IMG/VR virus record: IMGVR_UViG_3300012173_000004 | Span: 39,044-103,043 of that record | DNA from: a virus | Taxonomy: Duplodnaviria; Caudoviricetes | Direction: 5' to 3' (one strand) | DNA: 64,000 bases | Shown: positions 1 through 64,000 of the stretch, in pieces | How the letters are laid out: each line of letters begins with the position of its first letter | Position numbering within the stretch: position 1 is the stretch's first letter | Notes under the pieces: generated by a model | The model's database searches: none | What the model was told of the DNA's origin: nothing | The model's input: the letters and a program-made list of their open reading frames with translations, nothing else | Position numbers and translations under genes: made by a program

Positions 1-160
1 GTTGTCAGTTACGAAAGCGCATACTTTATGCTGTGGATCGTCTTGGTTGGTGGGCTGCGGCTCGTATGATACTGAAAACTGTTATGGGCAAGTCTTTAAA
101 TGCAAAAGAACGTGGGCTGGTGCAGGGCCTGTGGTCCTAGGCTAAAATAAGGATTCAGCT

Positions 161-1906
161 ATGGCATTACCAAATCTACATTTTTATACTACGGCAGGTC
201 TGACATTGTCTTCTCTGGACTTTGGTACGCTTGCCGCAGGATCTGAAACGGATCCACTACAGTTCTATCTCTGGAACAATAAAAACAGTACGGGTCTCTT
301 TGTTGATGATGCTCCTACGCCTCGTATCAGCGTATTGGACTCTCTTAATAGCAAGGCCGCTGATTTTATCACCCAGGGCTGGGTCCTTGCCCGCTCATCA
401 GGTACCACTAATCCTGATGGTATTTTAAGTTTCTTTGATGACCAGCAAGCAGTTTATACACCAATTACGGACATCCAAGACTTACAGGTTGGTGCTATTC
501 CAAATAACTGCGGTCGTTCCATTTATTTAAAGGTACGAGTACCTGCTGATGCACCAACACAATCAAACTTGCAGATTCAGGTAGTGGGTGGTAATGCTCC
601 TAACGTTCAGCCCCTTCCCTACTTTTTTAATCGTGCATTTGGCGACGGCGTTGTACAAGAAGCAGTAGCAGATGCTTTTACTCCTTATTACTTGACTCAG
701 ATTGGTACTTACAGCATAGCTGTGTTGCTATCAGGTGCCTATGTTGGTTTAGCGCCTATTCGTGATTATCAGGTACAAGTTGTAACTGCTGGGACGCCAG
801 GCGCCGCGACTTACAAGGTATCTAGTGATAACGGCAATACTTTCTCATCCACACTAACATCAGCCACGACAGGTTTTACAAATCTTGTCACTTCAGCAGG
901 ACTTACTGAAGGCTTGCAGCTAACTTGGGTAGGCGGCCGTTTGGCGTCAGGTGACAAATGGAATGTGCATGTTGATACCAGACCTTTCCGAGTCATTGGT
1001 GGTGCATCCAATTCCTTGACCGGTTACGTTGGAAGTGGTAATGCGCTCATTGCAAATAACAGGGTGTATCATACCAAGCCCACTACTTTTTTGAGCTTAA
1101 CAGCTTCAACACGTACATTTTTGTTCTTAGGCGTAGACGGTAGTTTTACGACCACTGTCACTAATTATAATGCTCAAGCTGGCAAGTTATTAATGGGTTG
1201 GTGGGATACCAATACTCTTGGTGTTACTAACTTTGGTAATCTTTTTAATTATGTTAGTCTGGGCCAAGATGCTTTTGATGATTTCTTGCCTATGTGGTCT
1301 TTGATCAATGGCCGCAATTGGTATTATTTTCAAGGCCGTTTTAAGAAATTCAATCAAACAGTTTACCTACCTAGTCTTACTTCACTGATTGGTAGTTTGA
1401 CCTTGACCGCAGGGATTACAAATTACTTGTATGTAGAACCCTTGAGTGAAGCTGTTGTAACTGCTCCCGGGGATTTCCCACCAGATGCTATTCCGTTGTT
1501 TGAAATAGGCGTGGGTACCAATTTCATCAATGGCGTTATTGATCGTAGAGCTCGAGTAGGATTGGTGGCGCCATCATTAAGAATGCAAGCATCTCTGACC
1601 ACAAGTTCTGTAAATGCTAATGCCACTTCATCTTTTGATTTAACAGGCTTTGTTAATAGGGCTTTGGTCCGTAAGTTAATTGTCGATGTTAGTGGCGGCG
1701 GTACTGGACACACTGTTTCAATTTACACTAACGCTGCAAAAAATGTATTGGAATACCAGGCTGGCGGTTTGTTAGATCCATTCACAGATTCTTTCCCGTG
1801 GTTCCATGAAGACACAGATAACACCAAACAGTTGCATGTAACTATTATGAATGGAGCTACAGCACAAACATTTAATTTTCAGTTTGATTTGGAAAGGTTT
1901 GCATAG
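161..1906 (+). CDS. putative virion structural/tail-associated protein
   Basis: 581 aa, T/G/S-rich, beta-strand-like composition; lies among similar ORFs upstream of the endolysin. Confidence 0.55.
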   Translation: MALPNLHFYTTAGLTLSSLDFGTLAAGSETDPLQFYLWNNKNSTGLFVDDAPTPRISVLDSLNSKAADFITQGWVLARSSGTTNPDGILSFFDDQQAVYTPITDIQDLQVGAIPNNCGRSIYLKVRVPADAPTQSNLQIQVVGGNAPNVQPLPYFFNRAFGDGVVQEAVADAFTPYYLTQIGTYSIAVLLSGAYVGLAPIRDYQVQVVTAGTPGAATYKVSSDNGNTFSSTLTSATTGFTNLVTSAGLTEGLQLTWVGGRLASGDKWNVHVDTRPFRVIGGASNSLTGYVGSGNALIANNRVYHTKPTTFLSLTASTRTFLFLGVDGSFTTTVTNYNAQAGKLLMGWWDTNTLGVTNFGNLFNYVSLGQDAFDDFLPMWSLINGRNWYYFQGRFKKFNQTVYLPSLTSLIGSLTLTAGITNYLYVEPLSEAVVTAPGDFPPDAIPLFEIGVGTNFINGVIDRRARVGLVAPSLRMQASLTTSSVNANATSSFDLTGFVNRALVRKLIVDVSGGGTGHTVSIYTNAAKNVLEYQAGGLLDPFTDSFPWFHEDTDNTKQLHVTIMNGATAQTFNFQFDLERFA

Positions 1907-2646
1907 TGGCCTTTCCTGTTATAGCAGCAACTAATACTTCATCCCATACTAGTAACACTACTAGCCACACTATAAATTTACCCTCTGGTATCGTTTCAGG
2001 TAATTTGCTGATTGTATTTTTTACTTGCGGACCCCCTAATAATGGTGACGTGACTATTACCTGGCCTGCAGGTTGGAACATACTCTCTGAAACATTTTTA
2101 GCTGGATCATTAGGTCATAAGCAATCAACTTATTATCGCCGTGCTGATGGTAGTGAGGGTTCTACTATTACAATAACTACTTCTGCTCTTCGTGTATCAG
2201 CGCATGGTTCTTACCGCATTACCGGGCACCATGCAACTCGTAATCCTGAAGCAGGTGTGGCAGCCACAGGATCAAGTACCAGTGCTAACCCACCGTCATT
2301 AAATCCTTCAGCGTGGGGAACTGAAGATACTTTATGGGCCGCATTCGGTTCAGCGGAATCTGGCGCAGCTCAATTTTCAGGTTTTCCTAGTGGTTATACA
2401 TTAAACCAGCTTTCAGTTTCAGGTAATAATGTCCAGTTGGGTGCCGCGGCAAAGCAGTCACGGGTAGAATCAGAAGATCCTGGAACTTTTACTAATCCAA
2501 ATGCACCGTGGATTGCCCAGACATTTGCCGTACCTCCTGCACCGGATGATACTGGTACTCGTACCCATCCCGTGCAACAGGCAGCTCGTATATTTCCTAA
2601 TCCGCCAGCGGAAAGAACTTTTCCAAAGGTACCTACTTTAGTTTAG
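1906..2646 (+). CDS. putative tail fibre/virion appendage protein
   Basis: S/T/G/A-rich; 'TINLPSGIVSGNLLIVF..TWPAGW..YYRRADGSEG' pattern typical of phage appendage domains; coupled to previous ORF. Confidence 0.55.
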   Translation: MAFPVIAATNTSSHTSNTTSHTINLPSGIVSGNLLIVFFTCGPPNNGDVTITWPAGWNILSETFLAGSLGHKQSTYYRRADGSEGSTITITTSALRVSAHGSYRITGHHATRNPEAGVAATGSSTSANPPSLNPSAWGTEDTLWAAFGSAESGAAQFSGFPSGYTLNQLSVSGNNVQLGAAAKQSRVESEDPGTFTNPNAPWIAQTFAVPPAPDDTGTRTHPVQQAARIFPNPPAERTFPKVPTLV

Positions 2647-2659
2647 AGGTAAGGCATTT

Positions 2660-2977
2660 ATGACTAAGATTAAACAAAAAGGTAAGTGGTATGATTTAAG
2701 TGGTCATCCTTTAGTTGCTTCATTGTTGTCAAATGTAGCGGTACTTGGTGCTCTCGGTGGAAGTGTTTGGGCTCTTGGTGATCGTCCTCCTTGGGCAGGC
2801 ATTCAACGTGTCAGTAATATAGAACAGGCAAATATGTTAACTCGTTATAGTCAGGTTCTAGAAGCCATAACGAAATTGAAAAATAAGAAAAGAACTTCAG
2901 AGGAGCAGCAGTGGTATAATAGTTTGCTTCTTGAACAAAAAATCTTAGCTTGTCAATTGAAACTGGAGAAATGTTAA
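2660..2977 (+). CDS. small membrane protein upstream of endolysin (possible lysis accessory)
   Basis: One hydrophobic segment followed by a helical tail; overlaps endolysin start. Confidence 0.4.
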   Translation: MTKIKQKGKWYDLSGHPLVASLLSNVAVLGALGGSVWALGDRPPWAGIQRVSNIEQANMLTRYSQVLEAITKLKNKKRTSEEQQWYNSLLLEQKILACQLKLEKC

Positions 2978-3516
2978 TGGCTTATTCTCAAATCTTCGAA
3001 CGCGTTATTAAACATCATTTTCTTGTTGAGGGTGGAGAAGTTGATAATCCCTATGATCCCGGTGGTTATACTAAGTATGGAATTGCACAACGTTATAATT
3101 CTGATGTTGATGTTCGTGGTTTGACAGAGGAAACTGCCAAGGCCTTGTATTACGAGCGTTACTGGAAACCTCTTGGATTGGATGCTATTTCAGATGAAAG
3201 AGTGGCTGCTGAGATGTTTGACCAGGGCGCCGGTCCCAATGGCATTTCAGTTGCTATTAAAATAGCGCAAGGCGCTCTTAACTTATTGCGCGTTTCTGTT
3301 AAAGTAGACGGTGCAATGGGTCCGATAACCGCAGCGGCCTTGAATGGGTATCCTCATATTGATGCCTTAGTCAAATTAATGAATTGTCTGCAGTTCACTC
3401 ATTTCTTAGTTGGTAGTGCAAATGTCGAAGAAGTTATTCAGATGGCTCGAGAGCGTTTGCCTCAACTAAAAGAGTTTATGCGTGGCTGGCTGAAGCGTAT
3501 TGACGCTAGCACGTGA
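2977..3516 (+). CDS. endolysin, glycosyl hydrolase family 108
   Basis: EGGEVDNPYDPGGYTKYGI GH108 motif, VDGAMGPIT, C-terminal 'RGWLKR'; ATG at 2977. Confidence 0.88.
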   Translation: MAYSQIFERVIKHHFLVEGGEVDNPYDPGGYTKYGIAQRYNSDVDVRGLTEETAKALYYERYWKPLGLDAISDERVAAEMFDQGAGPNGISVAIKIAQGALNLLRVSVKVDGAMGPITAAALNGYPHIDALVKLMNCLQFTHFLVGSANVEEVIQMARERLPQLKEFMRGWLKRIDAST

Positions 3517-3607
3517 TTGTTCTTGGTGCTTACCCTAATATGGTAAAGCATGCTGTCAGTTTCATTAACCTCACAAAACATCAGAGTATTATTAAAAGGG
3601 GAAATTC

Positions 3608-4852
3608 ATGGGTACAAAATGGACTACTAACGAAATTGCTTTGCTTCGTAAACATTACAGCATACGTGGTCCAAAAGGTCTACAAGAACTCTTGCCTGGT
3701 CGCACAGCTGCAGCCATTGAAAATCAGGCCGGTTCGTTGGGTTTATATTTTGAAGCCTCTCACAAGACCAATACAATAACTGCAGCAGCAGCCCTTACCC
3801 AAGAAGAAATCGATAACGTAGCCAAGCAAAAGATTCTTAAGTTTTTAGGTGGTGGCAAGCATAAGGGTCTTATTGATGTTTGTAACCACCTTGATAAGTC
3901 TCCTGCCGCAATTCAGAAGTATCTCACTGAACTCAAAAAAGAACATTATAATATTAGTCTTAAACCCGAAGGTGTTTCGTTGGCGTCCGACCCCCTACAG
4001 GGTGGCAAACAGGTTATTGATGTTGAAAAGTACTTCGGCAGCAGTCGTGAAGTTACTTTTGGTGTCATCAGTGACATGCATTATGGCAACGTCCATAGTC
4101 GTGAAGAGCTCATCAAGCTCCAGTATGAAATCTTTAAACGTGAAGGCGTTGAGATTGTCTTTGAATGCGGCAACATGATTGATGGTGAGCTACATCTCAA
4201 TCGTTATGAACTTGTTGCTAGTGGCATTGATGGGCAAGTTAACTATTTAGTCAATCATGCTCCGCGGGTTGACGGTGTCACCACGTATTTCATTACGGGT
4301 GACGATCATGAAGGTTGGTTGGCCCATAACGTAGGAATCAACATTGGTGCGCATATTCAAGATTCTTTTGAGCGGGCTGGTCGCACTGATTGGAAGTATC
4401 TGGGATTTCTTGAAGCCGATGTTGAATTTAAGACCAGAGAGGGTGGCGCATGCGTTCGGTTAGCCCATCCAGGTGGCGGGACGGCCTATGCTCTCAGCTA
4501 TACCCTACAGAAGATAGTTGAGTCCCTACAGGGAGGCGAAAAACCGCACGTATACCTTTCTGGTCATTACCACAAGATGGGGTACTGGATGGTTCGTAAC
4601 ATTCACACCTTCTTGGTTGGTTGCATGGAAGATCAGACGACTTTCATGCGTAAGAAACACATTGAAGCTCATCTTGGCGCTTACATTGTACGCATGACTT
4701 TGGCGCCGAACGGTACGATTTTAAAGATTCTCCCAGAGGCCTTTCCATACTTCGATAAGAAGGTTTATCAGGTCAATGGTGATTATAATATGCCTGGCTT
4801 GGAAGTAGTCGAGGCAAAAAAGAAAAAACCAGCACCTGTTAAAACGTTCTAA
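3608..4852 (+). CDS. calcineurin-like metallophosphoesterase with N-terminal Myb/HTH-like region
   Basis: SDMHYG, GNMIDG, GDDHE, SGHYH motifs; N-terminus WTTNEIALL..LPGRTAAAIE. Confidence 0.8.
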   Translation: MGTKWTTNEIALLRKHYSIRGPKGLQELLPGRTAAAIENQAGSLGLYFEASHKTNTITAAAALTQEEIDNVAKQKILKFLGGGKHKGLIDVCNHLDKSPAAIQKYLTELKKEHYNISLKPEGVSLASDPLQGGKQVIDVEKYFGSSREVTFGVISDMHYGNVHSREELIKLQYEIFKREGVEIVFECGNMIDGELHLNRYELVASGIDGQVNYLVNHAPRVDGVTTYFITGDDHEGWLAHNVGINIGAHIQDSFERAGRTDWKYLGFLEADVEFKTREGGACVRLAHPGGGTAYALSYTLQKIVESLQGGEKPHVYLSGHYHKMGYWMVRNIHTFLVGCMEDQTTFMRKKHIEAHLGAYIVRMTLAPNGTILKILPEAFPYFDKKVYQVNGDYNMPGLEVVEAKKKKPAPVKTF

Positions 4853-4868
4853 GTGGTGGAGGGGTCAG

Positions 4869-6482
4869 ATGTCGCAATTTTCGGATTTGATCTTTAAGCG
4901 TACCTATGCTTTTACTGAAGACGAAACGTGGGAGCAATGCGCTAGGCGGGTATCACATTTCGTTGCCCAAGCAGCGCCACAAGAATGGGCAAAAAGCGAG
5001 CTAGAATATCTTTTCTACAAGGTAATTTCCACCAAAAAGTTCATTCCCGGTGGAAGGTACCTTTATTCAGCCGGCCGTAAGATTCCCCAGTTAAATAACT
5101 GTTTCTTGTTGCGAGCTGAAGATAGTCGTGAAGGTTGGGGTCGTTTAGTTGATCGCCATGTTAACGGCTTGGCAACTGGTGGTGGCTGTGGCACCGAGTA
5201 TTCACAGATACGTGAGAACGGTGCACCCATCAAGGGTTACGGTGGCACAGCTTCAGGTCCCATATCATTGATGGCGATGGTTAATGAAGTCGCCAGGCAT
5301 GTACTTGCAGGTGGAAAGAGACGTTCTGCTCTATGGGCAGGTCTCAATTGGCAGCATCCTGATATTGAAGCTTTTATTTCAGTTAAGAACTGGTCAACTC
5401 AGATGCGTGCCTGTAAAGAGGCAGATTTTAATTTTCCAGCGCCTCTTGACATGACGAATATTTCAGTGGGTTTAGATGACGACTTTTTTGCGGAAGTGCA
5501 TAAGAATCCCAAGGTATGGGATCTCTATTACCGCATCTGCAAATCAATGTGTAAGACTGGCGAGCCAGGGTTCTCTGTTAATTTAGGGAACAGGCGCAAT
5601 GAAACGCTTCGCAATGCATGTACAGAAGTCACGAGTGAATTCGACTCAGATACATGTAACCTTGGCTCCGTCAATCTCAGTCGTATTAGTGATCTTGAAG
5701 AATTAAAAACTGTGACTGCCATTGGTGTGCAGTTTTTGTATTGTGGTACTTTTTTGAGCTGGCTGCCACATCAGGACTTTGTCAATGTTCGTAATAAGCT
5801 TCGGCGTATTGGTATTGGCTTAATGGGCGTGCATGAGTGGTGCTTGAAGAATGATTTACCCTATGCCCCTAGTGATAAGCTGGACCGTTGGCTATTTGAA
5901 TGGCGAGATGCCTCCGCTGAGCAGGCAGCAAATATGGGTCACATTTTTGGATCAGACACCATCCAGCCAATTGCTGTGCGAGCTATTGCACCTACAGGTA
6001 CTATTGGCATCATTGGTGAGACAACCACTGGCATCGAACCTATTTTCTGTGTTGCCTATAAGCGTCGCTTCCTCAATGGTGCAGACGGCAAATGGAAATA
6101 TTCTTACGTCGTTGATCCTACAGCTGAGCGCTTGATACAACAAGGTATCAAGCCAGATGCCATTGAAGATGCTTATGAGCTAGCCCATGACGTTGAACGC
6201 CGCCTTAAAATGCAAGCATTCGTTCAACAATACGTTGATCAGGGCATTTCTTCAACCATCAATATGCCAGCTTGGGGTGAACCTGGTAACAATAATGCCA
6301 AACATTTTGCACAGACTTTATTGAAGTATCTCCCCCAATTGAGAGGTATTACTGTTTATCCTGAAGGTGCTCGTGCGGGCCAGCCTATCACACCCATGAG
6401 TTATGAGGAAGCTATAAAACATAAGGGTGTTGTGTTTGAAGAATCTGGTGATCGCTGTATTGGTGGAACTTGCGGTGTTTGA
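4869..6482 (+). CDS. nrdJ: class II (B12-dependent) ribonucleotide reductase
   Basis: FIPGGR, LNNCF, RRSA, GEPG, NACTE, CNLGS, IAPTGT, TTGIEP, ISSTIN and C-terminal CxxGxC; no small subunit nearby. Confidence 0.9.
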   Translation: MSQFSDLIFKRTYAFTEDETWEQCARRVSHFVAQAAPQEWAKSELEYLFYKVISTKKFIPGGRYLYSAGRKIPQLNNCFLLRAEDSREGWGRLVDRHVNGLATGGGCGTEYSQIRENGAPIKGYGGTASGPISLMAMVNEVARHVLAGGKRRSALWAGLNWQHPDIEAFISVKNWSTQMRACKEADFNFPAPLDMTNISVGLDDDFFAEVHKNPKVWDLYYRICKSMCKTGEPGFSVNLGNRRNETLRNACTEVTSEFDSDTCNLGSVNLSRISDLEELKTVTAIGVQFLYCGTFLSWLPHQDFVNVRNKLRRIGIGLMGVHEWCLKNDLPYAPSDKLDRWLFEWRDASAEQAANMGHIFGSDTIQPIAVRAIAPTGTIGIIGETTTGIEPIFCVAYKRRFLNGADGKWKYSYVVDPTAERLIQQGIKPDAIEDAYELAHDVERRLKMQAFVQQYVDQGISSTINMPAWGEPGNNNAKHFAQTLLKYLPQLRGITVYPEGARAGQPITPMSYEEAIKHKGVVFEESGDRCIGGTCGV

Positions 6483-6483
6483 C

Positions 6484-6738
6484 ATGAACCGTCGCGAAAA
6501 ACCAAATGCCAAGCTCGGTAAGATTACACAGGTGGATGAAGGTGTTGCATTAAGGTATCACAGGCGCAAAGACGGTAGCGTGGTTATGCACACCATCTGT
6601 TGTGACTGTTGCTTAGTCCATCTTGAACAATACATTGTAAATAAAAATTATATCTCCGTTAAGGTTTGGAGAGTGGATAATGCTACCCGAAAGCTCAGAA
6701 CCAAATTTAAACGTCAAGTGCTACGAGATCAATCATGA
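6484..6738 (+). CDS. hypothetical protein with CCDC..H motif
   Basis: ATG at 6484 directly after nrdJ; CCDCCLVH. Confidence 0.5.
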   Translation: MNRREKPNAKLGKITQVDEGVALRYHRRKDGSVVMHTICCDCCLVHLEQYIVNKNYISVKVWRVDNATRKLRTKFKRQVLRDQS

Positions 6739-7192
6739 AGCTTTGTATCATGATTTGATGCTGTTCGCAGACTATGTTCGTTTAACGTACAAGGAGAAGC
6801 CTCGCTTATTTGGCGTACCCCGTGGAGGCTTAATAATAGCTGGCCACTTGGCACATATCCTTGACATCAAAGAAATTCTTGCCTGTCCAGTTTCACTCAT
6901 GCCTTTGATGCGAAATCTTATGAAACCGACAGATCTAATTGTTGAAGATATCTATGATTCAGGTAAAACGTACCGTGAGATACGTGAATATGTGTGGCCT
7001 GAAGTACGTGTTGTGTCCCTTTATTGTAAGCGGGATTATCCTGAAGATTGTGAGGGCCAATCTCAATTTATAAGGTCACTTGACGTCGCACCTGATACCT
7101 TTGTATTATTTCCATGGGAGAAGATGGCTTATGAGTACTATGAAAAGTTTAAGCACAACAGGTTTGTCCAAGGTTGGTGGGCACAAAGCTGA
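6680..7192 (+). CDS. type I phosphoribosyltransferase (Gpt/Hpt-like)
   Basis: GVPRGGL, PRPP-binding LIVEDIYDSGKT, C-terminal FPWE. Confidence 0.85.
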   Translation: MLPESSEPNLNVKCYEINHEALYHDLMLFADYVRLTYKEKPRLFGVPRGGLIIAGHLAHILDIKEILACPVSLMPLMRNLMKPTDLIVEDIYDSGKTYREIREYVWPEVRVVSLYCKRDYPEDCEGQSQFIRSLDVAPDTFVLFPWEKMAYEYYEKFKHNRFVQGWWAQS

Positions 7193-7604
7193 TGGTGGCA
7201 AATTAGACTTTTCGCTACTACCTACTGTTTTATGGCATCTTGTTCAAGTTTATACTTTAGGCGCTATCAAGTATGGTCGAGGTAATTACAAGAAAGGAAT
7301 GAAGTTTAGCAGGATCTTCGCGGCTACATGTCGTCACTTATTTCGCTGGTGGTGGTTTCGTGAAAAGTTAGATCCTATCGATGGCCAGCATCATTTAGCT
7401 TCAGCTGCCTGGGGTTGTTTAACATTGATGGAATACGAAATCATACACCCTGATAAAGATGATCGTGTTAACGGACCAGCTGATGAACTAATAACACTGT
7501 TTCCTGAAAAGGGCATTGATTACTTGGCTATGATTGACGTTAAGGGCTGGGAAGATGACGTACCTATAAAGGTAAAGCTAAAAAGTAAGAAGAGGAAGAA
7601 GTAA
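7131..7604 (+). CDS. dATP/dGTP diphosphohydrolase (DUF5664 family)
   Basis: K.DGGKLDFSLLP..GAIKYGRGNY.KG..RH..D..GQHHLA.AAW; start at ATG 7131 after GGGAG. Confidence 0.8.
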   Translation: MSTMKSLSTTGLSKVGGHKADGGKLDFSLLPTVLWHLVQVYTLGAIKYGRGNYKKGMKFSRIFAATCRHLFRWWWFREKLDPIDGQHHLASAAWGCLTLMEYEIIHPDKDDRVNGPADELITLFPEKGIDYLAMIDVKGWEDDVPIKVKLKSKKRKK

Positions 7605-7930
7605 TGGAACGTAAGGAAGTTTTTGAACTGATTGATGGCGAACGCACCTACCAGGAAAGATTGTGGAACGGTTCCACAACAGTTTTGGGTAATGAACACA
7701 GGAACAAGCATTCTCTTGAGGAATGGTTCTTGTATATTGAAGATTATGTCAGTGAAGCAAAACACATTTTATCACGAATTGCTTCGCCTGACTGTGATCG
7801 TGAGGCTTCTTCAATTATGCGCAAGGTGGCAGCCTTGGCAGTTGTTGCACTTGAACAACATGGCGCAGAATCCCGAGGTCTTCCAGTGCCTGAAATAATT
7901 AAGGCCCATGGTATAGCAGAGATGAAATGA
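7604..7930 (+). CDS. hypothetical protein, MazG-like all-alpha fold possible
   Basis: 'IDGERTYQ..W..EWF.YIEDY..RKVAALAV.ALEQHG' pattern; nucleotide-metabolism context. Confidence 0.45.
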   Translation: MERKEVFELIDGERTYQERLWNGSTTVLGNEHRNKHSLEEWFLYIEDYVSEAKHILSRIASPDCDREASSIMRKVAALAVVALEQHGAESRGLPVPEIIKAHGIAEMK

Positions 7931-8066
7931 TGATTGATTAGATGCTATTTGAATGTGAAATATTTAACTGTTTCTGGCATGATCCCCGTTTCTGGGTAGC
8001 TTCAGGTCCAGCAATATTTGGTATGTTTTTGTTTCTAATCATGGCAGTAAAAAGGAGATTGTGGTA

Positions 8067-8558
8067 ATGACACGTACTAAGGAATGGTGGGATAATTGGT
8101 TCTTACAGCTGGCGGCTTTTTACTCCACCGCTTCAAAAGATCCTAGCACGAAAGTAGGTGCTGTACTCGTTGAATCTAGAACTAATTTGGTGTTAGGTCT
8201 AGGCTACAACGGTTTTCCACGAGGTGTACAAGATACACAAGAACGTCTAGAAAATCGTGAACTCAAATATAAACTTGTTGTGCATGCTGAGGTTAATGCC
8301 ATATTAATGGCCGGTAACCGTGCCAGGGGTGGTCGCCTTTACGTTTATCCTAGTTTCATGCTCCCACCCATTTGCAATGAGTGTTGCAAGGTGGCCATTC
8401 AAGCTGGCATCTCAGAAATTGTTGGCTTCATGGTTGATGAGCAGGATGCTCGTGCCTTGCGGTGGAAAGATTCTATTTTGATTTCAAGAATGATGTGTGA
8501 TGAAGCTGGCATAGCTTACCGTGGAATTCCATTACAGGAAATAGGTCATGGTGGATAA
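8067..8558 (+). CDS. dCMP deaminase
   Basis: SKDPSTKVGA, GYNGFPRG, HAEVNA, PICNEC. Confidence 0.92.
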   Translation: MTRTKEWWDNWFLQLAAFYSTASKDPSTKVGAVLVESRTNLVLGLGYNGFPRGVQDTQERLENRELKYKLVVHAEVNAILMAGNRARGGRLYVYPSFMLPPICNECCKVAIQAGISEIVGFMVDEQDARALRWKDSILISRMMCDEAGIAYRGIPLQEIGHGG

Positions 8559-8940
8559 TCGTAATACCTTCCCTCAGTGGATTGCTGTTGATCTAGACGG
8601 AACATTGGCATATTACGATAGCAATCGAGGCCTTAGTCTTGATTATATTGGTCCACCTATTACGTCAATGCTTGTAAGAGTTCTTGGTTGGTTAAGAGAA
8701 GGAAAAACAGTCAAGATCTTCACCGCCAGAGCTGCTATGCCAGAACAAATAGCATTAATACACTCGTGGTGTAAAATTAATCTTGGCGTCGAACTAGAAG
8801 TTACTAATGCTAAAGATCCAGGTATGATAACGATGTACGATGATCGTTGTGTACTCGTCGAACATAATACAGGTAAGATCCTGGCATTCCCCAGCATTAT
8901 GCACATAGACACTGACGCTTGTAAAACTACAGGTGATTGA
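8548..8940 (+). CDS. HAD-family phosphatase (PNKP phosphatase-like)
   Basis: DLDGTLA, IFTAR, K..YDDR motifs. Confidence 0.8.
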   Translation: MVDNRNTFPQWIAVDLDGTLAYYDSNRGLSLDYIGPPITSMLVRVLGWLREGKTVKIFTARAAMPEQIALIHSWCKINLGVELEVTNAKDPGMITMYDDRCVLVEHNTGKILAFPSIMHIDTDACKTTGD

Positions 8941-8944
8941 TAGC

Positions 8945-8973
8945 TTGCTACCTTTTAGTGTAAGTTATATAAT
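8945..8973 (+). promoter_or_regulatory. sigma70-type promoter
   Basis: TTGCTA-17 bp-TATAAT, followed by AGGAGG and ATG 9003. Confidence 0.75.
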
Positions 8974-9002
8974 TAACCCATTAACCTAGGAGGACTCGTT
9001 CC

Positions 9003-9470
9003 ATGAAAAAGTACTTAAGTATTGTTTTTGCTGCTCTTTTTGTTTTCGTGTTCACAGGCTGCGGTGCTGTCTCAGCTGTAAAACAGCAAGTCGTCGACAA
9101 AGTGGTCACCCATGTCGACGAAGATCTAACTCAAGTTAGCCAAATCGCTGCTATCGCTGACAAACAGGATGTCAAGCAGTGTTCTGATTGGTTGCAAGTT
9201 ACCGTTGGTAGTTTAAAATCGAATACTGAACTCGCTGATAAGCTCGACGCTATCGACACTTCCGGTAATTTGATGGCCAGCGCTTTCAAAGATTATTTGA
9301 TAGCTGAAGCCAGTAGAAACGCTGGTCAGGGTCTTATGGAAGAGGTTAAGAAAAACTTTGCCTCGAAGTGTGGCCAAGTCCAAACTCAATTGACAATAAA
9401 CTTTTTACGTAAGGCTGCCAAAGTCGGTGCTGCTAGTCGTGGTAATGTCGGTGCTCTTTTGACGCCGTAG
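9003..9470 (+). CDS. lipoprotein
   Basis: MKK + hydrophobic core + FTGC lipobox. Confidence 0.75.
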   Translation: MKKYLSIVFAALFVFVFTGCGAVSAVKQQVVDKVVTHVDEDLTQVSQIAAIADKQDVKQCSDWLQVTVGSLKSNTELADKLDAIDTSGNLMASAFKDYLIAEASRNAGQGLMEEVKKNFASKCGQVQTQLTINFLRKAAKVGAASRGNVGALLTP

Positions 9471-9497
9471 TCAAACACGCTTTTTACTGTTATACTT

Positions 9498-9533
9498 AAG
9501 GGACCTTGAGACATTGCCCAAGGTCCCTTTTTT
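9498..9533 (+). terminator. Rho-independent terminator
   Basis: AAGGGACCTTG/CAAGGTCCCTT stem followed by T-run. Confidence 0.85.
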
Positions 9534-9548
9534 GTTGTAAGGTAAATT

Positions 9549-9986
9549 ATGAGCGTACCCGCAGCTGGCGAATCATTACCCATTGATGTCAACTACCGTA
9601 GTGGTGTTGGTGGTGTCGAAGCAGAAGACGGCGAACGTGTAAGAAATTTACGTATTCGCCGAAACAGTGATCGTTTGCTTGTTGAGTCTGGTCCTGCTGC
9701 AACTAGCTTATTACCTAGTGAAATTCTTATCGATGAATCGGGTACAGGTTTGACATTCGCCACTGCTTTAAAGTGGTTAGCAGTGGCGAATGATGATCTT
9801 ACAGACTCAGTCTGGGTACGTTTGGATTCCTTGGTAGGTTCTACTGTATCTGCAACGTCTTTTAAAGTAGGGCCTCAAGAACTGTTTGATTTGGACGTAG
9901 ATCGTATTAAAAGTGGGATAACTTCGATCTCATTGAAAACTTTAACAGGTACTGTCGCCACTTGCCGAGTTATGACAGGACTTTAG
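9549..9986 (+). CDS. putative virion protein
   Basis: Beta-rich ORF heading the structural-like cluster. Confidence 0.45.
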   Translation: MSVPAAGESLPIDVNYRSGVGGVEAEDGERVRNLRIRRNSDRLLVESGPAATSLLPSEILIDESGTGLTFATALKWLAVANDDLTDSVWVRLDSLVGSTVSATSFKVGPQELFDLDVDRIKSGITSISLKTLTGTVATCRVMTGL

Positions 9987-9994
9987 GAGACAAG

Positions 9995-10231
9995 ATGCAG
10001 CTAAGTGAATTTGTACGCACTAGGGTAGAAGATGCCGTGAATGGTGTATTGACGTCAGCTCCTCCCCAATTAAAAACAGGTTACAAGACAACTGAGTTTG
10101 GAACATCGACAAGTCTAATTTCTTTTCTTTGTTTCCAAGCCTACAACACAGGTGATCCTCAGTGGGCTTACATGGCCACTGCTGTCACTAGCGTATATGT
10201 TTTAGCTCGAACTTTTGCAAAGCGGAGCTAA
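9995..10231 (+). CDS. holin-like small membrane protein
   Basis: GYKTTEF motif followed by two hydrophobic segments and a basic C-terminus; AGGAG SD. Confidence 0.5.
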   Translation: MQLSEFVRTRVEDAVNGVLTSAPPQLKTGYKTTEFGTSTSLISFLCFQAYNTGDPQWAYMATAVTSVYVLARTFAKRS

Positions 10232-10234
10232 TTA

Positions 10235-10864
10235 ATGGGTGCTCCTGTTTTAAGTAAGCTGGGTGGCAGTGCAGGGGGTAGCGGGACTGTAGCTGTAACT
10301 AACTTCCCTGCCGTCCAAGCTGTTAGTGCTGTTGATCTTGACATACGAAATCTTTCTCATAGCCAAGACTCCATTCGTATTGGCGATGGCACAGATCTTG
10401 TTGATGTTTTTGATCTCACTAACAGTAATCCTCTTGTTGTTGCTATTGTTGATGGTGCTGGTAATCAAATCACCAGTTTCAATGGTAGCAGTGGCATAAC
10501 GTTTCCAGCTAGGTCATCTGCAACAACTGTAGATCTTGTAGCTGGGAATAGTGCCAACCTGGATAGCAGTGTTATCCCCAACTTAAAAACAGGTAAATTG
10601 ATGAAAATAACTCTTTCATCTTCAGTTGCTTGTAAGTGGCTACTTAAGACGTTTGATGGAAGTGTAGAAACTAGTTTTGACATCATCTATACTAGTGGGC
10701 TACAGGGTAAGCCCACAGAGGCGTGGGAAACTCCTGATCCTTCCTTTATACTTCAAGTAGGTACGGGTGGTACTCAACTATTCCGCGTGGCAGTTACTAA
10801 CTTGGATCGTTCCAATGCCGCGGATGCACATGCAACATTTTATTGGGATGAGGTTACTACATAA
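10235..10864 (+). CDS. putative virion structural protein
   Basis: G/S/T-rich; C-terminus paralogous to 11104-11853. Confidence 0.5.
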   Translation: MGAPVLSKLGGSAGGSGTVAVTNFPAVQAVSAVDLDIRNLSHSQDSIRIGDGTDLVDVFDLTNSNPLVVAIVDGAGNQITSFNGSSGITFPARSSATTVDLVAGNSANLDSSVIPNLKTGKLMKITLSSSVACKWLLKTFDGSVETSFDIIYTSGLQGKPTEAWETPDPSFILQVGTGGTQLFRVAVTNLDRSNAADAHATFYWDEVTT

Positions 10865-11085
10865 TGGCTGATTTAACGACAAGTAGGCGACCAGTGGATC
10901 CTTATCCTGGTGTGACACTGAAAGCAAGACGCATTCAGTTAAACATCGAAGCGGTTAAGTTGGACATTTCCAGAGCGGAAGTTGAAATCTTGGAACATCT
11001 CGAAGTGATACAGCAGCGAGAAGGAACAATAGTTGTTCTCCAAGGCAAAGTGGCAGAATTAGAGGCGGCTTTAAACGATTCTTAG
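10864..11085 (+). CDS. small coiled-coil protein
   Basis: Heptad pattern; TAATG coupling to previous ORF. Confidence 0.5.
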   Translation: MADLTTSRRPVDPYPGVTLKARRIQLNIEAVKLDISRAEVEILEHLEVIQQREGTIVVLQGKVAELEAALNDS

Positions 11086-11103
11086 TGGTGGAGGGGTAGG
11101 ACG

Positions 11104-11853
11104 ATGGCGGATCAAAGATCATATTATCAGGGTCTAGATCTTGACACCGGCGCAGGCACGGATCGAGTTCTGGGTGTTAATCTAAGACTATCAGCGGATG
11201 GAGGTGCAATTGAAGCACTCGGCCAGAAGGCGATGATTTCATCTCTTCCGGTGGTCATTGCTTCAGATCAAACAGTAATTCCTGTTAATTTAACAGGTGG
11301 CACACTTACAAGTATCATCGGCACTGTAGGTGTTAACACAGAGTTGCCAGATGCAGTTGCGCTAGGTGATGCTACGGCCAATCCAACGGTTCCGGGCGTT
11401 GGCGCCTTTGCTATGGCTTACAATGGCGCAACTTGGGATCGTGTTCGCAGTGCTAACACTGGTCGTTTGCAAGTTGACGTCATAACTGGTGGAGGTTCAG
11501 ATACACCAACCAATCCAGTTAATGCCTATGTGACTATTTCAGGTCTCACAGCAGGCAGTGCTGATCATCTTACCACACCTGAGGCTGCAGGCAAGAAATT
11601 GGCTGCTGTTGAGGTTTGGTCCTCTGTCGCATTTAAGGCTTTCTTGCACACTGTGGATAACAGCGTGGAAAGCACCAATCCTCTCGTAGTTGGTGGCGGT
11701 GAGGCTTTTCAGCCTTTCAAATATAAGCCGTCCCATCGTTCTTATATTACTTTGGGAACGACTGCGGGTTTGGATGCCTTCCGTATGAAGGTTACTAACC
11801 TGGACGACGCCAACGCGGCAGACATTTACGCGACTTTCCATTATGAGGATTAA
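11104..11853 (+). CDS. putative virion structural protein
   Basis: 'LGQKAM.SSLPVVIASDQ' and 'YNGATWDRVR' segments; C-terminus paralogous to 10235-10864. Confidence 0.55.
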   Translation: MADQRSYYQGLDLDTGAGTDRVLGVNLRLSADGGAIEALGQKAMISSLPVVIASDQTVIPVNLTGGTLTSIIGTVGVNTELPDAVALGDATANPTVPGVGAFAMAYNGATWDRVRSANTGRLQVDVITGGGSDTPTNPVNAYVTISGLTAGSADHLTTPEAAGKKLAAVEVWSSVAFKAFLHTVDNSVESTNPLVVGGGEAFQPFKYKPSHRSYITLGTTAGLDAFRMKVTNLDDANAADIYATFHYED

Positions 11854-11855
11854 TC

Positions 11856-12512
11856 GTGGCGGACAAGCGCGACTTAGACGTTAACAATATTAGGGTTGCC
11901 GGCGGCACTCTCTCCATTCAGGGGGCATTGCCTGCCGGCACTAGTAACATTGGTTTTGTTACCGTTGCTGGTGGTACCATTACTGCAAGCGGCAGCTCTG
12001 CAGGCACTACTATATCAGTACTAGGGCCAGAAGCACATGATGCTCCTGTTGCAAGCAATCCTGTATTGAATGGCGCAATTGCTAATGATTCTGATGATAC
12101 TGCTCCTCCTAATAGAGTAAGTACTGAAAGTGATCTTGTTCGTCTAGTTGCTGATAGAGACGGCAGCCTTCATGTTCTACCCTACGGCCCTCAGGTTTGG
12201 GATTACCATGAAGACAGTTCAGCAGGACAATCTGCGGTTGTAGTTCATGCTGCGCCAGGCGCTGGCCTATCTTTGTATGTAAAAAGTGTTACTTTTGCAC
12301 TTGGTCAAGCTACAAGCATGAACTTTTGGCTCACAGTCGGTACTACCACTAAAGTACTTGGGCCGTTCTATCTTGAAGACAAGGTTGGTCGTGGTGTGCA
12401 CCTCCCCTTCCTGCAGCCAAAAAAGATAACTGTTAATAGTGACTTACGCATACATACCAGTGCTACAGTTACACATTCAGTAGACATCCTCGGTTTTACA
12501 GGTCAGGGGTAG
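11856..12512 (+). CDS. putative virion structural protein
   Basis: 'ALPAGTSNIG.V', 'AAPGAGLSLYV' segments. Confidence 0.5.
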   Translation: MADKRDLDVNNIRVAGGTLSIQGALPAGTSNIGFVTVAGGTITASGSSAGTTISVLGPEAHDAPVASNPVLNGAIANDSDDTAPPNRVSTESDLVRLVADRDGSLHVLPYGPQVWDYHEDSSAGQSAVVVHAAPGAGLSLYVKSVTFALGQATSMNFWLTVGTTTKVLGPFYLEDKVGRGVHLPFLQPKKITVNSDLRIHTSATVTHSVDILGFTGQG

Positions 12513-12520
12513 GAGGAAAT

Positions 12521-13219
12521 ATGATTGAAATTGTTTTTGATACCCCCAATAATTTTACGAGGTCAGATAAAGTACCTGCTTCGGAAATTATAGGCTTGAT
12601 GAGTGGTTGGGACTTCGATCTTAAGGACAACATCATTGTCAATGTTGCCAAAGACAATGTCTCGCCTGTTGATGGCCAGACCAATGAAATTCTAGATGTT
12701 ACTGATAGTTTTGGTAATATTTATACCAAAACAGCTGAATACTGTTTAGGTCGCAACAAGGCTGGTAGTGGTGTTGTTGTAGCTCAGTTTTGTGCCCGTA
12801 ATACTGTGGTCGCACCTAATACGACTGTACTTCAAATTACAGCACACTTCAGTTCAAGTGCAAAAGCCAAGGCAATTGCTGGTTCCGTTTTGAAGTCAGA
12901 TCAACCCCTTGAAGTTGTGGCTGTAGATTTTCGTACTGATATCAATTCTGACGCTGGTCCTATGGACCTTGTAGTTCCTGATGCTGAACACCTTTGGGTT
13001 CGTTCCATGGGTAAGGAAGGCGTCCATGGTTCTCTTACTACAACGATTTGGGGTTGGGATTGGGCGGCGGTTGGTACCAACGGCAGTCCTACTGCCTCTA
13101 ATATTTCAGTGGGTACGGAACTGGCTGTTGTTATGGGTCCTTCAAATCCAAGTAATCCTATTTGGTTATTCGGCGGCGACCACGTTTCTATTTATGCCGC
13201 TTACAAAGAAGTGGTCTAA
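12521..13219 (+). CDS. putative tail appendage protein
   Basis: Shares a domain with the C-terminal half of 13228-14631. Confidence 0.5.
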   Translation: MIEIVFDTPNNFTRSDKVPASEIIGLMSGWDFDLKDNIIVNVAKDNVSPVDGQTNEILDVTDSFGNIYTKTAEYCLGRNKAGSGVVVAQFCARNTVVAPNTTVLQITAHFSSSAKAKAIAGSVLKSDQPLEVVAVDFRTDINSDAGPMDLVVPDAEHLWVRSMGKEGVHGSLTTTIWGWDWAAVGTNGSPTASNISVGTELAVVMGPSNPSNPIWLFGGDHVSIYAAYKEVV

Positions 13220-13227
13220 TAACTATT

Positions 13228-14631
13228 ATGTCAACAGTACGCGGCGAAGACTTATTTGGCAGACCTAACGAAGCTCCCTTAGGTTTTCCCTGGGCATCAG
13301 CCTTTTCTGGTGCTGGTGGCATGAACCTCTACAATGGGCAAGTGACCGGAGCTACCAATAATACTGGTTTTTGTGCAATGTATTATGATTTAGCTATGGC
13401 AGGTTCTGATGGCTGGGTTAAGTGCCGCTTCAGCACCGCAGATGCTATTGATAATAGTGAAGGTGGTGTCATATTTCGATCAGTTGCGGGTACCACCAAA
13501 ACTTTTTCAAAAGCTGGTTATGGTTACTATCTTGCCAGTGGCGGCTGGAGTTTTCTAATTGATGGCTATATTGGAGGGGTATCTATTAGTGGTCCTAGTG
13601 AAAGCGCTGCGCCAACAGCACCTGATGATCTTGAGATAAGATTTTTTGGTAACATTTTAAGTTACTATTTGAATGGTAGTTGGCGCTGGGATGACAACAC
13701 CATGGATAATACCAATGTATTGATGGATGCAGGTGTACGGTGTGGTTTGTATTCCATGATTGGTACTTACAATACGCCAAGAATGGATACCTTTGAATAC
13801 GGTGACTATGCCTTTCAAACAGATAAAAATATGTTCGCTCCAGGAATCTTGTATCCTGGCCTTGGAACAATTCAATCGAAAACTGCTAATCAATCAAGTT
13901 TAGCTTTAGTTACAGGCGCCACAGCCGCTGCTGGGCGTTTAGCATGGGTAACAATCGCTGTTGATAATGCCACAACTACAGATGGTGATGGTGGTGCTGT
14001 CTCTTCTATCACAGATACCGCTGGCGGTAACACCTGGACAAAGGCCATAGAATTTCAAAATGGTCAGGGTTCAGCTCAAGCTGGTGCCGTAGTTTCTATT
14101 TGGTACAGTATACTTGTTAATCAGATAAATAGGGGCGGGACAATAACAGCGAACTTCACCAGCAACACTTCCCGTGATGCTGCAGCAATGGCAGGTGATT
14201 GCGTTAAGCTGCTTTCTGGTTACGATCTCCAAGTTTATACTACTATGACAGGTGCGTCAGATGGCGTCATTAATCCAGGAGATATGACGCTTACAGTTCC
14301 AGCGGGATATAGTTATTTGTTTGTAACTGGTTTAGCCGTTGAAGCTCCTGAAACAGATGCACATATACCCAGCGGAAATACTATCTTTCCAGCACCACAA
14401 TCCCGCATGCTTGCTTATCACGGCAATGGTACTACCGGCGGCGCGGCTGCATCTAATATGCTTGTGCGCACAGGTTATCGCATTGGTGATCATCGAAATA
14501 CTGTTATGGGTTGGATTAATGGTTTTTCAAACTCACGTGACGATGCCATGGTAGCTATTGCATTCCGTGCTGTTCCAAATACAGCGCCTGGCGGTTCGAC
14601 TATTTGGGGTGGCCTTGGTGGTTGGTACTAA
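13228..14631 (+). CDS. putative tail fibre/receptor-binding protein
   Basis: G/T/A-rich, beta-sandwich-like N-half plus repeated domain; ATG at 13228. Confidence 0.55.
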   Translation: MSTVRGEDLFGRPNEAPLGFPWASAFSGAGGMNLYNGQVTGATNNTGFCAMYYDLAMAGSDGWVKCRFSTADAIDNSEGGVIFRSVAGTTKTFSKAGYGYYLASGGWSFLIDGYIGGVSISGPSESAAPTAPDDLEIRFFGNILSYYLNGSWRWDDNTMDNTNVLMDAGVRCGLYSMIGTYNTPRMDTFEYGDYAFQTDKNMFAPGILYPGLGTIQSKTANQSSLALVTGATAAAGRLAWVTIAVDNATTTDGDGGAVSSITDTAGGNTWTKAIEFQNGQGSAQAGAVVSIWYSILVNQINRGGTITANFTSNTSRDAAAMAGDCVKLLSGYDLQVYTTMTGASDGVINPGDMTLTVPAGYSYLFVTGLAVEAPETDAHIPSGNTIFPAPQSRMLAYHGNGTTGGAAASNMLVRTGYRIGDHRNTVMGWINGFSNSRDDAMVAIAFRAVPNTAPGGSTIWGGLGGWY

Positions 14632-14686
14632 ATCCTCTTTAATGGGTTATAGTATTATTAAGATTAAGTGTAATGCGGGGTTTTCA

Positions 14687-15259
14687 ATGGTTAAGATTTG
14701 GCATGTGGTTGTACTAATACTAAGTATTTTCATTGTTTTGTTTTGGACGGAGGTTGGGCGGCCAGCTTCAGCACTACCACCCATGCAGGATTTGAAGACG
14801 CTTCAAGTGCAGCGTGTGGATGAATCCCCTTCGTATGAATTAGATTTGTATCATCATCAAATTTTTATTGCCAAACACAGCCTTCTTTATAGTTTTGGTA
14901 TTTTTAATCCTGGTGACATCACAAACGTTAGTGGTTGTACAGCTCTACAAAATCTCATAAACCTCTATAAGAAAGAGGTAGATCTTTTCATTGAGGATGG
15001 GATAGTAGGCGTTGGGGTACAATGGCGCATTCTTGTACGTGGTGTGAAAGGCGGAGAAGATTCCCAATATCTTTTAATAAGTTTTGGCTATAGTTTTTTG
15101 TTTAAACAAGGTCACATTTTATTGATACCCGTGGCAGTGGACGACACTATATTAGACACCCCATTTTTAAGTGGGTATTCTGCACCTGAAAATGCTGTCG
15201 TTCCAGCTTGTCTTGCCCTAGTTCAGCGCCTTGGTGGTAAGAAACGTACCTCTCTTTAA
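14687..15259 (+). CDS. exported/membrane-anchored hypothetical protein
   Basis: N-terminal hydrophobic helix from ATG 14687. Confidence 0.5.
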   Translation: MVKIWHVVVLILSIFIVLFWTEVGRPASALPPMQDLKTLQVQRVDESPSYELDLYHHQIFIAKHSLLYSFGIFNPGDITNVSGCTALQNLINLYKKEVDLFIEDGIVGVGVQWRILVRGVKGGEDSQYLLISFGYSFLFKQGHILLIPVAVDDTILDTPFLSGYSAPENAVVPACLALVQRLGGKKRTSL

Positions 15260-15266
15260 GGACTTA

Positions 15267-15650
15267 ATGGCCACACGAAAGAAAGCTCGGTTTTCTATCA
15301 CCGAGCGTGAAAACATACAGCGTTGGGTTGAAATCAACTCTAAGCTAGATCATATCATTGGCAAGCAAGAAGACTTTTGTAAACGTCTCGAAACTGTTAC
15401 AAAGACAGTAACTGTCCACTGTGATGCTGATACCCTCTATCAGAAGCACATGACTATGATTCTCACTGGTGATCCTGCAGACGAAACTAAGGTTGGTATT
15501 GTTGGGCGCTTAAAGATACTTGAAACAGAAAAGAAGCGTTGGGACAAGGCTACATGGTTTATGGTCTCTACAGTTATTGCCTTGGCTGTCACCAAGGCAT
15601 TTGAGTGGATTAAGTTTGCATTTACACAAGTCCCCGCTTTGCCTAAATAG
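15267..15650 (+). CDS. coiled-coil protein with C-terminal TM helix
   Basis: 'GIVGRLKILE..' followed by a hydrophobic helix. Confidence 0.5.
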   Translation: MATRKKARFSITERENIQRWVEINSKLDHIIGKQEDFCKRLETVTKTVTVHCDADTLYQKHMTMILTGDPADETKVGIVGRLKILETEKKRWDKATWFMVSTVIALAVTKAFEWIKFAFTQVPALPK

Positions 15651-15689
15651 TTAGTTGCCTCTTCCTGCATAAAAATTCTTTAATAGGTC

Positions 15690-16013
15690 ATGTTAGAAGT
15701 ACGTACTTCAAAACAGGATGATGAGTCTCGGTTAAAAGCTGTATATGTTAGCATGGGGGCTTTCCTTCATTTGTTTTCTAAGGATCTAAGGAATCCTTCG
15801 AAAATAGAATACGCCCACACCTCTGATGATATTCCTGACGATGCTGAGCTTGTTGGTATTCACTTGGATCCCCACACAATACATACTGTGGTGCTTATTA
15901 TGAGATCGCCACAATTTCCACTTGTTGAACCGGGGAATATTATACCTGAGTTACGGGTAATGCTTCGTGTAACACCAATTAAATTCATTTTGAAAGAGGG
16001 AGGTGAGGAATAA
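15690..16013 (+). CDS. hypothetical protein
   Basis: ORF track; 'IPDDAELV..SPQFPLV.PG..IP' pattern. Confidence 0.55.
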   Translation: MLEVRTSKQDDESRLKAVYVSMGAFLHLFSKDLRNPSKIEYAHTSDDIPDDAELVGIHLDPHTIHTVVLIMRSPQFPLVEPGNIIPELRVMLRVTPIKFILKEGGEE

Positions 16014-16221
16014 TGGATGTTACTATTAACTACACGTTTGGGCGATTTGAAGCCAAGTTGGCTACAGCTCAAATCAACGGTATCTTTTATGCTCGTAAAG
16101 GCAAAACTTGGGAAAAGGCCCGCGACGCTGTGCTAAAGGAAATCGTTGAAGATTTATCACGCTCTCCGGTCGTGCCGGCTTCTCAGCAAATCAAGCTCGA
16201 AGATAAGGCGGCGTAACCTGC

Positions 16222-16395
16222 ATGCCAATCCCAGATAAAGTATTAGTTAGTACACGTTACCTTTTCTATCTGGGATTGGCATTGGGTGTGATGATCGGCG
16301 CATTAGCAATAACAGTTTATAGAGGACCAAATTTACCATGTCCCTCACAGAAAGACTTCGCAGTCCCACGCGAATTTCCAAAGTTTCAGATTTAG
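16222..16395 (+). CDS. small membrane protein (57 aa) not in ORF track
   Basis: MPIPDKVLVSTRYLFYLGLALGVMIGALAITVY..; start codon lies within a 16-bp inverted repeat. Confidence 0.35.
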   Translation: MPIPDKVLVSTRYLFYLGLALGVMIGALAITVYRGPNLPCPSQKDFAVPREFPKFQI

Positions 16396-16679
16396 AGTTT
16401 TATGAATTACTGCTTAAGGTAGAGGTTATTCTACCTGGTGGTCGTTGCTTGACCACCAGCCGTGTGCTTACCAAACAGATGGCAACTGATTTACTACCAC
16501 CTGATCCTAATATTCACGAATATCATCACCACATCCTTCAACGCGAACAAAAAAGAACAAAGTATCTTCGAAGGCAGGAAATTATTAGATTTTATAGCGA
16601 TGAAATCGCTAGTCAGCTTACCCAGGCTCTGGAAACTAATGACAATATTGACGCTGCCTTGTCAAAGAGTAAAACATGA
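16338..16679 (+). CDS. hypothetical protein
   Basis: GAGGA SD, ORF track. Confidence 0.55.
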   Translation: MSLTERLRSPTRISKVSDLEFYELLLKVEVILPGGRCLTTSRVLTKQMATDLLPPDPNIHEYHHHILQREQKRTKYLRRQEIIRFYSDEIASQLTQALETNDNIDAALSKSKT

Positions 16680-17224
16680 GTCGTTGGAAATTTATACCTA
16701 AGAAAGTAGTTCATCATTGTGATGATCCAGAAGCTGATGCTACGGATTTTGCCCACCCTGCATATTGGCGAGGAGAGGATATGGGCGTCTTTGGTGCTAC
16801 GCGTCGCATACTTGAAGCTTTGGCCTTTGGTAAACAAGGTGGCGTCACAGCTAGTCCTGAACTTAATAAAGCACGTGAACTTGTTGAAGAGTGCCGTGAA
16901 TTAGTATATCAGGCGGCTGATGCCCTTCAGTGGTGTTCAGTTAGTAGTGACTTTGCTCTTGGTGGCCAAGCTCGAATAGGTTGGACTACTGTCATTGAAC
17001 CCGTGCTTCGGCGTTACTATTTATTAGATATTAACTTAAATAAGTTGCAAGGTGAGTTAAAGGAGGCGCGTTCCTATGCCTACAAAATTATGGATCCTCT
17101 TAATGTTCCTATTAGAAGGTTGCGCACAGTTAACCTCCGTGGCGTACACTGTAAATGGTCAGCCGTGCGAGACCGTGGAAGTGCGCCCCTCGTGGTTCTC
17201 AACCCAGGTTGTAACGGTGTGTAA
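16676..17224 (+). CDS. hypothetical protein
   Basis: 'DATDFAHPAYWRG' segment; ATGA coupling. Confidence 0.55.
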   Translation: MSRWKFIPKKVVHHCDDPEADATDFAHPAYWRGEDMGVFGATRRILEALAFGKQGGVTASPELNKARELVEECRELVYQAADALQWCSVSSDFALGGQARIGWTTVIEPVLRRYYLLDINLNKLQGELKEARSYAYKIMDPLNVPIRRLRTVNLRGVHCKWSAVRDRGSAPLVVLNPGCNGV

Positions 17225-17384
17225 GGATGATGTAGGAAAACCTTTCGGCTTTGCAGGTACTCAGGGCACTTCTCAGGTTGATGTGGCTGTAGGAGCGGGT
17301 CAAGCTGGTGTGGCTTTAGGAGCAGCCGGCATGATTCAGGACGCTTTGCGCAAAGGCACGAGTGTGCAGTTAAAGCTGCGGTAA
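17076..17384 (+). CDS. putative lipoprotein
   Basis: AAGGAGG SD; hydrophobic N-terminus with LEGC; overlaps previous ORF. Confidence 0.55.
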   Translation: MPTKLWILLMFLLEGCAQLTSVAYTVNGQPCETVEVRPSWFSTQVVTVCKDDVGKPFGFAGTQGTSQVDVAVGAGQAGVALGAAGMIQDALRKGTSVQLKLR

Positions 17385-17754
17385 TGTATTGGCCACCGGT
17401 TCTTCCACCACCAATAGCTTCAACACCACAAAGGAAGTGTCCAGCTTGTGGTAAGTGGCTATTAGTCAAACAATATTACGCCAGGCGTCCTATGTGGAAA
17501 TGCGGCATTTGTAAATTTTTCATTTGGCGGTTGAAGTAGTGTGTGCAAAAAGAACATACTTAAGACAGCACGAAGCTTGCGTTCTTACATATGAAGAACT
17601 GTACGATAGTTTTTGGTGTCTTAATCACAAGGTTTGGACAGAAGAAACATGTGGCGATCCCGATTGTAACTTTTGTTCTCTTCGCCCTGAAGCAATGGAA
17701 GTTAAAACTCCAGTTTCAAATATATTAGAATCCTAAAGAAGGGAGGAAAGAATA

Positions 17755-17937
17755 ATGGCTGCAAAACCATGGAAGTCTCACGAAAAGAACCTTATCAGTC
17801 GTACGGCATATGCTTTACGCAAAGGTAAACGCAGTAGTCAATACTCAGCCGTCAAGTTTTTGCAACGTATGCTGCCGAAACGTAGCTGGGAAAGTATTCG
17901 TAGCAAGCTACGGCGTAACATGGGCTTAATTGCTTAA
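17755..17937 (+). CDS. small basic Myb/SANT-like HTH protein
   Basis: PWKSHEKNLI..LPKRSWESIRSKLRR; GGGAGG SD. Confidence 0.55.
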   Translation: MAAKPWKSHEKNLISRTAYALRKGKRSSQYSAVKFLQRMLPKRSWESIRSKLRRNMGLIA

Positions 17938-18159
17938 TGCCCACGGAACTAATACTTACGGATGAGGATCGTAGGGATCTGCAATACCACTATAACCTCA
18001 TCCGTAGTTTCCCCTACACCACGCCCAGGGAAAATGTAGAATGTGCTATCAGTGGGCATGTGAAATCTTGGGTAAAGCTTGATTCCAAGATGTCACCGCG
18101 AAAGGAATATAGTAATGGTCCCTTCTGTGAAAGGTGCCATAAGTTAGCATGGGGGCAAT

Positions 18160-18768
18160 ATGTCTGAATTTCCAGTTCTTCCTATATTAGGTTACAGCGC
18201 AGCTCGCACAATGATTCAAAGCGGTGATGTCATGTTGGCCAGTGGCGCTTACACGTTTTCTAAACTTATTCAAAAGGCGACAGGCTCTCCCTGGAGTCAT
18301 GCTGCCTTTGTTATGAGGCTTGATACATTGGATCGTGTCATGGTTTTAGAGAGCATTGAAAGTCGGGGCGTCCGTACATTACCGCTCAGTGAATACATTA
18401 GTAACTTTGAAGGTACTGGCAAGGGTTACAATGGGCGCCTTGCTATTCTTCGTCACAAGCGCTTCGAAGAATTAGCTACTCCTGAGGGTATGAAACGCAT
18501 GGCCCAGTTTGCAGTCGATCGTTTTGCTTACCCCTACGATGAAGAAGAAATCGCACGTATTACGACACGCATCGTTGGCGCTCATTTGGGTTTCACAAAC
18601 GGTGAACTTAAACGCAACAACGAATTTATCTGTTCAGAGTATGTGTACGAGTGCTACAAGGCCTTGGGCATTGATGTTGTTTACGACAAGCGTGGGTTTG
18701 TCGCCCCCGCAGACTTTGCAAGAGATTCAAACCTGGATATTTTATTTGAGATCAACATATCTAAATGA
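18160..18768 (+). CDS. permuted papain-like (YiiX/YaeF, NlpC/P60 superfamily) enzyme
   Basis: GDVML, SPWSHAA (His) precedes FICSEYV (Cys). Confidence 0.8.
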   Translation: MSEFPVLPILGYSAARTMIQSGDVMLASGAYTFSKLIQKATGSPWSHAAFVMRLDTLDRVMVLESIESRGVRTLPLSEYISNFEGTGKGYNGRLAILRHKRFEELATPEGMKRMAQFAVDRFAYPYDEEEIARITTRIVGAHLGFTNGELKRNNEFICSEYVYECYKALGIDVVYDKRGFVAPADFARDSNLDILFEINISK

Positions 18769-18888
18769 ATGAATGCTTTGCAGCGGGTATAGCTGGAGGC
18801 TTTGTTGTAGTTCTGGCTTTTCTAATTCTAGCTTATATCATTGATACTCTTGAACAAGGGAGTAAAGATGACAAGGGCTAGTAACGAT

Positions 18889-18946
18889 GTGTCGGTAGCT
18901 TAATTGGTAAAGCTCCTGACTGTGGGTTCAAATCTCATCCAACACC
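18889..18946 (+). ncRNA. tRNA-like element lacking the anticodon arm
   Basis: Acceptor GTGTCGG/CCAACAC, D arm TAGCTTAATTGGTAAAGC, T arm GTGGG-TTCAAAT-CTCAT; only 8 nt between D and T arms. Confidence 0.6.
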
Positions 18947-19558
18947 TGTGGTGTAAAAATGGCACTTATAATTGCACTAGTTAACAAATCTAATTTAGCA
19001 GAAGTTTCTGACTATCAAGCAGATGTATATGTAAATGATCGACACATTGCAGGCCCTTTTGAAGTCAAGGGCCACAAACGTAGTGATGGCTGGGCAGCTT
19101 TAATACAACAATTTGCGGGACAAATTAAGAAAAAGGAGCACAAACGTGAAACCCAACAATGAAATGACACGCGTTGAAAGATTCGAATACTTTTCAGAGA
19201 TGATGGCGCCCCAACAAGCACTTATGCACTTGAATCGAGCCACAGGGAGAACAACGCGTTTAATAAAAGCAGCGTCTGAAGTTGCGAGGAATGGCTTTAG
19301 TGTTTTGATAGTTGTCAATGACGAGAAACATCAGCGCCAGTTAATGCAATGTGCCGATGAACTGGACATTGATCCTAGTCGTTTTAGTTGGGCTCACCTT
19401 AAAAATCGTGGCATTCAAGTTGATTGGAAAAATATGGAGGTCCATGGCTATTGGGTTGCAGGCCAGAAGTTTGATAAGATTTTCTTTGATGCCTTCGCAA
19501 TTGAAGACAACTGGCAAGCACTGTTGTATGAACTGCATCGTTTTGATGAAGAACCAAA

Positions 19559-19945
19559 ATGAGTGACCAGTTCGTAGTAATGACAGGCAGCCGTGAATGG
19601 GAACTCGCTGATCCTGTAAAGGAAGCGGTGTCATCTTTAAATAAGGAAGTAATTGTCCTCCATGGTGGCGCTCGTGGCCTCGACACATTAGCCCACAATT
19701 TCTGTCTTGAATTGGGGTTAAAGGTAATACCAATTTTTGCTGACTGGTATAAGTATGGTAAGACTGCAGGTGTTATAAGAAACACTACGTTAATTGAATT
19801 TAATCCAATTCTTGTTATAGGTTTTCTCATTGATAACATACCCTGTAACGGAACACAGGATTGTTTGGCCAAGGCCAGATTAAAAAATATCCCGACTTTG
19901 GTATGCCATACAGTTTATAACGCAGCGACGTTTGCTTGGGAGTAG
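19559..19945 (+). CDS. YspA/DUF2493 SLOG-family protein
   Basis: TGSREW, HGGARGLD, ADW.KYGK.AG.IRN, GT.DC. Confidence 0.85.
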   Translation: MSDQFVVMTGSREWELADPVKEAVSSLNKEVIVLHGGARGLDTLAHNFCLELGLKVIPIFADWYKYGKTAGVIRNTTLIEFNPILVIGFLIDNIPCNGTQDCLAKARLKNIPTLVCHTVYNAATFAWE

Positions 19946-19946
19946 T

Positions 19947-19989
19947 TTGCTTTACCGCTAATTTAACAATGATAATGTGTTAAATTAGC
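19947..19989 (+). promoter_or_regulatory. promoter overlapped by a 12-bp inverted repeat (operator-like)
   Basis: TTGCTT-18 bp-GATAAT; GCTAATTTAACA (19957-68) / TGTTAAATTAGC (19978-89). Confidence 0.55.
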
Positions 19990-20026
19990 TTGAAAGTAAA
20001 CCTTTTGATCTGTTTAAGGAGCTATT

Positions 20027-20140
20027 ATGCAGTGTCCCAACAAAAATCACCCATACAGCAATGATGGTAAATGGACTGTGATGCTTGATAGGATTACTGC
20101 TTTTTGTCAAGTGTGTGGGACTAAATGGAGTACTAAGTGA
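20027..20140 (+). CDS. 37-aa zinc-ribbon-like mini-protein
   Basis: AAGGAG SD; MQCPNKNH..FCQVCG. Confidence 0.55.
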   Translation: MQCPNKNHPYSNDGKWTVMLDRITAFCQVCGTKWSTK

Positions 20141-20365
20141 AGAAACGTAAAGTAGTACTCAAGGCTTGGGCCGATATTGGATCGCATGGACATATCTTTA
20201 CATTCATCGGTGGTCCAACTGGAATTCGTTACCCTGGCCTACTGCAGATTTATAAAGATCGTCTTACACCAAATCTCAAGCCTATAACGATCACTTATGA
20301 GCTTGATAGGAAAAATGAAAATTAGCTAGTTTTTGCCGCCAGAGCTGTATTAGTAAGGGGGTTCG

Positions 20366-21229
20366 ATGAAGACGACAGTAATTTATCATGGTAATTGTTA
20401 TGATGGCTTCGGCGCTGCTTGGGCTGCCAATAAAAAGTTCTTTGGCGAAGGTCAAAAGGTCGAATACATTCCAGGTTTATACGGCATGGAATTTCCTTTC
20501 GAAGCGTGGGAAGGCAATCTCTACATTCTCGACTTTTCATTTCCAAAACAGATCATAGGGTCGCGTCAGTTAGTCGACGATTACGTACTGAATATTGGGG
20601 AATTTAAGGTCATCGATCATCACAAGACGGCAGAGGCGGATCTACGCGATTACCCTGGTTGTACAATCTTTAACATGGCCAAATCAGGGGCGGTACTAGC
20701 ATGGGAATTCTTTCATCCTGGTAAACCAGTACCCATTCTCTTACAGTACGTTCAAGATCGTGATCTTTGGAAGTTTGAGATGCCTTTTAGCCGAGAGATT
20801 GACTGCTACATTAAATCGCTGCCTTTCGACTTCAGGGCGTGGGATGAAGCTGAGATCATGTTTCAGCACCATATCAACCAAATTATCACTGAAAGTAAAG
20901 GCGCTTATAGGTACCAAAGAGCGATGGTCGACGTTATGTGTAATAACTACGTCGTGCGTAATATTGCTGGTTATCCTGTACCTATTACGAATGCAACAGT
21001 GTTCTTTAGTGAAGTAGGCGAAGAACTCTGTAAACGTTTTCCAGATGCTAATTTCGCCGCCTACTATCTGGATCGTAAAGATGGCAGGCGTCAGTTTGGT
21101 CTACGATCTCGCAATGGTTTCGACGTTTCTGAAGTCGCAAAAAAATTTGGAGGTGGAGGCCATCAAGCATCAGCTGGATTTGTAATAGATCTCGCTGCCT
21201 TAGAGGCCCCATGGAATACCAATGCCTAG
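20366..21229 (+). CDS. DHH/DHHA1 phosphoesterase
   Basis: YHGNCYDG, LDFS, IDHH, DRDLW, GGGGH..AGF. Confidence 0.9.
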   Translation: MKTTVIYHGNCYDGFGAAWAANKKFFGEGQKVEYIPGLYGMEFPFEAWEGNLYILDFSFPKQIIGSRQLVDDYVLNIGEFKVIDHHKTAEADLRDYPGCTIFNMAKSGAVLAWEFFHPGKPVPILLQYVQDRDLWKFEMPFSREIDCYIKSLPFDFRAWDEAEIMFQHHINQIITESKGAYRYQRAMVDVMCNNYVVRNIAGYPVPITNATVFFSEVGEELCKRFPDANFAAYYLDRKDGRRQFGLRSRNGFDVSEVAKKFGGGGHQASAGFVIDLAALEAPWNTNA

Positions 21230-22727
21230 ATATGTACAGCCTGAAGACGTCATGCACCAAATGAACGAAGAACATCTTCGTTCAGCGGTTTATCATTTAG
21301 AAGCTTATGTGGCGTCGAGACAATGGAATGCTTCAGACTCTCAAGTAATCAATACAGAGATCATTCCTATTATAGGTACTCTAAAAGAAATGTTATCCTA
21401 ATACCAACACTCATATATGTTGAGGGTGATGAGATGACAGTACCACCTATCTTTAAAATCGAATCCTTGCCTGAATCTCCTAATGAATTGGATTTCGTCG
21501 ATCCTGATATTGCCGAAATTTTTCGTGGCAAAGGAAACTACTTCAATGGTCATCCTACGATTATGCAACTAGTAAAGGAACTACGCCTCCTTAGGACGTC
21601 AGTAGAAATTCTAGAAAGGAAACTTGTTCCATGAACAAACCGACACGATCTTTTCTAAACTTGACATGGGTAGGGTGGCTCAATTTTATCATCCTCCAAT
21701 GGTTTTTGATACGTTTAGCTTATGGAGACAAGTGGAGATTGATATTTTGGGTTCCACCTTTGTGCGGATGGTTGCCAGGTGATAGTCCTCTTTATAACAA
21801 CGCAGTGAAGCACTTCAGGTGGCCACGCTAATTAAAGACGAATTTAAAATCACACGAAAGCTGTGGGGAAAGGTTAAGATGGTATGAAAAAACCTGCAAT
21901 TAACTGGAAGGATATTGCCCTACGTTTAGCAAGATCTATCATTCGACATGATAATGACCCATATGCAAGTAATCCATCAGAAAGATCTGTCCGACTAGCT
22001 CGTCGAGTAATCGCAGATAACCTAATTCACACTACTAAGTCTAAGTAGCACGTCAGTGACTACACAACAAGTTTTAAACTTTTGCAAACGTAATCAATTA
22101 AGGGCAGTTGTAATAGTTTGGTATTCACCAGATTATGACTGGCGCATGTTTCGAATTGAGCGTGTACTAAAAGATAAAGTAGCACTTACAGGTATGACTA
22201 ATACTAGTGAAAGTATACACGATGGTAGTTTTTTCTGGTGCAAGTTTAGTGATATAAAAAGTATTAAGCTTAGGCGCTGATAACTATGCCTCCAAACGTT
22301 AACCTTCCATGGATATTGGTAGATGGTGGCCACTTCCAATGTGTACTAGTTGTCGATGCAGATGAAATAATTGTTGATAGTGGTAATATGCTCCATAGTT
22401 GGGTCAACTCTAGACTCGACGACTTCCTCGACTATTGTGAACGTCTAGAATTCAACACGAGATTACTATCTCCTAATGAAAAGGTTAACCTGACACCCAT
22501 GTCAATGTTTGAATGGGAGGCTACCTTGTTAAGGATGGGATTAACATATCAGTTAGTTAATAATAGACTAACCCTGCTACCAAAGAGATAGGTACTAGTT
22601 ACCACCCAACTTCTTCCAACAAATTACTATCAGTAAGTCGTATTCTAATTCGTCTTCAACGACGATTTTACACAGTTCTATGCCAAATGAAATCAAATGA
22701 TAACGTATTCCTAACTATAGCTAGTGA

Positions 22728-22871
22728 TTGATATGTCAATGAGGTAATAGGATTCGGTGGTATAAGGGATGAATAAGGGATCTGTTAAGCAAATGATTTC
22801 AGGATTAATATGTCAAGGAGGTTATGTAGTTGTAGATGGAATAGAGCTTAGATTAATGTTGATATGTCAAT
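22728..22871. repeat. three pseudo-palindromic TT(G/A)ATATGTCAA boxes in non-coding DNA
   Basis: Copies at 22728, 22805 and 22859. Confidence 0.65.
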
Positions 22872-23243
22872 AGGGGTGAGGGTATGAGGCTTATTATGGT
22901 GATGTGCTTGTGATAATTGATGCGCCTATATGAATCGACAATTCGCACTGGACGTCTCACATTATAATAACTACATGAACACAACAAACACACAACTAAT
23001 GGGGGTAGTAATTAGCGTCTAAACATCTGACGTTATAGTCTACACATCAAAAACAGCCCTAATAGGCAAAGTGTAGATCAGGTAAGTCCAAATCACTACG
23101 GTTAGACGACCGAAACTGTCCTTGGATTTCAATCCACGCCAAAGCGTTGGTAGCGGCGTATGAGGGATATATAGAGTTCAATGTCCCGAAATTTGAGCAG
23201 CGTGATATGGAGCCAAAAATTTCCAACTATTAAAGGAGTCGTC

Positions 23244-23327
23244 ATGAAAAGGTTGCTTTGGGATTTGTGGTCAGTGATCAGTAATTTGTACGTTCTCATA
23301 TTGGTAGTTAAATCCGTCAGTAAGTAA
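23244..23327 (+). CDS. 27-aa hydrophobic peptide
   Basis: AAAGGAG SD; MKRLLWDLWSVISNLYVLILVVKSVSK; first ORF after the motif at 23210. Confidence 0.4.
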   Translation: MKRLLWDLWSVISNLYVLILVVKSVSK

Positions 23328-23359
23328 CATTAACCCTTAGCCAATAAAAAGGAGTTGCT

Positions 23360-23737
23360 ATGAACTTTACCAATGTTGCTAATTTAACCGTCAAATTGTC
23401 GACTTCTACTGCGGGTGTTAGCGATTTCATCAAATCGGAGTTACGTTCCATTCCGGAAGGACAGGCACTCGCGATGGTTGACCTCGTTCGTGCGGTACAG
23501 TCAAATTGCCCAACCGTACCTAACAAACATCAAGCTTATACGCGCATCAATAATGTGTTGTCGCGCGAGTTTGGTAAGGCTTTCATCAAGTTGGTTGGCG
23601 ACGATGGTTATACCTACATCGCGCATAAGGTCGAAGAGGTCGAAATTCCGACCATCAGTGACGAGGATTCCAACTTGGAGGAAGACACCACAGGAATCGA
23701 TAAGTTGATCGAGGATCTTAACAAGGCAGTTGACTAA
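23360..23737 (+). CDS. wHTH-like protein, paralog 1 of 3 (acidic tail)
   Basis: GVSDFIKSELRSIPEGQALAM..QAYTRINNVL..GYTYI; AAGGAG SD. Confidence 0.7.
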   Translation: MNFTNVANLTVKLSTSTAGVSDFIKSELRSIPEGQALAMVDLVRAVQSNCPTVPNKHQAYTRINNVLSREFGKAFIKLVGDDGYTYIAHKVEEVEIPTISDEDSNLEEDTTGIDKLIEDLNKAVD

Positions 23738-23775
23738 TGGAGGCAATAATCCACTTCCTCCTATTGTGGCTGGTA

Positions 23776-23807
23776 GTGTACGCCTTGCTTCGGCTTGGCG
23801 TACACTT
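23776..23807 (+). terminator. hairpin, probable terminator
   Basis: GTGTACGCC/GGCGTACAC stem with inner GC-TTCG-GC. Confidence 0.55.
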
Positions 23808-23854
23808 AGCTAGTCAAACAAAAACATACGCAACGAAATGGATGCGGAGGTATC

Positions 23855-24283
23855 ATGAAGTACAGTCCAGTTGGATCCCTGAACCGCGCTGACGCCAACT
23901 ACCGTCAACGGGGTGGCCGATGGAAAAACACAAGCCACCTAACAGGTAGGCGTATGTGGATGAAAGACAGTGTCAAGAGGAACTCTGTGACAGGCTTCGA
24001 TCCAGAGGAGCTGACAGTATTGGAACAAGCTGTGTACGAAGGTATCGCACCACAGATGAGCAGCTTTGCCTTACTGGAAGAAGCATGTATCCTGTACGCG
24101 CCCGAAATGGAAGGCGACATGGATCCACGTCACGAACTAGGCGAATGGTTCCGTCCGAAAGCAAAGGGTCGCTTCGGTAACCCTAACCACGGACAAGCCA
24201 TCTATACGGTAGGGCTTAAGAAGTACCACGGGGATGGGTGCAGCTGCTACGAATGTATAGGCGAAACAAGAAATACTGACTAA
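23855..24283 (+). CDS. hypothetical protein with C-terminal H..C.C..C
   Basis: GGAGG SD, ORF track. Confidence 0.6.
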   Translation: MKYSPVGSLNRADANYRQRGGRWKNTSHLTGRRMWMKDSVKRNSVTGFDPEELTVLEQAVYEGIAPQMSSFALLEEACILYAPEMEGDMDPRHELGEWFRPKAKGRFGNPNHGQAIYTVGLKKYHGDGCSCYECIGETRNTD

Positions 24284-25197
24284 TCAACCAAAGGCACCAG
24301 TCACGCTGCTCCACAGGACCTAAAGGATAAGGGCACACCGTCCCACATAACGGCCAGGGCGTATACGGGCCAATCCCTAGGCGCTAGACACACGATCGCG
24401 CGGCTTACTGGCCCGACCCTCTAGGACTCATGACCCTAGTATATTAACTTGTATCCATATATACCTCCCTTCAATTATAAGACGATTTGTGGCTCTAACG
24501 TTTCAGCGTCGAGAATATGATGAGCCACAAATTAACGTAGTTATGTAAGAATAGAAAGAGAGGTTTTATGTCAATGATCAATGGCGTTGAGGTTAATGAT
24601 GTCACGGTCGACGACTTTATCGATACACGAGACTCAAGGACATTGTGGTTCTGGCCTAATGGTTATGGCGTTGCACCTGCATTTGAATTGAATAGAGAGC
24701 AAGTCGAAGACATGTACAAGTCACTATGGGCTTGTGAGACGATGAGTCAGGATTCCGACGATGTGGAGATCAAAGTAACACTGAAACGTCAGAGCAACTA
24801 AATTACTATAAGTAATAATAGTTCAACAATAACGTCTACACACATAGGAGAAGATAGATATGTCATTAGTCCCGCCTACACTAGTACGTAAGTGGATAGC
24901 TGATAACGATAAGGCATTAGAGGATATGTTAGTCGTTATTAACGTAGATGGTAAGCACCTATCAAAGGATGATCTAGTTGTACATATGCTAGAGAATGCC
25001 TTTGAGGTCTTTAGTTCTATGTACGAGGTAGAGTTAGCTGCTCTAGCTGAGAGAGAAGCTCAAGCAAAGCATGGGTGACCCGCTAATGGGGACCCGCCCC
25101 CGGGCAATTTTAATTTGCGGCGCCGATATAAGCGCGTCCGGTACACAAATTCCGCCCATACATGACCATTTTATCCCTATTACCTAGAGGAGGTGCT

Positions 25198-25401
25198 ATG
25201 TACGTTAGACCTAACTTCAAAACCAAAAAGGCATTGAAAGAAGCTATCGCCAAAGGCGACAGGATAATGATATATCAACCTGGTTTGGGTGAAGTACCAA
25301 GTAACGGTTGGTGTGATGTTGAAGGTCCTCATTATCCTGAAGCTCATACATGGTATGCCGGTGTACTTATGGTGAATGGCATAGCCACAAAAGTAAAATA
25401 G
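25198..25401 (+). CDS. conserved-looking phage hypothetical protein
   Basis: GAGGAGG SD; MYVRPNFKTKKALKEA..VEGPHYP.AH.WYA. Confidence 0.65.
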   Translation: MYVRPNFKTKKALKEAIAKGDRIMIYQPGLGEVPSNGWCDVEGPHYPEAHTWYAGVLMVNGIATKVK

Positions 25402-25798
25402 TGACTAGGGGCCATACATGGTCATGATATGTCATGATGTAGAGCCACAAATTCGCGAATTTAAAATGAAACAAGACATAGATCATGATCAAGTGTTGGC
25501 GATCTGGCGTGACTGGGGCAAACATCATGTGCGAGAAGATAGGCTCGAGTATGATATAGGCATGATCTTCGGTAGCAATCCAGGTATATCATGGACAGCA
25601 GCGACCTATCTATATCATCGCCTAAGGGAATGGCAGAGGACAGGTAGATAACTACTGGTTAGGCATGACTATGGAATGGCGGAAATATGAAAAGACTAAG
25701 TTCGATTGCTGAAATGGTGGAGTACTTGGCAGGTTGGGGTAATCTGTCTGAGCCAGATTACGATCCGGCGAGTTACTGGTCAAATATCATTGATAAGA

Positions 25799-25861
25799 TA
25801 GGTAGGGACTTAGGTAGGGACTTAGGTAGGGACTTAGGTAGGGACTTAGGTAGGGACTTAG
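25799..25861 (+). repeat. 12-bp tandem repeat (TAGGTAGGGACT) x5
   Basis: Exact tandem copies; encode (GRDL)n in ORF 25687-25893. Confidence 0.95.
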
Positions 25862-26602
25862 CGTTTGATGACACGTCAACTTATCTCATGTAGGGAGGTT
25901 ACTGTGAGTAATAATTACTTTGAAGATCAGAATGATCCAACACCTATTAAGTGGCCGAAAGAAACTTGGTTTCAGAAGCGTCGTAGATTCTTGTCTCTTC
26001 CTAAATTTGACAATGTGTTTTGTTCCCAGTGTGGCCAAGACTTTGGTCCTGGTGATCATGGTTATTCGCATTGTCAAGACCACCGAAGAGATTTTGATCA
26101 GCGTTTTCGTAGTGGCCAAGGTCTGGGTGATCGCTCGGGCCATTAATTCTTAAGATTTATATAGTGGGAGGTCCAGATGCCGGTAATGAAACAAGTGGAA
26201 AAATACATCTGGCAAGCTACTGAGTGCATTCAAGATGGTGGCGATATCTACCCTGTAGGTTTTTATTTTCAAAATGAAGCCGAAATGCTTGATGGCCCCT
26301 ATGATACGTTACAACAGGCTCAGCATGCCCTGAAACTTTATGTTGCTCACTTGTGAGAAGTAGAGCCAAAAATTTCCTTCTAAATAAGAAAGGAAACGTT
26401 TATGAAATTGCGTAATTACATGGGTATTCGTGCTCGTCGTCAAGTTGAAGGCGACTTCATTGTCTACATAGACAACCGACCTTGGTGTTTTGTAAACGAT
26501 GAAGACTTCTACAAGAAGTTCTTACCAGCTCACGATAAGCTGCAGGATCGACGCCAACGCGTAGCTCAAGGCGAAGCAGATGTAGTTCTCAACTAGGAGA
26601 TT

Positions 26603-27052
26603 ATGTTGTATACATTAACTGACGTTCGATTTTGCGCTGAAGAGTGTGAAAGACAGTCCGTGTCAGCCCTTGGCGTGCCACGAATGCTGACAGCTTTGTC
26701 ACATGCCCGGGCTTGGGATCTGTCAAATCGTCCTTTGAGCGAAAACATCATCTTTACCCTCGCGACGGTAATAGAACCTGTTAACAATTTAGGTTACCGT
26801 CAAATTCCCGTAATTATCCGTAGTAAAGAGGCGGGTATTAAATGGAGGGAAATTCCAAGACAGATGGAATTATTAGTTGAGGCAGCACATACTCTGGGGC
26901 CATCGGAATTCTTCCTTCAGTTTGAAAAGATACACCCTTTTCTAGACGGCAACGGTCGTACAGGTGTATTACTGTTGAATATGTTGCGGCGTACGTTGTA
27001 CTCTTTGCAGCGTGAACCTTTGGCAGTTTCACAGGCGCTTGAGAATTTATAG
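26603..27052 (+). CDS. Fic-domain protein
   Basis: HPFLDGNGRTG Fic motif. Confidence 0.9.
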   Translation: MLYTLTDVRFCAEECERQSVSALGVPRMLTALSHARAWDLSNRPLSENIIFTLATVIEPVNNLGYRQIPVIIRSKEAGIKWREIPRQMELLVEAAHTLGPSEFFLQFEKIHPFLDGNGRTGVLLLNMLRRTLYSLQREPLAVSQALENL

Positions 27053-27646
27053 GAGAGTTTATGCCACTTGGAACTATTGATAAGCACGGCAACATTACGA
27101 TTACAGGTAATCGCTTTACCGGTGACGCTATAGTGGTGCAAAACGGTGATAAGCTGGAACAGCTTCTACCCTGTGACGAGTGTGGTTCCATTCAACAGGT
27201 TGGCATGGAAATTGCCGTGATGCTTTGTGATCCATGTTGGAAAAAACAGATGTTGGAGGATTAATGAGAACACGTAAAAAGATCTATTTGAAGGCAGCAG
27301 AGTTGATTGCTAGCCATCGACAAGATTTTTCATGCTGTGCCATTGACCAAGCTGTTTGTGATCTTAAGGGTGGAACTCTTGAAACCTATACCACAGAACG
27401 TACTCTTTACGCTCACACCATGTCACCTGATCCTGGCGGCCTAGAATACGGCACGGATCGTTCTCGCGTTTTACGTGGTGGTGACATTGCACAAGCTGTT
27501 TGTGATATCAAATACACTCAATTCCAGGATAATTTTCGGGATTTTCGTGTGTGGCTTCTCCTGATGATGGCAACTGTTGAGGCTGATCTTGATGAGCCAC
27601 TAAAAAACGATTAATAAATGAATGAATTGAGAGGAGGTGAACAAAC

Positions 27647-27796
27647 ATGGGTGCAATCCTAGCGAAAATGGGCGCGCGTTATTTGATGGTTCTTGGTGCT
27701 TTTGCCATTATTGACACTGCGACGTCCGGTTACCAGTTTTCCAAACGCACGATCGAGTGGTACAAGAACCGCAAGGCTCAGAAGGTCGTTGCGTAA
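27647..27796 (+). CDS. 49-aa membrane peptide not in ORF track
   Basis: GAGAGGAGGTGA SD; MGAILAKMGARYLMVLGAFAIIDTA..basic tail. Confidence 0.6.
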   Translation: MGAILAKMGARYLMVLGAFAIIDTATSGYQFSKRTIEWYKNRKAQKVVA

Positions 27797-27853
27797 GGAA
27801 CTGTTGAGACTCAAATTTACGTTAAGTAAAGTTTAAGGAAAGGAGGAATACAT

Positions 27854-28159
27854 ATGTTTACTGAAATTACAAAGGAGATGACGATCAAAGCTCCACGCAA
27901 TGCTGATACTAAGGGTGTCAGCAAGTTCATTAAAGAACAATTGAAAGCGATCCCGGAAGGCCAGGGCTTGGCAATGACTGATTTGGCAAAAGAGATCAAT
28001 TCGCACTTCGGCATCAGCAAGCAACAGGCTTATGTCCGCGTCAACAATGTTCTTCGCGGCAAGATCGGTGAGACGTTTCAACGTCTTGAGAAATCGGGAT
28101 ATACTTATTTGACTCCGAAGTCGACACAGTCGGAGTTCTCAGTTGAAGGCGATGCGTAG
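27854..28159 (+). CDS. wHTH-like protein, paralog 2 of 3
   Basis: GVSKFIKEQLKAIPEGQGLAM..QAYVRVNNVL..GYTYL; AGGAGG SD. Confidence 0.7.
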   Translation: MFTEITKEMTIKAPRNADTKGVSKFIKEQLKAIPEGQGLAMTDLAKEINSHFGISKQQAYVRVNNVLRGKIGETFQRLEKSGYTYLTPKSTQSEFSVEGDA

Positions 28160-28284
28160 TGGTGTCGGGGATCGCTGGCGATGTAATGAAGCCAGTCCCC
28201 GCAAAGAACGGGGGGGTCTTTCAATCGGCTTTGGCCGAGGCCCTCACTTCTTTCTCTTTTAGAGCCACTAATTTTAGTATTAAT

Positions 28285-28749
28285 ATGAATACACTCAAAG
28301 TCATTTCGAGCTTTAGTGGCGACTATCATTGGCTTTCGAACTTCGAGCTTGTATCTGGTGGCATACCTCTTGATGGCTTAATGTTTCCTACTACCGAGCA
28401 TGCCTATCAGGCCGCAAAAACTGTTCACATCCACGAGCGCCAGGCTGTGTTACATTGTCGCACACCAGGCCAAGCGAAACGCCAAGGTAAGTTGTTGACT
28501 CTTCGTTCTGATTGGGAAGAGATTAAGTACAGCTTGATGTACATGCTTTGTTCTTATAAGTTCCATCGTGTACCCTTCCGTCAGCTGCTTCTTGATACTT
28601 ATCCCATTACTCTTGTTGAAGGTAACACTTGGGGTGACACATATTGGGGTGTTTATAATGGAGTGGGGCAAAACGTTTTAGGGCGACTTTTGATGCATAT
28701 TCGAAACGAGTTGATTGCAGAGGCAAAAAATCATGGAAGAAATCCTTGA
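28285..28749 (+). CDS. NADAR (YbiA/DUF1768) family protein
   Basis: WLSNF, FPTTEHAYQAAK, RSDWE, LVEGNTWGDTYWG, G.N.LG.LLM.IR. Confidence 0.92.
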   Translation: MNTLKVISSFSGDYHWLSNFELVSGGIPLDGLMFPTTEHAYQAAKTVHIHERQAVLHCRTPGQAKRQGKLLTLRSDWEEIKYSLMYMLCSYKFHRVPFRQLLLDTYPITLVEGNTWGDTYWGVYNGVGQNVLGRLLMHIRNELIAEAKNHGRNP

Positions 28750-28915
28750 AGCCATCGCACGAAAACATTTAGGAATTCCCACCCTAAAACCCAGGGGAAG
28801 GGATTGTTTAGATTTCCACGAAATGTCAGTCTGGCGTCTGAAGGACGCCCTGCAGAACGCCTATGACTTGGGCAAGCTGGTAGGCTCAGAGTCAAGGGAG
28901 ACAAGCCATGGATGA
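28732..28915 (+). CDS. DUF6900-like small phage protein
   Basis: IARKHLGI.TL..RGRD.LDFHE.SVW.LK.AL..AY..G. Confidence 0.55.
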
Positions 28916-29261
28916 AGTGCAAAAATTAGAAATGTATTGCACAGTCTGTAACTGTGTGCATGTGCACAAATTTGTCATGGACTTTGGCGAACATGAAGTT
29001 TGGCAATGCGACGCTTGTGATCTGCGTGAACCCCGTAAGAAGGGCGAAGTTCAACTTCAAAAACAAGAGCCTGTTGCACCAGCACCTATTATAACTAAGA
29101 AGGTGCCATCTTCCTCAGATCCAGATGTGGAATACACGCTCACCAAAGATAGTTCCGGGTGGCGTTGTGACTGCCAAGGCTTCAAGTATCGGCAGAATTG
29201 TCGCCATGTTAAAGAACAAGTGAAAGGGGAACGCAATGGCAGCAAAGATCAAAACGCTTAA
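28908..29261 (+). CDS. zinc ribbon plus SWIM zinc-finger protein
   Basis: CTVC..CDAC and W.CDC.GF.YR..CRHV. Confidence 0.75.
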   Translation: MDEVQKLEMYCTVCNCVHVHKFVMDFGEHEVWQCDACDLREPRKKGEVQLQKQEPVAPAPIITKKVPSSSDPDVEYTLTKDSSGWRCDCQGFKYRQNCRHVKEQVKGERNGSKDQNA

Positions 29262-30364
29262 TGTGTGGATCGAACTTTGTTATGATAATGAGGCAGATGA
29301 AGTGCCTGAAGAAATTCTCGTTACTGTTAACGGCCGAAAACAAAAGTGGGATGATTGTGGTTCAACACTTATGAGTGATGAAGAATTCATCACTCTTTTT
29401 CCCCAGGACGATCCAATTGAAGCGGGCTGGTATCTTCAATTGTTAAAAGGAACACTGTGAAAAATACAACTTCATTTATTAAAAGGGACACCCTGAAACG
29501 AATAACTAGTCGTCAAGAATTTTGTGTTCTGGCTAACGAGTTGGGTGTCAGAGATGACTGGCATGAACCGGATGAGCAAGAAGTTACAGTTGAGGTTAGA
29601 GGCAGTAATTTCGACAATGCTGGTTTTTGGCCTGAGAAACATGCCGTCAAAAATAATGACGGTGATGTCGAATTTATGGAACTGTGTGTCTTCTTTAAGA
29701 AAGGTGAGCAACGCGTAGCTGTTGTAAACTTAGCAATGCTATGTGCCTGGGCTGCAGGTTTGGAGGATTAATATGCCACGACGAATTACGTCTCAGGATT
29801 TAGGCATCCTAGAGGTCATTAGTCTTACTGGTGACGTTGATTTCAAGCAGCTGGCAGCAGCTAATCTAGTGTATGCGGCATCTTATTGGAATCAATCTGC
29901 TTTCATTCTTAAATCTAGGCACGCCCAGGTTCAAGATGAGTGGATTTCGAGGGAGCAGCTGCAACGTCTAAAGCAGGAAGAGCTTGATCTCTATTATAGA
30001 GCCCAAGTTATTAAAGCGACTCCAAATCAGTCTTCTGAAAAGGGTATTCCTGAGCATCAGGACTTGGAAGACCTATGGCGTGGATCCTTCTTACAAGGTT
30101 TCATTCATGATTATCTTAAGCCTGAGTTTCAAACAGACATGGACACAGCCCGCCACTTTGGTTTCGCAATGCGTCAGGCACTGCATAAAGTAAAAGCGCA
30201 CACTGAGAATCGTTAGAGCCAAAAATTTTCGAAGTTTGAAAGGTTTTTATGGAAAATCTGATTACCTTGATGGTATCAAAACTAGATCTTGCGGATTATA
30301 TTTTGATTGCCATGTTGACCATCGTTGCTGTGTCTTATTGGCCACGAAAGAGAAGGAAGTTTTA

Positions 30365-30889
30365 ATGTCAAAGCGTGTACCTTTTGTGCATCTCTCACCT
30401 GAGAACCAAAAGAAGAGAGCATTGCTCGTTCTTGAAGAGATGATGGACATTATCAATTGTGCTAACGCCAAGACTTCACGTGATAACACTGCTGGGCGTC
30501 TAATTGCACATGCCTTTAGAGATGTTCTTACTTCCCTGCGGGGTCCAGACAACACTAATTACACGTTGAAGAGTTGTACCACTGCATTTGTGCGTGGTTG
30601 GCTTGGCGTGAAACACACAAGCGGTTTGGATGTTCGTGAACCTATCTTTGTAAGGAAAGATAATCCTGATAGGGCAGCGCTGTTGGCCTTTCACAATGAT
30701 ATTGCACGTGGCCTACCCTATGCGGATGCCTGGGATTTTAAGATGGTGGGGGCATCACACCGTATTCGTGAAGATCTTCCCAACAAAGAGAAATATTCGC
30801 ATGCGCTAATCAGTGCGCAGGCACATTTTAGGGTGCATATTGCAAGAGCCCTTGGGGGTTTAAAGGTGCTGGGGTTGCTGCCCGAGTAG
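30365..30889 (+). CDS. hypothetical protein
   Basis: ORF track; ATG at 30365. Confidence 0.55.
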   Translation: MSKRVPFVHLSPENQKKRALLVLEEMMDIINCANAKTSRDNTAGRLIAHAFRDVLTSLRGPDNTNYTLKSCTTAFVRGWLGVKHTSGLDVREPIFVRKDNPDRAALLAFHNDIARGLPYADAWDFKMVGASHRIREDLPNKEKYSHALISAQAHFRVHIARALGGLKVLGLLPE

Positions 30890-30924
30890 GGCCATTTCTT
30901 CTCTAAGAGTAGAAAGGAATTTGA

Positions 30925-31428
30925 ATGCATACAGTATCCATTAATGACTTAAAAAGTACGGTATCTCTCGCTGAACAATATCAATTGACAAGTTCAAATC
31001 CTTATAGCGAGAAGTATTCGAGCAGTAACAAGTCAATTTTAGTCTTTGTTGACGGCCCAGACAGACCTGGCCCATTTGGAGATGGCCAAGGCACAATTCA
31101 GGATGAGTTCATTTGGCGACGTTCTAACTCTGCGCCAATTCCTCCCAGTGCGCTCTTACAGATTATTAAACCTCTAGTGGAAAGTAAAATTAAAGGTCTG
31201 AGACTTACAGGGGAAGCTTACTTTTCACGCTATGCAGGATGTTCTTGTCCTTGTAGCCCTGGTTTTATAGTAAAAACTTTTGCTTACAGTGGACATCGTT
31301 GGTCATTTCATCTTGCACATACTACCGTTATTCAACGCCGTAAGGAACGTGAAGCTCAGAGGTTAGCTTTAGAAACTGAAAATAACTTTATTGCTGCGGC
31401 AATGGGAGTACACAAATGCGTAAGTTAG
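30925..31428 (+). CDS. hypothetical protein with AGCSCPCSPGF motif
   Basis: Cys-rich motif; AAGGA SD. Confidence 0.6.
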   Translation: MHTVSINDLKSTVSLAEQYQLTSSNPYSEKYSSSNKSILVFVDGPDRPGPFGDGQGTIQDEFIWRRSNSAPIPPSALLQIIKPLVESKIKGLRLTGEAYFSRYAGCSCPCSPGFIVKTFAYSGHRWSFHLAHTTVIQRRKEREAQRLALETENNFIAAAMGVHKCVS

Positions 31429-32041
31429 ATGAGAAAGGTAACGGGGAACTAGATTTGAATCTCACTATTTTAGGTGATGAAAAAGGCGTGCACATCGATA
31501 TTTATGATAGTGATGCCGGTATTTGTTTCCTACAAATTAAGCTAACACCCGAGGATTTTCTAGGCTTGACGTTGGGCCGCAACGCTCAACGTCAAGTCAC
31601 AGGTGAATTTCACAGTGTTCATCGTGTAGGTAAGCAACTAAAGATAGACCACATAACCTTCCGTATACCTGACAGCATAGACTATAAGGAACGTGAAAAT
31701 ATTGCCTATGCTGCAGCTCTAACTCACAGTGCTTGCCAGCAAGGCTGGATCCCGGACAAGTATTTCGGATCCCAAAATTCTTTCTTTACTAAGCAAAAGC
31801 CCTTTGAACAACAGGAGCTAGCAAGTTCTCGGAGTGAATCGTGGGCGAGAGCAACTGTTCGCAAGTGGGTAGAGAAGAAATAGGGCCACAAATTTTCTAA
31901 GTGTAATATGACAAAACATACACTTTATGATCTAGAAGGCCATGCATTCTTTTGGTATTCAGCAAAACCTGAACCACTCTATGATATTGCTAGAGCTGCT
32001 AGTGCATGGTTTGGACGGCAACTTCACTAAAGGAACCCTTT

Positions 32042-32950
32042 GTGGATTATACAAAATTCAAACCGCTGTTAGCCGTTAATGTCGATTTTGATAAACTACG
32101 ATTCCCGGTTTTAGGTAGTCCAAAACTTGACGGTGTTCGCTGCATCATGTTAAACGGGAAGTTTGTTAGTCGTACCTTGAAACCTATTTCCAATAACTTC
32201 GTGAGAACCGAAATGGAGAAATTGGGTAAGGTTCTCAATTTGGTGGATGGAGAAGGTGTTGTTGGAGATCCGTGTATAAAAGGATCGATGCAGCGATCTA
32301 CTAGTGGAATTATGTCGGAGGATGGTGAGCCTGCCTTCACATGGCACGTGTTTGATGCCATCAATGACGCTCCTTTTATCAAGCGTTGGCAATCATTAGA
32401 CTTCGTGAATTCTTTCCAACGAGTTACTCGAATTCCTCAAACTATGTTGTATAATATGCAGCAACTTGAAGAATTCGTGGAACGGAATATCCGTCAAGGT
32501 TACGAAGGTACCGTATTACGCGATCCAGAGGGACGTTACAAATTCGGTAGGTCTACAGTTAAAGAAGGCCTCTTACTTAGGATCAAACAATTCGAGGATA
32601 GTGAGGCTACTATTATTGGTTTTATTGAACAGATGCAGAATGACAACCCTGCAGAGAAGGATGCGTTGGGGCATACAAAGAGGTCTTCCCATAAAGAAAA
32701 TTTGGTACCGACTGGAATGTTAGGCGCACTAATTATACAGTCTCTTGAATATCCAACACCATTTAATCTTGGGACAGGATTCGATGATGCATTGCGTCTT
32801 GAGATTTGGAATAACCAGAGTAAGTACCTTGGTAAGATCGTGAAGTTTCAACACCAACCATACGGTCAAAAGAATCTACCACGCATATTATCATTCATTG
32901 GATTCCGTGATCCTAGCGATTTGGGTAGTGAAACAGACACAGGAGGATAA
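32042..32950 (+). CDS. ATP-dependent DNA ligase
   Basis: SPKLDGVR, DGE, FDA, GYEG, YKFGRST, GTGF motifs. Confidence 0.93.
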   Translation: MDYTKFKPLLAVNVDFDKLRFPVLGSPKLDGVRCIMLNGKFVSRTLKPISNNFVRTEMEKLGKVLNLVDGEGVVGDPCIKGSMQRSTSGIMSEDGEPAFTWHVFDAINDAPFIKRWQSLDFVNSFQRVTRIPQTMLYNMQQLEEFVERNIRQGYEGTVLRDPEGRYKFGRSTVKEGLLLRIKQFEDSEATIIGFIEQMQNDNPAEKDALGHTKRSSHKENLVPTGMLGALIIQSLEYPTPFNLGTGFDDALRLEIWNNQSKYLGKIVKFQHQPYGQKNLPRILSFIGFRDPSDLGSETDTGG

Positions 32951-33926
32951 GTGGATAATTTGAATCTCAATGCAAAGAACCTTCAGGGTCTTTGGCGGAC
33001 CTCTAAAGGTTGGGTTAAGAATGCTATTGGGTTAAAAACTAATGGTCGTCCTATAGCAGAGGTGTGGCAGCACCGGGTGGATAATGCAGTATCATTTTGT
33101 CTTGTAGGTGGAGCCATGCAAGTTTGTGACGGTCACAATGCCAGAACTCTGTCATTGATTTGTAAGTTAGATCGTCGTATCAAAAAGTTATTCCCCACTA
33201 GGACTGGTGGTAGATATTCGGACGCTTGGACCAACGTGGTTAAGTTTAATAATGACTACTGCACAACCTTTGAAGATATCAAGTTGGTTATAAGGGACGT
33301 GCGCACACCTAAGTAATATGCGTACCATTAAAGTACGCACCACTTTGAGCGTATTTCGTTTCCGGTGGTCTGATTATAAGGACATTGCTGGGTTACTAAC
33401 AAACGTGGACGAAGAGCTCAAGGGCCGAGGTCTTGAATTAATTATGGCAGACGCTGGCGGTGATGAGTATGGTTTGCGCATAGAACGGAGACGCAATGCC
33501 TCAAAACGAAGTCGCCCTCGTACCGACGGCACAATCCTTGTTAATCTTAGTACTAAAAGCCAAGCTCATTAACAAGTCTCGGCCGGACTTTTTGTTGGAG
33601 GCTCTAAACGCAACGACTTGGACTGAGGCGAGTACCTTCACAGTAGAGGAGTGGCTATCTTTAATTATTGAAGCTTATGAGCATCGCAACAAACAAGCAA
33701 TTAGTCACAGCGGCATGCAAACTTGATATTGCTAGTAAGACCTACGGCTCATTTTACTATGGTCACCTCTCCAAAGAGGCACAGTCTATCATTGAAGATT
33801 GGTCTCAAAATGGAATTCTTGAACATATGGCAGATGATCTAGACATCGTGGATCTTGCCTACGCACTGCCACATTTTCATAAAGAATTAGTAGACGAGCT
33901 TTTTAAGTGGCTCGAGGAATCATTTC

Positions 33927-34106
33927 ATGGATGATCAATTTAAGATGCTGCCAAGCATGTTTGGCACTAGACTACGTCTAGCTAATCTGGCAGCCTTGGC
34001 AGGTATACATCTGGTTGCACGTGAACCAAAGCCCAAGAGGCATAGAAAAGATCGTTATCGTAACCAGATGCAAAAAGCGTCACGCAAAAAGAATAGGAAT
34101 AAGTAG
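33927..34106 (+). CDS. 59-aa protein with basic tail
   Basis: ..KPKRHRKDRYRNQMQKASRKKNRNK; GAGGA SD; overlaps upstream stop. Confidence 0.5.
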   Translation: MDDQFKMLPSMFGTRLRLANLAALAGIHLVAREPKPKRHRKDRYRNQMQKASRKKNRNK

Positions 34107-34517
34107 GAGGTTACATGGATTGGCCATCCTTTATATGGGGTTGGTTGGTAGGTATGTCAGCAGGTGTTCTTGGATCTATTATAGGCTACCATTCAGCTAT
34201 CAAAGAAAAGTTTGATGGAACAATCGACTCTAAGAACACGTAAACAATGTGCTGGTCGAAGTCTTCGCTGGATCAGCTTGAAGAAATCTGGTGGAAATTT
34301 CACGGTTGGAAGGGTACTTTAATTCGAAGATGCTATGTGGCCGTTGCAAAAAAAAATCCAAAAGACTTTATTCGAACGACAGAGGTTCATACTGTGCTGA
34401 GTGTTACCATACCCTCAATAAGAGGGCTTTGCGTAAAATAAAGTACCTCTTAGGAGATTGGCCATTTAACATTCCTGGAGCTATTCCTAAGATAACTGAC
34501 GCAGAACGTAAGCGCAT

Positions 34518-34605
34518 GGGGTGGTGACGGAATGGTAACGTACCGGACTGTAAATCCGTAGTCGTGGATTCACACGTGGAGGTTCGAGTCCTCCCTACCC
34601 CACCA
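34518..34605 (+). tRNA. tRNA-Tyr (GTA)
   Basis: Acceptor GGGGTGG/CTACCCC + ACCA; anticodon loop CTGTAAA; long variable arm; T arm GGAGG-TTCGAGT-CCTCC. Confidence 0.93.
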
Positions 34606-35361
34606 TTTTTTTTGAATTAGACAGGAGGTAACATGTTTGTACTGGTTAACAATTGTCTTTTGGCCTGGTTTCTGTTGGCCTGGTTTCTGTTTGCTATTTG
34701 GAATAAAAGGGCAGGCATAAATTTCACTTTCAAGCTGTTGCTCTTAGCAGATGCTGTTGTTAGTACAGTGTTCCTATTAAAACATCCTATGATATCACGG
34801 TTCCTAGACATGTTGAGCCACTAATTTTCTTAAATAGAACGAAAGGAATTTATGGGATTCAATTCAACAGTTGTCGTTTTGAATGATGCACTAGGTTGCA
34901 TTGAACAGGTACGCGCTAATGTCATACTTTGATATGCCACCACCGAGCCAATTATCTTGGCGTTGGAATTTCGGCCGGTTCTTTTTAATCTTTTCGTTGG
35001 AAGCTTTTTCAGTTGGCCTTTGGATACTTATAGATCCTGAGGAGATTTGTGCTGAACTTGGTTTCTTATTTTTAACGATAGGTTTCACAATACCTTGTGA
35101 GGGAGACGAAAAGAATGGATAAGACAACCAATAAGGTATTTACTAAAGGCAGTGTTGCTTTTCTTGAGGCTTGTGCTAATGCCCATGTTACGCCCACCAA
35201 GCGCCAAGCTTCTAAATTTCGTAATAAGAAAGGGCGAGCATACAATGAAGGACGACCTATTAAGAAGGTAGGTGACGTACTCGCTAAGAAGTAATTAAAT
35301 TTAGGATTCCAATTAACGTAGGATTGCGCCTACACCAACTAAATTTCCTTAAAGGAGGGAA

Positions 35362-36015
35362 ATGATAATGAAGAGTATTAGGAAAGGGGTTTTTAGTCTT
35401 TTTGCAATTTCATTTTTAATCGCAGCGCTCAGCACAGTCGCCATGGGGGCGTCCGGTGGTGAAGGAAATAACACACACTGTAATGGTGTCGGCAATCCCA
35501 ATTCGCCCTGTGCGCATGACGGAGACGGGGGCGGTGAAGGTGGTGGTCACGGTCACGGTCACAAACCGTTCATTATCAGCAACAACAACACGGATGTCCG
35601 CAACCGTAACTATAACACAAACGTAAATACGAATATCAACACGAATAATCTACAAGGCGGCGCCGCGACGAGCCAGCTCGATGGCTATGTAGGGGGTTCG
35701 TATGAGAACACAATTCAAGGTGACTCCGTAAAAGTCTATGCTCCTGCCCCATCAGCTTTTGCTCCGGCTCTAACGTCGGCATCTGAAACATGCTTTGGAT
35801 CTACTTCAGCCGGCGCGTCCGGCGGTAATGGTATATTTGGCTTTGGCATAAGCTTTGGCACGACCTGGAAATCTGACGATTGCGAACTTCGCATGTTCGC
35901 CCGTTCTCTACGTGAGCTCGGTCAGGGTCAAGCTGCTCTTGCTTTGCTTTCGCAGAATGAGAAGGTGGCCAAAGCCTTGAAAGACGCGGGTGTAGAAGTT
36001 CCTGCCAGTAAATAA
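35362..36015 (+). CDS. secreted Gly/Asn-rich protein
   Basis: Signal peptide, GGH/NTN low-complexity region, Cys pairs, GFGISFGTT segment. Confidence 0.65.
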   Translation: MIMKSIRKGVFSLFAISFLIAALSTVAMGASGGEGNNTHCNGVGNPNSPCAHDGDGGGEGGGHGHGHKPFIISNNNTDVRNRNYNTNVNTNINTNNLQGGAATSQLDGYVGGSYENTIQGDSVKVYAPAPSAFAPALTSASETCFGSTSAGASGGNGIFGFGISFGTTWKSDDCELRMFARSLRELGQGQAALALLSQNEKVAKALKDAGVEVPASK

Positions 36016-36035
36016 TATAAGTTTTTCGCCGGCAT

Positions 36036-36072
36036 ATAAGGGAGAGGTCAAAGGACCTCTCCCTTATTCTTT
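36036..36072 (+). terminator. Rho-independent terminator
   Basis: 14-bp stem ATAAGGGAGAGGTC/GACCTCTCCCTTAT, then TCTTT; abuts motif at 36074. Confidence 0.8.
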
Positions 36073-36095
36073 GGAGCCACTAATTCTCTTAAAGT

Positions 36096-36632
36096 ATGGA
36101 AGCACAAAAAGTCTTTATCATTCCTAAGGACATGGACCTAGATGACGTTGAACTTTTTGAAGATGAATCAATCTACTCTGTAAAGAACGACGTTACTAGG
36201 GAATACATTCACATTCATGCTGCTAGTCGAGAGCAAGCTATTTCACGCGCCGGTTGGTTATCTATTGATGTGAAGTGGTGCTATGCTGTCAAGATGCATC
36301 CCAAAAAGAAGATGCCGGATGCTGTCAAGGAAAATTTAAAGGCCCTTCAACAGGAACGTCGGGCACTTCGTAATGCTGGAAGAAAAACAGATGAAGTACT
36401 TGTGGCAGATCTGCAAGCTCCCGCCGAAGTGACTAATTTCGTGATCCAAGCTCAAGCAAAAACTCGTGTACGTGATCAGCTTGTGGCACTTTGGGGTACT
36501 CTTAAGGGCTTCACTCAAGATCAGAAAGTAGATGCCATAGCTCAGTTATTGAAAGCTCGCAATCCCCTAACGGACGTAGTAAAGCAGAGTAAGTGGTACT
36601 ATTATAAGTTGAAACGTGAACTGGGGGAATAA
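36096..36632 (+). CDS. hypothetical protein (no SD)
   Basis: ATG 22 nt after the GAGCCA motif. Confidence 0.6.
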   Translation: MEAQKVFIIPKDMDLDDVELFEDESIYSVKNDVTREYIHIHAASREQAISRAGWLSIDVKWCYAVKMHPKKKMPDAVKENLKALQQERRALRNAGRKTDEVLVADLQAPAEVTNFVIQAQAKTRVRDQLVALWGTLKGFTQDQKVDAIAQLLKARNPLTDVVKQSKWYYYKLKRELGE

Positions 36633-37772
36633 TGGACGCCAATGAATTCTGGCGATTAGAGGCCAGTTTTTTTTTGACTCCTAAGCAGGGAGCAGCAGTT
36701 GCTTCAGTTAGTTTTGGAAGAGGACCTACTCACCTCAGAGGAACTAGAGATGATGACAGAGGAATAGGCCACATAGCTTGATCAAAAGAGTGATTACATC
36801 TTATGGAGTTACGCGAAGTAGTACATTCTCTTCCCCAATGGGTTATTGACATACTTCGTCGGGATCCTGTTGAAGGGCAGATGCTTTGCCTGGCGTATCG
36901 TGGTGATACTCTCATAGGTAAAATACTCATTCTGTGTGATCATCTTGATGCCCTAGATTATTCACAGGTTGCAACATCTGCCTATAAGGGCTTGTGTTAT
37001 ACAACAACTAAACAACGTAATGGTGGTTATGTGCCCTATGTTTGTGACCATTGCAAGCAGGGAAAGCCTTCAGGGTGGTTATTCTACTACCGTAATGGCC
37101 GCATAGCCATGTGCGATGGTTGCGTCTTTACCCACTAATATGGCTTACTTGATTTGGCTATTTTCCATGTTTGGAGATTGAGCAATGGCTAAGATTAAAG
37201 TGTGGGGCGGTCGTTACGGCTACCACAACCGCTCACGCGGAATCATTGCCACTACTTCTGAACAAAAGGTAGCTGATGCTTTTAATTTAACTAAAAATGA
37301 GATCCGTACTTATTGGTGTGGCACGGGCAACGCCCTTGAGCTTGAAATTGCGAATTCCAAAGTAGGTCAACCCTTTGTATCTGACGTTGACTGGTCAAAG
37401 AACAAAGACGATTATATTACTTTAGAAGAGTGGATTAAGCGTGGAGGAATACGTTGATGGCCAAAACGCCTGAAGTAGTTTTCGTAGAAATCTTACAGAA
37501 GGGCATGTGGAATCCCTACCACAGCGAGATCGATGAGGAAGGAACTGGTGAGGCAAAGAAGCGCATGGAAGCTTTTGCCAAGGAAGCCATTGCTGCGAAT
37601 ATTGTTAAGTTTGATGAAATCAGAGTCACCACTAGCGCCTTTACCAAGCTCCGCATAACTGCAGCTCAAAAGAAAGAGCTCTTTGGTGAGGGCGATGGAC
37701 CTGACGAATGATACAGTAGAGCCACCTTTTCGTGCTTTATTAATAACTGTTTTCAAATTGTAGGAGGTTTAT

Positions 37773-38180
37773 ATGGCTAAGAATCTCGGGATAAGTGACT
37801 ACGTAAAGGAGAAACTAAAGGGTATCACTGCTGATACAGCTATCCCCTTACGTGTCCTTGTCAAAGATATCGTTGAAAAGTTTCCGTCCGTCAAGGATGA
37901 GACCAGTGCTTCTGTACGCATCAATTCCGTTCTGAAACAGAAGACTGTGGCTGCTCAATACGGCCGCATCCGTGGTACCAAGGACGGCAAGACGTACATT
38001 GTCTTGGCTTCTATGGTTCCTACGAAGGAAGCAGTCGTCGAGTCTAGTACCGAAATCGTAACTGAGGTGATCAATGAAACTGAAGATAACCCGGCAGGAC
38101 ATCAACAGGGGTTGGCGGGGGAGTCCGAAATATTGTCCGGTAGCGAGAGCCTTAAAACGGAAGACGCACCTACGAGTTAG
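37773..38180 (+). CDS. wHTH-like protein, paralog 3 of 3 (acidic tail)
   Basis: GISDYVKEKLKGI..SASVRINSVL..GKTYI; AGGAGG SD. Confidence 0.65.
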   Translation: MAKNLGISDYVKEKLKGITADTAIPLRVLVKDIVEKFPSVKDETSASVRINSVLKQKTVAAQYGRIRGTKDGKTYIVLASMVPTKEAVVESSTEIVTEVINETEDNPAGHQQGLAGESEILSGSESLKTEDAPTS

Positions 38181-38596
38181 TGTTACAGCAGGCAGTGCTG
38201 TAACATATATTACATCCTGTCAGGGGGATTCGTACACAACAAAGATTAGACTTTACACTTTTGCTGACAAGGGCAAATGGATACGTGCTTATGATGCGGG
38301 CGAAAAAGTGTTGCCTACTACCCTAACTTTGAATTTGATAGCATGAACAAGAACAGAGTACTACCTATCATCATCGAAGTACTACTAAATGCCCACAGTT
38401 GGCCTAGTGAACGTTTTTACCAAACTCTAGCTCATAGCAATGCTGTAGATGAGCTTATACGGGATGGTATCATCGAGTCTAATCCACCATCAGGTAAGTG
38501 CATTCTAACAGAACGTGGTAAAGTCTGGCTAGAACAGATTCTCTCGACACCCTATCCCGTGGTCAAGTGGATTGATCCCCGATTTGGAGAATAATA

Positions 38597-39724
38597 ATGA
38601 GTACACTTAAAGTAGAAGTTATTAAAGTCGACAATGTTCTACCCCACAGCAATGCTGATCGTTTGGAGATTGCTGTTGTTAAGGGATGGAACTGTGTTGT
38701 TCAAAAGGGCGAATGGCATTCCGGGGATTTAGGGATCTATTTTCCAATTGACTCAATGTTACACCCTACAGTAGAAGCATTTCTTTTCCCACCTGAATCC
38801 AAAGTAAAATTGACTAATTCTCGCATACGCACGATCAAACTTCGCGGCGCTATTTCACAAGGTTTACTGGTTTCGATCTCTGACGCTAAGCGCCTATGGT
38901 CTATTGTGCCAGTTGAAGGTGCAGACTTGACTGCAGTTACAGGCACTAAGAAGTATGAACCACACGATAACATGGCATCCCAAAATCATACGGATAACCG
39001 TAAACGTACGAAGTCACCAAATCCGTTTTTCCACAAGTACACTGATATTGAGAATTTCAAGAACCACATCACTCTTTTCAAACCTGGTGAAGCCATTGTC
39101 GTCCAAGAAAAGATTCATGGTACTAATTTCAGGGCAGGTTGGGTTCTATATCACGCTGATACTTGGTGGAAGAAAGTCCTGGCCTTTATAGGTCTTGCGC
39201 CCATGTGGGAATTCGTCTACGGTAGTCATAACGTGCAACTTCAAAATAGATTCTTGCCTGCCACATACTATGACAAGAACATCTACGCTGAAGTTGTGCA
39301 TCGCTATGATCTTAAAAACCGCATTCCTCGTAACATGGTTATCTATGGCGAGATCTATGGTGTAGACGTTCAAAAAGGTTACAATTACGGTCTTGATAAG
39401 ACTGGAGCTCATCGCCGAAGTCTAGTAGTTTTTGACGTCAAAGTTGGTGCCTATAAATACATGGACTACACCTTGATGCGAGCGGCTATTGCCTCTATGG
39501 ATTTAGCCCGCCCGCCTGAATTCTATGTCGGTGCCTATGTCAGTCAAGAACATTTAAAGTCGATGGTGGACGGACCCTCTGCTTTGAACTTTCATGGTAG
39601 TCAAAAGTACCGTGAAGGCGTGGTGGTACGTGCCTATACTGAGCAGGTGTGTTACTTGGGACGCAAGATACTCAAGTATAAAAGTGACGAGTTCTTGGCA
39701 CTTTTTGAGGATGATACGCACTAA
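38597..39724 (+). CDS. RNA ligase, DRB0094 (Rnl2-like) family with N-terminal OB fold
   Basis: HSNADRLEIA, KLRGAISQG, EKIHGTN, YGEIYG, FDV, REGVV, LKYKS. Confidence 0.88.
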   Translation: MSTLKVEVIKVDNVLPHSNADRLEIAVVKGWNCVVQKGEWHSGDLGIYFPIDSMLHPTVEAFLFPPESKVKLTNSRIRTIKLRGAISQGLLVSISDAKRLWSIVPVEGADLTAVTGTKKYEPHDNMASQNHTDNRKRTKSPNPFFHKYTDIENFKNHITLFKPGEAIVVQEKIHGTNFRAGWVLYHADTWWKKVLAFIGLAPMWEFVYGSHNVQLQNRFLPATYYDKNIYAEVVHRYDLKNRIPRNMVIYGEIYGVDVQKGYNYGLDKTGAHRRSLVVFDVKVGAYKYMDYTLMRAAIASMDLARPPEFYVGAYVSQEHLKSMVDGPSALNFHGSQKYREGVVVRAYTEQVCYLGRKILKYKSDEFLALFEDDTH

Positions 39725-40370
39725 TGTATTCCCTAATTATTCAAGCATCTATTGTGTACAAAGGAGCTAGATAGTTTCACCATGCCATATAATCCAGAAG
39801 ACGACGAAATACTTTGGGAATCCGCTGAGCCTATTCAGCATAAACCCAAGGCCGTACTTAAGGCTGCCATTAAGCGTTATAAGAAAGGTCCTCCAAAACT
39901 TCTTCTAATAGAGGACGGCGAAGGCTTCGGTGGCAAGCGCTATGGTTCCACTTTTCTCAAAAGAGTAGATCTCCAAGACATTGAATACGTTTTGGAGTTG
40001 ATTGCTGACGGAAAGAAACATCTCAAAGCCATCAATGAAGCAATCGAAAAAGAGGAAAAAGACAATGCCAAAAGCAATGGTAGTGTTGGCGAGAGTGGAA
40101 GTTCGGATACCTCAAGTTCCTGACTACTTGCATCTTACGGCAAGCGGTAAAGACGTTGCTTTAGACGTCGCTGATTTTGATGCTGCTGATCTACGTACCA
40201 TTAGTAAAGAGTGGGGTGAGGCTTTAGTTGAGCATGCAATACAACGACGTCGTCAACGTGAAGCAGAGTTGAAGGCGCCCAAAACCCGCCAGTATATCAA
40301 GATTTAAAGCATCAACATGACCGTTAAGGCCGTACGGTAGGAATACTGGCCAAAACACCTAGGAGGTTTT

Positions 40371-41039
40371 ATGCAGACAAGAAAATTGGTCGTTTCATTT
40401 TCAGGTGGAGCAGATAGCACTACACTCCTCTACGAGGCTATCCACATGAGGGGCAAGGAGAACGTGCAGCCTTTGTACTTCTTCTACGGACAGAAGCACG
40501 CTCCTGGAGAACGTGAGGCTGTTAAAGCCATCGGTAAAGAGTTGGGAATTGCTATTCCTGAACTTGGCATCGATCTCAAACAATTCGGCCGATCGCCACT
40601 AACGGACCACAGCATCCCTATCCCGACGAAAGAACAAAACAAACAGGCGTCTACGGTTGTTCCGTTTCGTAATACCATGTTCCTGGTGATGTCAGCTGCT
40701 TACGCCACTGTGAATGACTTTGATGACATTGGTCTAGGACCAACACGAGAAGATCTTCCTGAGTATCCAGATTGCCGTCCCGCATATATTGACGCTATGC
40801 AATGGGCTTTGCGTCTAGGTGATCGCCATCATCATCTCAACATTGAGACGCCTTATATTGACATGTGGAAAAGCGATGTTATCGAGCAGGGCTTAAGTCT
40901 TAACGTCCCTTATCATTTGACGCACACTTGTTACAATGGTGTGTGGCAACAGCCATGCCGAGAATGTGACGCTTGTCGTGAGCGTGCTGATAGTTTCACG
41001 GCAAATGGTGTGGTGGATCCACTTTTACTCTCTAAGTAA
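40371..41039 (+). CDS. queC: 7-cyano-7-deazaguanine synthase
   Basis: SGGADS, YGQKH, VPFRN, YPDCR, C-terminal C..C.EC.AC. Confidence 0.93.
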   Translation: MQTRKLVVSFSGGADSTTLLYEAIHMRGKENVQPLYFFYGQKHAPGEREAVKAIGKELGIAIPELGIDLKQFGRSPLTDHSIPIPTKEQNKQASTVVPFRNTMFLVMSAAYATVNDFDDIGLGPTREDLPEYPDCRPAYIDAMQWALRLGDRHHHLNIETPYIDMWKSDVIEQGLSLNVPYHLTHTCYNGVWQQPCRECDACRERADSFTANGVVDPLLLSK

Positions 41040-41864
41040 ACAAGTTAAGGCAGGGTTTCTACGGCACGGAACGCAAGTAATTGTACGGCGCGATCGGGAC
41101 GCTGATTCACGTAGTCCTTAAAACAATTAGCCCTTCCTTAATCTGAATGTAACAGGAGAAATTATGAGATTCGAAATTAAAAATGAAGAAGAGGTTACTC
41201 AGTCTATTGATATGCCTATTGAAGTAACCTTAAAAAGTACAGCATTGGGTAATGTTTCTTTCATGTACAGGCGGAAAGGTCAATGGTGTCCCCTTGTTGT
41301 ACTCACTCATAGTGGTGAACTACATCGTGCCAATTTACCATTAGATACACCATTCCAAGTAATGGAATCAAAACAATACGACAGTATGCATCCCATCCTA
41401 CCACGACTTATTAAGATTGCACGTTAGGAGATACCATGCTTAGTGAAAAAGATCACCTACAAGCTGCCATTAATCGTCTAGATCGCCTCATTGCTACTAA
41501 GCGGTCAGAAATCGAAAAGCTTGAAACGAAGAAAAATGTTCTTCATGAAGCCAACGCCATTATTGGTGGGGAGGCTTTTGACGATGCGCCTGTTGAAGTC
41601 GAAAGGCTTACAAAATTGAAAGTACGCCAGGCAATTGCCCCGAAGATGCGGGAATTTATAACTATATTAGAACCTGGCCAGATCTTTAGTGCCGAGGACA
41701 CTGCTAGGGCCATTGAAATCCAAGATGGTGTCCCTCCAAGAATGGAGAGTGTCGTCTCAGCTCTTTTGAGAGAAGCAACTTCTCTCAAAGGTTTGTGCCG
41801 CCAAGAAGGCAAGAATTTTAAGGTACTGTAGAGCAATAATTTCTTCTAGTATTAAAGGAACTTT

Positions 41865-41960
41865 ATGAGTCACGCTTACAATAAGGCAAAGAAAGCGCGG
41901 CGAAAGGCTCGTCGTAAAACTTACAAACTAACGACCGCAAGGTTGTTCAAAAAGAAATAA
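41865..41960 (+). CDS. 31-aa Arg/Lys-rich peptide
   Basis: AAAGGA SD; MSHAYNKAKKARRKARRKTYKLTTARLFKKK. Confidence 0.55.
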   Translation: MSHAYNKAKKARRKARRKTYKLTTARLFKKK

Positions 41961-41969
41961 GGAGGACCC

Positions 41970-42800
41970 ATGTTAGATGACAAGCAAAGAGAATTGATTA
42001 GTTTTCCCTTCCACCGCTTGCCGCTCAAGGCCCGCGAACTAAATCTTGCAGCAGAATATGACATTGATCCAGAACTCGACGTAATCTGGAAACCTTCCGA
42101 CGGTAAGATATTGGGTGTACTGGAACAGAACCAGTACATGATTTCGCATCTGGAAGCAGTTGATCGTGTCGAGACTGCCCTTCAGAAAATGAACATTCAA
42201 GCCGAGGTTACAGATTTTAAGCTGCTCAACAATGGCGCGAGACTGTTTGTTCACTACCGCCCAGAGGGCTTCGTTAAGAACATTGCAGATAATCGCGATC
42301 CGGATGATAATATTTATCCGGAGTTGATTCTTCGCAATGGTTATGATGAGAAAACAGTCTTTGGCATCGAGTGGGGGCTTTGGCGTCAAGTCTGTACGAA
42401 CGGCGCCCGCGTTCATATCCAAGGTGAACGTATGACCAAACGAATCAGCATGGGTGACACTGATATTGATGTGCTCATGTCGCGAGTTCAAACCTTCGGT
42501 GAGAAAACGATCCACCAGGTTTGGGCACGCATCCAGGCAATGATTCTCAATGCAGATCCTGAGTTGCCGATTTCAACTCGCGCATGGTTTGCAGAGGTGG
42601 CCACACACAAATTGCTCGAAACCTTCGACGTTGAGTTAGCTCAAAAGAAGACGGAGAAGGCAAGCCAGGATCTCAATGAGTGGCAGATTTACAACATCGT
42701 CACTGCCGTGATTACCCATGCGATTGGCAGCTATCAACGTCGGCGCCATATGGACATGATCACGGCCAGGCGATTTAAGATTGCAGGCAATCTCCGTTAA
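41970..42800 (+). CDS. DUF932-like phage protein
   Basis: L.NGYD..F..GLWRQVCTNG..LNEWQIYN pattern. Confidence 0.65.
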   Translation: MLDDKQRELISFPFHRLPLKARELNLAAEYDIDPELDVIWKPSDGKILGVLEQNQYMISHLEAVDRVETALQKMNIQAEVTDFKLLNNGARLFVHYRPEGFVKNIADNRDPDDNIYPELILRNGYDEKTVFGIEWGLWRQVCTNGARVHIQGERMTKRISMGDTDIDVLMSRVQTFGEKTIHQVWARIQAMILNADPELPISTRAWFAEVATHKLLETFDVELAQKKTEKASQDLNEWQIYNIVTAVITHAIGSYQRRRHMDMITARRFKIAGNLR

Positions 42801-42834
42801 CTAATCTCCGCTTCGTGTTGATAAGTTAACGGTG

Positions 42835-42874
42835 GGACTGGGCGTCCACAGGTTTAGGCGTCCAGTCCCTTTGC
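42835..42874 (+). terminator. probable terminator
   Basis: GGGACTGG/CCAGTCCC stem followed by TTT. Confidence 0.6.
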
Positions 42875-42887
42875 TTATAGAGGTAAC

Positions 42888-43646
42888 ATGACTGAACAAC
42901 GATTTTTACGTTTGGAAAAGACAGAAGGCGTCTTTGGCCCTACCCTCCAAGGTGAAGGGGTCAACATTGGTATGCCTGTTAGTTTTGTGCGCCTCTATGG
43001 TTGCGACTTCCGGTGCAGCTGGTGCGACACACCTTTTTCCCTAGGCAAGGATAAGGGAGGTGAATGGTTACTGCTTAAAGCTGATGAAATCATCAGTCGT
43101 CTTGGTGAAATTGGTTGCAAGAATGTTGTCGTTTCCGGTGGCAATCCTCTCATACAACCTAAACCGGCTTTAGAAGAATTCTTTACTCGTCTCGTTGAAC
43201 GTGGATATTGGATTCAAGTTGAAACACAAGGTTCAATTTTCCCTTCACCTATTGTGTTACACATGACAGACTTCTGGTCATTATCACCAAAGCTCCCTTC
43301 AGCAGGAAAGATGGAATCTGAAAATTGGAAGGCTGTAAATACTTTCATCATAAAGGTTCCATCCAAAGCGTTGCAGCTGAAATTTGTAGTCTCAAATCTT
43401 GTGGATTACAATTATATCAAGATGCGTTTGGTATCTGATTTAGTAACAGAGCACCGCAACGTACCAATCATTTTACAGCCGGAGGGTATGCAGCTTGAAA
43501 AGTTTGATATCAACTACTATCGTAATCGCCTTGACTACCTTTGCGGTCTTGTTGGTAATGATCTGTCTTTTTGGGGAAATTACAAAGACGTACGAGTCTT
43601 ACCTCAACTCCACAAGGTAATTTGGGATATACAAAGAAAGCGCTAA
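42888..43646 (+). CDS. queE: 7-carboxy-7-deazaguanine synthase (radical SAM)
   Basis: GPTLQGEG, CDFRCSWCDT, SGGNP, VETQG, SPKL, PQLHK. Confidence 0.93.
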   Translation: MTEQRFLRLEKTEGVFGPTLQGEGVNIGMPVSFVRLYGCDFRCSWCDTPFSLGKDKGGEWLLLKADEIISRLGEIGCKNVVVSGGNPLIQPKPALEEFFTRLVERGYWIQVETQGSIFPSPIVLHMTDFWSLSPKLPSAGKMESENWKAVNTFIIKVPSKALQLKFVVSNLVDYNYIKMRLVSDLVTEHRNVPIILQPEGMQLEKFDINYYRNRLDYLCGLVGNDLSFWGNYKDVRVLPQLHKVIWDIQRKR

Positions 43647-44670
43647 TGAAAAGAGAAGAAGTCCCCTGCATTGTTTGTGGTACACTTACTTATGGTAAGT
43701 GTGGGGATACGCCTACTTGTTTTGAATGCTATGAAAGTGGACGACTATCAGAATGGTTTAAGGCAAGGGAAAAACAATGTATAGCATCCTCGCTCTTATC
43801 TACATAGGATGGCTATATGATTGGCGTCTCGCACTAGCTGCAGGGGTTATTATTCTTTGTGAGACACGCTTCATCCATAGGCAAATCGAATCTCTAGAAG
43901 TATTGATGCGTAAACTCGCTTATGATCCACCCTTCAAGAATATGAACCAGATTACTACAAATCAATACCACTCTTTAACCCAAGAACAGAAAGATGCTCA
44001 CCAAGAGTATTGGCACCAACATAATCCTGGTTGCGCCTGGTCTTCGTGTCCCGGTTGTGGTTTTCCCACACATAGAGGCATGATGTGTGGTCATCTTAGT
44101 TGTGGAAAGAAGTAGGTATTTATGAGGGGTAAAAAGGCCAAAGCATTACGCCGCCAAATTTACAAGGGCGGAGACTTTCGGGAGCGCGAGCTGTTTGGGA
44201 TTGATCGTTCCAGAATAGTTGCTGTCTTTGACAAAGATGGTAAAGAAAAGAATGTCAAGGTGCAACGTTTTCAAGCCGTAGCCGACGAATCCAGATTCAA
44301 GTATCAGCATGCTAAGAAATGAGCTGGACAGAACGATTACACAATTATTGCAGTTGTTTCGCACAGTTTCCGGGGCAACCATTTAACACACATTATTGCA
44401 ACGAAAAGTGTCCTGCGTTGCCTTTACGACGACAACTGCAGGAAAATGGGGCGCCTCAAAAATCTGTATTTACAGAGAATTTGATTTTAACAGGTGCATT
44501 CTCGCGCAAGGAAATTATTGGGATACTTGAACAGCTGTTTAAGATTCAGTATAATACAGCTTCAGGTAAGGTGGAAGCAGCACGTAGAAGTTTAAGATAC
44601 AAAAAATATAACGTGTTTAAAACCGATGATGGGCGACTTGTAGCACACAGAATATAAAGGAGACAGGAGA

Positions 44671-44997
44671 ATGGCACGACCTAAAGTTTACATTGTCAAC
44701 CAGGCAGGCCACGACTTCGAAGCTGCTAAACTTTTCGGTGATCTTGTTACCATAACCGAAGGTAATATTAACGTTTTTCGTCCCGATCGATCCTTGTTTA
44801 CAATCAAGCAGGCCCTGACAACTTTCGCAGAGAACGATTACTTGCTTCTTTCAGGCAATACCTTTGGCAATGCCCTTGCTGCTGTACAAGCCGCCAGTCT
44901 TGTTAAAGTGCTTAACATACTTGTGTATGATGCTAAAAACCAAAAGTATTTGCATCATAAACTCGACATTTGGAAGATGCTTTTTAAGAGGAGTTAA
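44671..44997 (+). CDS. hypothetical alpha/beta protein
   Basis: KVYIVN..HDF.AA.LFG.L..DYLLLSG; AGGAG SD. Confidence 0.6.
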   Translation: MARPKVYIVNQAGHDFEAAKLFGDLVTITEGNINVFRPDRSLFTIKQALTTFAENDYLLLSGNTFGNALAAVQAASLVKVLNILVYDAKNQKYLHHKLDIWKMLFKRS

Positions 44998-45583
44998 CTA
45001 TATTGCGTGTGTATTACCCAGTTACGGCTGCTGGATGCTTTGGAATTTAAACCAGGCTCTTAGAAAGGTGCCATAAAAGTTTTCAAAAGAAACTAATTTA
45101 TTCAATAAAGGAGATAGCTGTGACTAACAGGCCTACATGGGCAATTCGAAAGAATCGACGTTGGAAAGTAGTTACAAGTAATTTACAGTCGCAACTGCTA
45201 CCCAGTGAACGTTCTGGTATTGCTAACAGTGATTGTGGCACTACCATTCAATATAAAATTGGCAAGGTTAAACGTTCTCCTAACGGTGTTGATGTGGATA
45301 AGAACGTGACTTGTTCAAGAGGTATTCACGCATATACTTCACTAGAAAGTGCAATTTCTAATTGTCAACTAGGCATTTACGAAAAAATTCTTGTCGTGTA
45401 CGCACCCCGCTGGTACGGCAAGAAAACAAATTTTAGTGTCAGGACTCGCAAAGAAAGAGCATCCCAAATTTACGTGAGCAGTCTTTTGAAAAAATAGTAC
45501 TTGTAGCCATGGGTGTCTTTTAAAACTATCGGTTTGACAGGGAAGCGGAACTTTGCCGAGCCTATGGCTATTTAGGATGGTAT

Positions 45584-46645
45584 ATGAAAGTAGCCCAAAT
45601 TAGTGATGTGCACATTGACTACTATGCCACACGTCTAGGTGCCATGAAACTCGAAGATGGCATCAATGTGTACCACAAAGAACGCATGGCCCTTTTCCAG
45701 CGTATGATCAGTAGTATCATTACTGAAAAGGTTGACGTAATTGTCATCAGTGGTGATCTCCATAATAAGAGTAAACCAGCTCCCCAGGAATATGCTGATG
45801 TCTTTAACGTGCTAGACAGTGTACCGAATCACATACCGGTTCTTGTGATTCCCGGAAATCATGATGAAAAGACGTCTCGCGGTTGTGCACTGCAGCCTTT
45901 GATGGGCAGGCGTTCGCATATACTGGTGGCTCTGGAACCTCAGGTTGTTGAGTGGCAAGGTTTCAATTTCATGCTCATGCCTTGGGGGACACCAATTTCT
46001 ACTGTAAAGGATTGGTGTCACCAAGTTAACAACGGGCCTAAGATCTTAATATATCACACTGGTGTGATGAATGGAACTCTTAATTGGGGCGAGACCGTTG
46101 ATGAAGCAGCTACTTGTAACCTAAAGGATCTCGAAGAAACCAACTGTACAGCCGTATTACTAGGTCATTATCATGGACAAGGTCCACTAGATGATGCCAA
46201 AAGGATATGGTATGCAGGTTCCCCGGAATGTTTTAACTTCGGTGAAGCTGAACAGCAAAAGGGTTATCTCATTTGGGAATTTGTTCCCAACGGATTATCA
46301 AGTGTAACAACCCGCAGTAACACAGCTGTACCTGAATATACTACTCTTTCTCCAGAACAAATTTGGGACTGCCGGCCTGGTTATTCTTTTGGTGGTTACA
46401 TGCGCATCAAAGGTGAAGTAACTGAAGCAGAAAGAGCTCGTATTATTCAAATTATGAAGAGTATTAACTGTGCAGGCTACAAACTAGAATTAACTAGTAA
46501 GGAAAAGGCGCAGCGCGTTATCCAGGTATCGGGACGATCCAATCAAGAGATATTGGGCAATTATTTCACATCTAAGAAGATAACTGAAACATCTTCTTAC
46601 TTCGCTGTGGATGATGAAATCGAAAAGGAGATAGCCAGTGGATAG
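45584..46645 (+). CDS. sbcD: SbcD/Mre11-like nuclease
   Basis: SDVH, SGDL, PGNHD, LGHYH, YAGSP..FGE. Confidence 0.9.
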   Translation: MKVAQISDVHIDYYATRLGAMKLEDGINVYHKERMALFQRMISSIITEKVDVIVISGDLHNKSKPAPQEYADVFNVLDSVPNHIPVLVIPGNHDEKTSRGCALQPLMGRRSHILVALEPQVVEWQGFNFMLMPWGTPISTVKDWCHQVNNGPKILIYHTGVMNGTLNWGETVDEAATCNLKDLEETNCTAVLLGHYHGQGPLDDAKRIWYAGSPECFNFGEAEQQKGYLIWEFVPNGLSSVTTRSNTAVPEYTTLSPEQIWDCRPGYSFGGYMRIKGEVTEAERARIIQIMKSINCAGYKLELTSKEKAQRVIQVSGRSNQEILGNYFTSKKITETSSYFAVDDEIEKEIASG

Positions 46646-47231
46646 TATCATTGCAAACTACCGCGGACTTGCCAGAAAGATTCTTGAACAGCCTTACCAT
46701 CACAAGTGGTCCCGTCAAGGTTTGGGTATGTTACGCTTGTATCTTTCTAAAGAGCTTAGACTCCACGTCTGGCATGGAGAATTAATAACACCCAATGTTT
46801 CCATGATTCACGATCACCCCTGGGATTTTGAATCCACTATTCTAGCAGGCCAGATAAACAACATTCGTTATGTTCCTTCTCTTGAAGGAAACAATTATAT
46901 GTTTAACCGTATCATCTGTGGTGAAGGCGGCGGACTAGAACCTGAACTACCGCGTCAAGTTGTTATGGCTGAACAGCTTACAGAGCACTATTCCATGGGT
47001 TGTCGTTATGCACAGAAGGCTAAGGAAATACATAAGACAACTGCCCGCAATGGCACTATCACCATCATTGAACGTAAATTTTATGAAGACACGGAACATG
47101 CACATGTCTTTTGGGATGGTCCAGGTTGGGTATCAGCAGAGCCCCAGGTAGCAAATAGTATTCATGTTGAACTGGCTACTAAAGCAGCACTCTACGTAAT
47201 GGATCTGGAAGATGCTGCTTTGAAGAAATAA
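46638..47231 (+). CDS. cupin-fold-like hypothetical protein
   Basis: RLHVWH..IHDHPWDFES.IL.G..EIH. Confidence 0.55.
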   Translation: MDSIIANYRGLARKILEQPYHHKWSRQGLGMLRLYLSKELRLHVWHGELITPNVSMIHDHPWDFESTILAGQINNIRYVPSLEGNNYMFNRIICGEGGGLEPELPRQVVMAEQLTEHYSMGCRYAQKAKEIHKTTARNGTITIIERKFYEDTEHAHVFWDGPGWVSAEPQVANSIHVELATKAALYVMDLEDAALKK

Positions 47232-47232
47232 G

Positions 47233-48156
47233 ATGCCTAAGATTTGTTATACAGCACAAGCGTTCTCGGATTCTAGCTATGATATTATTGCTAAAGCTAA
47301 TGTTATTATAGCAGAATATTTGAGGCAGGGCTTTCGTTTAACATTGAGGCAGCTCTATTATCAATTTGTGGCCAGGGGATTGTTGCCGAACAAAATCAAT
47401 GAATACAAAAGACTTGGAAGCATTATTTCCAATGCCCGCCTGGCAGGCTGGATTGATTGGGAAGCTATTGAAGATAGAACCCGTAATCTTCGTGGATTAG
47501 CCACCTGGGAATCTCCAGGCGACATTATTGAGGACGCGGCAAACCAGTATAAGAATGATCTTTGGGCCAATCAAGAAAACCGGATCGAAGTCTGGATAGA
47601 AAAAGAAGCTTTATCCGGTGTATTTGAAAGAGTATGTAACCAAGAACGTGTTCCTTTCTTTTGTTGCCGGGGTTACACAAGTCAATCCGAAATGTGGTCT
47701 GCAGCTGTGCGACTGCAACGCCATGCTGACGGGGGTCAAGCTCCTATCATCTTACATTTCGGTGATCATGATCCCAGTGGAATAGACATGACGCGAGATA
47801 TTAAGGACCGCCTAGCTATCTTTGGATGTGATCTCCAGCTGGATAGGCTTGCGCTCAACATGGATCAAGTCAATAAGTACAATCCACCCCCTAACCCTGC
47901 TAAAGAAACAGACAGTCGTTTTCAGGCCTATATTCAAAGATTTGGAAGTGAGTCTTGGGAGTTAGATGCTCTTGAGCCACAACTTCTCGCTAATTTAGTT
48001 AGTCAAGCAGTTGCTGATTGTCGTGATCAAACAAGGTGGGAAGATGATCTTGCAAAAGAAGAAAGAGAGCGCAGTGACCTTAAACTTGTTAGTGCCAGGT
48101 GGCCGGCTATTAGCCGATACGTCAACAGGCACACTAAATCTGCTGGTGGCCAGTGA
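47233..48156 (+). CDS. Topo VI-A/Spo11-like wHTH-toprim protein
   Basis: LRQLYY, IEVWIEKEAL, RGY.S, GDHDPSG, ELDAL. Confidence 0.75.
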   Translation: MPKICYTAQAFSDSSYDIIAKANVIIAEYLRQGFRLTLRQLYYQFVARGLLPNKINEYKRLGSIISNARLAGWIDWEAIEDRTRNLRGLATWESPGDIIEDAANQYKNDLWANQENRIEVWIEKEALSGVFERVCNQERVPFFCCRGYTSQSEMWSAAVRLQRHADGGQAPIILHFGDHDPSGIDMTRDIKDRLAIFGCDLQLDRLALNMDQVNKYNPPPNPAKETDSRFQAYIQRFGSESWELDALEPQLLANLVSQAVADCRDQTRWEDDLAKEERERSDLKLVSARWPAISRYVNRHTKSAGGQ

Positions 48157-48333
48157 AATACACTATGGGAGAACAAGAGCAGCTAGCAAGGAAAGGTTAT
48201 ATCACGTACTATCCCTCCAAGATTCTGTTATTTCCCACGCTAGACCCGTTACCCATTCAGAAACAATCCGACGAGTCTGTGAATTCCTTAGGCGCCAGGG
48301 CTTACCACCAGTTATGAAGGACACAAAGAAATA

Positions 48334-48915
48334 ATGAATCTTAAAGAAGAACTCACCAAAGCCAAGGAAGAACTATGTGCCGCCCATAAACTTTGGGAAC
48401 AGAGTCCACATTACATTGCCGCCGTTGCTAACGTTGATCTCATAGCGAAGCAGGAAAAGGAAAGGTATAAGTCTGAAGTGGCCGCTGCTGAAAAGAAGTA
48501 CAATGATTTGTTTGCGCAATACAATGAGAAAGAAAAACAACCTGATTTACCCACAGAAGTTAAGCAGCTCTTCGAAGCAATGCGATCTGGCGTAGACTGG
48601 GGGCCAGTTGATTTTCGTCTTCGCTATGAATCAGAAGATAAGCGCTTTGTTATCATAACTATACCTGGAGCACAGTACTGGTATAGTTATGGTGCTTCCC
48701 AATATGGTAATACCCGGCACTATCTGGTGGATTTACAAGCAGTGAATTACTGGAAAGAACACCACAAATTAATTGACGGCAGTTCTCTTCTTAACCACGC
48801 TACTATCGCGGGTGCTGAAGGCCGTTTAAGTAAGATGATTCAAGATGGTTGGATTCTCATGACCCAACAGATGACTAAAACACACTATGCGCCCCCTAAA
48901 GATAAAGACGATTAA
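48334..48915 (+). CDS. hypothetical protein
   Basis: ORF track; coiled-coil N-terminus. Confidence 0.55.
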   Translation: MNLKEELTKAKEELCAAHKLWEQSPHYIAAVANVDLIAKQEKERYKSEVAAAEKKYNDLFAQYNEKEKQPDLPTEVKQLFEAMRSGVDWGPVDFRLRYESEDKRFVIITIPGAQYWYSYGASQYGNTRHYLVDLQAVNYWKEHHKLIDGSSLLNHATIAGAEGRLSKMIQDGWILMTQQMTKTHYAPPKDKDD

Positions 48916-51043
48916 CTTTCTACCATTTCTTGGTCAACGTGAATTAGATTTAACTGGTGTGCGCCAGGCTATCATTCACGGGCCAAACGAAATAGGTAAG
49001 AGTTCATTCTTCATTGATACCATTTTATTTGCTCTTCAAGGTCAGGCTCGCAAGCGACCCGAAGGCTTGATCAATGATCAAGCTGACACTTGTACTGTTG
49101 AATTTACCTTTGAACATAGAGGTAAAACTTACACAGTTACTCGTATTGCCACAAGAGATAAACCTAATGTTTTAAAACTGCACGACGGCCAGAATGATCT
49201 TTCTGAGCGTCTACTTACCAACACCCAAAAACGCCTAGATCTTATCCTGGGCTTCAGCCCAGATCTCTTATTGGCGACAGCTGTTTCACCACAGGATGAG
49301 ATCAATTCTTTTTGTAAGATGTCACCCACAGATCGTGAGCGTATTTTTTCCGAGATGTTGACATTAGGCATTTGGGAAGAAAAGCGTAAGGCCATTAATA
49401 AGCGCCTGCTCAATCTTAGGGACAATGACCAAGCCATCGCAGATAAAGTCTTGGCCATTGATGGTGATCAGAAGGCCCTGATAGGTGTTAATGAAGATGT
49501 TGCTATTAATGAGCATAAGTTATTAGAGCTGGCGTCAGAAGTTGATGCCCTTGAAAAACAGCGTCCTGTGTTTGAAAATGCTTTGACTAAGGCACGTGCC
49601 TATGAAGAACAGCAGAGGAGTCTAAATAGTTTGATGTCGCAACTATTTAAGACTCAAACTGAACTTGATACACTGAGAGATGTTCGGGATCCTGTTGTAC
49701 TTAATACGCAGATCGACCTTTTAAAAAGGGAACATGCTTCGTTTGATACTCTCGATACTCCTGAAATTAAGGCCATACGTGAGGAAATAATTGAGACAAC
49801 AGTACTCTATGAAGCTGCCAAGAAACAGAAAACAGAGATTAACACAAAGCTTTCAGCCTTGGCGCAACAAGAAGTGCAATTAAAGACGCACGCCAGCCAG
49901 ATACCGCAAACGCTGATAATGCAAGAAGTTCCGTGTGTTAAGTATCCAGATATTAACGAAGCGTGTAAGCTTCTGGCTCATGCACGTCAAGCTCGCGACA
50001 AGATCGCAAAATTCGTCATTGATAATAAGTGGCAAACTATCGAGCATGGGGCTAGTATCATTGAACAAGCACAACTTGAACTAAGAGAGGAATTGAAGCT
50101 GTACGACGAAGCTTCCGCCAATTTCCCTGGACAGCTGGCAGGACTTCGTAATGATATCAGTAGGATAGAACGTGATCATACAGCAAACCATAACTTAATA
50201 GGAAACAAGATAGCTACTTTTGAACTTGAACTGTCATCCTGTAAACGTAAGGAGGTCTTAGAAAAGCAATGCGTAGATCTAAAAGACCAACACACCTCCT
50301 TGCAACTACAGTTGGCAGGCCCCGAACTATCAATTACAGCCGCCAAGGCCGCTTACGAACAGTTCGATCAAAAGTGCACTACGCTAGCAAAGGCCTACAA
50401 TACATTAGAAGGGGTGAATCAAGGACTTGCTGCAAAAGTGACACTGCTTAAACAACAGGTAGCCAAAGGCCTTGAATCCCTCGTAGAACTTCGCAAATCT
50501 CAAGAGAAAATAGCCGTGTATCGTACGTTGCATTCAGCGTACACTGAAATTCCGTCCCTTCTATTTTCTGAGATGATGCCTCAGGTAGAACAATATGCCA
50601 ATGAAGTCATCAGCCGAGTATCACCGGGTAAGCGCCTATTTCTTCGACCCTTTAAGGAAACAAAATCTGACACTATCAAGCGTACTCTCGATATCATTAG
50701 CACGACTGCTACTGGCATGCGGGAATTTGAAGAGTTATCAGGGTCTGCCAAATTCAGACAAAGCCTAGCAATACGAATTGCACTATCACGTGTTGCGTCT
50801 GAGTTATATGGTGCGCCCATCAATCTCTTTATCATTGATGAGGGATTTGGTTCACTTGACACTAATAACACTCAACTAGTAAAGCACACACTAAGACGCA
50901 TAGCGCCACTTTTTGACTTATTTTTAGTAATCACTCACGTCGACGATTTAAAGGACACATTTCCAACACTGATTAGTGTTAACACAAATTCGATCACTAT
51001 GCACACGCAAGAAGTATCAAGTGAGGTTCCAATTGACGACTGA
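48887..51043 (+). CDS. sbcC: SbcC/Rad50-like ATPase
   Basis: GPNEIGKSS, long coiled coil, LSGSAK, IDEGFGSLD, VITH. Confidence 0.9.
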   Translation: MRPLKIKTINFLPFLGQRELDLTGVRQAIIHGPNEIGKSSFFIDTILFALQGQARKRPEGLINDQADTCTVEFTFEHRGKTYTVTRIATRDKPNVLKLHDGQNDLSERLLTNTQKRLDLILGFSPDLLLATAVSPQDEINSFCKMSPTDRERIFSEMLTLGIWEEKRKAINKRLLNLRDNDQAIADKVLAIDGDQKALIGVNEDVAINEHKLLELASEVDALEKQRPVFENALTKARAYEEQQRSLNSLMSQLFKTQTELDTLRDVRDPVVLNTQIDLLKREHASFDTLDTPEIKAIREEIIETTVLYEAAKKQKTEINTKLSALAQQEVQLKTHASQIPQTLIMQEVPCVKYPDINEACKLLAHARQARDKIAKFVIDNKWQTIEHGASIIEQAQLELREELKLYDEASANFPGQLAGLRNDISRIERDHTANHNLIGNKIATFELELSSCKRKEVLEKQCVDLKDQHTSLQLQLAGPELSITAAKAAYEQFDQKCTTLAKAYNTLEGVNQGLAAKVTLLKQQVAKGLESLVELRKSQEKIAVYRTLHSAYTEIPSLLFSEMMPQVEQYANEVISRVSPGKRLFLRPFKETKSDTIKRTLDIISTTATGMREFEELSGSAKFRQSLAIRIALSRVASELYGAPINLFIIDEGFGSLDTNNTQLVKHTLRRIAPLFDLFLVITHVDDLKDTFPTLISVNTNSITMHTQEVSSEVPIDD

Positions 51044-51101
51044 GAGTTCTGAGGGATCTTCCCAAAAACCTGATTCCACGGCAACGGTAGTTATTCAGTT
51101 A

Positions 51102-51590
51102 ATGTCATTGGATGATCCCAATGATGCATTAGAGTATTATGAACAATTTCGAAAGACAGAACTTGATCCTGAAATCGAATTGTGGTTTGCTGTCTTGACT
51201 GAAGCATTTGATAACTATAAAGAATTTATTGACCAAATTACACCAGCGAAGACGAAAAAGTTCAAAGAAGTTTTTGATTGGATATTCAACGAACATGACG
51301 AACCGTTCATAGGGGCGTTCGAAAATGTTTGTTTGATATTAAACTTAGAACCTAATGCAGTTCGTCGTGAGATCAGTAACTTCACCAAGAAACACTACAC
51401 AGCAAAACAATTGCCTGAAATTGGCATGGAATTCTGCAAGTCCCTGGATCCCATGTTACTCAATCCTGATAGTATGTACGTATCAAAGGTAGGCGTCACC
51501 TTGGGTTTTGACATTCGTTACTTAATAGAAAGTGACTCAACATATCGTATTGAGTTACCCTATTACGTACCAGTTAAGGATCTCATATAA
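51102..51590 (+). CDS. helical hypothetical protein, possible regulator
   Basis: PE..LW.AVL.EA..W..FENVC..L.L.P..VR pattern; start uncertain. Confidence 0.55.
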   Translation: MSLDDPNDALEYYEQFRKTELDPEIELWFAVLTEAFDNYKEFIDQITPAKTKKFKEVFDWIFNEHDEPFIGAFENVCLILNLEPNAVRREISNFTKKHYTAKQLPEIGMEFCKSLDPMLLNPDSMYVSKVGVTLGFDIRYLIESDSTYRIELPYYVPVKDLI

Positions 51591-51602
51591 GTAAGGATCG
51601 CC

Positions 51603-52058
51603 ATGTACACAATTGAAAAAGATATTAGTTGGGAAATGGGCCACAGGCTTACACACCATGAAGGTAAGTGCTTTAATTTACACGGCCATTCCTACCGTGC
51701 AGTCATTACGTTGAGTGCTGAAAAACTCGACAAGAATGGTATGGTCGTTGACTTCTACCATTTCAAAAAGGTCAAAGATTACATTGATAAATACTGGGAT
51801 CATGCCCTAATGCTTAACATGGAGGATCCTATCGTAGCTGTTATTAATACTAGAAAAATGTTTAACGTGCTTAAGCGCAACCTTAAATTGTGCCTAGTGA
51901 ATGAAGACCCCACCGCAGAAAACATTGCAAGGTGTCTGGCAGATGTAACACGTAGTTTACTGGATCAAGAGATGGGAGATCATGCTTCAGTGACGAGTGT
52001 CACTGTATACGAGACGGCGACGAGTTCTGCAACTTATGTGAAAGAAGGATTTCTATAA
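51603..52058 (+). CDS. queD: 6-carboxytetrahydropterin synthase
   Basis: GHRL..H.GKC.NLHGHSY, GMVVDF, WDH, PTAEN, YET. Confidence 0.93.
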   Translation: MYTIEKDISWEMGHRLTHHEGKCFNLHGHSYRAVITLSAEKLDKNGMVVDFYHFKKVKDYIDKYWDHALMLNMEDPIVAVINTRKMFNVLKRNLKLCLVNEDPTAENIARCLADVTRSLLDQEMGDHASVTSVTVYETATSSATYVKEGFL

Positions 52059-52762
52059 TGTCAGCAACTGCTTGTTCCCGTTGTGGTGCTAAACTACTAG
52101 AACAATCTGCTTCAACATTATGTGAGAAGTGTCATGGAGCCTGGCTAGATGAAAGGCAACAACTATCCCGTTTCTATGATGTACCTATCAAAATGATTGA
52201 AGGTATTAGGATGGTGCTTGACGGCTTACAAGAAGCGTACCCTGCTTTTAAGCCTCAAGCAAACCACATGGATCAGACTCCAGCACGGGTAGGTAGGATG
52301 TTCTTAGAAATTTGTTGGGGTCTGGGCGTTGATCCTGCTAAGCATTTAGGCACGACATTTGAGGAGACCCAATATGGTGGAATTGTACTCGTCTCAGGAA
52401 TCCAGTTTACGAGCCTATGCATGCATCATTTTGCGATCTTCAGAGGTATTGCACACGTTGGCTATATCCCTAATAGACGCATCGTCGGCCTTTCAAAAAT
52501 TAACAGAGTCGTTGAAATACTTGCAGCTCGTCCTCAAGTCCAAGAACAGCTCACCTTCCAGATAGCGGACCTATTACACTCAACACTCAAGCCGAAAGGG
52601 ACGATGGTCGTCTTAGAGGGGAGCCACGATTGTATTGAGGTTAGAGGTGTACGCTCAAAAGGTTCTATCACAAAAACGTCAGAAGTACGAGGTATTTTCC
52701 ATGACAACAAATTCAACTGTAAGGATGAGTTTATGGCTTTGATAGAAACTAAGAAAGGATAG
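52058..52762 (+). CDS. folE: GTP cyclohydrolase I with extra N-terminal Zn ribbon
   Basis: TPARV, SLCMHH, GLSKINR, RPQVQE, H.C..RG; N-terminal CSRC..CEKC. Confidence 0.92.
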   Translation: MSATACSRCGAKLLEQSASTLCEKCHGAWLDERQQLSRFYDVPIKMIEGIRMVLDGLQEAYPAFKPQANHMDQTPARVGRMFLEICWGLGVDPAKHLGTTFEETQYGGIVLVSGIQFTSLCMHHFAIFRGIAHVGYIPNRRIVGLSKINRVVEILAARPQVQEQLTFQIADLLHSTLKPKGTMVVLEGSHDCIEVRGVRSKGSITKTSEVRGIFHDNKFNCKDEFMALIETKKG

Positions 52763-52870
52763 TTATAATGGAGATGGCGTTCGTCCTACTAGGAGTTTCA
52801 ATAGGCATCAGCATTACAACCATATACTTCCATTGGTTGAAGCACATAAACAGGTTCTAAATTATAAAAG

Positions 52871-53040
52871 AGGGTGCACCGGGTTGAGCATATATTCGAG
52901 CACATTTAACCTTTGCACAATGTACTTAAGCCAGTACGTAGTAGACGCGATGACTCGCAGATGTCCATGATCTACGTTTAAACTGAGCTGTACCAGCACA
53001 TTTAATTTTTGCACTTCGGCTCTTAAGCCCGGTGCACCCT
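52871..53040 (+). ncRNA. 170-nt rod-shaped structured element with symmetric central bubble
   Basis: 13-bp terminal inverted repeat, inner hairpin, 20-nt direct repeat on both sides of the bubble. Confidence 0.6.
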
Positions 53041-53042
53041 TA

Positions 53043-53199
53043 GGGCGTTGAAAGTGATTGACGAGAACGGGTGATCAGATATCTCCTGTCCGGCGGTGTA
53101 CAAAACAACTACCCGATGGCCAGGTAGAGACCGAAACTTGCACTGGGCTACATGATCACAAGTGTAGTCGCGATTCTGTCAAGATCAATTAGCGTGCCT
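53043..53199 (+). ncRNA. multibranch structured element
   Basis: Closing stem plus CGGTGTA/TGCACTG, CTACC/GGTAG and GCTACAT/GTGTAGT arms. Confidence 0.5.
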
Positions 53200-53202
53200 C
53201 GT

Positions 53203-53294
53203 AGCATCCCTGTGGTTTACTCGTTAGCGTACTTTTCCACAGGGCTCATGAAAGCTTAGGCTTTTTTGAGCTTAAAAAGGGCCATATAGATGCT
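53203..53294 (+). ncRNA. three-way-junction structured element
   Basis: AGCATC/GATGCT, CCCTGTGG/CCACAGGG and GCTCA..AAAGC/GCTTT..TGAGC pairings. Confidence 0.45.
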
Positions 53295-53312
53295 GTGTGT
53301 GTGTGTGTGTGT
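53294..53312. repeat. (TG)9 microsatellite
   Basis: Read directly from sequence. Confidence 0.95.
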
Positions 53313-53432
53313 ATTATTTATATAAGAACTCAGTTCTAAAGCCCTGAGCTTTTAGAATCTGGAAGACGATAAGCGATACCGCCGAAGACGGCGAAAGTGG
53401 CGAAGACGCCACTTCTACGAAAGAGGGAAACA

Positions 53433-54143
53433 GTGGAACTTATAACACCCTACGCCCGCATCCTCCCACCAGTCAATATCAATTCAGGCAGCACTTGGCC
53501 GGGCACCAACATCATAACATCTTTCACCTCTGATGATGGACGCTTTCTTCTCAAACGTATTGAATATTGCGCCCGCATCAGTCATCGTTCAGAAGATGCA
53601 CCTGCTGATACTGAACGCTTTCTTCGTTCAGTCATTATCAATCATGGTGATTGGTCAGTTGTAGAGCATTGTTCTATCAGTGTGGAATTTCTCGTTGATC
53701 GAGGAATTACCCATGAGCTAGTCCGTCATCGAATCTTTTCGTTTACCCAGGAGTCTACTCGTTTTGTGAACTATTTAAAACGAGTCAGTGCTCGCTTTAT
53801 CTTGCCGCCCTTTCAAGAGGAAGATAGGTTAGGTGCTTCAGGTGTTTGGCATAATACTATCAATGCCTGTCTCGAAGGGTACACACAACTTATTAAGCTA
53901 GGTTGTTCACCACAGATTGCACGATCAGTTTTACCTAATGCGTTGTCGAGTAAGATCGTCACGACTGGTAATCTTCGCCAGTGGCGGCATTTCTTCATTA
54001 TGCGCACGACGAAAGAAACACACCCACAGATGCGAGAAGTTACTGTGCCACTTTTGGCTGAAGTTCAGCGAGTGATTCCAATTCTTTTTGAGGATATTGA
54101 AACAGGTGCATCACAGCGCGACAATCTTAGATTACCAAGATAG
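53433..54143 (+). CDS. thyX: flavin-dependent thymidylate synthase
   Basis: SVVEH, ELVRHRIFSFTQESTR, ARSVLP, NLRQWRHF; GTG start after GAGGG. Confidence 0.93.
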   Translation: MELITPYARILPPVNINSGSTWPGTNIITSFTSDDGRFLLKRIEYCARISHRSEDAPADTERFLRSVIINHGDWSVVEHCSISVEFLVDRGITHELVRHRIFSFTQESTRFVNYLKRVSARFILPPFQEEDRLGASGVWHNTINACLEGYTQLIKLGCSPQIARSVLPNALSSKIVTTGNLRQWRHFFIMRTTKETHPQMREVTVPLLAEVQRVIPILFEDIETGASQRDNLRLPR

Positions 54144-54402
54144 GAGCCAGCATGGAACAACTTCAACCCGTCATTGTTTCTTATCCGCCAAACCCACACT
54201 GCCATGGTAATATGATGCTTTATGAGGCGACTATGCCTAGCGTCTTTGAACCTAAGGCATTAGTTTATCGTTGCTTTTCTTGTAGAGGTCAAGCAACGAC
54301 ACCAATCAAGGCAGTTCCAGTATTCACTTATCGTAAGGGTGGAAAGTATTACATGCCTCCGCAAGTTGACGCAGTTCCTGAAGAGTTAGGTGAGACTGAA
54401 TA

Positions 54403-55725
54403 ATGTTCTGTCAGATCTTAGATCATAATTATAGTCGAATCTTCAGTCCCACATTTGAGGTCAAGCAACTACTTCGTGTAAAGCATAAACACTGGAGTAA
54501 TTGGAAGAAGGCTTTTGAGTTTAATGATATTGATTTCATAGATGCTACAACTGGTAGTATTCTTACTGGTTTAGTACCTCATATCCAATCTAAGATTGAT
54601 TTAGTCGTACAAAGTGATGCACGCCAATTTCCTGTCGTCGAATTTCGTGAACCTCAACTTCAGATTTCTGCCCGACCATATCAGATTGAATACATCCTAG
54701 CGGCGCTAAAACGCATGCGTATGATTGTGCATGCTACAACAGGATCTGGTAAGACTTTCATGATGGCAGCTTTGATGGATATCATCGGACTTGATGCCCT
54801 AGTAATGGTACCTAACAAGACGCTTGAAGCTCAGGTTGCAACAGAGTTAGAAAAGATTCTTCCTAAAGAACGTCCTTACAAATATGAGATTGGTATACCA
54901 CGCAACTTCCACAAGTGGTCAATATATAACCTCCAAGCCTACCCTGTTCTTATAGCTGATGAGTGCCATTCCTACGCTGCGGATCAGGCAAAGCAAGTCA
55001 TTCTGGCACAGGCTGCACCCTTTCGTTTCGGATTTACAGGTACACCTGTGGGTCGTAGTGATGGTCGAGATCTGGATGTTCAGGGTTTGTTTGGTGAGAT
55101 TGTTAAGCTTATTGAGCCTTCTACTTTAGTGGAACAGGGTTATATTGCACCCACGCAAGTAGATTTGTATCATGCTAATTGGGAAGGCGATTTTCCACTG
55201 ATGGAAAAGGTTTTTATTGTTGAAAATGAGAAGCGTAATAATCTAATACTTGAAATTGTCAATCAGTTTAAGAAGCAATCAATCTTGATCTTAGTGCGCC
55301 GTATTGATCATGGCGAACGTTTACAGAGAGCTATACCCCATTCTGTTTTCGTTCAAGGCAATGTTAGTGGTGAAGATCGTGAACGCATTCGTGAAGATGT
55401 TAAGAGTGGAAGAACCCGCATCTTGATCGCCAGCAATGTCTTCGCGGCAGGATTAGATATTCCTAATTTGGGAGTAGGTATTAATGCTGGTGGGGGTAAG
55501 GCAGAGATTCTCACAGGTCAAAAGTCAGGCCGTTTGATGCGTCCCTGGGAAGGCATGTGTAAAAAGTGGATTGACATCTATGACGCTTATCATCCCACCA
55601 TGGAGCAACATAGCCGTGAAAGATATAGAATTTATAAAAATGCGGCTTTGCCAATTGATTTCATTGGATTCACAGAAGCAAAACAATTACGGTTAAAAGA
55701 AGAAATCAAGGTGGAGGATCAATGA
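54403..55725 (+). CDS. superfamily 2 helicase (UvsW-like)
   Basis: RPYQ, TGSGKT, DECH, TGTP, GLDIP, QKSGRLMR. Confidence 0.9.
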   Translation: MFCQILDHNYSRIFSPTFEVKQLLRVKHKHWSNWKKAFEFNDIDFIDATTGSILTGLVPHIQSKIDLVVQSDARQFPVVEFREPQLQISARPYQIEYILAALKRMRMIVHATTGSGKTFMMAALMDIIGLDALVMVPNKTLEAQVATELEKILPKERPYKYEIGIPRNFHKWSIYNLQAYPVLIADECHSYAADQAKQVILAQAAPFRFGFTGTPVGRSDGRDLDVQGLFGEIVKLIEPSTLVEQGYIAPTQVDLYHANWEGDFPLMEKVFIVENEKRNNLILEIVNQFKKQSILILVRRIDHGERLQRAIPHSVFVQGNVSGEDRERIREDVKSGRTRILIASNVFAAGLDIPNLGVGINAGGGKAEILTGQKSGRLMRPWEGMCKKWIDIYDAYHPTMEQHSRERYRIYKNAALPIDFIGFTEAKQLRLKEEIKVEDQ

Positions 55726-55890
55726 GCTTCACAGATCGTTTCTGGTTGTGGCTTTCTTTCAAAATGCCACAACGCCTCATTTATTGGTGTTCAATTCGGT
55801 TGATGAGCCGTGCTACTGTGGGTGAGTATGGAGACACAATAGTTTCTGAACTTCTAGCAATGGATGCCCTGAAACGTTGGGAGACAACTA

Positions 55891-56229
55891 GTGGACGACC
55901 TTTTTCCGACAAAGAGTTTGGTAACAAGCAAGCTGATAAACGCAACTCCGGATCTGTGTCGCCTCGCATATATGTATGCGTTAGGCAAATACTATCCATC
56001 CGTGATGGTGCCTTACGTGTATGGCGTGCAACGTTTTCAGAAATTAGCTTGCCTCTTAAATGAAGAAAAGATTAGGCCTGATAGGTATATTTTGCATTGG
56101 TTTAGTGTTTGGAATACTCACAGGTATCAAAGCAAAGCGTCTAGATATCCAAGTCCTAAACAACTTGAAGACAAGGCTCTAGTTCTAGTATACCGCCAGG
56201 CGACAGGTGATGACAAACTTTGCACCTAG
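55891..56229 (+). CDS. hypothetical protein upstream of replicative helicase
   Basis: ORF track; overlaps helicase start. Confidence 0.5.
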   Translation: MDDLFPTKSLVTSKLINATPDLCRLAYMYALGKYYPSVMVPYVYGVQRFQKLACLLNEEKIRPDRYILHWFSVWNTHRYQSKASRYPSPKQLEDKALVLVYRQATGDDKLCT

Positions 56230-57499
56230 CTTTCAGACACGTCTACTCGCACTTCTGTGTCTTGACAAGGATTTTTTTCTTGCTCAAGCTCAGCATATGC
56301 AGGGTATCTATTTTACTACTTTTATAGGGAAGTGGTTATTTGAATATGTTACTGCACACTTTACACAGTACAAGGAACTTCCCACTCTTGCAATTATTGA
56401 AAATGAAATTGCGAGGCAGAATCCTGACATTCTTCCTGAAGAACATACAGGCCTACAAGAATTCTTCAGTATCGTTACATCAGGTTCGGTTACTGAAGCT
56501 GATTACATCAAGACCACGGTTTCAAAGTTCATTAGTAATAGGCGGGTTCGCCTTGCACTCAGCGAACAAAATGATGCCATTGAAGCTGGCGATGTCGAAG
56601 TATTACTCGATGCATTAAAGAGGATACGCCCTCCAGAAAAAACTAGGGGTTTAGAAGATGTTTATACTTTTTCACTTTTAAATTTACGTGAGATTTACGA
56701 ATCCGTCGGTGCCTGCAGGACAGGTATACCTCTTATTGATAATTACGTAGGAGGTCTATTCAATAAAGAATTAACTTTGTTCATGGCAGATACTAACGTG
56801 GGTAAAAGCTTAATGCTTAATTTCGTTGGGGGACAACTACTCCGACAGCAGAAAAAGATTTTACATGTAACATTAGAAATGTCTGCAGCTCGTACATTAT
56901 TACGTTATATGGCAACGCTCATAGACATGGGCAGTAGTTTGAATTATAACAATCTCATAGCCTGTCAACCCCTAGAACAGGTATTTGATTACGTTTATAG
57001 TTTACGCGAACGTTACGAACCATATTTGGCATTAGAAGAATTACCCACAGGCCGCGGCAGCATTCAAGATATTGAAAAGCTTATTGAAAAACATGAGCCT
57101 AAGGTACTTTTAGTAGATTATTTGGATCTTATCCGCCCAGCTAAGGTTCGTGAACATAAGCGTTTTGAGTTAGGAGATATAGCTGTACAACTTCGTGGTT
57201 TAAGTAATCAGTACAACATCCCTGTGGTCTCTGCGACTCAGACATCTAAAGCTGCAGCCAATCGTCGTATTGTGGGGAAGGAGTTTGTCGCTGAAGATTA
57301 TGAGAAAATAAGAGTTTCAGATGTTGTTGTAGGCATGGGCCAAACACAGGATGATGCTCTTAAACGTGAAGTTATTCTTAACTTAACTAAATCTCGTAAC
57401 ACCGAAAAGGGTCGCATGGAACGTTATACCATAGATTACAATACGGTTCGCTTTATCCTTCAGCGGGCAGAGATCTATGGAAGTGGGGATGCAGCGTGA
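56210..57499 (+). CDS. DnaB-like replicative helicase
   Basis: ADTNVGKS, TLEMS, VDYLD, SATQ, KSRN. Confidence 0.9.
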   Translation: MTNFAPSFQTRLLALLCLDKDFFLAQAQHMQGIYFTTFIGKWLFEYVTAHFTQYKELPTLAIIENEIARQNPDILPEEHTGLQEFFSIVTSGSVTEADYIKTTVSKFISNRRVRLALSEQNDAIEAGDVEVLLDALKRIRPPEKTRGLEDVYTFSLLNLREIYESVGACRTGIPLIDNYVGGLFNKELTLFMADTNVGKSLMLNFVGGQLLRQQKKILHVTLEMSAARTLLRYMATLIDMGSSLNYNNLIACQPLEQVFDYVYSLRERYEPYLALEELPTGRGSIQDIEKLIEKHEPKVLLVDYLDLIRPAKVREHKRFELGDIAVQLRGLSNQYNIPVVSATQTSKAAANRRIVGKEFVAEDYEKIRVSDVVVGMGQTQDDALKREVILNLTKSRNTEKGRMERYTIDYNTVRFILQRAEIYGSGDAA

Positions 57500-57515
57500 A
57501 AGAATGGGAATATAA

Positions 57516-58403
57516 GTGGAATTACGAGTTGCTAAAATTATCATCGCCAAGCGTTTTGGAGAGTTCCGTCTGGCAGGAGATGAAATCCTCATTTGCTGTC
57601 CGTTCTGCACAGCTCGTGGACGAGGCGTTGATCGAAACTTTAAACTCTATCTTAACCCCGTCAAAGATGCAGCCCACTGTTTCAGATGCGAATATTCTGG
57701 AAGGGTCAGCAACCTCATCCCACAGCTCGCAGTTTTCGAATCTAACTTTGCAGAAATTGAACGACGTCCTCCTTTCGTTGAGTCTGATACCGAGGCCTTC
57801 CCTGCCTGCGTGGATATTGCCGAGTTGTCCCCCAACGAAATGGCGAGAACTTATATTGAAGGTCGGGGGTTTAGAGTTAGTGACCTACCTGGAAGGTTCT
57901 TTTACTGTCACGACTATAGGAAAGGGAACTACTCTTTTGGTGCCAGAGTTATCATGCCTGTCCATCAAGGAGGTGTATATCGTGGATTCCAGGCTCGAAC
58001 CCTTGAGGATCATAAAGTTAAATACGTCAATTCTACCGGAATGGATAAGAGATACTTACTATACAATTACGACTGTGCCATTCAACAGGATGCAGAGCTC
58101 ATTATAACTGAGGGAATTTTTGATTGTTTAAAGGCAGGACCTACTGCGGTTGCTGCCTTTGGTAAAGCTGTTTCTCCAGAGCAAGTACGTTTAATTGCAC
58201 TGGGTAATTTTAAGAAGGTAATCATTCTACTTGACAATGATGGCACGGCGAAAAAGGATATTGACCAATTATCTAAGGCACTAGCTCCAAATTTTAATAC
58301 ATACGTTGCTTTACTTGATGGTCATGACGCAGGTGAACTATCATACGAAGAAATTAGACGATTCTTATCAGATCCAAATAGCAACGTCAAAAGGATTTAC
58401 TAA
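57516..58403 (+). CDS. DNA primase (Zn finger + toprim)
   Basis: CPFC..HCFRC, FQAR, KYVN, TEGIFD, LLDND. Confidence 0.9.
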   Translation: MELRVAKIIIAKRFGEFRLAGDEILICCPFCTARGRGVDRNFKLYLNPVKDAAHCFRCEYSGRVSNLIPQLAVFESNFAEIERRPPFVESDTEAFPACVDIAELSPNEMARTYIEGRGFRVSDLPGRFFYCHDYRKGNYSFGARVIMPVHQGGVYRGFQARTLEDHKVKYVNSTGMDKRYLLYNYDCAIQQDAELIITEGIFDCLKAGPTAVAAFGKAVSPEQVRLIALGNFKKVIILLDNDGTAKKDIDQLSKALAPNFNTYVALLDGHDAGELSYEEIRRFLSDPNSNVKRIY

Positions 58404-58413
58404 GGAGAAAAAC

Positions 58414-59058
58414 ATGACAAAAGTAACTGTTGAAGACGTGGTGAATTTATCTCCACGTGAACTTATTACAAAGATGACTACCAAGGGTGAAGAACCAGCA
58501 ATAGTGGTGGTAACGGAGCCCACCGAGGAAGGGCCGCCCGCATCTCTTGTGCTATCAACTCAACCTATTGTTCCCACGGAACAGGCTGCTCCTGCTTCAG
58601 AGCAAGTACAGGTTGATACAGATCCTGCTGTGAAGTCTGAATTCAACAAGAAGCAGTTGAAGGGGTTATTTGATGATGCACACATTTTTGTCAAAGGGCA
58701 AACCTTTAGTGCTGTGCATGGCATCAGTGGCGGTACTGTTGAAGTAGTATCTGTTGAAAACTCTTCCGGTCGTGTCAAGTTTAAGGTGCAGGAAACCGGT
58801 GAGATCTTCAGCCAGGCTGCAGCTGTGCTTCGTGGGGGTAAGGAAGAATTGCCCTACAAGAAGGGTGATTTCATTCTATTTGAAGACCATGTCTATGAGA
58901 TCATCGGCCTAAACCCGGCCAATCGCAATGTTGTCATCAATCTGAACGGAGTGAAACGTTATCTCAAAATTTCAAAGGTGGCGCCAGTTGGTGGATCAGA
59001 TGAGAATGTGCCTACAAATGGAGAACAGCAAGTTAGCCCACAAACACCCACGGCCTGA
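58414..59058 (+). CDS. hypothetical protein
   Basis: AAGGAG SD, ATG 58414. Confidence 0.6.
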   Translation: MTKVTVEDVVNLSPRELITKMTTKGEEPAIVVVTEPTEEGPPASLVLSTQPIVPTEQAAPASEQVQVDTDPAVKSEFNKKQLKGLFDDAHIFVKGQTFSAVHGISGGTVEVVSVENSSGRVKFKVQETGEIFSQAAAVLRGGKEELPYKKGDFILFEDHVYEIIGLNPANRNVVINLNGVKRYLKISKVAPVGGSDENVPTNGEQQVSPQTPTA

Positions 59059-59650
59059 AACAACGTTTCGGGAACTCGTGGATAATGCGGTGCATTCATA
59101 TATACACAGGGATGAAATTAATACTGTGTACAATATTGCATCGCAAAAGGAGTTAGTTGATTTCATTGACTACGTAGCGCATTGTCCTGTTTGTGCTACG
59201 GGCATGAAATTGGCGCCTTCAGATAATATTGTTGTTCTTTTTAAAAAGTTAGATCCAGGTGCGAAGTGTCCTGAAAAGGCTTATGAAGAGGATGCAGGCT
59301 TTGATCTTTTTTCTCTTCACACTGTGGATTTATTGCCAGGCCAGAAGGTAGAAGTATCAACAGGCCTTGCAATGGAAATGCCAGGTCACCTGTATGCTAC
59401 CATTGATGGCAAAAGTTCATTTGGCGCGCAAGACGTCTATACTTTTAGAGGGGTGTACGACGCAGGATACCGTGGATATATTAGTGCTTTCATGTGCAAT
59501 AATGGTACTGAAAGAATTACGATCCAACGTTACCAAAAGTGTGCGCAGCTTATTTTCCACCACAGGCTCCCGATACAACTTGTTACGACTAATGAACTTA
59601 GTCCTTCCTCAAGAGGCGAAGGTCGCTTCGGATCGACTGGAAAGTTTTAA
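59000..59650 (+). CDS. dut: trimeric dUTPase with N-terminal extension
   Basis: DAGFDL, GKSS, GVYDAGYRG, AQL, RGEGRFGSTG; start uncertain. Confidence 0.9.
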   Translation: MRMCLQMENSKLAHKHPRPETTFRELVDNAVHSYIHRDEINTVYNIASQKELVDFIDYVAHCPVCATGMKLAPSDNIVVLFKKLDPGAKCPEKAYEEDAGFDLFSLHTVDLLPGQKVEVSTGLAMEMPGHLYATIDGKSSFGAQDVYTFRGVYDAGYRGYISAFMCNNGTERITIQRYQKCAQLIFHHRLPIQLVTTNELSPSSRGEGRFGSTGKF

Positions 59651-62208
59651 TGGATCAGCCAGTTTCTCCACCATTACTTCAAGGCCATTATTCAGTAGAT
59701 GATACGCCTTGTAAGAGTTGTCCTCTTTGGGAAACTTCTGTTTCAGGTGCTATTCGCCGCAGTGCTGTTTATGGCCGTGGAACGGGCCGCTATGGTTTAA
59801 TGTTCATTACCCCCACAGTTAACACTGCGGATCTTCTTAATGGACGCCCTTTGACAAGCAGAACTACTTCTGCTTTGTTTTCTGATCTTCTGCGCCAAGT
59901 TGGTATCTCCGAATCTGAGTGTTTTATTACGTCTACTACTAGATGCCGCCCCCCAGGAGATCGTTTACCTGAGGCCAGTGAATACAAGGCCTGTTTTGTT
60001 AAACACGGCAAAATTGATTTTCCAAGTACTCGTCCAAAGCTGATAATGTTACTTGGAGCTATCAGTTTGAAGGCAATTTTGGGTTTACCTAAGATCACTG
60101 AACGTCGGGGTATTTTTTATGATTGTGATATCTTTGGTGATCCTCCTATCAAGGCAATGGCCACGTTTCACCCTGATGCTGTTCTTGTAAAACCGGCATA
60201 TGGCCAAACAGTATTATCAGATCTTAGACGAGCCCGAGAATTTGTAGAAGATATCAAGGTCACTAGCACGTTGCCTACCAATAATAAGATTCTTGTTCGG
60301 GACAAGGAACAATTCACGTTATTAACAGAGTTTCTAAGGACTCAGGCTAAAGAAATAGCAGTTGACTTAGAAACAACAGGCCTTTCCTTTTACCGTAATG
60401 AAATAGCATCCATCAGTTTTTCATGTACTCTTGAGGATGGTAATATGTTAAGTGTAGGTATACTTACTAGACCCAAGGTTGGTTGGTGGCACGCCGAGTT
60501 AAAAGATCCCTGGGTCAAAGGTATATTTACTCAGCTTTTTAACAATCATGAAATTGCCTTTATCTTTCATAACGGAGACTTTGATACAAAGTTTCTTTGG
60601 TTCAATGGCTATTATGTTAAGAACAGTTATGATACCATTGATGCCCACTTGTTATTGGATGAGAATAGTTCCCATAAATTAAAGGATTTAACTACCTTAT
60701 TCATTGCTGAGAAGGCAGGTTACCAACACAAGATTCTTGAAGAAGTAGGTGATCCAGCTGAAATTGCCAATGCTTCTCCTGAAGTACTTCTGGATTATAA
60801 CACTGATGATACCTACACCACTAAGGTGCTTAAGGATCAATTTGAAATTCGTTTACGCAAGGAAGATTTGTGGGACTTTTATGTTGATCATGCCATGCCT
60901 ACACGCAGAGTATTTACTAAGATTTCATTTCGGGGTATCATGGTAGATCGTCCGCGTGTTCTAGAAACATCTTCTCTTTACAGGGCTAAGATCAAAGCAC
61001 TTGAAAAGGATCTTTTTAGTGCCGTAGGTTCTACGTTTGAATGGACTTCATATCAGCAGCTTGCAGACATGTTATATGTGAAGTTACATTTGCCTGTTTT
61101 TGCTACAACCAAAAAGGGCAAGCCTTCAACTAACAAGGAAACATTAAAGTTATTAGAAGACAAGCATATTGCCCCTGCACTTATCATCAAAATGAAGCAT
61201 ATGCAGAAGATGCTTACCACTTACCTTGATGGCGATGATGGCATGGGCAACATCAAAGGAGGCATGCTACAGTACCTTGACCATAATGACCGTATACATT
61301 CTGATTTTTTAACACATGGCACAACTAGCGGTCGACCTTCAGCAAAAGCTCCAAGTCTTTTAACTATTCCACGTGATCCTGAGATACGCATGAATTTCAT
61401 GGCTCCTCCTGGGTGGGTTTTAATAGACTGCGATTATTCACAAGCTGAACTGGTATTACTAGCTTTTCTTTCAGGTGACCCTAGATTGATAGAGGCCGTG
61501 ACTTCTGATGACATGCATTTACATACTCAGCTCAACATGATGCGCCTTACGATGGATAAGGTAAATAAGGAAACTCGTGTCATTGCTAAGACCATTAATT
61601 TTCGAAAAGCATATCGTGGAGGTGGTAGAGGAGCAGCTGGTGTACTGAAGATGACTGAAGATGAAGCTGAAGCTTTGTTTAAAAAATGGGACGAAACTTA
61701 TTATATGGTCCCCCAGTGGTGGGCTGAACAGGAACGCCAATGGCGCGAACGTGCTGTGATTGATGGCATTTATGGTAGACGTAGACACTTCCCGCCCGCG
61801 TACGATCGAAAGACGGCAGCTTACTATGATCGTCTGTCTGCGAACTTTCCTTGTCAGAATGGTGTGGCAGATACTACTAATAGAAGTCTGTATACCATTG
61901 ACGCTGCTTTAGAAAGACTTTTTGGTTGGTCTTTAGAAACGATGTATCAAGTTCCAGGCATTGTTCTATCTGTGCATGATGCTATCATCTCTGAGGCTCC
62001 TGAAGAACATGCAGAAGACATTTGTAGCTTAATGACTGAGATTATGCGTCTTCCATTACCCAAGATAAATATTTCTTTAAAACTTGACTCTAAGCTAGTA
62101 CACCGTTGGGGCGAAGAAGCTACTAAGGAAAAAGACAAGGTTGTTGAGAAGACAATTGAAGATGATATTCGTGAAGAACTACGTGACGACCAGGTAAGGA
62201 GATTTTAA
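59650..62208 (+). CDS. polA: family A DNA polymerase with N-terminal family-4 UDG-like domain and 3'-5' exonuclease
   Basis: CKSCPL, CRPP, FHP (UDG-like); DLETTG, HNGDFD, YNTDD (exonuclease); DYSQAEL, AKTINF, VHD (polymerase). Confidence 0.93.
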   Translation: MDQPVSPPLLQGHYSVDDTPCKSCPLWETSVSGAIRRSAVYGRGTGRYGLMFITPTVNTADLLNGRPLTSRTTSALFSDLLRQVGISESECFITSTTRCRPPGDRLPEASEYKACFVKHGKIDFPSTRPKLIMLLGAISLKAILGLPKITERRGIFYDCDIFGDPPIKAMATFHPDAVLVKPAYGQTVLSDLRRAREFVEDIKVTSTLPTNNKILVRDKEQFTLLTEFLRTQAKEIAVDLETTGLSFYRNEIASISFSCTLEDGNMLSVGILTRPKVGWWHAELKDPWVKGIFTQLFNNHEIAFIFHNGDFDTKFLWFNGYYVKNSYDTIDAHLLLDENSSHKLKDLTTLFIAEKAGYQHKILEEVGDPAEIANASPEVLLDYNTDDTYTTKVLKDQFEIRLRKEDLWDFYVDHAMPTRRVFTKISFRGIMVDRPRVLETSSLYRAKIKALEKDLFSAVGSTFEWTSYQQLADMLYVKLHLPVFATTKKGKPSTNKETLKLLEDKHIAPALIIKMKHMQKMLTTYLDGDDGMGNIKGGMLQYLDHNDRIHSDFLTHGTTSGRPSAKAPSLLTIPRDPEIRMNFMAPPGWVLIDCDYSQAELVLLAFLSGDPRLIEAVTSDDMHLHTQLNMMRLTMDKVNKETRVIAKTINFRKAYRGGGRGAAGVLKMTEDEAEALFKKWDETYYMVPQWWAEQERQWRERAVIDGIYGRRRHFPPAYDRKTAAYYDRLSANFPCQNGVADTTNRSLYTIDAALERLFGWSLETMYQVPGIVLSVHDAIISEAPEEHAEDICSLMTEIMRLPLPKINISLKLDSKLVHRWGEEATKEKDKVVEKTIEDDIREELRDDQVRRF

Positions 62209-62705
62209 TGCGCATTGTTTTTACCGGTAGTCATGGTGTTGGTAAGAGTACTTTATTTGATCGAATTTACTCTCTAATACCCTTGCCTTTTGCCTTTGAT
62301 AGTTTTGTAAGGAACCATCCTAATCTCAAAAATTACAGTGCACGTACACAACAGCGTTATATTGACTTTTGCTACATATGGAAGCAATATTTGACGCCTT
62401 CTTACATAGCCTCTAGATCTATCTATGATACTTGGGCATATGCCAAGCTTACTGTGCATCCAGACTTTCACTACCATCTAATGAAATGGGCTGTGCGCCA
62501 CATTTGGTATGACTACGTGTTCTATGTTCCTATCGAATTTCCTTTGGTAAATGATGGCGTGCGCTTTAGCGATCCCAGTTTTCAAATAGCTCATGATAAG
62601 ACTTTGAAGTTGATACTTGATTACCACGGGGTCCCGTATCATACAATAAGAGGTACAGTTGATGAGCGTGTTCAGCAGGTAAAGGATATTCTGGGATATG
62701 ATTAA
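62208..62705 (+). CDS. P-loop nucleotide kinase-like protein (AAA_28/NadR-like)
   Basis: FTGSHGVGKSTL, RSIYD, YDYVFY, DGVR, GTVDER. Confidence 0.8.
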   Translation: MRIVFTGSHGVGKSTLFDRIYSLIPLPFAFDSFVRNHPNLKNYSARTQQRYIDFCYIWKQYLTPSYIASRSIYDTWAYAKLTVHPDFHYHLMKWAVRHIWYDYVFYVPIEFPLVNDGVRFSDPSFQIAHDKTLKLILDYHGVPYHTIRGTVDERVQQVKDILGYD

Positions 62706-63519
62706 ACAACCAGCATTATTACACACCCTACCCCTACACTACTTGAATGTTGTAGGGCCAGAATCAAATTTTTATATAGAGTCTGAGTATTGTTTAGAAA
62801 GTCTAATTTACAGGGGGTTCTTTAATGGAGTTGATTGCAGTAATTCAATTCTTGATTGTGGCGTTGGTATTAATGCTGACGTTTCGCAGGTTAATCCTAC
62901 GGTCACCGGTGACCGTGATTGGGCTGTTAAGTATTTTGAGCTTGCAGATATTTTGGGACCTGGTGTCGTCGTTGCCCCAGATATCCTAGGTTGTGCGGCG
63001 GCGACGCGTAAAAACTTTCAACTATACACTGAGATTAGTCCCTTACGGACTACTTGGATGTATGTGATACAAGGACAAACAATTGCAGAAGCAGAGGCAG
63101 AAATTGAGTGGGCCATCGCATCACCGACCGTCATCATGGTTGGTTTTCCTCGTGTTGTTCATTATTATGGCGATCCAGTTGATAGCGAAGCGCTAGGTAA
63201 AGTACGATGTCGCCTTATTGAACATTTTTTTAATAGGCTGGTATCAGCGGGTATGCGCATTCATATTTTAGGTATGAACAGTTTTGCTGAACTTCGTTTT
63301 GCAGCTGAATTGGGCATGTCTATTGATAGTCGTATTGCCTCGTTACTGGCAGTAGCTGGTTTGCAAGTGGATCCCACGCATCCTTTAAATAGACCGAAGG
63401 GTCTGCGAGTTGACATACTTCAACACTACAGCGTAGAAACATTAGAATTGATTGAAACTAATGTCTTTACTCTCAATGATTTTTTTGATAGCCTATGTCC
63501 GAAGAACCCGCTAACATAA
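62698..63519 (+). CDS. divergent TGT/DpdA-like (beta/alpha)8 protein
   Basis: Motif order ILDCG, APD, VIQG, VG, IHILG, SIDS mirrors transglycosylase barrels. Confidence 0.55.
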   Translation: MIKQPALLHTLPLHYLNVVGPESNFYIESEYCLESLIYRGFFNGVDCSNSILDCGVGINADVSQVNPTVTGDRDWAVKYFELADILGPGVVVAPDILGCAAATRKNFQLYTEISPLRTTWMYVIQGQTIAEAEAEIEWAIASPTVIMVGFPRVVHYYGDPVDSEALGKVRCRLIEHFFNRLVSAGMRIHILGMNSFAELRFAAELGMSIDSRIASLLAVAGLQVDPTHPLNRPKGLRVDILQHYSVETLELIETNVFTLNDFFDSLCPKNPLT

Positions 63520-63905
63520 ACACAGTCCTGCAGGTCAATGAATTAAATCTGCAGGGTGAGATGGCTCAGTGTCCAGCTTGGTTTTACTACTATGCTGCTC
63601 TAGCTATTGACGCTGAGGAGGGCGCAGACACTGCCACTCTCGCAGTCGAAACCTATGAGCAACTCTTAGCCGGAGATTATAAGAAACTACCGGCGATGAG
63701 CGATTTGACGCAAACAGAAATTAAGCGTCATTTTAGAAGTGATCCTAAGTGGCAAGCTTTAAAAGAACAGGAAACTAAGTTACGCACCAATGCAAAGTTA
63801 CTTGACAAGGCAGCGAAAGCATTAGAGATGAAGTCTCGTATGCTCATGTCAATTAACAAGCGGGATATGTACAAAAAGGGTGTTTTCACAGTTGAGCAAG
63901 ACTAA
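63495..63905 (+). CDS. UvsY-like helical protein
   Basis: All-helical; 'SDPKWQ..ALEMKSRML.S'; replication context. Confidence 0.6.
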   Translation: MSEEPANINTVLQVNELNLQGEMAQCPAWFYYYAALAIDAEEGADTATLAVETYEQLLAGDYKKLPAMSDLTQTEIKRHFRSDPKWQALKEQETKLRTNAKLLDKAAKALEMKSRMLMSINKRDMYKKGVFTVEQD

Positions 63906-63928
63906 CAAGGAAATTTAAGGAGAAAACG

Positions 63929-64000
63929 ATGACGGTATACACATATAATCCAGATAACCAAAAAAAGCTTACGCCTGTGGCAAATGAGCCTTTTTTGAAG
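63929..64000 (+). CDS. partial ORF at window edge
   Basis: AAGGAG SD plus ATG, open to the window end. Confidence 0.55.
   Translation, partial: MTVYTYNPDNQKKLTPVANEPFLK

Follow-up and report, generated by a model that had tools for sequence, protein, structure and literature searches.

[quoted passage not shown] The rod is very probably a single-strand structure maintained by selection as part of this larger element, which most probably acts as a + strand RNA. The element represents an undescribed family of structured RNAs, although its general kind, phage non-coding RNA that is possibly origin-associated, is known. The best overall explanation, which is advanced tentatively, is that the rod forms the 5′ domain of a ∼400-nt element, most probably a + strand RNA, that would be an origin-region transcript.

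The rod lies within a 634-nt gap that lacks credible ORFs, between folE (52058–52762) and thyX (53433–54143), and almost all of the genes in the window are carried on the + strand. Genes encoding SbcD-like, topoisomerase, SbcC/SMC-like, QueD and FolE proteins are found upstream, and those for ThyX, an 83-aa protein, a UvsW-like helicase, DnaB, a primase and PolA downstream. Homologous loci were reached only via look-ups of the FolE and ThyX proteins. FolE of the window phage shares 76, 75, and 86% identity with its counterparts in L009, L010, and L015 (the last over a truncated gene), and ThyX 78% with that of L016 and 72% with those of L017/L018; L006–L008 are identical copies of the window phage. 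Six lineages of related, uncultivated phages were compared, namely the window, L009, L010, L015, L016, and L018, two of which are close to each other. The folE-gap-thyX arrangement recurs in the relatives with a gap of 580–655 nt; the gaps of the lineages can be aligned over their whole length, and a rod of 123–185 nt is located at the same place in every one of them.

No match to the rod region was obtained by blastn against 50,697 phage records, nor by exact-pattern scans for the 20-mer, the 21/25-nt loop and the invariant box (described below) in viral, metagenome and genome collections. Rfam at the gathering threshold gave nothing relevant in the window, and at E ≤ 10 no family matched either positions 52600–53500 or the loci of L009, L010, L013, L015, L016, and L018, 6S RNA included, which agrees with the preliminary description, where the rod had not been recognized as a described family. 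Elsewhere in the window, a tRNA-Tyr (GTA) gene is found at 34518–34605 and a second, weak Rfam tRNA-like element (37 bits), which was not called by ARAGORN, at 18889–18946. Relatives have a folE that is split or truncated at the N terminus (L015 2785–3495 encodes 56-aa and 164-aa products), and genes for endonuclease VII-like proteins have entered the module at various points (L009 2191–2511; L021 4567–4995), which suggests homing-endonuclease traffic around the locus.

The rod and its covariation in six lineages

The features of the rod and of the sequences that flank it are listed in Table 1. The outer stem, the 20-mer pair in the central bubble and the inner pairs that had been described for the rod were all confirmed, the first two with their coordinates and the inner pairs by their recovery in the minimum free energy (MFE) fold. 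The two 20-mers are identical at 18/20 positions and constitute the sole two matches in the window at ≤3 mismatches, where 0.05 would be expected.

Table 1. Positions of the rod, the downstream modules and the flanking signals in the window.
Feature	Sequence	Position	Strand	Remarks
A/T box	TAAATTATAAA	52858–52868	+	Close to rod base on its 5′ side; candidate −10 element or mark of the 5′ boundary
Rod outer stem, 5′ arm (H1)	AGGGTGCACCGGG	52871–52883	+	MFE fold; covaries with 3′ arm in six lineages
Helix H2, 5′ strand	GAGC	52886–52889	+	After 2-nt junction UU/UC; pairs with GCTC at 53019–53022
20-mer copy 1, central bubble 5′ strand		52899–52918	+	Lineage-specific copy of 3′ strand motif
Rod apical domain	GTAC...GTAC closing pairs, CAGT/ACTG, ACGTAG/CTACGT, GCGA-TGAC-TCGC	52922–52993	+	
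20-mer copy 2, central bubble 3′ strand		52995–53014	+	Conserved version: CAGCAY, U-rich stretch, UGCAM
Helix H2, 3′ strand and 3′ junction	GCTC + TTAAG	53019–53027	+	Junction conserved; CATAAG in relatives
Rod outer stem, 3′ arm	CCCGGTGCACCCT	53028–53040	+	13/13 complementary to 5′ arm
Module 2, multibranch	Closing helix GGGCGTTGA (53043–53051) with TTAGCGTGCC (53189–53198)	53043–53198	+	RNAalifold
Single-stranded block	TTGACGAGAACGGGTGATCAGAT	53058–53080	+	Inside module 2; invariant in window, L009, L010
Module 3 hairpin	Stem CCCTGTGG/CCACAGGG	53208–53244	+	8-bp stem; conserved 21-nt loop
A-tract/U-tract hairpin	CTCA..AAAGC-TTAG-GCTTT..TGAG	53245–53271	+	Possible 3′ end or weak terminator
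Invariant box	TTAAAAAGGGCCATATAGATG	53272–53292	.	Unique in window; conserved in six lineages
(TG)9 tract		to 53311	.	After invariant box; (TG)9–10, length conserved in six lineages
AT-rich patch	−10-like TATAAG(AAC)	53312–53329	.	TAnAAGAAC conserved after variable AT-rich stretch

The + strand of the rod folds with an MFE of −57.7 kcal/mol (z = −5.25; none of 200 shuffles as stable), and the complementary strand slightly better (−65.1 kcal/mol; z = −5.31). The raw energy is ∼2.4 sd below the mean of 170-nt windows genome-wide, where others are more extreme. It is the conservation of the rod and not its raw folding energy that marks it as non-random, and, given the folds of both strands and the genome scan, a single-sequence fold settles neither the function of the rod nor its strand.

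Across the six lineages, 77 of the 78 outer stem pairs are Watson-Crick, and two or three pair types occur at 11/13 positions. The 5′ arm reads GGGTGCACCGGG in the window, GAGTGCACTAGG in L009, GAGTGCACGGAG in L010, GGGTGTGCTGGG in L016, and GGGTGTATTGGG in L018, in each case with a matching 3′ arm; that of L015 (AGATGCGGCAGTAG) is unrelated in sequence to those of the other lineages and is likewise matched by its 3′ arm. In the five alignable sequences the stem is 100% paired with 7/13 pairs changed on both sides, values that were reached by 0/500 shuffles, and sliding the partner by 1–3 columns reduced pairing to 14–51%. The junction above the outer stem is conserved and asymmetric, 5′ U-Y lying opposite 3′ Y-W-U-A-A-G, and beyond it helix H2 also covaries (GAGC/GCUC, GAGU/ACUC in L010, GGC/GCC in L015). 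The check for covariation in homologous phage loci that the preliminary description had proposed was therefore positive for both helices, and the compensatory changes in the outer stem across six lineages indicate that the structure of the rod is under selection. Between the window, L009, and L010 the apical domain hardly differs, a few compensatory changes being visible in the aligned sequences, whereas L016 and L018 have a shorter, different hairpin in its place.

An RNA-level structure had been proposed on the strength of bulges and G-U pairs. The compensatory changes in the six lineages uphold single-strand structure, but the G-U argument carries little weight for the rod alone, as the MFE fold of the + strand rod contains only one G·U pair. 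Because the outer stem is almost free of G·U pairs and, in 5/6 lineages, the fold of the minus strand equals or slightly surpasses that of the + strand, the rod by itself cannot distinguish RNA from single-stranded DNA (ssDNA) or one strand from the other.

The bubble measures 18–32 nt per strand across the family, and in all six lineages its strands are composed of 72% A+U, 9.5% G, and 19% C on the + strand. This poverty in G suggests that the + strand has been selected to stay unpaired, and it accounts for the complementary, G-richer strand folding slightly better through G·U pairs. The 3′ bubble strand is recognizable in the window, L010, L016, and L018, and loosely in L015, whereas the 5′ strands of the relatives are unrelated to one another and contain no copy of the 20-mer. 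What the family has in common is an open bubble that is large, A/U-rich and G-poor, and not the duplicated 20-mer, which, on the simplest reading, would have arisen by recent lineage-specific copying of the 3′ bubble motif to the opposite side. A loop with two-fold symmetry, in which both strands carry one 20-mer, is accordingly no property of the family, and the 20-mers were rejected as a conserved symmetric site. Since only the 3′ bubble strand has been kept by the relatives, a conserved homodimer-binding site is unlikely, and the suggestion that the symmetry marks a decoy or scaffold for a homodimeric protein is not sustained. A post-hoc motif, GCAY-N7-14-GCAM, is found on both bubble strands in the window and L016 only. 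With the (UG)n tract that lies downstream, the bubble strands paired overall no better than shuffled sequences.

When the rest of the genome was searched for sequences antisense to the element, 11–12-mers at chance level and one 15-mer were obtained. The latter is a perfect 15-nt antisense match between the second 20-mer (match at 53003–53017) and 28914–28928, which corresponds to codons 3–7 of an ORF whose start, at 28909, is preceded by a GGGAGA ribosome-binding site; about 0.05–0.1 such matches are expected by chance.

Modules 2 and 3 and the sequences downstream

The rod is joined to module 2 by a linker of 2–3 nt. The closing helix of module 2 shows exchanges between lineages (G·U to A-U, C-G to U-A, G-C to A-U, and U·G to C-G, on the + strand), and the module 3 stem covaries in four versions, those other than the one in Table 1 being CCTTGTGG/CCACAAGG, TCACATGG/CCATGTGA, and CCTGAGG/CCTCAGG, around a 21-nt loop that is invariant in three lineages. 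In the A/U-tract hairpin that follows, the inner stem is changed to AAGAC/GTCTT in L015 with G·U pairs on the + strand, and, taking the module 3 and A/U-tract hairpins together, G·U pairs are present in L015 and L009. The G·U pairs of modules 2 and 3 correspond to C·A mismatches on the other strand, which favors a + strand RNA. A covariance model of the 3′ module matches all members of the family and nothing else among the sequences compared. Two further candidate helices were discarded: a hairpin drawn by RNAalifold (GGCTTTTTT/AAAAAGGGCC) is unsupported in L015, where the alternative A/U-tract hairpin is supported, and a closing helix AGCATC/GATGCT is not conserved, GATGGT being found in relatives. 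Two copies of the motif CUCGU(U)AGC(A/G)U are present, one at 53205–53216 in the linker that leads to the module 3 hairpin, the other at 53221–53231 in the conserved loop of this hairpin; they may represent a protein-binding or tertiary-contact motif.

No small ORF is conserved in the element across the lineages, and neither a + strand consensus promoter (sigma-70 −35/−10) nor a canonical terminator was called in 52600–53500. The A/U-tract hairpin was not called a canonical terminator by the scanner, and this weak hairpin and the A/T box at the rod base are the only boundary signals. The A/T box is identical in the window, L009, L010, L016, and L018 despite differing upstream sequence, a conservation for which coding offers no explanation. 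Between folE and the rod, a 30-codon ORF at 52768–52860 that would encode a hydrophobic peptide (MEMAFVLLGVSIGISITTIYFHWLKHINRF) is inserted in the window lineage only.

The end of the element is followed by the invariant box, the (TG)n tract and the AT-rich patch. That a simple repeat should be conserved in length argues for a role at the DNA level, such as Z-DNA-prone unwinding or as a promoter spacer. The invariant box does not recur in the window, as a T7-type promoter would be expected to do, and no match to a T7-like RNA polymerase (PF00940) was found in the genome of 103 kb (control genomes also gave none), so that the box (..CCATATAG..) was rejected as a promoter of that type. It was also rejected as a copy of a phage motif, GAGCCA(C/A)WAATT, with which it shares only a GGCCA core at the wrong spacing and which is absent from the related loci fetched. 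The latter motif is present in 10 + strand copies within window positions 23210–47985 (12 matches against 1.7 expected), and is followed 6–10 nt later by an AT-rich hexamer, in many cases immediately ahead of a start codon; on its sequence it resembles a class of promoters specific to the phage.

Two tandem mini-hairpins, CGCCG-AAGA-CGGCG (53380–53393) and GTGGCG-AAGA-CGCCAC (53397–53412), with an identical loop closed by C-G/G-C, immediately precede the ribosome-binding site of thyX. In five lineages 6/12 of their pairs are changed on both sides, and they are a candidate loop-specific protein operator for thyX translation.

The more distant relatives L013 and L021 lack thyX but retain a large gap ahead of the helicase-DnaB operon, and both have a GT-tract and an AT-rich block, with the identical AT-rich sequence TATATAATTAATATAGT, at the same place (L013, ∼1575–1615; L021, ∼5790–5840). 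The occurrence of this block ahead of the helicase operon in phages without thyX indicates that the constant partner of the element is the head of the replisome operon and not thyX or folE. In L013 there is a 196-nt rod with an 11-bp closing stem; it starts AGAGATG, as in L015, and the sequence after it recalls the beginning of module 2, which is suggestive of the same element in a distant relative. Searches for modules 2 and 3 in L013, L014, L020, L021, and G001–G003 with HMM and covariance models were negative, and the gaps in these genomes do not fold unusually well.

Possible roles of the element

An origin-region transcript ranks first among the roles considered, as a possibility that draws on position and analogy. 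It is placed there by the position of the element, the GT/AT-rich block, a UvsW-like RNA-DNA helicase encoded two genes downstream and the precedent of phage c2 (see below). Under this proposal, a non-coding RNA would be made just upstream of the GT/AT-rich unwinding region, its fold would control transcription-mediated initiation through R-loop or primer formation, and the rod would serve as a rigid recognition or folding module. Transcription-primed origins would have a non-coding, structure-dependent transcript beside an unwinding region; observed at the locus are a non-coding region, conserved structure, and a GT/AT block with replisome genes downstream. The AT-rich patch of the window phage, at only ∼18 bp, counts against an origin, as does the failure to find a consensus promoter or terminator on the + strand, and the GC skew at the locus is monotonic with no inflection and is uninformative as an origin marker. 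A more specific proposal, which must be considered distinctly unlikely, is that the rod mimics melted promoter or origin DNA, its open bubble recruiting RNA polymerase, primase or helicase and so licensing initiation at the Z-DNA-prone (TG)10/AT-rich element.

The element could instead be an independent non-coding RNA of ∼400 nt that acts in trans, has a promoter of its own as well as a weak terminator, and binds or sequesters a protein or host factor; included here is a 6S-like RNA polymerase trap, in which melted promoter DNA would be imitated by the open bubble of the rod. The conserved A/T box at its 5′ edge and the U-run hairpin at its 3′ edge are in keeping with such an RNA, as are the conserved 21-nt loop, the 23-nt block and the twice-occurring CUCGU(U)AGCRU. 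The 6S-like version can further draw on the stem, large open bubble and stem of the rod, on its 6S-like size and on the G-poor bubble, as expected of a region that is kept open. Against this, the six homologues gave no match to 6S or any other Rfam family at E ≤ 10, the 3′ hairpin is no canonical terminator and the rod is fused to more modules through the short linker; the closing stem beside the bubble is only 13+4 bp, and neither the 5′ bubble strand nor the apical domain is conserved. A trans-acting RNA is therefore regarded as a weaker candidate than an origin-region transcript. An intercistronic part of a long folE-to-thyX mRNA, active in processing or stability (through RNase III/E sites, or by 3′ protection of the upstream message) or as a regulatory leader for the replisome operon, for example by antitermination, is unlikely. 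With all of the genes on one strand, read-through transcription is probable, and no clear promoter or terminator was found; the Watson-Crick lower stem, internal loop and short upper helix of the rod are like T7 RNase III signals, and the covarying AAGA-loop hairpins just before the thyX ribosome-binding site add two more structures to such a message. However, the conserved long loops and multibranch domain exceed what a processing hairpin needs, the coaxial duplex beside the junction extends over a mere 4 bp on its upper side, and a similar position is kept in L013, which has no thyX.

It is very unlikely that the structure acts at the level of DNA, with the rod forming in ssDNA of either strand at or near an origin, where loading or priming would take place, and the 20-mers serving as protein-binding repeats (iterons). 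Precedents for structured ssDNA are the single-strand origins of rolling-circle plasmids and the minus-strand origin of filamentous phages. The almost exclusively Watson-Crick outer stem and the equal folding of both strands would suit this arrangement, as would a locus inside the replication module that adjoins the GT-tract and AT-rich block. The module 3 loop also contains TAGCGT, the CS-6 hexamer of ssoA origins, but a 6-mer coincidence is likely and the hexamer is TTGCGT in L016 and L015. The helices of modules 2 and 3, in contrast, use conserved + strand G·U pairs that become C·A mismatches on the other strand, and a phage that encodes DnaB and a primase needs no dedicated single-strand origin. 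Nor do the 20-mers resemble origin iterons, which form a conserved set of at least three regular direct repeats: there are two copies only, 96 bp apart, and none of the five other lineages has the pair, so that the possibility of their being merely dsDNA sites of this kind, raised in the preliminary description, was not borne out. Lastly, a chance hairpin, a non-functional spacer or what is left of a mobile element that had terminal inverted repeats would be compatible with a raw folding energy that is not the most extreme in the genome and with a gap that tolerates insertions, as seen from the 30-codon ORF beside the rod in the window lineage. Compensatory changes at 11/13 stem positions, without a mismatch, in six lineages at a fixed locus effectively refute a chance hairpin, and transposon ends would conserve sequence and not covary; there is also no second copy of the rod in the genome. 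This group of explanations can practically be discounted.

Very few phage non-coding RNAs of such size have covariation support, and the origins and replication control of almost all uncultivated phages are unknown. The locus provides a compact candidate, with three covarying modules, an invariant box and a length-conserved (TG)n tract at the head of a replisome operon. Were the element an origin transcript, transcription-primed initiation with a structure-dependent RNA would be extended to a new phage clade and origin assays would gain a defined element, and were the rod a mimic of melted DNA, a 6S- or sso-like recognition principle would be embedded in a large, undescribed replication-control RNA of a dsDNA phage. 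A trans-acting RNA would constitute a new large phage RNA family. In either case, a family that is absent from Rfam is now open to modeling.

Comparison with known systems

In common with 6S RNA (Rfam RF00013 and related families), the rod has a closing stem, a large open central bubble, an apical stem-loop and a similar size, and the stem-bubble-stem shape is found in all six rods; the bubble is much larger, with 18–32 nt per strand, its 5′ strand and the apical part are variable, and the closing stem of 13+4 bp is short. The rod is, moreover, fused to ∼230 nt of additional conserved structure. The likeness to 6S RNA that had been noted thus holds for overall size and layout but does not extend to membership, as no covariance model (RF00013, 6S-Flavo, and others) matched the window or its homologues and the rod is linked to further modules instead of forming a separate gene of ∼180 nt. 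An ssoA-type single-strand origin was likewise rejected, since TAGCGT is located in the module 3 loop and not in the rod, is lost in L016 and L015, and G·U-dependent helices favor RNA.

In T7 early mRNA, RNase III signals consisting of a lower stem, an internal loop and an upper helix are located between genes. The rod resembles these hairpins (R1.1 type) in being an intercistronic stem-internal loop-stem structure in a polycistronic phage region and in its strictly Watson-Crick lower stem, but it is three times larger, with a 4-bp helix above the junction and a far larger bubble. The GOLLD and ROOL RNAs are also large, multi-domain, covarying non-coding RNAs carried by phages, and their biochemical function is unknown; the element described here is smaller, is not found beside tRNA genes and has no Rfam match.

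What the element would share with ColE1 RNA II and the oriF/oriG origin transcripts of T4, which are R-loop primers, is a structured transcript that ends at or runs into an easily unwound region beside replication genes. In T4, UvsW removes origin R-loops. There is no homology to these systems, and no sign of a persistent hybrid, RNase H processing or a middle-mode promoter.

A precedent is offered by the c2-type origin of lactococcal Ceduovirus phages, a non-coding region flanked by two promoters from which an untranslated transcript, PE1-T, that has been implicated in initiation is produced (PMC7150918). Both the length and the structure of PE1-T are needed, and origin types cannot be aligned between groups (PMC7150918). 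The origin function and transcription of c2 have been demonstrated, and those of the present element are predicted; there is no sequence or structural homology between the two, and nothing equivalent to the (TG)n tract or the invariant box has been described for c2. The likeness lies in a non-coding region of several hundred nt without ORFs or ribosome-binding sites, placed immediately ahead of the genes that open an operon and seemingly flanked by two promoter-like signals, in which the length and structure of the RNA would outweigh its sequence and whose lineages are barely alignable.

Follow-up and report, generated by a model that had tools for sequence, protein, structure and literature searches.

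A phage family-A DNA polymerase with a two-arginine O helix, encoded near 7-deazaguanine genes and a divergent DpdA3-like transglycosylase candidate

The closest described systems to the locus analyzed here are the bacterial Pol I large fragments (Taq Klentaq, Bst BF, E. coli Klenow), the UDG-fused PolAs of other phages, the DpoZ polymerases of Z-genome (2-aminoadenine) phages and the DpdA3-type 7-deazaguanine systems. The latter have been described in Cellulophaga phage phiST and Campylobacter phage CP220 (Hutinet et al., 2023, PMC10516641). In phiST all G is replaced, with a polymerase of the PolIII-alpha type; activity of DpdA3 on DNA has never been demonstrated, and the authors' own attempts failed (PMC10516641). 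The window, that is, the whole stretch of 64,000 nucleotides that we analyzed, derives from an uncultivated phage whose genome is about 103 kb long. As in the DpdA3 systems, FolE, QueD and QueE occur together with a distant TGT homolog, whose gene lies beside that of the DNA polymerase. Both phiST and this phage also carry a PRTase and an NTP pyrophosphohydrolase-like gene, with the phiST PRTase located near RNR. Unlike phiST, this phage encodes QueC as well and has a family-A polymerase, whereas the phiST polymerase is a PolIII alpha.

The polA gene (59650..62208, + strand) is an open frame of 852 amino acids, and its product, P0001, is a replicative, proofreading family-A polymerase with three domains: UDG-like, 3'-5' exonuclease and polymerase. 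Pfam places UDG (PF03167) at residues 63-182 (E 1.3e-09, 38.7 bits), DNA_pol_A_exo1 (PF01612) at residues 216-399 (E 1.1e-15) and DNA_pol_A (PF00476) at residues 439-822 (E 1.3e-65). The last match scores 222.3 bits (cut-off 34.3) and spans profile positions 6-381 of 381, i.e., the whole polymerase domain. The Pol I large fragments are the top solved-structure matches (E 4.6e-40 to 4.8e-34, residues about 400-820), with Taq and Bst Pol I the best at E about 1e-40. They have the same fold and catalytic core as P0001, including the motif A and C Asp, the motif B Arg/Lys/Phe/Tyr and the motifs of the 3'-5' exonuclease. In contrast to Pol I, to which it is about 30% identical, P0001 lacks a 5' nuclease domain, starts with an Fe-S UDG-like domain, and shows PSLLTIP, Arg in place of both motif-B Gly, QNGVAD and no motif-C Glu. 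Among 50,697 phage records, megablast of polA gave no match and tblastn at best 28% identity, so that no cultured relative is available.

The N-terminal domain (59710..60195, +) resembles family-4 UDG, based on Pfam, invariant cysteines and motif comparison. The Fe-S cysteines (Cys 21, 24, 99 and 115) are invariant in related proteins and kept in P0001. The GE(A/G)LG and PFVGxAG motifs are present in most of these relatives; in P0001 and P0002 they are replaced or degenerate, which makes glycosylase activity of the P0001 domain doubtful on sequence grounds. The proofreading exonuclease domain (60295..60846, +) is of the DEDDy type, with Asp239, Glu241, Asp312 and Asp387 (ExoI DxE, ExoII D, ExoIII YxxxD) invariant in the same alignment and Tyr383 nearly so.

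The first-pass annotation had pointed to several substitutions in normally conserved Pol I motifs, and a phmmer alignment of P0001 with Taq Pol I bears this out at the positions given below, all on the + strand. In motif 2 (61351..61371), PSLLTIP stands opposite PNLQNIP, introducing Ser569 and Leu571. Motif A (61432..61452) reads DYSQAEL opposite DYSQIEL and keeps the catalytic Asp595 and Glu600. Motif B, the O helix (61576..61623), reads RVIAKTINFRKAYRGG, including NFRKAYRGG, opposite RRAAKTINFGVLYGMS; Arg643, Lys647, Phe651 and Tyr655 are kept and align with the Taq RxxxKxxxFxxxY. Motif 6 (61843..61872) is NFPCQNGVAD opposite NMPVQGTAAD (Pol I NxPxQGTAAD), with Asn732 and Gln736 kept. In motif C (61972..61983), VHDA stands opposite VHDE; the catalytic Asp777 is kept, while Glu is replaced, and the second motif-C carboxylate is thus absent. 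The alignment also confirms retention of the catalytic Asp residues and of the motif B R/K/F/Y, as had been proposed; in an alignment of 29 sequences, Asp595, Glu600 and Asp777 do not vary. The substitutions stand out against the 90 cellular-type Pol I found in the same search, which have PNLQNIP in 84, the motif-B Gly..Gly in 85, QG in 88 and HDE in 87 cases.

P0001 falls into a clade made up of roughly 30 UDG-fused PolAs from metagenomes (P0001-P0030, 39-81% identity), and the conservation of the motif states across these proteins indicates that the substitutions reflect neither chance nor error. The next relatives beyond the clade are cellular-type Pol I at about 30% identity. The clade is previously uncharacterized and sparsely sampled, and its conserved two-arginine O helix is defined here. 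The individual changes differ in age: Leu571 and QNGVAD are found in nearly the whole clade, in phages with and without 7-deazaguanine genes alike, and the Gly to Arg652 replacement is old within it, while Gly to Arg656 is confined to the P0001-P0013 subclade and L121. The latter protein, from a contig that stops just after polA and so does not cover the que/DpdA3 positions, combines both motif-B Arg with a canonical motif 2 (PNMQNIP), indicating that the motif-B Arg and the changes in motif 2 have separate origins.

The absence of the motif-C Glu and of the two usual Gly, and a UDG-like domain without the GE..G motif, might be taken as signs of a decaying or non-catalytic polymerase. We consider this highly implausible, as both catalytic Asp, the motif B Arg/Lys/Phe/Tyr and the exonuclease residues show no or almost no variation in 26-29 sequences, the frame is open over its full length and strongly conserved, a non-Glu motif C is normal for phage PolAs, and no second replicative polymerase was found among the window genes scanned with Pfam. 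Of the earlier description of the enzyme as active but remodeled, the first part therefore holds in that P0001 looks catalytically competent, with DNA- and dNTP-contacting motifs that differ from those of Pol I and are conserved; the purpose ascribed to the remodeling, handling of a modified nucleotide, is for the most part unsupported.

The remodeling could instead serve a property of the whole clade that has nothing to do with base modification: the two additional O-helix Arg and the changed motif 2 might alter DNA affinity, processivity or strand displacement, or fit the polymerase to its UDG-like domain and its replisome. The signature extends across the clade and is under purifying selection, the UDG fusion is common to all members, as is the order of the replisome genes (helicase, DnaB, primase, polA, kinase-like gene, 136-aa gene), and L121 carries both Arg next to a canonical PNMQNIP. 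Such an explanation is nevertheless improbable to us, since it does not account for the loss of Ser569 and Arg652 in lineages without the que/DpdA3 module.

Over 87-95% of the length, the architecture of P0001 is shared by UDG-fused PolAs of other phages, for example Serratia phages Tlacuache and Serbin, Clostridium phage CP3, Pseudomonas phage PMBT14 and Bacillus phage SP-10. They too have DYSQAEL and a non-Glu motif C, at no more than 28% identity. More generally, motif C is VHD-nonGlu in 68/70 phage UDG-fused PolAs outside the clade, in which the motif 2 Asn and Gln and both motif-B Gly are nearly always kept.

Several genes around polA point to 7-deazaguanine metabolism. All lie on the + strand: queC (40371..41039; PF06508, E 3.5e-56), a queE-like radical SAM gene (42888..43646; Pfam Radical_SAM and the QueE-like phrog_2076, E 1.4e-41), queD of the PTPS family (51603..52058; PF01242, E 1.6e-32) and folE, encoding GTP cyclohydrolase I (52058..52762; PF01227, E 6.1e-55). 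A dUTPase-family gene (58988..59650, +; Pfam dUTPase, E 7.4e-24) abuts polA; a homolog is present in the que/DpdA3-positive relatives examined and was not found in the negative ones. The polA stop is overlapped by a P-loop kinase-like gene (62208..62705, +; AAA_28 in Pfam, thymidylate kinase in PHROG), followed by the gene for P0121, a DpdA3-like DNA-guanine transglycosylase candidate of 273 aa identified by fold and hhalign (62698..63519, +), and by a conserved 136-aa gene with no assigned function (63495..63905, +). The polA, kinase-like and DpdA3-like genes overlap end to end. The kinase-like protein has no similarity to the ATPase beside the phiST DpdA3. In the phage genome, a PF18909 dATP/dGTP diphosphohydrolase-like gene and the PRTase adjoin the RNR gene, an arrangement that would suit a nucleotide-level route.

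The nature of P0121 was revealed solely by fold prediction and profile comparison. The Pfam TGT profile had no match in the phage genome, P0121 matched nothing in Pfam or PHROGs, and tblastn against phages returned nothing at E <= 10. The AF2 model (pLDDT 87.6, pTM 0.88) retrieves only tRNA-guanine transglycosylases in the top 50 rows of VIA-align (Z 17.2-17.6). At best, about 243/273 residues align with the TGT (beta/alpha)8 fold at Z 17.6 and an rmsd of 3.4 A. Foldseek pairs the model with phiST M4SLA5 (259 aa; E 2.3e-11, TM 0.73/0.76), and hhalign of the P0121 family profile (A3) with phiST gp042 gives 98.4% and E 9.5e-15 over 246 columns, at about 18% identity. From its length and the gene order in PMC10516641 (QueE-FolE-MazG-x-ATPase-gp042-x-PolIII alpha in phiST), we infer that gp042 corresponds to CGPG_00065/DpdA3. 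On the strength of the predicted fold and the profile match, P0121 is the seemingly missing DpdA of this phage, a divergent DpdA3-like candidate. Its family is rare, with 13 representatives among 1.84 billion proteins. DpdA3-like genes adjoin polA in 16/73 distant loci, an adjacency that hints at functional coupling.

Like DpoZ, P0001 is a phage family-A polymerase whose genome also carries a base-substitution pathway, and the first-pass annotation had suggested that it might similarly handle a modified nucleotide. This parallel finds little support. In contrast to the DpoZ phages, the modification genes are of the 7-deazaguanine type and include a transglycosylase, with the DpdA3-like gene two genes after polA, and a search of the 103-kb genome for PurZ (PF00709, an adenylosuccinate-synthetase homolog) gave no hit at E <= 1, with matches in all control genomes. 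In addition, the substitutions are to a large extent common without modification genes, as seen from the non-Glu motif C of most other phage UDG-fused PolAs and from Q to L and QNGVAD in module-less members of the clade.

We rather favor the explanation, which we regard as moderately probable, that the PolA departures are inherited lineage signatures and not a device for modified dNTPs, and that the 7-deazaguanine is put in after synthesis by the DpdA3-like enzyme. DNA of this phage very probably contains 7-deazaguanine. Judging from gene content, FolE, QueD, QueE and QueC would produce preQ0 or a close derivative; by homology, fold and the published model, the DpdA3-family transglycosylase would then exchange guanine in DNA for preQ0 or the derivative after synthesis, and PolA would only need to replicate modified templates. 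Being in the major groove, position 7 is a site at which family-A enzymes tolerate substituents, and it is away from their minor-groove contacts, which argues against an adaptation of the polymerase to the modification. According to the account in PMC10520511 of Cahova (2016), canonical family-A enzymes accept 7-substituted 7-deazapurine dNTPs. Bst Pol I sometimes incorporates such dNTPs better than the natural ones. With the DpdA3-like gene located two genes after polA, the post-replicative route of PMC10516641 is applicable, and base exchange suffices without a special polymerase; no pre-replicative route to 7-deazaguanine turned up in a search of the literature.

The status of the que/DpdA3 module changes twice on the clade tree. 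Seven members are negative (G002/L010, P0018, P0019, P0017, P0025, P0024 and P0027), as read from partial contigs, with stretches reaching no more than 10 kb to either side of polA examined for P0014, P0015, P0019, P0024 and P0027. In these seven, folE/queD were not found upstream of polA at the syntenic position (the SbcC-helicase interval in G002, P0024 and P0027), nor was a transglycosylase gene found at its syntenic position, where the 136-aa gene directly follows the kinase-like gene. In G002, whose 65 kb include the whole early/replication region, no QueC, FolE, QueD, QueE or DpdA3-like gene was found. Where the flanks of a relative cover both positions, the transglycosylase gene and folE/queD are present or absent together.

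The substitutions behave differently with respect to the module. Leu571 (6/7), Val739 (6/7) and non-Glu778 (5/7) persist in the negative members, as does Asn737 (5/7, read off motif strings). Q to L, QNGVAD and a non-Glu motif C are seen in the module-less G002/L010, P0018, P0019, P0017 and P0025. Ser569 and Arg652, on the other hand, track the module, being present in 8/8 known positive members, in all 21 rows of positive clades and in 1/7 negative members. Both independent losses of the module come with their loss, with a reversion to canonical Asn and Gly in P0027 and with Asn/Ala and Leu/His in the B2 lineage. This association, which is apparent from sequence comparison, is the remaining signal that keeps the idea of a modified nucleotide alive.

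It could reflect partial co-adaptation, with 7-deazaguanine in the DNA or in the dNTP pool being the reason why Ser569 and Arg652, and perhaps Arg575 and His776 too, have been kept. The residues could help to copy densely modified templates, or to incorporate a nucleotide-level 7-deaza-dGTP derivative made by way of the PRTase, RNR, the kinase and the dGTP diphosphohydrolase, with DpdA3 clearing residual G. Among 173 columns nearly invariant in positive rows, just 7 change in both negative lineages, including Ser569, Arg575 and Arg652, though the count is post hoc. An unrelated DpdA3-linked PolA lineage (L038, L040, L041, L054 and L058) replaces the same Asn with Ala and the same Gly with Ser or Ala. 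The location of the PF18909 gene and the PRTase beside RNR, together with the phiST PRTase near RNR, and the translational coupling of polA, the kinase-like gene and dpdA3 are also consistent with co-adaptation. Against it, the association cannot reach significance with only two independent transitions (sign test p >= 0.5), and a metagenome scan yielded no further independent que+/- transition. P0024 lacks the module yet keeps both residues, including NFRK, and the B2 lineage is also non-canonical at the two sites, so that the link concerns particular residues, not remodeling as such. Fifteen DpdA3-linked PolAs from beyond the clade mostly retain canonical residues, at these sites and elsewhere in motifs 2 and B (Gln in 13, first Gly in 10, second Gly in 15), and phiST replaces its G completely by means of another polymerase family. 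Que-negative, module-less relatives still carry the kinase-like gene, which is therefore not part of the modification module, and its candidacy as a step of a nucleotide-level pathway was rejected. All in all we find partial co-adaptation rather unlikely. Its stronger form appears less likely still, namely that the two residues are co-adapted with que/DpdA3 to fully substituted templates or to a nucleotide-level or replication-coupled route to complete G replacement, in which the DpdA3-like protein would work alongside the polymerase and not long afterwards.

If true, a 7-deazaguanine-specialized polymerase would overturn the prevailing notion of these modifications as being, without exception, post-replicative. 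With post-replicative exchange as the preferred reading, the work yields the identification of a divergent DpdA3 candidate, the definition of a PolA clade with a two-arginine O helix, and sister phages that either carry or lack the que/DpdA3 module, which are natural controls and make the co-adaptation question directly testable. One further contig, G001, was considered as a que-less relative and rejected: G001, G004 and G005 share the same PolA, G004 has QueE, QueD and FolE, and the three contigs are different arcs of one circularly permuted genome.

The window is the final 64 kb of a 103,043-bp IMG/VR viral contig rated complete by CheckV, and its polA gene (59650-62208, + strand, by ORF translation) encodes an 852-aa protein, P0001, with Pfam domains for UDG (residues 63-182), a 3'-5' exonuclease (residues 216-399) and DNA_pol_A (residues 439-822, E 1.3e-65). 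The variant motif strings reported for this protein in the first-pass annotation were confirmed at the positions given there, and they align in phmmer with PNLQNIP, RRAAKTINFGVLYGMS, NMPVQGTAAD and VHDE of Taq. Retention of the catalytic Asp residues of motifs A and C and of the Arg/Lys/Phe/Tyr of motif B was likewise borne out, and the exonuclease carboxylates are also present. Among 90 cellular-type Pol I sequences, recovered by the same homology search as the relatives of P0001, PNLQNIP is found in 84, both motif-B glycines in 85, QG in 88 and HDE in 87; as the canonical states occur in 84-88 of the 90, the substitutions are real and unusual by Pol I standards. PolA is a predicted active, proofreading replicase, and the phage UDG-fused family-A polymerases to which it belongs form a clade not described before. 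The fused UDG-like domain (window 59710-59900, PolA residues ~21-82) keeps its four cysteines. The GE(A/G)LG and PFVGxAG motifs, retained by most clade members, are lost from this domain in P0001 and in the clade protein P0002, so the P0001 domain is probably not an active glycosylase.

Phage records contained nothing closer to PolA than 28% identity. A search of 5.8 billion proteins defined the clade as about 30 UDG-fused PolAs (P0001-P0030) with 39-81% polymerase-domain identity, beyond which the next matches are cellular-type Pol I at ~30% identity. The motifs PSLL(N/T)IP, NF(R)K.Y(R/G)GG, CQNGVAD and VHD(A/S/N) are conserved within the clade; these variants are lineage signatures under purifying selection and not noise. 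Scanning IMG/VR yielded 72 more distant UDG-fused phage PolAs, 70 of which aligned at the motif-C Glu position. Only 2/70 keep Glu (Ser in 37, Ala in 26, Cys in 5), so VHDA is ordinary for the UDG-fused architecture. The motif-2 Gln is kept in 68/72 and the first and second motif-B Gly in 60 and 62, respectively; on this comparison the changes at these positions are, unlike VHDA, clade-specific. The deep-branching clade member L121 (L121:10001-12559) combines a canonical PNMQNIP with the double-Arg NFRKAYRGG, showing that the motif-B arginines evolved separately from the changes in motif 2. In L121, dUTPase and polA directly follow glycan/structural-type genes, and the contig ends ~350 bp past polA.

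The first-pass annotation had likened PolA to DpoZ of Z-genome phages, but no PurZ homologue is found in the 103-kb genome, leaving the analogy without genomic support. The window encodes QueC (40371-41039), a QueE-like radical-SAM enzyme (42888-43646), QueD (51603-52058) and FolE (52058-52762). A second, divergent QueC-like ORF of ~404 aa lies outside the window in the head-gene region (G000:C1:10252-11466 of the whole record), and the relative G003 carries its homologue. Downstream of the class II RNR gene are PRTase-like and PF18909 dATP/dGTP diphosphohydrolase-like genes (window 6680-7604), which could manipulate the purine nucleotide pool; the PRTase of phage phiST (gp064, L110:20278-20706), near the phiST RNR, has 28% identity to the one found here. 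Abutting polA is a dUTPase-family gene (window 58988-59650; 220 aa, with a ~90-aa N-terminal extension). Homologues were found in all que/DpdA3-positive relatives examined and in 0 negative ones, and because this distribution tracks the module, the gene may serve modification and not general dUTP sanitation, as one more component of the module.

A 273-aa ORF, P0121 (62698-63519), is the second gene downstream of polA; it comes immediately after a P-loop kinase-like gene and overlaps the end of that gene. The Pfam TGT profile has no match in the genome, P0121 itself has none in Pfam or PHROG, and its relatives number only 13 representatives among 1.84 billion proteins. The family alignment nevertheless preserves the TGT-like motif order LDCGVG, PD.LG, VIQG, HLLGMN, SIDTR, and the AlphaFold model built from it (pLDDT 87.6) matches tRNA-guanine transglycosylases with Z 17.6 and rmsd 3.4 A over 243 residues. 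One of its top three matches in a viral structure library comes from Cellulophaga phage phiST and is 259 aa long (TM 0.73/0.76). The phiST record has a gene of 259 aa, gp042, in the gene order QueE, FolE, MazG-like, small ORF, ATPase, gp042, small ORF, PolIII alpha. Hutinet et al. (2023; PMC10516641) report this arrangement for CGPG_00068 to CGPG_00064, where the founding DpdA3 is CGPG_00065; from length and gene order we take gp042 to be CGPG_00065. When the P0121 family profile is compared with gp042, the match has 98.4% probability (E 9.5e-15) and covers the full length. The TGT fold and the homology to gp042 indicate that the phage does have a DpdA, and P0121 is therefore a DpdA3-type candidate for the supposedly "missing" enzyme. 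DpdA3 is associated with complete G replacement, its activity could not be reconstituted, and all known phage 7-deazaguanine modifications have been proposed to be post-replicative (PMC10516641). With such a candidate transglycosylase in the pathway, a nucleotide-selective polymerase is unnecessary.

In the relatives G001, G002, G003, G004 and G005 the genes found at the right end of this contig (polA, kinase-like, DpdA3-like and 136-aa genes) continue directly into homologues of those at its left end, so the 103-kb record is a circularly permuted complete genome. G001, G004 and G005 have the same PolA, although each contig takes in a different arc of the genome; jointly they hold QueE, QueD, FolE and the DpdA3-like gene. 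The neighbouring genes of 15 clade members, 8 module-positive and 7 negative, could be compared. The DpdA3-like gene lies between the kinase-like and 136-aa genes, with folE/queD upstream of polA, for P0001, P0004, L006-8, P0015 and P0022; P0014 has the same downstream arrangement with folE only, and the L005 and L009 contigs carry the DpdA3-like gene and end short of the folE/queD position. For G002/L010, P0018, P0019, P0024 and P0027 the kinase-like gene is followed directly by the 136-aa gene, and P0017 and P0025 have no DpdA3-like gene downstream of polA. Within the flanking stretches retrieved, folE/queD were found in none of the seven negative members, and the best control, G002, has no que or DpdA3-like gene in 65 kb spanning the whole early/replication region. 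Since the flanking AAA_28 kinase-like (62208-62705) and 136-aa (63495-63905) genes adjoin directly where the transglycosylase gene is absent, the latter behaves as a discrete insertion/deletion; the kinase-like gene is not part of the modification module. An intein that includes a LAGLIDADG homing endonuclease interrupts the kinase-like gene (L106:12635-14419; product 594 aa) in the relative encoding P0022.

If the substitutions were adaptations to a modified nucleotide, as had been suggested, they should follow the module. Most do not: Leu571 occurs in 8/8 positive and 6/7 negative members, Asn737 in 6/8 and 5/7 (read off motif strings), Gly738 in 5/8 and 5/7, Val739 in 7/8 and 6/7, and a non-Glu residue at 778 in 7/8 and 5/7. 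Arg656 (4/8 and 0/7) is limited to one subclade. As most flagged residues are equally common without the module, the result that the first-pass annotation itself named as refuting is mostly what was obtained. Fifteen aligned PolAs from DpdA3-linked loci outside the clade mostly keep the canonical residues, and phiST, with all G replaced, has a PolIII-alpha type polymerase, whereas the enzyme here is a family-A PolA. According to Cahova et al. (2016; cited in PMC10520511), the canonical family-A Bst polymerase sometimes incorporates 7-substituted 7-deazapurine dNTPs better than the natural ones. For the most part, the PolA motif variants are inherited.

The exceptions are Ser569 and Arg652, each found in 8/8 positive and 1/7 negative members. 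A maximum-likelihood tree, for which the distant UDG-PolAs served as root, places P0024 and P0027 together and the other negative members apart from them in group B2, which has seven rows, so module status changes twice. By a post hoc count, 173 columns are nearly invariant in the 21 positive-clade rows, of which only seven, including Ser569, Arg575 and Arg652, change in both negative lineages. P0027 returned to the canonical Asn and Gly after module loss, B2 has Asn/Ala at 569 and Leu/His at 652, and the module-negative P0024 keeps both Ser and Arg; motif-C His776 is Tyr in B2. The same Asn and Gly are also replaced in an unrelated DpdA3-linked lineage (L038, L040, L041, L054, L058). The association is suggestive but weak, because the column count is post hoc and there are only two independent transitions, with which a sign test cannot fall below p = 0.5; a metagenome scan found no new independent module transition. 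A minor co-adaptation of these two residues with the module is considered unlikely.

Of 73 IMG/VR loci that are only distantly related, 16 also have a DpdA3-like gene adjoining polA (L014, L016, L020, L038, L040, L041, L042, L046, L047, L054, L058, L059, L067, L069, L076 and L082). That the two genes are neighbours so repeatedly may be a sign of replication-coupled modification. In several of the 16 the DpdA3-like gene ends 10-350 bp upstream of the start of the polA match, and que genes often share its flank. The DpdA3 candidate of phiST likewise adjoins polymerase genes.
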